This document shows positions 1-18,104 of a stretch of DNA of 18,104 nucleotides, one piece after another. Each line of letters opens with the position of its first letter. Position 1 is the first letter of the stretch. The stretch is taken from positions 1-18,104 of the forward strand of contig CALBRH010000042.1 of the NCBI GenBank assembly GCA_937899865.1, read 5' to 3'. Below the pieces are notes generated by a model, which did not search any database, was not told the origin of the DNA, and saw only the letters and a program-made list of their open reading frames with translations. Origin of the DNA: an uncultured euryarchaeote (GTDB lineage: Archaea > Thermoplasmatota > Poseidoniia > Poseidoniales > Poseidoniaceae). The translations under genes and the position numbers were made by a program.

Positions 1-2
1 GC

Positions 3-338
3 TGGAAGCAACGCCAATCAGTAAAAAACGTCGACAGAGAAAAATGGGATGGAGAGAATCAATTATCAAATAAGGTAGAACAATTATTACGCAAAAAACT
101 GTCAGAATTCGGTGATGTTTCATCGTGGGCAAGAACAACAGTAGCAGGAGAAAACAATCTAATGCTCATTAACTGTTCATTTTCTGGTTCAAAACTATCT
201 ATTGGGGTAAGAAATAGTGGGACTCAAGCCAAGATTTCAGTCTCAGCAAGATTGGAATATGGCGGTATAAGTAACGGCATTCAAGAAGCCATAGATGCAG
301 TATGTGATTTACTTGCTAAGCAAATGATTAACCATTGA
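3..338 (+). CDS. Hypothetical protein, 3' part only (runs off the 5' window edge)
   Basis: Manual translation of frame +3 is open from base 3 to TGA at 336-338, 111 codons (WKQRQSVKNVDREKWDGENQLSNKVEQLLRKKLSEFGDVSSWARTT...GIQEAIDAVCDLLAKQMINH*). It is not in the ORF track, and I recognise no family. It overlaps the stop of the convergent gene by 11 bp. Confidence 0.75.
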   Translation, partial: WKQRQSVKNVDREKWDGENQLSNKVEQLLRKKLSEFGDVSSWARTTVAGENNLMLINCSFSGSKLSIGVRNSGTQAKISVSARLEYGGISNGIQEAIDAVCDLLAKQMINH

Positions 339-3300
339 TAATTTCTTTTTCATAGGTTTGGTTAAGGTACGTTACAATACCCAATAGAATAGAAGACGCA
401 ATCAGTATTGCTAACATCGTTTCAATTCCAGCACCGGTGCTAAACATAACCATTGCAACAATCCACGCAAGCACCATATCCAAAGCACCGAAGACTCTCC
501 AAGATTTACGCATGACTAAAATTCCACTAACCCATGATGTTGCAGAGCAAACAGTGAGCAATACAGCAACGACAACCAAAGCACCCCATCCAAATCCAGA
601 TGGTATCAATAACAGATGAACTGACCACAAACCAGCAGCCAACCAGGCGCCAGAATCAGTGACGATAGACCATATTACGAATAATATAGACAAACCTCCA
701 ATGATAGTCGAAATTATGTGTATTCCGATAGGCTCTAATCCAATCGGTTCTAAACTCCAATACATTAACCCAGAAAGAGCGATTGGAATTGTTAGCCAAG
801 CAACCATTACTGCTGCAGGTTGGGTCCAATTCCAACCACGCCTTAGAACGAAAATTATTGCTAAAATTCCGGCTAATCCAATTGATATTAATCCAGCAAA
901 TATCACCCATGCAGCACGTCCAACAGCCCCTCTGTGATCTGCTAAACCACGCATTAAACGCTGTTTTTCTACCCAGTCATATGCTAAAACACATGCCAAT
1001 AACACAACTTCAACAAATAATAGTGGCAAAGTCCAATCTATCATACCACCATCAAAAGGATCGACTCTATACATGACAGGAACCTCTCCACCAATAATCA
1101 AAGCCAAAACTCTGTCCACTGCTAAAAGATAAACAACACCTTCTACCGCATTAGGAATGCGCAATCCCAAATCATTTCTACCAATCAAACCAATTCCCGC
1201 AAGCACACATAGCCCTGCTGTAATGACTGCCAAATGTTTAGCATCATCAAGTCCAACAACTGAATCGGAAATTCTACCAGCAAGATGGACTAAAACCAAT
1301 CCTGCCATAGATATTGCAATTGGTAATTCAATCCCTGCAACATCAGGAAGTCTTAGTCCGATATCATTAGCTCTAATACGCGCCAGTGCGATGAATAGAA
1401 TGGAAATTACCACACAAAATGCTAGAACAAGATAAGACAGAGAAGTTGTGAAAGATAGATATGCAGATGCTAGAATAGTCGTAACTAAGAATGCCATAAC
1501 AATAACTGGTTTGTGATGAATGTCACCAATCTCTAAATCATATTCGCCAGTTGTACCAGCTCGCTTTGCTCGCTTACGTTGTTTTTCTACAAGGTCAAGC
1601 ATTTCAACATCAATCATCTTTAATTTAGTCTTGTTATCTTCTTCTTGCAATATTGCATTAGAGTCGCCCATTTCTTCTGCTTGTGTTTCAACAAATTTTT
1701 GCAACCTGGCCTGTTTTTCTTCGATTCTCAACAAACGCTCCTCTCTCTTAGCAACAGACCGAATTTCACTTCGGAACTCACCCTGTATAGCAAGATATGC
1801 GCCCGCACCAATGAATGCTAGAATAGTAGTTAACAGTACAATGGCCGAATCTTTGATTTGTGCTGTAATCGCCATAACGGCAAGCAACGCAACAGCAGCA
1901 ATCGCAGGCGGCAACAACTTTTCAACCGTTGCAGCACGCCTTAGATAGAGTGCTAAAGCAACCAGTGTGATCACTGTTAAAATATACAAATTAAGAATTT
2001 CATCAGGCAGTATTGAACTGCCATCTAATTGCATTAAATTGAGTGGTTCAAGTGCAATTATAATGAATAATCCCGATAGAAGACCCATCATTAATGTCAA
2101 TAATTGACCAGGCATTGCTTCCGCCTTTTTCAATAACTCCTCACTCATACCAGAATTCTTCTTTCTATCAGAAGAAATTAGTAAAATTGCGCTTGTAATT
2201 ACTAGAGTAATCGCCCAAACTCCTTGTTGCCCATAAGTCCACGATAGGGCAATAGCCGAAATCCCCCAAATAGTCATCAATGATCGAGGTTTTCCTTTGT
2301 GCTTACCAAGCAAGACCATAATTGCATGACTTATCATCAATAATGTCAACACTCCAAACAGACCAATTGCTGGAAGAGACCCAGGTCTTGTTATCGACCA
2401 AGTTACAAATAGGGCTAACAAGAAACTTAAATTCCATAATTGCAGAACTTCTGAATCTCTAATTCTTGCGCCTAGTTCGGACATTCCACTCAATCTTGAT
2501 GCTAGATTGAATCCAGTTTCTCCATGTTTTATGTTAACCCAAATCTGTTGAGATAATAGAATCAACATCCAAGCAGCAAGATCATATTGCTCGATTAGAA
2601 TAGGTACATAGTCAGCAGAAACCAAACGGTTTTCAGCATCGGTGGCAAAAAATAGCAACCATAACCAAGGGCCAACTACAGCAGTTCCAGCGATCGATGG
2701 AGAATCCCTATACATCGACAATTGTGCCAATCCAACCCATACAATACCCTGACTAATCAGTAGAGTTCTTGCCCCACTACCTTCATCATTTGCTGGTATG
2801 AGTAGAGTTAGTAGGGTAACAATCACCAAACCTCCAGCCCATAACACATGGTCAGAAACTGCAGTTTGGTTTCGTAATAATGCACCAGCGGTAAAAGCTG
2901 CAGTTATTGCAGCATAGAAACTATACGGCCGTAAGCCATATGGCAAATCAACATCAGCAATCCCACTTTCTAAAATCGCTAAGGCAAATAATAAAATCGG
3001 AGCAGGCAGTATGATTAATGGCAATAACCTTGACCATTCCACTCCTCTTACTACAAGATACGAAGCACTGAATGCAGTTAGTAATAGGACTAATTGCGCT
3101 AAAGCATAACCGGTTTCTAACCGATTTGCTGCAACAGCCAATAATGCCCCAATCATCCCAAGGCCGACTGAAACAGACCATAACCCAGGTTTTCCAAGCC
3201 CCAATGATTTGAATGCATCTGAGAACCAGTTGTCTTTCTCAACAAACTTCGCAGCCATAGTAGAATTAGTCGCAGTAACACAAACCATTAGTAGAAATAG

Positions 3301-4227
3301 TAACAATTCATCTTCAAACGGTAAAATCTCGAGTCCAAAGAAGTCCCAATTATTCGAAATAGCATGTACTCCCACCCAAAGGTATGATACGGCAATACCC
3401 ATGCTGGCAAGATTGCCAGAGTTACGGATTATCGCAAGGCCGTGTAGCATAATTGTTCCAATACCAATCATTATCGCCACACCAAACTCACCATATAGTG
3501 CACCAGCGGCACTTCCTACAACCAATAAAATCAAAATTGCTTGAGCTGCAATAGCATCTTCATCATGACGTTGAGCTATGCCTATATTCAGCACAACTCC
3601 AAGGAGTAACAAAGCACCAAGCAAGTTATCTTCGTCAGCAAATGAGAAATCATCTAACCATCCCCAATGCCATAAATCCAATGCCAAACCGTAGATTAAT
3701 TTCATCGAAATAATTACCCAAGTGACTCCCAAAATTCTCATGTTTGGGTTCGGAATCCATTTTTCCCCTAAGTATAACCCGACGATTGCCATTACACTGA
3801 GGCCAATTGCCCCAAATATAGGGTCTAGAACTGTACCAACTATTGTGCCGATTAGCGACCATGAAAAAATCATGGCAATCAGTAGCCCAAAACCTAATCT
3901 TTTTTCCCCATATACTGCTAAATCTGTAACACTATCCATTTCCGGAGCGGTTTTTACCGTACCGTCCTTTTGGATAGCACCCGCTCGATCAAAATCTTCT
4001 CCTCCTTTGGAAAAAATCTCAGCGATTTCTCCCATTGCGATATCTTTCTCTTCCTCAACTTTCTCAACGGCTTTAGCCCAAAGGTCGTCTTGTTCGTCCT
4101 TCTCATCAATCATAAACGACGTGATATCAATTCCGCGAGCCCTTGAAAATGACTGCTTCCTAATGATTTCATCACGAGAATCATTTTTGTCAGCAGGCTT
4201 CTTCTGCTCACCCGAATCCTCAGTCAT
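328..4227 (-). CDS. Very large polytopic membrane protein (~1299 aa), possibly DUF2339-like
   Basis: Long ORF 328..4278. The likely start is ATG 4227 (MTEDSGEQ...), because the upstream extension overlaps the divergent ORF/promoter region. It has an acidic soluble N-terminus (~110 aa), then dozens of hydrophobic segments and one charged soluble loop. Segments such as 'AQRHDEDAIAAQAILILL' resemble DUF2339 proteins from memory; the family is unverified. Confidence 0.85.
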   Translation of the reverse strand: MTEDSGEQKKPADKNDSRDEIIRKQSFSRARGIDITSFMIDEKDEQDDLWAKAVEKVEEEKDIAMGEIAEIFSKGGEDFDRAGAIQKDGTVKTAPEMDSVTDLAVYGEKRLGFGLLIAMIFSWSLIGTIVGTVLDPIFGAIGLSVMAIVGLYLGEKWIPNPNMRILGVTWVIISMKLIYGLALDLWHWGWLDDFSFADEDNLLGALLLLGVVLNIGIAQRHDEDAIAAQAILILLVVGSAAGALYGEFGVAIMIGIGTIMLHGLAIIRNSGNLASMGIAVSYLWVGVHAISNNWDFFGLEILPFEDELLLFLLMVCVTATNSTMAAKFVEKDNWFSDAFKSLGLGKPGLWSVSVGLGMIGALLAVAANRLETGYALAQLVLLLTAFSASYLVVRGVEWSRLLPLIILPAPILLFALAILESGIADVDLPYGLRPYSFYAAITAAFTAGALLRNQTAVSDHVLWAGGLVIVTLLTLLIPANDEGSGARTLLISQGIVWVGLAQLSMYRDSPSIAGTAVVGPWLWLLFFATDAENRLVSADYVPILIEQYDLAAWMLILLSQQIWVNIKHGETGFNLASRLSGMSELGARIRDSEVLQLWNLSFLLALFVTWSITRPGSLPAIGLFGVLTLLMISHAIMVLLGKHKGKPRSLMTIWGISAIALSWTYGQQGVWAITLVITSAILLISSDRKKNSGMSEELLKKAEAMPGQLLTLMMGLLSGLFIIIALEPLNLMQLDGSSILPDEILNLYILTVITLVALALYLRRAATVEKLLPPAIAAVALLAVMAITAQIKDSAIVLLTTILAFIGAGAYLAIQGEFRSEIRSVAKREERLLRIEEKQARLQKFVETQAEEMGDSNAILQEEDNKTKLKMIDVEMLDLVEKQRKRAKRAGTTGEYDLEIGDIHHKPVIVMAFLVTTILASAYLSFTTSLSYLVLAFCVVISILFIALARIRANDIGLRLPDVAGIELPIAISMAGLVLVHLAGRISDSVVGLDDAKHLAVITAGLCVLAGIGLIGRNDLGLRIPNAVEGVVYLLAVDRVLALIIGGEVPVMYRVDPFDGGMIDWTLPLLFVEVVLLACVLAYDWVEKQRLMRGLADHRGAVGRAAWVIFAGLISIGLAGILAIIFVLRRGWNWTQPAAVMVAWLTIPIALSGLMYWSLEPIGLEPIGIHIISTIIGGLSILFVIWSIVTDSGAWLAAGLWSVHLLLIPSGFGWGALVVVAVLLTVCSATSWVSGILVMRKSWRVFGALDMVLAWIVAMVMFSTGAGIETMLAILIASSILLGIVTYLNQTYEKEIING

Positions 4228-4283
4228 ACAACCAGTAGTTTGAGCATATGTATTCAATCCTCGCCCCGATTTATTCACTTTTA

Positions 4284-4310
4284 CTTGATTTTTTGGCCAT
4301 TCAAATCAAG
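4284..4310. promoter_or_regulatory. 8-bp inverted repeat (CTTGATTT-N11-AAATCAAG) in the divergent intergenic region
   Basis: Arms at 4284-4291 and 4303-4310 are exact reverse complements and lie in the 152-bp gap between the membrane protein gene and pckA. The regulatory role is inferred. Confidence 0.3.
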
Positions 4311-4379
4311 CGAAAAAAATATTCTAATTACAACATCACTAAACGAAAAGGACAAAGACGACCTCCACTTCGATTTAGC

Positions 4380-5981
4380 ATGGCGGAAGTAGTGGGTTCG
4401 CAATTTGGCGACCTATCTGTACACGGGTTGAACTGTGCAGGAAACATCCATTGGAATCTACCAGTTGAAGAATTAGTAGAGATGGCAGTATCACGCCAAG
4501 AAGGAATTTACAGCGCGCATAAAGCACTGGTAACCGAAACAGGTGAAAGAACAGGGCGGTCTCCTAATGACAAATTTATTGTTGATGAGCCTACAACTAA
4601 TTCCGATGTTAATTGGGGCGATGTGAACATTTCAACAGATTTGGCTACATTTAACAAAATGAGGGCTAAAGTAATCGAATATTTGTCAAAGCGAGAAGAT
4701 TTGTTTGTTCAAGACCTGTATTGCGGAGCAGATATGTCTGAAGCATTATCCATTAGGGTGATTAATCAGAATGCATGGCATAATGCCTTTGCAAGGAATA
4801 TGTTCATCAGACCAACAATTGAGCAATTAGCTCAACATGAACCGGAATTCACAGTATATCATGCACCGCATTTTGAAGCCGGCCCAGAGGACGGCCTTAA
4901 CTCTGAATGTTTTGTAATTGTAAATTATCAAGCAGGAGAAGTTTTGATTGGCGGCACTAAGTATGCTGGCGAAATTAAGAAGTCAATATTTTCTGTAATG
5001 AATTTAATATTACCAAAGAAGGGTATACTTCCAATGCACTGTTCTGCAAATACCAATGGTGAAAACACTGCAGTTTTCTTCGGGCTTTCAGGAACCGGGA
5101 AAACCACGCTTTCAGCAGATCCAAAAAGAGCTCTTATCGGTGATGACGAACATGGCTGGGGGGCAAACGGGGTCTTCAATTTCGAAGGCGGCTGTTATGC
5201 CAAATTGATAGATTTATCAGAGGAAGATGAACCAGAAATATTTGGTACAACACGTAAATTTGGTTCAATTTTGGAAAACATTGTCATGGATGAAAACGGT
5301 ATACCAGATTTCCATGACACTTCTAAAACTCAAAACACAAGGGGGTCTTATCCAATCGAGTTCATAGATAATAGAACCAAAGATTCAACCGGAGGGCACC
5401 CACAAAATGTTATCTTTTTGACCTGTGATGCATTTGGTGTATTGCCACCAATTTCTCGACTAACACCCGAACAAGCAGCATATCATTTCATTTCAGGATA
5501 TACGGCAAAAGTTGCTGGCACAGAAGTTGGAGTTAAGGAGCCACAGGCGACATTTTCAGCATGTTTTGGTGAGCCATTTATGCCAATGCACCCTGGAGTT
5601 TATGCTGATTTATTGTCCAAGAAGATGGAAGAGCATAAAGCAACAGCCTGGCTAATCAATACAGGTTGGTCTGGGGGGCCTTATGGTGTTGGAAATCGTA
5701 TGAAGATCAAGTATACTAGAGCGATGCTAAATGCAGCCTTAGATGGAGATTTAGACGATGTATCATATATCGTCGATGATAGATTCGGTTTTGAAATACC
5801 AGAAACCTGTCCAAATGTTCCTAGTGAAGTACTACAACCAATCCACACATGGGGCGATAGCGACTCTTACAATAAGACAGCAGACAACCTCGCCAAGATG
5901 TTTGTCGACAATTTCAAACGTTATGAGGCAGGAGTTTCAGACGCTGTAAATGCATCATCTCCAAGAACATTAGCAAACTAA
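4380..5981 (+). CDS. pckA: Phosphoenolpyruvate carboxykinase (ATP)
   Basis: Motifs GTKYAGEIKKSIFS, PMHCSAN, P-loop FFGLSGTGKTTLSAD, LIGDDEHGW, NFEGGCYAK and NTRGSYPI. The likely start is ATG 4380 (MAEVVG...), giving 533 aa, a typical length for the ATP-dependent family. Confidence 0.97.
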   Translation: MAEVVGSQFGDLSVHGLNCAGNIHWNLPVEELVEMAVSRQEGIYSAHKALVTETGERTGRSPNDKFIVDEPTTNSDVNWGDVNISTDLATFNKMRAKVIEYLSKREDLFVQDLYCGADMSEALSIRVINQNAWHNAFARNMFIRPTIEQLAQHEPEFTVYHAPHFEAGPEDGLNSECFVIVNYQAGEVLIGGTKYAGEIKKSIFSVMNLILPKKGILPMHCSANTNGENTAVFFGLSGTGKTTLSADPKRALIGDDEHGWGANGVFNFEGGCYAKLIDLSEEDEPEIFGTTRKFGSILENIVMDENGIPDFHDTSKTQNTRGSYPIEFIDNRTKDSTGGHPQNVIFLTCDAFGVLPPISRLTPEQAAYHFISGYTAKVAGTEVGVKEPQATFSACFGEPFMPMHPGVYADLLSKKMEEHKATAWLINTGWSGGPYGVGNRMKIKYTRAMLNAALDGDLDDVSYIVDDRFGFEIPETCPNVPSEVLQPIHTWGDSDSYNKTADNLAKMFVDNFKRYEAGVSDAVNASSPRTLAN

Positions 5982-6026
5982 CGAATTTCCCGTAGTTTGA
6001 TAACTTAGCGGCGCGCACAGTTACTT

Positions 6027-9000
6027 GTGAGCAACATGCGTAGTATACGATTTTTAGTTGGAATTATGTTCATAATAACTGCATTAGCGCCATTAGTTAG
6101 CGTTCATACTTCAATTGACAATACCGAAGAAGAAATACAAACCAACCCATTTGGTGAGCCGGTACTAAAAGATTTGAAAGATTACATAATGCAGGCAAGA
6201 GGCCAACCATGCCCAACATTAGCATTACAAAATGATGCCGGACAACCAGGAGATGCAGGCAACTCTACTACTGGACCTAGAGCGATTGGCAACAATCCTA
6301 CTACTACATTCAGTGGTTGTGTTGACGGAACTGATGGCGAAGATTGGTATGAATTCGATGTCGGCGCCGATTACAATGTTGATGTTGAACTTTCAAATTT
6401 CGATTTTGACTACGATTTACTTCTTGGTATAGAAAACAAATCTAATCCAGGTCAATACTTTTTGGTTGATGACTCTCAAACATATGATCCAATAGAAAAA
6501 GTATCAACCTTAGGAAGTTTCAATGAATCTGAGGAAGGAAAGTATGTCATCGTAATCTATCCATGGGATCCTGCTAGCGGAGACCAAGGAGATTACCAAA
6601 TTGATATTTGGACCAATTATACTGAGTCATGTATTGATTGGTTTAACCCACAAAACGATGCAAATACAGGCCAAGATGCACCACAAAACTGGACCGACTC
6701 ACCAACAAATATGGGTAATAACGTTACTGCAAGTTATACAGGATGTTTAGACGGCTCTGATGGTGGCGACGTATTTGCTTTTGACGTGCCGTTAAATCAT
6801 ACTATTACAGCATCTCTATCAATGGAATCCGGAGTAGATTTTGAATTGTATTTACATCAGCCTAATGGGTCTGAAATAGATGAATCCACAAATAGCTTAG
6901 GAGTTGATGAATTTGTTACATCAGCAGATACAACGTCTGAAAACCAACCAGGAACGTATTTTGTAAACATCTCACATTTTTCTGGAAGTGGTAATTACAC
7001 ATTTGATGTTTGGACGAATTATAGTGTCCCTATCCCAAATCTTGCTATTGACGACATTACTTTCAATCAAGCAGCAAACCCGGGTGATGTAGTCCCATTT
7101 GATATCACGGTAATCAACGATGGCACACTAGATCTAGCAGATCCATTCATGGCAGAAGTAATTCTAAGCGTAGATTCAGAAAATACATGGGTTGATCATA
7201 ATCTTGGCAATGCCACGTGGTCATCTGGATTAGCAATCAATGCAACACAAGTAGTAACTGTAAATGGAGCAATTCCAACTAATCTTGTCGAAGGTGAATA
7301 CAATGTCTTCGTTATATTGGATAGCGATGAGATGGTTGCAGAGAAGAGTGAGACCGATAACACGGAAACCGCCGCTGACACATTGACTGTTGGCAATGGC
7401 GTCAATGCTTGTGCCACTCCACAAGATGATGCAGCTTCAGGAAATGACATCGGCGAAGAGGTTGGAACCTCTTTTGATTTAGGGCTGGATGTTGATGTTG
7501 AAGTACGTGGATGTATAGATTCAAACGATGAAGCAGACCTGTATAAGGTAAGCATTTCCCCTAATCAGCCATTAGAAGTCACCTTGGTTACTGCACCAAT
7601 CGATGGAGCAGATTTCGATTTACAATTGCTATTACCGAACGGAACAGCAATCGATACAAGTTGGAGAAGCACCAATATTGATGAAATTGTGACTTTGGAA
7701 GGTACAGATTACGAAAATACTGGCGGAGACTACTATGTTAATGTCACATATTGGGGCGGTTTTACAAACGGCAATCCTGGCGGTACTTACCGTTTATTAG
7801 TTGGCGAACCAGATCAATCTGCCTATGTGCCACCATTCAGTTGTGGTACACAAAATGATCTCGGACTTGGACAAGACGCTAGCTCATCTGGCATACCATT
7901 GGGTACAAATAACCCAATCAGTGGAACTGGATGTTTAAGTAATTCAGATACAGAGGATGTATACAGTTTTACAATTGACGATTATAAAAATGTAGAGATT
8001 CATTTCAACACTACAATGGATTTACCGTTTACAGCAACCTTGACTAATAGTGCAGGAGATCTAATCGCATCAGTTGATAACATGAGTTATGGTTTGTTAT
8101 TCGAATCCATCAACAACGAAACCTATGAAGGACAATCTAACTCGTTTACACTTACCGTTGATTCAAATGGCGGCCAAGGAAGTTATGATATAGACCTCAT
8201 GGTAATTGAACCAGCATTACCTGATTTGATTCCAGGAAATTTAGTCTGTCCTACCACAGAAACCTTTACCGATGAAGAAATAACCGTTCAGTGGCTCATT
8301 AATAATGCAAAAGGTCCAGGCTACGGACAAACGATGGTCGTCTTAATCGAATTAATCAATTCTGATAATGAAACGGTTAATACGATTTATTCATCAGAAA
8401 CAGCATCAGAAAATCCTGGAGTTACAAACGCAATGTCATACAACCAATCTAATGTACAATCTAGTTATGCTTTCTTTACCGTTCCAACCGAGACAACATC
8501 TGGCGATTACCGCTGTAAATTAATTATTGATTCTAACAATGAAATTACAGAATCAGATGAATCAAACAATATCCATTTCTCCGAGCCGTTCTACATCCAA
8601 AACGAGGAAGAATTGTATGCGAACGATGTTGACAGAGACGGCTTTAATTCAACTGATAATGGAGATGGTAAAGTCGATGGCTGTCCAAGCAATCCAGGAA
8701 CCTCTACTGTAGATAGGTACGGTTGCCCAGATCTTGATAGCGACGGCGTCTCCAACGACAATGATATTCTGCCAAACGATCCAACACAATGGTATGATAC
8801 CGATGGCGATGGATTTGGCGACAACCCTATTGGAACTAATGGCGACCAATGTCCAGATATACCTGGCGTTTTTAATGGAGATGATGGAGCAGGTTGCCCG
8901 ATACTTGATTTAGATTCAGATGGCGTACTAAACGAAAATGACTTGTGCCCGGATACCCCTATTGGAACTATAGTCGGTGCAGATGGCTGTGAAATTATTG

Positions 9001-9440
9001 AGGAACCAGTTGACAATAATACAGATACAGGAGACAATACTACTATCACAGACCCTACAGACCCTACAGACCCTACAGAACCCGGTGACAACACAGGTTC
9101 GACTGATGGATCTACAGACACTAGCGATGATACTGAATCCGAGTCAGGATTATTTGGCATGTCATACACAGTAATCGGAATTATTGGCGTAGTAATTGTC
9201 TTATTGCTGGCGACACTTATGTTTGTAAGAGGACGAGGCTCTAAGAGCGATGCATATTCAATGCAAGAAAAAGCGTATGCTGATGCAGGTTATGCAGCTG
9301 TAGCAGGAATAGGCGCAGTAGATGCTTCAATCACTCCTGAACAGTTAGCCTATGAACAGCAGTTAATCGCTGCAGGCTATCCAGCTGATTATGCACGTGC
9401 CTATGCTGACCAACATTTCAGGCCTTGGTTGAAGCAATAA
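6027..9440 (+). CDS. Large secreted, membrane-anchored surface protein (4 PPC-like modules, 2 CARDB domains, TSP3 repeats, C-terminal TM helix)
   Basis: N-terminal signal-like segment (start GTG 6027 or ATG 6036). PPC-like modules contain 'D-x-Y/F-x-F/V...DF/YDL-x-L'. CARDB-like domains are 'PNLAIDDI...DSDEMVAEKSETDN' and 'PDLIPGNL...DSNNEITESDESNN'. Asp-rich TSP3 repeats include DTDGDGFGD and DLDSDGV..ENDLCPDTP. These are followed by a D/T/P-rich linker, a TM helix (YTVIGIIGVVIVLLLATLMFV) and a short tail. No catalytic domain was recognised. Confidence 0.85.
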   Translation: MSNMRSIRFLVGIMFIITALAPLVSVHTSIDNTEEEIQTNPFGEPVLKDLKDYIMQARGQPCPTLALQNDAGQPGDAGNSTTGPRAIGNNPTTTFSGCVDGTDGEDWYEFDVGADYNVDVELSNFDFDYDLLLGIENKSNPGQYFLVDDSQTYDPIEKVSTLGSFNESEEGKYVIVIYPWDPASGDQGDYQIDIWTNYTESCIDWFNPQNDANTGQDAPQNWTDSPTNMGNNVTASYTGCLDGSDGGDVFAFDVPLNHTITASLSMESGVDFELYLHQPNGSEIDESTNSLGVDEFVTSADTTSENQPGTYFVNISHFSGSGNYTFDVWTNYSVPIPNLAIDDITFNQAANPGDVVPFDITVINDGTLDLADPFMAEVILSVDSENTWVDHNLGNATWSSGLAINATQVVTVNGAIPTNLVEGEYNVFVILDSDEMVAEKSETDNTETAADTLTVGNGVNACATPQDDAASGNDIGEEVGTSFDLGLDVDVEVRGCIDSNDEADLYKVSISPNQPLEVTLVTAPIDGADFDLQLLLPNGTAIDTSWRSTNIDEIVTLEGTDYENTGGDYYVNVTYWGGFTNGNPGGTYRLLVGEPDQSAYVPPFSCGTQNDLGLGQDASSSGIPLGTNNPISGTGCLSNSDTEDVYSFTIDDYKNVEIHFNTTMDLPFTATLTNSAGDLIASVDNMSYGLLFESINNETYEGQSNSFTLTVDSNGGQGSYDIDLMVIEPALPDLIPGNLVCPTTETFTDEEITVQWLINNAKGPGYGQTMVVLIELINSDNETVNTIYSSETASENPGVTNAMSYNQSNVQSSYAFFTVPTETTSGDYRCKLIIDSNNEITESDESNNIHFSEPFYIQNEEELYANDVDRDGFNSTDNGDGKVDGCPSNPGTSTVDRYGCPDLDSDGVSNDNDILPNDPTQWYDTDGDGFGDNPIGTNGDQCPDIPGVFNGDDGAGCPILDLDSDGVLNENDLCPDTPIGTIVGADGCEIIEEPVDNNTDTGDNTTITDPTDPTDPTEPGDNTGSTDGSTDTSDDTESESGLFGMSYTVIGIIGVVIVLLLATLMFVRGRGSKSDAYSMQEKAYADAGYAAVAGIGAVDASITPEQLAYEQQLIAAGYPADYARAYADQHFRPWLKQ
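9048..9083 (+). repeat. 9-bp coding tandem repeat (ACAGACCCT)x3 plus one degenerate copy
   Basis: Three exact copies at 9048-9074, then ACAGAACCC. It encodes TDPTDPTDPTEP in the linker before the TM anchor. Confidence 0.9.
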
Positions 9441-9482
9441 TCCGAAGGCAATACTCATGACCTGCCGATATGTGGCATAGCC

Positions 9483-9965
9483 ATGCAGGTAATGATGAAG
9501 ACAAGTGCAGGAGATATCCTAATCAAGTTATACGCAGATGAGGCGCCAGAAACCGTTGGCAACTTTGTGAAATTAGTAGAAATGGGCCATTACAACGGCT
9601 TACATTTCCATAGAGTGATTGAAGATTTTATGATTCAAGGCGGCTGCCCACACTCTAAAGATCCAATGTCGCGTAGAGCAGGAACTGGGGGGCCAGGCTG
9701 GCAAATCCCTTGTGAGGCTTCAGCCTTGGCATTAAAGCATGACAGGCCTGGAGTCCTTTCTATGGCTAATGCAGGAAGAAATACGGGGGGCTCACAATTT
9801 TTCCTTACCACTGTTGCAACACCGTGGCTTAATGGAAATCATGCGGTTTTTGGCGAAGTTGTTGAAGGTATGGATGTAGTATCATCTATCGAAAGATGCA
9901 GAAAATTACCAGGCGACAGACCTGCAGAGCCACAACAAATAATCAGTTGCACCGTAGTCCAGTGA
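9483..9965 (+). CDS. Cyclophilin-type peptidyl-prolyl cis-trans isomerase
   Basis: Motifs FHRVIEDFMIQGG, GTGGPG, LSMANAGRNTGGSQFFLT and WLNGNHAVFGEV; 160 aa. Confidence 0.96.
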   Translation: MQVMMKTSAGDILIKLYADEAPETVGNFVKLVEMGHYNGLHFHRVIEDFMIQGGCPHSKDPMSRRAGTGGPGWQIPCEASALALKHDRPGVLSMANAGRNTGGSQFFLTTVATPWLNGNHAVFGEVVEGMDVVSSIERCRKLPGDRPAEPQQIISCTVVQ

Positions 9966-9968
9966 TAC

Positions 9969-10943
9969 ATGGCAATCTTGGTAATTCACGGCGGCGCTGG
10001 TGGCGATGGCCCTTGGTTGGGTAAAACGCCACTAGATCCTGCGAGAATTGATTGTATGAAACAAGTTTTACAACAAGTAGGAAGCAAATTAGAAAGCGGT
10101 GAAATAGATTGTTTAGAAGCGGTTACATTAGCGGTTGAAATGCTTGAAGATGAGCCGTTATTCAATGCTGGACAAGGCTCAGTCATCGGCGAAGATAGCA
10201 CGATAACCATGGATGCATCAATTATGCGAGGTAGCGATAAAGCCGCAGGCGCAGTTATCAATGTGTCAAAATTACGACACCCAATTAGAGCTGCTAATAT
10301 TATTTTACAACAAGGTTGGCCAGTAATTTTGAATAGCGATGCTGCAGATGAATTTGGAATTGCTAATGGTGTTGAAGAAGTCAGTCAAGACTGGTTGAAA
10401 ACCGAGTTGCGATTAGGCCAATGGCAACAGTGGAAAAATAGCAAAAATATACCAGGCTCTACTGATGAAGACGATTCCGTCCTTGATCATGACCTCGAGG
10501 GCCGAGTTGCCACCGAGTTTTCAGATGAAGGAATGGGTACAGTAGGGGCTGTAGCACTTGATAACAATGGAGCGCTTGCAGCTGCAACCTCAACTGGCGG
10601 TATGACAGGCAAACCGGCTGGAAGAGTTGGTGACACAGCGATTATCGGTGCTGGAACTTGGGCTGATGATAAAATAGCAGTTTCTTGTACTGGAGTTGGA
10701 GAAGCTTACATCCGTACTTGTGCAGCACATAGTTTGGCTACTAGGTATCAATTTTCTAGTAACTTATCTCAATCAGCAACTCAACTGCTTGATGAAGTTG
10801 CACCACTAGGTGGCAGAGGAGGTTTGATTGCCATTACTTCAGATGGCGATTTTGTTATGCCATTCCAAACACGTTTGATGTATCGTGGCTCATGGAAAAA
10901 TGGTTCTTTAGAGATTGGAATTGGTCCACCACTCGAGCAATAG
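9969..10943 (+). CDS. iaaA: Isoaspartyl peptidase / L-asparaginase (Ntn-hydrolase, plant-type asparaginase family)
   Basis: N-terminal IHGGAG, LEDEPLFNAG, MDASIM, the autocleavage site MG|TVGAVALD (nucleophile Thr191, codon 10539-10541), TSTGG and GRVGD. It starts 3 bp after the cyclophilin stop. Confidence 0.92.
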   Translation: MAILVIHGGAGGDGPWLGKTPLDPARIDCMKQVLQQVGSKLESGEIDCLEAVTLAVEMLEDEPLFNAGQGSVIGEDSTITMDASIMRGSDKAAGAVINVSKLRHPIRAANIILQQGWPVILNSDAADEFGIANGVEEVSQDWLKTELRLGQWQQWKNSKNIPGSTDEDDSVLDHDLEGRVATEFSDEGMGTVGAVALDNNGALAAATSTGGMTGKPAGRVGDTAIIGAGTWADDKIAVSCTGVGEAYIRTCAAHSLATRYQFSSNLSQSATQLLDEVAPLGGRGGLIAITSDGDFVMPFQTRLMYRGSWKNGSLEIGIGPPLEQ

Positions 10944-10950
10944 ATATTAT

Positions 10951-10968
10951 TTAATAATTAATTATTAA
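10951..10968. promoter_or_regulatory. Perfect 18-bp palindrome TTAATAATTAATTATTAA, a candidate operator overlapping the putative fumC promoter
   Basis: All 9 base pairs were checked as self-complementary. It lies in the 34-bp iaaA-fumC gap and ends 9 nt before ATG 10978. An AT-rich TATA-like stretch sits about 20-30 nt upstream of that ATG. Function is inferred. Confidence 0.5.
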
Positions 10969-10977
10969 CCGCTTACT

Positions 10978-12570
10978 ATGTCTAAACATAGAGTGGGAGA
11001 TAGGCGAATAATCAGTATTAGCATCCCCGAGGAATTAGCAGTAAGATTGGACCGCAGTGTCGGGAAAGGCAAATCCGGGCGAAGTGCAACCATTGCCAAA
11101 ATGATAGATGGAGCATTAAACCCCAAGATTATTTCAAAGACTGAAAAAGCGATAAAACCTGCAAAAAAAGATAGTGTAGGCGTACGTATTGAAAGCGATA
11201 CTATGGGAGATTTAGAAGTCGCAAGTGACCGATATTATGGTTGTCAAACTGCTAGATCGTTAATCAATTTTGATATCGGCGACGACACTATGCCAAGAGG
11301 GGTAATTCGCTCCTTTGGTATTCTCAAACAAGCCGCAGCGAAAACTAATGTGGCGCTAAAACAACTAGATTCAGAAGTAGGGCAATTGATTATCCAGGCA
11401 GCACAAGAAGTCATTGATGGCGATTTAGATGAGCATTTTCCACTAAGAGTTTGGCAAACCGGCAGTGGTACACAATCAAACATGAATTCCAATGAGGTAA
11501 TCGCCAACCGAGCAATAGAAATTGCTGGAGGAGAGTTGGGTTCGAAAACACCTGTACACCCAAACGACCATGTAAATCGTGCCCAATCTTCAAACGATAC
11601 ATTTCCAACCGCTATGCACATCGCATCAGCAGAAGCCTTTGTCCATGATTTACTACCTAGTGTAAGAGCATTGAGAAATGCTTTAGATGATAAAGCAAAA
11701 CAATGGTCTGATATTGTAAAAATTGGCCGCACCCATCTAATGGATGCTGTTCCTTTGACCCTTGGTCAAGAAGTCTCAGGATGGGTATCTCAATTAGATG
11801 CTGATTTGAGAAGATTAGATTTCGCTCTCGACGATTTATTCGAGCTGGCGCTTGGTGGGACAGCAGTAGGAACGGGGCTTAACACCCACCCACTTTTCGC
11901 TCAAATGGTTGCTGATGAAATATCGAATATTACCGGTTTGACCTTTGTCAGTGCAGATAACAAATTTGCTCAATTAGCCGCTCATGATGCAGTTGTTGCA
12001 GCCAGCGGTGCATTGAATACCTTAGCAGTGAGTTTGATGAAGATAGCCAATGACATTCGTTGGTTAGGTTCTGGCCCTAGATGCGGACTTGGAGAATTAG
12101 CCTTGCCAGCAAATGAACCAGGCTCGTCAATTATGCCTGGTAAAGTGAATCCAACACAGGCGGAGGCAATGACGATGGTTTGTTGTCAAGTAATGGGTAA
12201 TCACACAGCAATCACGGTTGGCGGTTCTCAAGGCAACTTTGAGTTGAATGTCTACAAACCGATGATGATTCACAATTTATTGCATTCAATCAGACTACTA
12301 ACAGACTCATGTCGTTCAATGAGGGAAAATTGTGTTGAAGGATTAGAACCTGTAGCAGACAACATCACCCAACATCTAGAAAATTCACTCATGTTAGTTA
12401 CTGCTCTAAACAATCATATCGGATATGATAAAGCAGCTAAGATAGCAAAGAATGCCCATGAAAAAGGGCTGACATTAAGAGAATCTGCGTTGGCATTGGG
12501 GTATCTTACAAACGAAGAGTTTGATGAGTGGGTAAGGCCAGAACAGATGATAGGACCATCAGTAAAATGA
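10978..12570 (+). CDS. fumC: Class II fumarate hydratase with an N-terminal RHH (CopG/NikR-like) domain
   Basis: FumC core from about aa 70 (RIESDTMG): [44 protein letters not shown] (catalytic His) and the signature [16 protein letters not shown], which is fumarase-type rather than aspartase-type. Aa 9-47 ([20 protein letters not shown]...[14 protein letters not shown]) match the RHH pattern. Confidence 0.95.
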
Positions 12571-15500
12571 TCACAGGAAATCCGAGAGTGACATTTGCCT
12601 AGCGCGGTCGTTTTGGAATAATGAGTCGGTACTATTTGCTAACCACTCAACATTTTGTTTAGTGTAAGTATCAACACCATATTTCTCCATTACGTGTTGT
12701 GTGACTTTGATATATTTTCTAACTGCTCCTTCTGAAACAGTGAGAGCCAAGTTACCATTACACAAATCACCTGAAGATTTTGTAATTCCAAGTGAGCCAA
12801 AACCGGCATTACTGGCTTTACTAATCTGTATGCACTTGCCTGAAATAGGCATTCTGCGATATGAATGTCCACATTTCAAACACCTTACTTTTTGTCTAGC
12901 AAATGCGTTTAGATTACCTCTCAAATCGGGTAGGAAATGAGATCTAATTACACTTGAAGCAACCTTTCTAACATCCACTGCTCGTAATATATGTCCAAGG
13001 TCAAGTTGGCCATTCATTTTGTCGATCATTGTATCAAGAGTTTTGTATGCTGAAAGCGCAGGACCTGTAGAAATAGATTCACAATCATGAGTAAATCCAT
13101 ATCCTCTAACAGCAGCAACAGAACCCAATCTTCGCTCTACAAAGTCGACTCGGTTTGCAATATCTTTCGGATGAGGACAATCTTGCGTTGCCTCATAGAA
13201 ATCTCGCTCATAATACCAACCAGAGTCAACATTGAGGGCTTCTTTATCAACCTCGGTAGGGTTTAACCTGGTCGTCAAAACGAGAGGTGCATCCATTTGC
13301 CCACCTCTATTTGCTGGTAGAATTTCTCGACTAAAATTCAGCAATCCATCCATCAGCAACATGATTGCATCTTCATCACCATCACAATTTCTTCTTTTGG
13401 AAGCGTGAAATAGCGGATGAGCATAACCACCTGAACAATCTGCCCAGCCAATAATTCTTGATAGTACGCCTCCTGAGGTGTGAGGTGCAAGAGCACAAAT
13501 CAAATGGCCAACTAAATCTTCAGCAGCGGACACATTATAATACGGCTCAAGCCCATAATATCGAGTCAATAATTCATCAACAAATTGAGCAGTTCGAACA
13601 AAATAATCAGCAGCATTTTTTGCTACAATAAAGTCTTGCGGGTACAACTCCAACATTTGCTCATCCGAGGTTAATTCATTGCCAAGATAGTCGTGAGTAT
13701 AGCCCAAATTGATCAATTGTTTCCAAGAAACATCAATTTCTTTAGGCTTGAAATGTGTAACAGGGACATCACTCATGTCAAATCTCACGGTCCCATCTCT
13801 AAACACAGGAATGTCATATTTTGCCCTTAAAATTCCCTTTTCTAATGCTTCAGGAGTCTGATTTTTACTGGCAATTTTTTTCATGCATTTGATACTATTT
13901 GGCAATCTTTCAAGTCCAAGATTAATCATCGCATCTTCGATCATTGAGGCAATTGGAACAGTGGTAATCTCGCCTCTTCTGCGCCTATTTGTTTCAAGTT
14001 CTTTTTTGAACTCGGTTCTACCGCCGCATTTTTCTCCAACGATTGTCTCCCCATATTCATCGATTTTTCTATGGTGGCATGATAACATAGGCGATTTTTT
14101 CCCACATGTAATACATGTTCTAAGGCCTAACTGAACACGGATATCTTTCTTATCTGCTGCATTGGAAAGCAATCTTTGGTTGCCGCCATTCAATTCGATT
14201 GGAAACAAGGTGTGAGCCATAGGATTCATAATTCTAGGCGCTGATTTTTCAGGGCGGCCCATTCGACAACCGATTCTTACTGGTGCTGAATGATGCCACC
14301 TTAATTTGGATATTTTCTTTATTATCGGTAAAATACCGTCAACACGATGATTATCTCGGTCTATTTGTGCAGCTAAGAATTTGTTAGCATCTTTAGGCCC
14401 TTCGTCAGGGATGTTGGCTGCTGCAATACGACCGATTTCATCTGTCTCAGCAATTGACTTACCCAATTGTCTAGCATTGGTTTCGGCAGAAATACGCTGA
14501 ATAGCTCGCTCCTTCTCCAATTCTTCTAAACGCAACTCTTCTTTTGCCAATACAGTTTCAGCAAGTTTTAGTTTAGCAATCCTATCTTCAAATATTTTCT
14601 TTGAATCAACAATCATTATCGGTTTATCGCCGTCAATCGAAAAACCAAATGCTTCCATCATAGCCGACCAGCCGCTAGTAATTACCAAGTCATCACCATC
14701 ATGATGGTGTGCAAGGCCTAGGATGAGCGCAGAGCCCTTTGCAAGGCCATGTTGTTGTAAAGTCCATAATGCTGATAATTTGTGATCAAAGATAAAATTA
14801 TCAACAGAAAAACTTGGACCAGGCGCCTCTTTAATATCATCAACAGAAATTTCTGCTGGAGACATCTCTAGCATAATATCGGATTTCCAATTGATGACAC
14901 CATCCTTGATTCTTAGGCATTTTTCTTCACGCTTGGGCATCAAATTTTGATTTGAATCTGCTTGCAAATCTTCAACGGTTGCTTGCTTGAGCAATTCAAT
15001 AAATTCAGGCACCCACTCGATAGGCAAATCAAGAAACCATGGGTTATGTGAAGGCGGTAAAGAAGTTTTGAACTTTTCAGCAATTTCTTTTGCTTGTAGC
15101 CAATTTGGTTGTTGAGTAACTAGGAATCTATGCCATTGCCGTCTTACATTAAATCTAAGGGCAGCATCTGGAAATTGTTCCTTTGATAATCCTGGTACTC
15201 CAGTCGGGCACTCATTTCTTACTAAATCCATAATCGAGCAGAAGTTTGCAACCAATTCTGGAGAGCTTAATTCTTCAATTAAGTCACTAGCCCACCAATC
15301 CATTGAATATCCTGCAGGAACAAGATTCTTGTTATTCTCCATAAATTCCCCATAGCCAATTACAATCTCACCATTATCCCATATTGCTCCAATATCATCC
15401 TTTACTTCATTGAAACTTTCAATAGTGTCACAACGCGTAAAACTTCCATCGCGAAGCACAACCCATGGCCCATCAGTATTACTCGAGGGAGTAATGGCAC

Positions 15501-16659
15501 ATGCCTTTCCAGGGCGTTCAATTTTCATTTGAGTTCCAATTGTGATGAAATCATCCATTGCTAACATGCAAGCAGGATTAACTGAAGCAGCAGCAAGTCC
15601 AGAAGGTCTTGACCGACCATATCTTAATCTGAATCCTCCAGGTTCTTGTGGAGAACCAAAGACTGGTCTGCCCGCAATAATATCATTCATGAATTTAGTA
15701 ATTGGCTCAATTAGCCGGGATTTGAATTTGACTTTTTCATCATCATCATCTTTCTTATCCTTTTCAGCAAATTTTGTGATAAATTCCCACCCAGATATCT
15801 TCATCCTCTCGGTATGCTTTCGAATTTTTGGTGCTTTCAAACACATTCCTTCACCAATTACTAGTAAAACCCCACCTCTAATTCTGGCTTCGTCAATATT
15901 TCTCACGTTACCATAACCAGCACACTCGATTCTTTCCGTGGATTCACCATTGATCATCACTGGGCATGCCCTAACAATTTCATCGATTTCTTCAGGAGTT
16001 GGGCGATATTGTAAGTTGCCGCGATACAAACCGAACTCTTCTTTGACACGTTCTACTTCAGGGTCTGTTGGTTGATATCTTCCAACATTTAATTCGATTC
16101 TAATCATGTCTGCAATCAATACAGCAAGGGCTTGGGCGGTACCTCCTGCGGCTCGAATCGGCCCTGCAAAATGGACAGATACGAACTGTGAACCATCGAG
16201 ATTATTCAATAAACGAACTTCACTAATTCCTTCTAGAGGGGCGACTAGAACAGCTTCAGTAAGAATTGCCAGCCCAACACGTAAACCAACATCTATTGCA
16301 GTAACCAAATCATGTCCTTGATCACGAAAACCACGGGCAACCGATTGAGCCATCAACATTGAAGTCGTTTCACGGTCATGTTTAGCGAGCATTTTCCGAA
16401 TATCATCTGCAACTTCGTATTCTCCAAGATATTCTACTAGTAATTTTTCAGTTCTTCCTGCAAGGTCTGCCGCTCTTGGTATTTCGACAAATGGCTTGTA
16501 GTCAAGGTTTTTTCCTCTTGCTATTTCAGCAATACGATACGCATCATCGGTTTTTTCATCCATCCATTGCTGATAACTATTCATTTCGTTTTTAAGCCTT
16601 GAAATATCTAATCCATCGGTTGGATTTAGGTCGAAATTCGCATTGACCGTATCCGACAT
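12571..16659 (-). CDS. polC: DNA polymerase D large subunit (DP2)
   Basis: Motifs GLRVGLAILTEAVLVAPLEGI, FAGPIRAAGGTAQAL, GGFRLRYGRSR, RIGCRMGRPEK, FRDGTVRFD, LAPHTSGG, catalytic KRRNCDGDED, RSHFLPDLRGNL and a C-terminal CxxC Zn finger. The likely start is ATG 16659 (MSDTVN...), 1362 aa. No intein. Confidence 0.97.
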   Translation of the reverse strand: MSDTVNANFDLNPTDGLDISRLKNEMNSYQQWMDEKTDDAYRIAEIARGKNLDYKPFVEIPRAADLAGRTEKLLVEYLGEYEVADDIRKMLAKHDRETTSMLMAQSVARGFRDQGHDLVTAIDVGLRVGLAILTEAVLVAPLEGISEVRLLNNLDGSQFVSVHFAGPIRAAGGTAQALAVLIADMIRIELNVGRYQPTDPEVERVKEEFGLYRGNLQYRPTPEEIDEIVRACPVMINGESTERIECAGYGNVRNIDEARIRGGVLLVIGEGMCLKAPKIRKHTERMKISGWEFITKFAEKDKKDDDDEKVKFKSRLIEPITKFMNDIIAGRPVFGSPQEPGGFRLRYGRSRPSGLAAASVNPACMLAMDDFITIGTQMKIERPGKACAITPSSNTDGPWVVLRDGSFTRCDTIESFNEVKDDIGAIWDNGEIVIGYGEFMENNKNLVPAGYSMDWWASDLIEELSSPELVANFCSIMDLVRNECPTGVPGLSKEQFPDAALRFNVRRQWHRFLVTQQPNWLQAKEIAEKFKTSLPPSHNPWFLDLPIEWVPEFIELLKQATVEDLQADSNQNLMPKREEKCLRIKDGVINWKSDIMLEMSPAEISVDDIKEAPGPSFSVDNFIFDHKLSALWTLQQHGLAKGSALILGLAHHHDGDDLVITSGWSAMMEAFGFSIDGDKPIMIVDSKKIFEDRIAKLKLAETVLAKEELRLEELEKERAIQRISAETNARQLGKSIAETDEIGRIAAANIPDEGPKDANKFLAAQIDRDNHRVDGILPIIKKISKLRWHHSAPVRIGCRMGRPEKSAPRIMNPMAHTLFPIELNGGNQRLLSNAADKKDIRVQLGLRTCITCGKKSPMLSCHHRKIDEYGETIVGEKCGGRTEFKKELETNRRRRGEITTVPIASMIEDAMINLGLERLPNSIKCMKKIASKNQTPEALEKGILRAKYDIPVFRDGTVRFDMSDVPVTHFKPKEIDVSWKQLINLGYTHDYLGNELTSDEQMLELYPQDFIVAKNAADYFVRTAQFVDELLTRYYGLEPYYNVSAAEDLVGHLICALAPHTSGGVLSRIIGWADCSGGYAHPLFHASKRRNCDGDEDAIMLLMDGLLNFSREILPANRGGQMDAPLVLTTRLNPTEVDKEALNVDSGWYYERDFYEATQDCPHPKDIANRVDFVERRLGSVAAVRGYGFTHDCESISTGPALSAYKTLDTMIDKMNGQLDLGHILRAVDVRKVASSVIRSHFLPDLRGNLNAFARQKVRCLKCGHSYRRMPISGKCIQISKASNAGFGSLGITKSSGDLCNGNLALTVSEGAVRKYIKVTQHVMEKYGVDTYTKQNVEWLANSTDSLFQNDRARQMSLSDFL
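12574..12597 (-). other. C-terminal PCNA-interacting (PIP) box of DP2
   Basis: The terminal residues QMSLSDFL fit Q-x-x-L-x-x-F-F/L; C-terminal PIP boxes are established for DP2. Confidence 0.8.
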
Positions 16660-16804
16660 AACCCTCACTATTTGACAAGAAAGCCGACCGCTTATCAAAA
16701 ATTGCCCAAATCCGGTGTTGGAAAAATAAATCAAGGTGTTTTTTGTAATATAATTAGCAAATTGGCAAGGAAAGTTGATTATCCATTTTGCCAACCAATC
16801 ACAG

Positions 16805-17404
16805 ATGAGCACTTCACAATCAATACGAAGTCATCCAAAATGGTCAAGACTTGTTGATTTGGTTAGAGAATTAGCCTTCATTGATGGTGGTAGCGATACT
16901 GCATTTACATTGGCTAGCGGCCGACAATCTCGCTGGTTTTTTGATACTAAACCGGTGATGATGCACCCAGAAGCTAGTCATTTGATCGGTGAAATGCTCA
17001 ATCTCCGAATGGATGAATTAGGTGCTGATTTTGTCGGAGGCTTAGAATTGGGCGCCGTTCCGTTGACAGCGATTGCAGTGGCGATGTCATCTAAAGACTC
17101 GCCAAGAAGAGGCTTCATGGTTCGTAAAGAACCTAAAGGTAGAGGCGGACGTAAGACTAACAACCCACCAGGAATAGAGGGCTCATCATTGTCTGCAGGT
17201 GGAAAAATCGTCATCGTTGAAGATGTCACCACTACTGGTGGTTCTGCCATTAAGGCGGTGGAAAGAATACACAATGACACTAATTGTGAAGTTATAGCAG
17301 TAATCAGCATAGTGGACCGCCAAGAAGGAGCAGTAGAAGCATTTTCTTCGGCCGGAATAAAGTTTGAGAGCATAATGAACAGAAGCGATGTTGCTGAACT
17401 TTGA
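16805..17404 (+). CDS. pyrE: Orotate phosphoribosyltransferase
   Basis: Motifs FTLASGRQSRWFFD, GLELGAVP, VRKEPK and the PRPP-binding motif VIVEDVTTTGGSA. The likely start is ATG 16805 (199 aa); it is divergent from polC. Confidence 0.93.
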   Translation: MSTSQSIRSHPKWSRLVDLVRELAFIDGGSDTAFTLASGRQSRWFFDTKPVMMHPEASHLIGEMLNLRMDELGADFVGGLELGAVPLTAIAVAMSSKDSPRRGFMVRKEPKGRGGRKTNNPPGIEGSSLSAGGKIVIVEDVTTTGGSAIKAVERIHNDTNCEVIAVISIVDRQEGAVEAFSSAGIKFESIMNRSDVAEL

Positions 17405-17412
17405 GGGATTAT

Positions 17413-18104
17413 ATGCCTCGGATAATTCATCCCCTATCTGAGCCGAGTACAGGGTTGTTTGAAAATAATCCAGATAAGACCTCAATTGAACACTTCAAAT
17501 TTTTTCATGCTGATGAAGGAAAACCCCTAGCAACACCTTGGCAAGTTGCGCTGTCAAGAGCAATTATGTTACGAGAGTATCAATTGCCAGAAGGAATAAT
17601 TCTAGATTGCGCATGTGGTAGTGGAATCCAAATTTCAGCCTATTCAGAAATTTTGAAACGCCCAATAGTAGGAGTTGAGTTGAATGAAAACCGAGCACGA
17701 GCAAGCGCGGTAAATTTCCGTACAGTTTTCACTGAACGAGGCGATAATTCACTAGATCGATTACAAGACAGTATTATTGTCGTAGGCGATGGCCGAAACG
17801 GGGCTGAAATAATGTCAACCATTGCTTCCAAAGGATTACAAAATCAACAAGTAGCATTCCTTCATTTAGATCCAGCAAGGCCACGCAATAGTCGCGCCCA
17901 TGCACTGTCTGAGATGGCACCCAGATTAGATGAGGTATTTGCTGGTTGGAAACCATATCTTGCAACAGGAAAAACAGGGCCAGCAATATTGCTTGATTTA
18001 TCTCCTCGATTATCAGCAAGTCAAATGCTCGAGGTTGAGGACTTAGTTGAGGAGTTTTGGCCTAATACAAATAAAACTTGGACTTGGACTTCTCGTGGTA
18101 GGGG
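17413..18104 (+). CDS. Class I SAM-dependent methyltransferase (probably RNA-modifying), 5' part only
   Basis: Manual translation from ATG 17413 is open to the window end (230 codons), preceded by GAGG at 17403-17406. It contains ATPWQVALSRA, motif I ILDCACGSG (17599-17625), GVELNENRA, VGDG and motif IV-like LHLDPARP. It is not in the ORF track. Confidence 0.85.
   Translation, partial: MPRIIHPLSEPSTGLFENNPDKTSIEHFKFFHADEGKPLATPWQVALSRAIMLREYQLPEGIILDCACGSGIQISAYSEILKRPIVGVELNENRARASAVNFRTVFTERGDNSLDRLQDSIIVVGDGRNGAEIMSTIASKGLQNQQVAFLHLDPARPRNSRAHALSEMAPRLDEVFAGWKPYLATGKTGPAILLDLSPRLSASQMLEVEDLVEEFWPNTNKTWTWTSRGR

Follow-up and report, generated by a model that had tools for sequence, protein, structure and literature searches.

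The fumC gene of the uncultured archaeon studied here, a member of the Poseidoniaceae, encodes a class II fumarase (FumC) preceded in the same polypeptide by a ribbon-helix-helix (RHH) domain. The product, hereafter referred to as RHH-FumC, is on balance predicted to be an autoregulatory bifunctional enzyme that represses its own gene from a leaderless-mRNA promoter. An A/T dyad lying over the promoter was found at the fused fumC genes essentially alone, which makes autorepression, in our judgement, the best reading of the data; the gene-specificity of this element would favour simple autorepression over a metabolite-sensing trigger. The analysis covered a window of 18,104 nucleotides (the whole stretch of DNA analysed), the genome to which it belongs and other genomes of the order Poseidoniales.

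Gene organisation and the N-terminal extension

RHH-fumC is encoded by a single, uninterrupted open reading frame of 530 amino acids (aa) on the forward strand of the window (10978..12570), and its features are listed in Table 1. The ATG at 10978 is the earliest usable start because an in-frame TAA occurs at 10966-10968, three codons 5' of it. The frame opens with an extension of ~69 residues (10978-11184), free of stops and frameshifts, that precedes the conserved RIESDTMG. The first-pass annotation of this DNA had reported a 69-aa in-frame N-terminal extension on FumC, followed by a fumarase part of normal length with no ATG nearby. The former is confirmed by the reading frame and the Pfam domain limits, and the latter by the presence of a full core at aa 70-530 with no start codon in the preceding ten codons. 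The neighbouring genes encode a cyclophilin, an Asparaginase_2 protein, PEP carboxykinase and the PolD large subunit, and no toxin-like partner gene was found adjoining RHH-fumC among the neighbours examined in the window. Only one other RHH_1 gene was detected in this genome by the Pfam search.

Table 1. Coordinates of the RHH-fumC gene and its promoter elements in the window
Feature	Position	Strand	Remarks
Intergenic promoter region between the asparaginase-type gene and RHH-fumC	10944..10977	+	34 nt; no Shine-Dalgarno-like sequence before the ATG
TATA box TTTAATAA	10950..10957	+	starts 28 nt before the ATG
Perfect 18-bp palindrome TTAATAATTAATTATTAA, candidate operator	10951..10968	.	overlaps the TATA box; ends 9 nt before the ATG
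RHH domain, aa 1-48	10978..11121	+	Pfam, alignment, AF2, fold search, language-model neighbours
Flexible linker, aa 49-69	11122..11184	+	pLDDT <50 at residues 49-66; unconserved
Class II fumarase (FumC) core, aa 70-530, and stop codon	11185..12570	+	Pfam; invariant catalytic residues

Identity of the N-terminal domain

The curated Pfam model RHH_1 matches aa 12-38 with an E-value of 0.019 and 15.4 bits (15.3 bits in the genome-wide search), under its gathering threshold of 20.5, so that this model by itself does not place the extension in the RHH superfamily; Pfam also matches the RHH part of a HicB-like antitoxin in the extension. A profile built from 17 orthologous RHH domains was searched against 1.84 billion representative proteins and retrieved its own family first, followed by a weak tail of CopG-like RHH proteins. 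Within the genomes of the phylum, the only profile matches outside the order were proteins of 128-146 aa carrying Pfam RHH_1 and NikR_C. Alignment by hhalign with a NikR-type protein that carries RHH_1 (33.6 bits) and NikR_C gave 95% probability (E 3e-8, 43% identity over 35 columns) and paired R-I-I-S-I-S-I-P-E of RHH-FumC with R-V-V-S-V-S-L-P-E.

The strand-helix-Gly turn-helix order read earlier from the letters is borne out by the AF2 model built with the ortholog alignment (pLDDT 75.5), which has an extended segment at residues 9-16, not called as a strand by DSSP in the monomer, and helices at 18-28 and 35-47, and by the invariance of G34-R35-S36. In a fold search with this model, ~45 of the best 50 of 48,161 PDB chains were RHH proteins, the matches including ArtA, AmrZ, Arc, NikR, PutA52, MazE, omega, Mnt, ParG and TraM. 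The Z-scores, 2.6-4.6 over residues 7-52 (PutA52, 3.7), are low, as is to be expected when a 52-aa monomer serves as the model. The protein-language-model neighbours of the domain belonged to RHH families in every case. Foldseek returned nothing from the PDB at E <= 0.001, its best rows being the RHH antitoxins VapB12 and MazE-mt1, and a complex prediction with two copies of the domain scored 0.30 against a mark of 0.42, a value that weighs neither for nor against dimerisation. The sole match in a profile search of PDB sequences, RNase PH, was judged to be due to chance.

With four independent lines from sequence and modelling in agreement, the N-terminal domain is taken to be a genuine RHH-type fold. 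The CopG/Arc/MetJ/NikR pattern proposed for the extension in the first-pass annotation is thus upheld by hhalign, the fold search and the language-model neighbours, with the Pfam match remaining sub-threshold. The caveat raised there, that Ile occupies the first DNA-contact position of the strand in place of Arg, loses weight, as the corresponding strand in genuine NikR-family members from the same phylum reads R-V-V-S-V-S-L-P-E. RHH-FumC itself falls outside the NikR family, since Pfam finds no NikR_C in it and its C-terminal part is FumC.

The domain comprises a basic N-terminal arm (K3, H4, R5, R9 and R10), the strand, the first helix, a G-x-G...G-R-S turn and the second helix. A Gly-x-Ser/Thr turn before helix 2 is a superfamily hallmark of RHH proteins, which classically bind DNA sequence-specifically and contact it through a basic arm, outward-facing strand residues and a G-R-S helix cap; in the RHH dimer, one strand from each chain forms a two-stranded sheet that inserts into the major groove. 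Alignment of the 17 sequences, representing three families, revealed conservation well above chance, with 22 invariant positions, among them R5, R9, R10, I11, S13, S15, P17-E18 and G34-R35-S36, with the buried strand positions varying conservatively among I, V, L and M. Such invariance of the arm, the outward-facing strand residues and the helix-2 cap is the pattern that would be expected of a DNA-reading RHH domain.

The fumarase core and the linker

Within the fumarase part, Pfam assigns aa 77-407 to Lyase_1, with an E-value of 6.6e-110 and a score of 367.8 bits (cut-off 27), and aa 473-525 to FumaraseC_C, with an E-value of 3e-26 and a score of 92 bits (cut-off 32.5). The SS-loop signature GSSxMPxKxNP is present as G382-P392 and, like T252-H253, K389, N391 and E396, is invariant in the 17 orthologues; the catalytic and SS-loop residues presumably map to those of Escherichia coli FumC with a constant offset of +65. 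By its domains and catalytic residues the FumC part is therefore an intact class II fumarase, for which enzymatic activity is predicted. Class II fumarases all form tetramers. RHH-FumC seems to be the only fumarase of this archaeon, as no class I fumarase was found in its genome, which is 91% complete.

The ~21-aa linker between the two domains differs in length between lineages and shows a mean identity of 14% and a pN of 0.41-0.75. In the full-length model, residues 49-66 have pLDDT <50 and separate the small domain from a fumarase body modelled with confidence. The Lys-rich character noted for the linker at first sight holds for this species and not as a general trait, the linkers of the relatives being rich in Ser, Pro, Thr and Glu. 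A linker that is disordered and conserved neither in sequence nor in length argues against a tight, NikR-like allosteric coupling of the two domains.

Distribution and conservation of the fusion

The fusion was surveyed in 285 genomes of the order with a completeness of at least 80%. The RHH domain is present in 186 of them, distributed over three families as 73 of 161 (f1), 1 of 2 (f2) and 111 of 121 (f3) genomes; 13 of the 51 genomes of the own genus are fused. Among the matches listed, the domain opens a frame shared with fumC, of ~530-580 aa where complete, while the shorter frames and one 47-aa fragment stop at contig ends; L048 is counted as fused, the 5' end of its fumC falling in a scaffold gap. 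The close relatives bear the public names Candidatus Poseidoniaceae and Poseidoniales archaeon. The recurrence of the domain in frame with fumC removes the possibility, allowed for initially, that an assembly artefact had joined two genes, and the fusion is, on this comparison, a conserved trait of the lineage.

The mean pairwise identity of the RHH domain (72%) is close to that of the enzyme (77%). Synonymous sites are saturated (pS 0.7-1.0) and pN is 0.06-0.22 in the domain against 0.03-0.19 in the enzyme, values by which the RHH domain is shown to be under purifying selection and to evolve like the enzyme. No standalone homologue of the domain was found in this genome, in the fusion-lacking genomes of the order (at E <= 0.001) or among the 1.84 billion representatives, in which the strong matches were all N-terminal fragments of RHH-FumC. 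Separate RHH and FumC genes, which close relatives might have been expected to encode had the fusion been spurious, were thus not encountered; relatives without the domain have lost it. Their unfused FumC begins with M-x-D/E-V-R-I-E-x-D-T-M-G and the unfused genes nest among the fused ones in the FumC tree, requiring at least two to three losses of the domain. This phylogenetic pattern indicates that the common ancestor of the order already had the RHH domain and that its descendants can dispense with it, in keeping with an accessory function, for instance in regulation. Two long frames of the form 'RHH + 430 aa' in high-GC relatives were rejected, being ordinary NikR-like genes with a spurious upstream open frame.

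The orthologues are named plainly 'class II fumarate hydratase' in the databases, and in some NCBI records the protein begins at M42, with 489 aa, or not until the core, with 461 aa. Such naming, together with starts placed inside or after the RHH domain, makes the fusion invisible in the databases.

Promoter organisation and the candidate operator

In each of the 43 fused loci that were examined, the sequence TTTAWTAA (with at most one mismatch) begins between -28 and -32, seven of its eight positions carrying ~2 bits; it is absent 5' of the unfused fumC in the loci examined. An archaeal TATA box sits at a characteristic distance from the transcription start. Given this usual spacing, a TATA box at -28 to -32 places the transcription start at or beside the ATG, from which we infer that the RHH-fumC mRNA is leaderless, and a leaderless start at the ATG would lend independent support to translation from the first codon of the RHH domain. 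No Shine-Dalgarno-like sequence precedes the RHH-fumC ATG in the window. Two other genes carry TTTAWTAA at -28/-29, encoding a membrane protein and a solute-binding-like protein; no link was obvious and a regulon based on this motif was rejected. Generic promoter motifs were also surveyed crudely across this genome, with too much noise for the usual TATA consensus to be defined.

The palindrome TTAATAATTAATTATTAA is unique in the 2.0-Mb genome, in which near-matches (up to three mismatches) lie inside coding regions only, and it is the sole A/T-only 18-bp palindrome of the genome against 0.18 expected. With one mismatch allowed, its 17-mer core is found in 24 of the 72 genomes of the genus. 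The exact-match sites that were checked all lie directly upstream of RHH-fumC (24 of 24), a single stray match with one mismatch was seen, and none was found in the genomes of the genus lacking the RHH domain. Of 63 genomes of the sister family, 40, from six genera, have a single copy of the related 19-mer TTTATTAATAASTWATTAA, located at the fumC promoter, apart from one stray extra match. Four species (G019, G069, G074 and G082) have a second copy of the element, 46-47 bp upstream of the first. The genes 5' of the second copy are co-directional in G019 and in G011, in which the copy is more diverged, the only two species checked; the second copies there are thus not promoters of divergent genes.

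Across species with saturated synonymous sites, ~25 nt of the promoter are invariant, suggesting more constraint than a TATA box alone would need. The part of the element that is invariant order-wide is the TATA box alone, and the downstream half-site has been lost in six fused genera (g3, g4, g11, g25, g26 and g16) with the RHH contact residues unchanged there. The A/T richness between the TATA box and the start can possibly be a plain promoter feature, and the joint loss of the element and the RHH domain may be confounded, as one deletion would remove both. No regulon is proposed, there being, stray matches and the upstream second copies apart, no other copy of the element in the genomes searched.

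Proposed mechanism and alternative roles

According to the proposed mechanism, a single polypeptide made from the leaderless mRNA would comprise the RHH domain (aa 1-48), a disordered tether of ~21 aa and the class II fumarase. The FumC part would tetramerise as in other class II fumarases and the RHH chains would pair via their beta-strands, the tetramer thereby presenting two RHH dimers. These dimers are predicted to occupy the A/T dyad, which extends over the TATA box up to the transcription start of their own gene, and to compete there with TBP, TFB and RNA polymerase, so that the abundance of fumarase would lower the transcription of fumC. Where a second copy is present 46-47 bp upstream, a single tetramer could span the two sites.

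An effect of fumarate or malate on DNA binding is regarded as a less likely option. In a trigger enzyme of the PutA or NikR style, occupancy by the substrate or product would alter the geometry or the availability of the RHH dimers, and the transcription of fumC, possibly together with that of further genes, would follow fumarate/malate levels. The layout envisaged above, a ligand-binding tetramer flanked by RHH dimers, resembles that of NikR, the domain is closest in sequence to RHH domains of the NikR type, and PutA provides an established precedent of an RHH-enzyme regulating its own pathway. The proposal is nevertheless considered unlikely, because a disordered linker of variable length and 14% identity would be a poor allosteric transmitter, neither a regulon nor another copy of the element is visible in the genomes searched and FumC has no redox or membrane switch like that of PutA. 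A related suggestion, held with similarly low confidence, is that the fumarase tetramer acts as the sensor of a NikR-like factor, with fumarate/malate setting the binding, or the looping between operators 46-47 bp apart; if true, abundant ocean archaea would possess a direct enzyme-level read-out of TCA-cycle flux.

Alternatively, the RHH domain might tether the enzyme to the chromosome, binding with little if any sequence specificity and allowing the interconversion of fumarate and malate beside DNA. Its purpose would then not be gene regulation and would resemble the DNA-damage-response role of class II fumarases that has been reported in yeast, human cells and Bacillus subtilis, in the last of which co-localisation with DNA has also been described (PMC5711358; reviewed in PMC6068284). 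Apart from this known function, non-specific binding would be well served by the basic arm at the N-terminus and, in this species, by the Lys-rich linker, and no second genomic target site was found. Against such tethering, the invariant strand residues point to sequence-specific reading of the kind classical for RHH proteins, the promoter element is long, gene-specific and duplicated in some species, and the Lys-rich linker is unconserved, which together render it unlikely, though still a live alternative. A role in protein-protein contacts, be it additional oligomerisation, antitoxin-like partner binding or stabilisation, could be argued from the many RHH antitoxins among the best fold matches and from the dispensability of the domain in several lineages. 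It is deemed very unlikely, as no toxin-like gene adjoins RHH-fumC, the conserved surface is the DNA-contacting set of RHH proteins and the gene-specific promoter dyad would be left unexplained. That the start has been mis-called, with the extension untranslated and the enzyme beginning near residue 65-76, as the public records starting at M42 or at the core would have it, can hardly be credited in view of the strong amino-acid conservation despite saturated synonymous sites, the lack of an ATG, GTG or TTG within ten codons before the core in 17 of the 22 fused genes (including the present one), the replacement of M42 by Leu in 4 of 17 sequences, and a TATA box placed 28-32 nt before the first ATG, with no Shine-Dalgarno-like sequence in this window.

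Comparison with known systems

PutA is a flavoenzyme dimer in which FAD reduction and membrane binding constitute the switch. RHH-FumC resembles the PutA of E. coli, Salmonella and Pseudomonas putida in uniting an N-terminal RHH domain and a metabolic enzyme in one chain, and the repression by PutA of its own operon would have its counterpart in the candidate operator at the RHH-fumC promoter. It differs in its enzyme, which is cofactor-free, soluble and expected to be tetrameric, in its disordered linker, in showing no evident signal-dependent switch and in its host, an archaeon with a TATA-type, leaderless promoter. The initial description of RHH-FumC as a PutA-like trigger enzyme can thus be retained in part: an enzyme and an RHH domain do share one open reading frame in 186 of 285 genomes, and nothing like the redox/membrane switch of PutA is apparent.

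The nearest relatives of the domain are those of NikR, with which it has in common the strand R-h-h-S-h-S-h-P-E and, as envisaged for RHH-FumC, a tetrameric centre flanked on either side by an RHH dimer. In place of the metal-binding NikR_C domain, RHH-FumC has a 461-aa enzyme, and in place of the two distant half-sites of the NikR operator, a candidate A/T dyad over the TATA box. With the canonical FumC of E. coli, B. subtilis and mitochondria (FH), it shares the full Lyase_1 and FumaraseC_C domains, the SS-loop and the catalytic residues, and differs in the additional 69-aa extension of RHH domain and linker.

BirA and NadR are other fusions of enzymes with DNA-binding domains. To our knowledge, few enzymes also act as transcription factors, and a TCA-cycle fumarase is not among them. 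Full-text literature searches for RHH together with fumarase or fumarate hydratase gave incidental co-mentions only and no description of such an extension, in agreement with the earlier statement that no RHH-fumarase was known; in the literature found, the RHH-fumarase is thus undescribed, while fusions of enzymes with DNA-binding domains (PutA, BirA, RbkR) are already known. RbkR, the archaeal riboflavin kinase/regulator, is likewise an archaeal metabolic enzyme fused to a DNA-binding domain and a bifunctional regulator of its own pathway, and differs in that it reportedly employs a winged-helix domain and a multi-gene regulon where RHH-FumC has an RHH domain and a candidate site at its own promoter only (PMC5397151).

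The FumC proteins of the sister order are 46-50% identical to RHH-FumC, lie in open frames of 554-572 aa and carry a different conserved N-terminal module of ~65 aa (M-P-D-Y-T-S-I-R-V-T-K-E-V...), which is not recognised by Pfam and has no profile similarity to the Poseidoniales RHH domain. In their promoters, a pair of repeats that include G/C precedes a TATA box located at about -30. The different module and the different promoter repeats suggest that N-terminal fusions of fumarase arose or were remodelled more than once in the class.

Biological significance

In the surface ocean, the Poseidoniales (Marine Group II) rank among the most abundant archaeal groups, and the RHH-fumC fusion is fixed in most of their species, on what is seemingly their only fumarase. 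The association of class II fumarases with DNA in bacteria and eukaryotes poses an old question, on which RHH-FumC bears. Should its predicted autorepression hold, RHH-FumC would represent a compact model of enzyme-level feedback at an archaeal TATA promoter, consisting of one protein and one site of ~20 bp.

Duplication of the promoter element

The A/T promoter element of RHH-fumC, a candidate operator for autorepression, is duplicated in four species, with the extra copy located 46-47 bp upstream of the first (also at loci L008 and L009), and a more diverged second element occurs approximately 65 bp upstream in genome G011. The genes upstream of fumC are co-directional in genomes G019 and G011, the two in which gene orientation was read; therefore, the second copies there are not promoters of divergent genes.

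Coordinates of the genes and promoter elements discussed (G000, genome of the window)
Feature	Location	Strand
1316-aa ORF	window 328-4278	-
PEP carboxykinase	window 4248-5981	+
Asparaginase_2-type protein	window 9969-10943	+
Fumarase	window 10978-12570	+
PolD large subunit (DP2)	window 12571-16812	-
RHH_1 match, locus L074	G000:C61:16130-16240	-
A/T element, two copies	G019:C4:24207-24270
A/T element, two copies	G069:C8:27570-27633
A/T element, two copies	G074:C5:8360-8422
A/T element, two copies	G082:C100:3059-3122
fumC copies, one fused, one unfused	G151:C9:5909-7288 and G151:C13:299-1681

Fused and unfused fumarases

The orthologue records P0072, P0073 (489 aa) and P0092 (461 aa) in NCBI start either at Met 42, inside helix 2 of the RHH domain, or at the fumarase core, and the domain is thus cut or missing in the public annotation. 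The sole other RHH_1 match in the genome of the window (27.8 bits) lies in a 126-aa open frame, possibly encoding a NikR-like regulator.

A fused fumC (532-aa frame) and an unfused fumC (483-aa frame) are found together in one sister-genus genome, G151; either the gene is genuinely duplicated there or the bin, with 2% contamination, may be mixed. Unfused fumC genes of two genera (g14 and g17; loci L071-L073) have a common GAGGGAAAGGGACATGGA motif about 30-45 nt upstream.

Neighbouring genes

The PEP carboxykinase, Asparaginase_2-type and fumarase genes occupy one strand within a span of 8 kb, and each of their products handles C4 compounds; several species of the genus lack the asparaginase gene at this position. 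The PolD DP2 ORF as listed begins at a GTG, around 50 codons ahead of the likely start MSDTVNANF, and its central domain is matched in two separate stretches, suggesting an insertion. No Pfam family was matched by the 1316-aa ORF at E <= 1e-5.

Fumarases of the sister order

The class also includes a sister order whose FumC (loci L078-L081; genomes G319, G465, G493 and G452) begins with another conserved module, about 65 aa long; no Pfam match was obtained for this module, and no similarity to the RHH domain of RHH-FumC was detected with hhalign. The promoters of these fumC genes contain a TATA box about 30 nt 5' of the ATG and, immediately upstream of it, two repeated or palindromic boxes of the type ATATTGCATA / TGTATGCA...TGCATACA.
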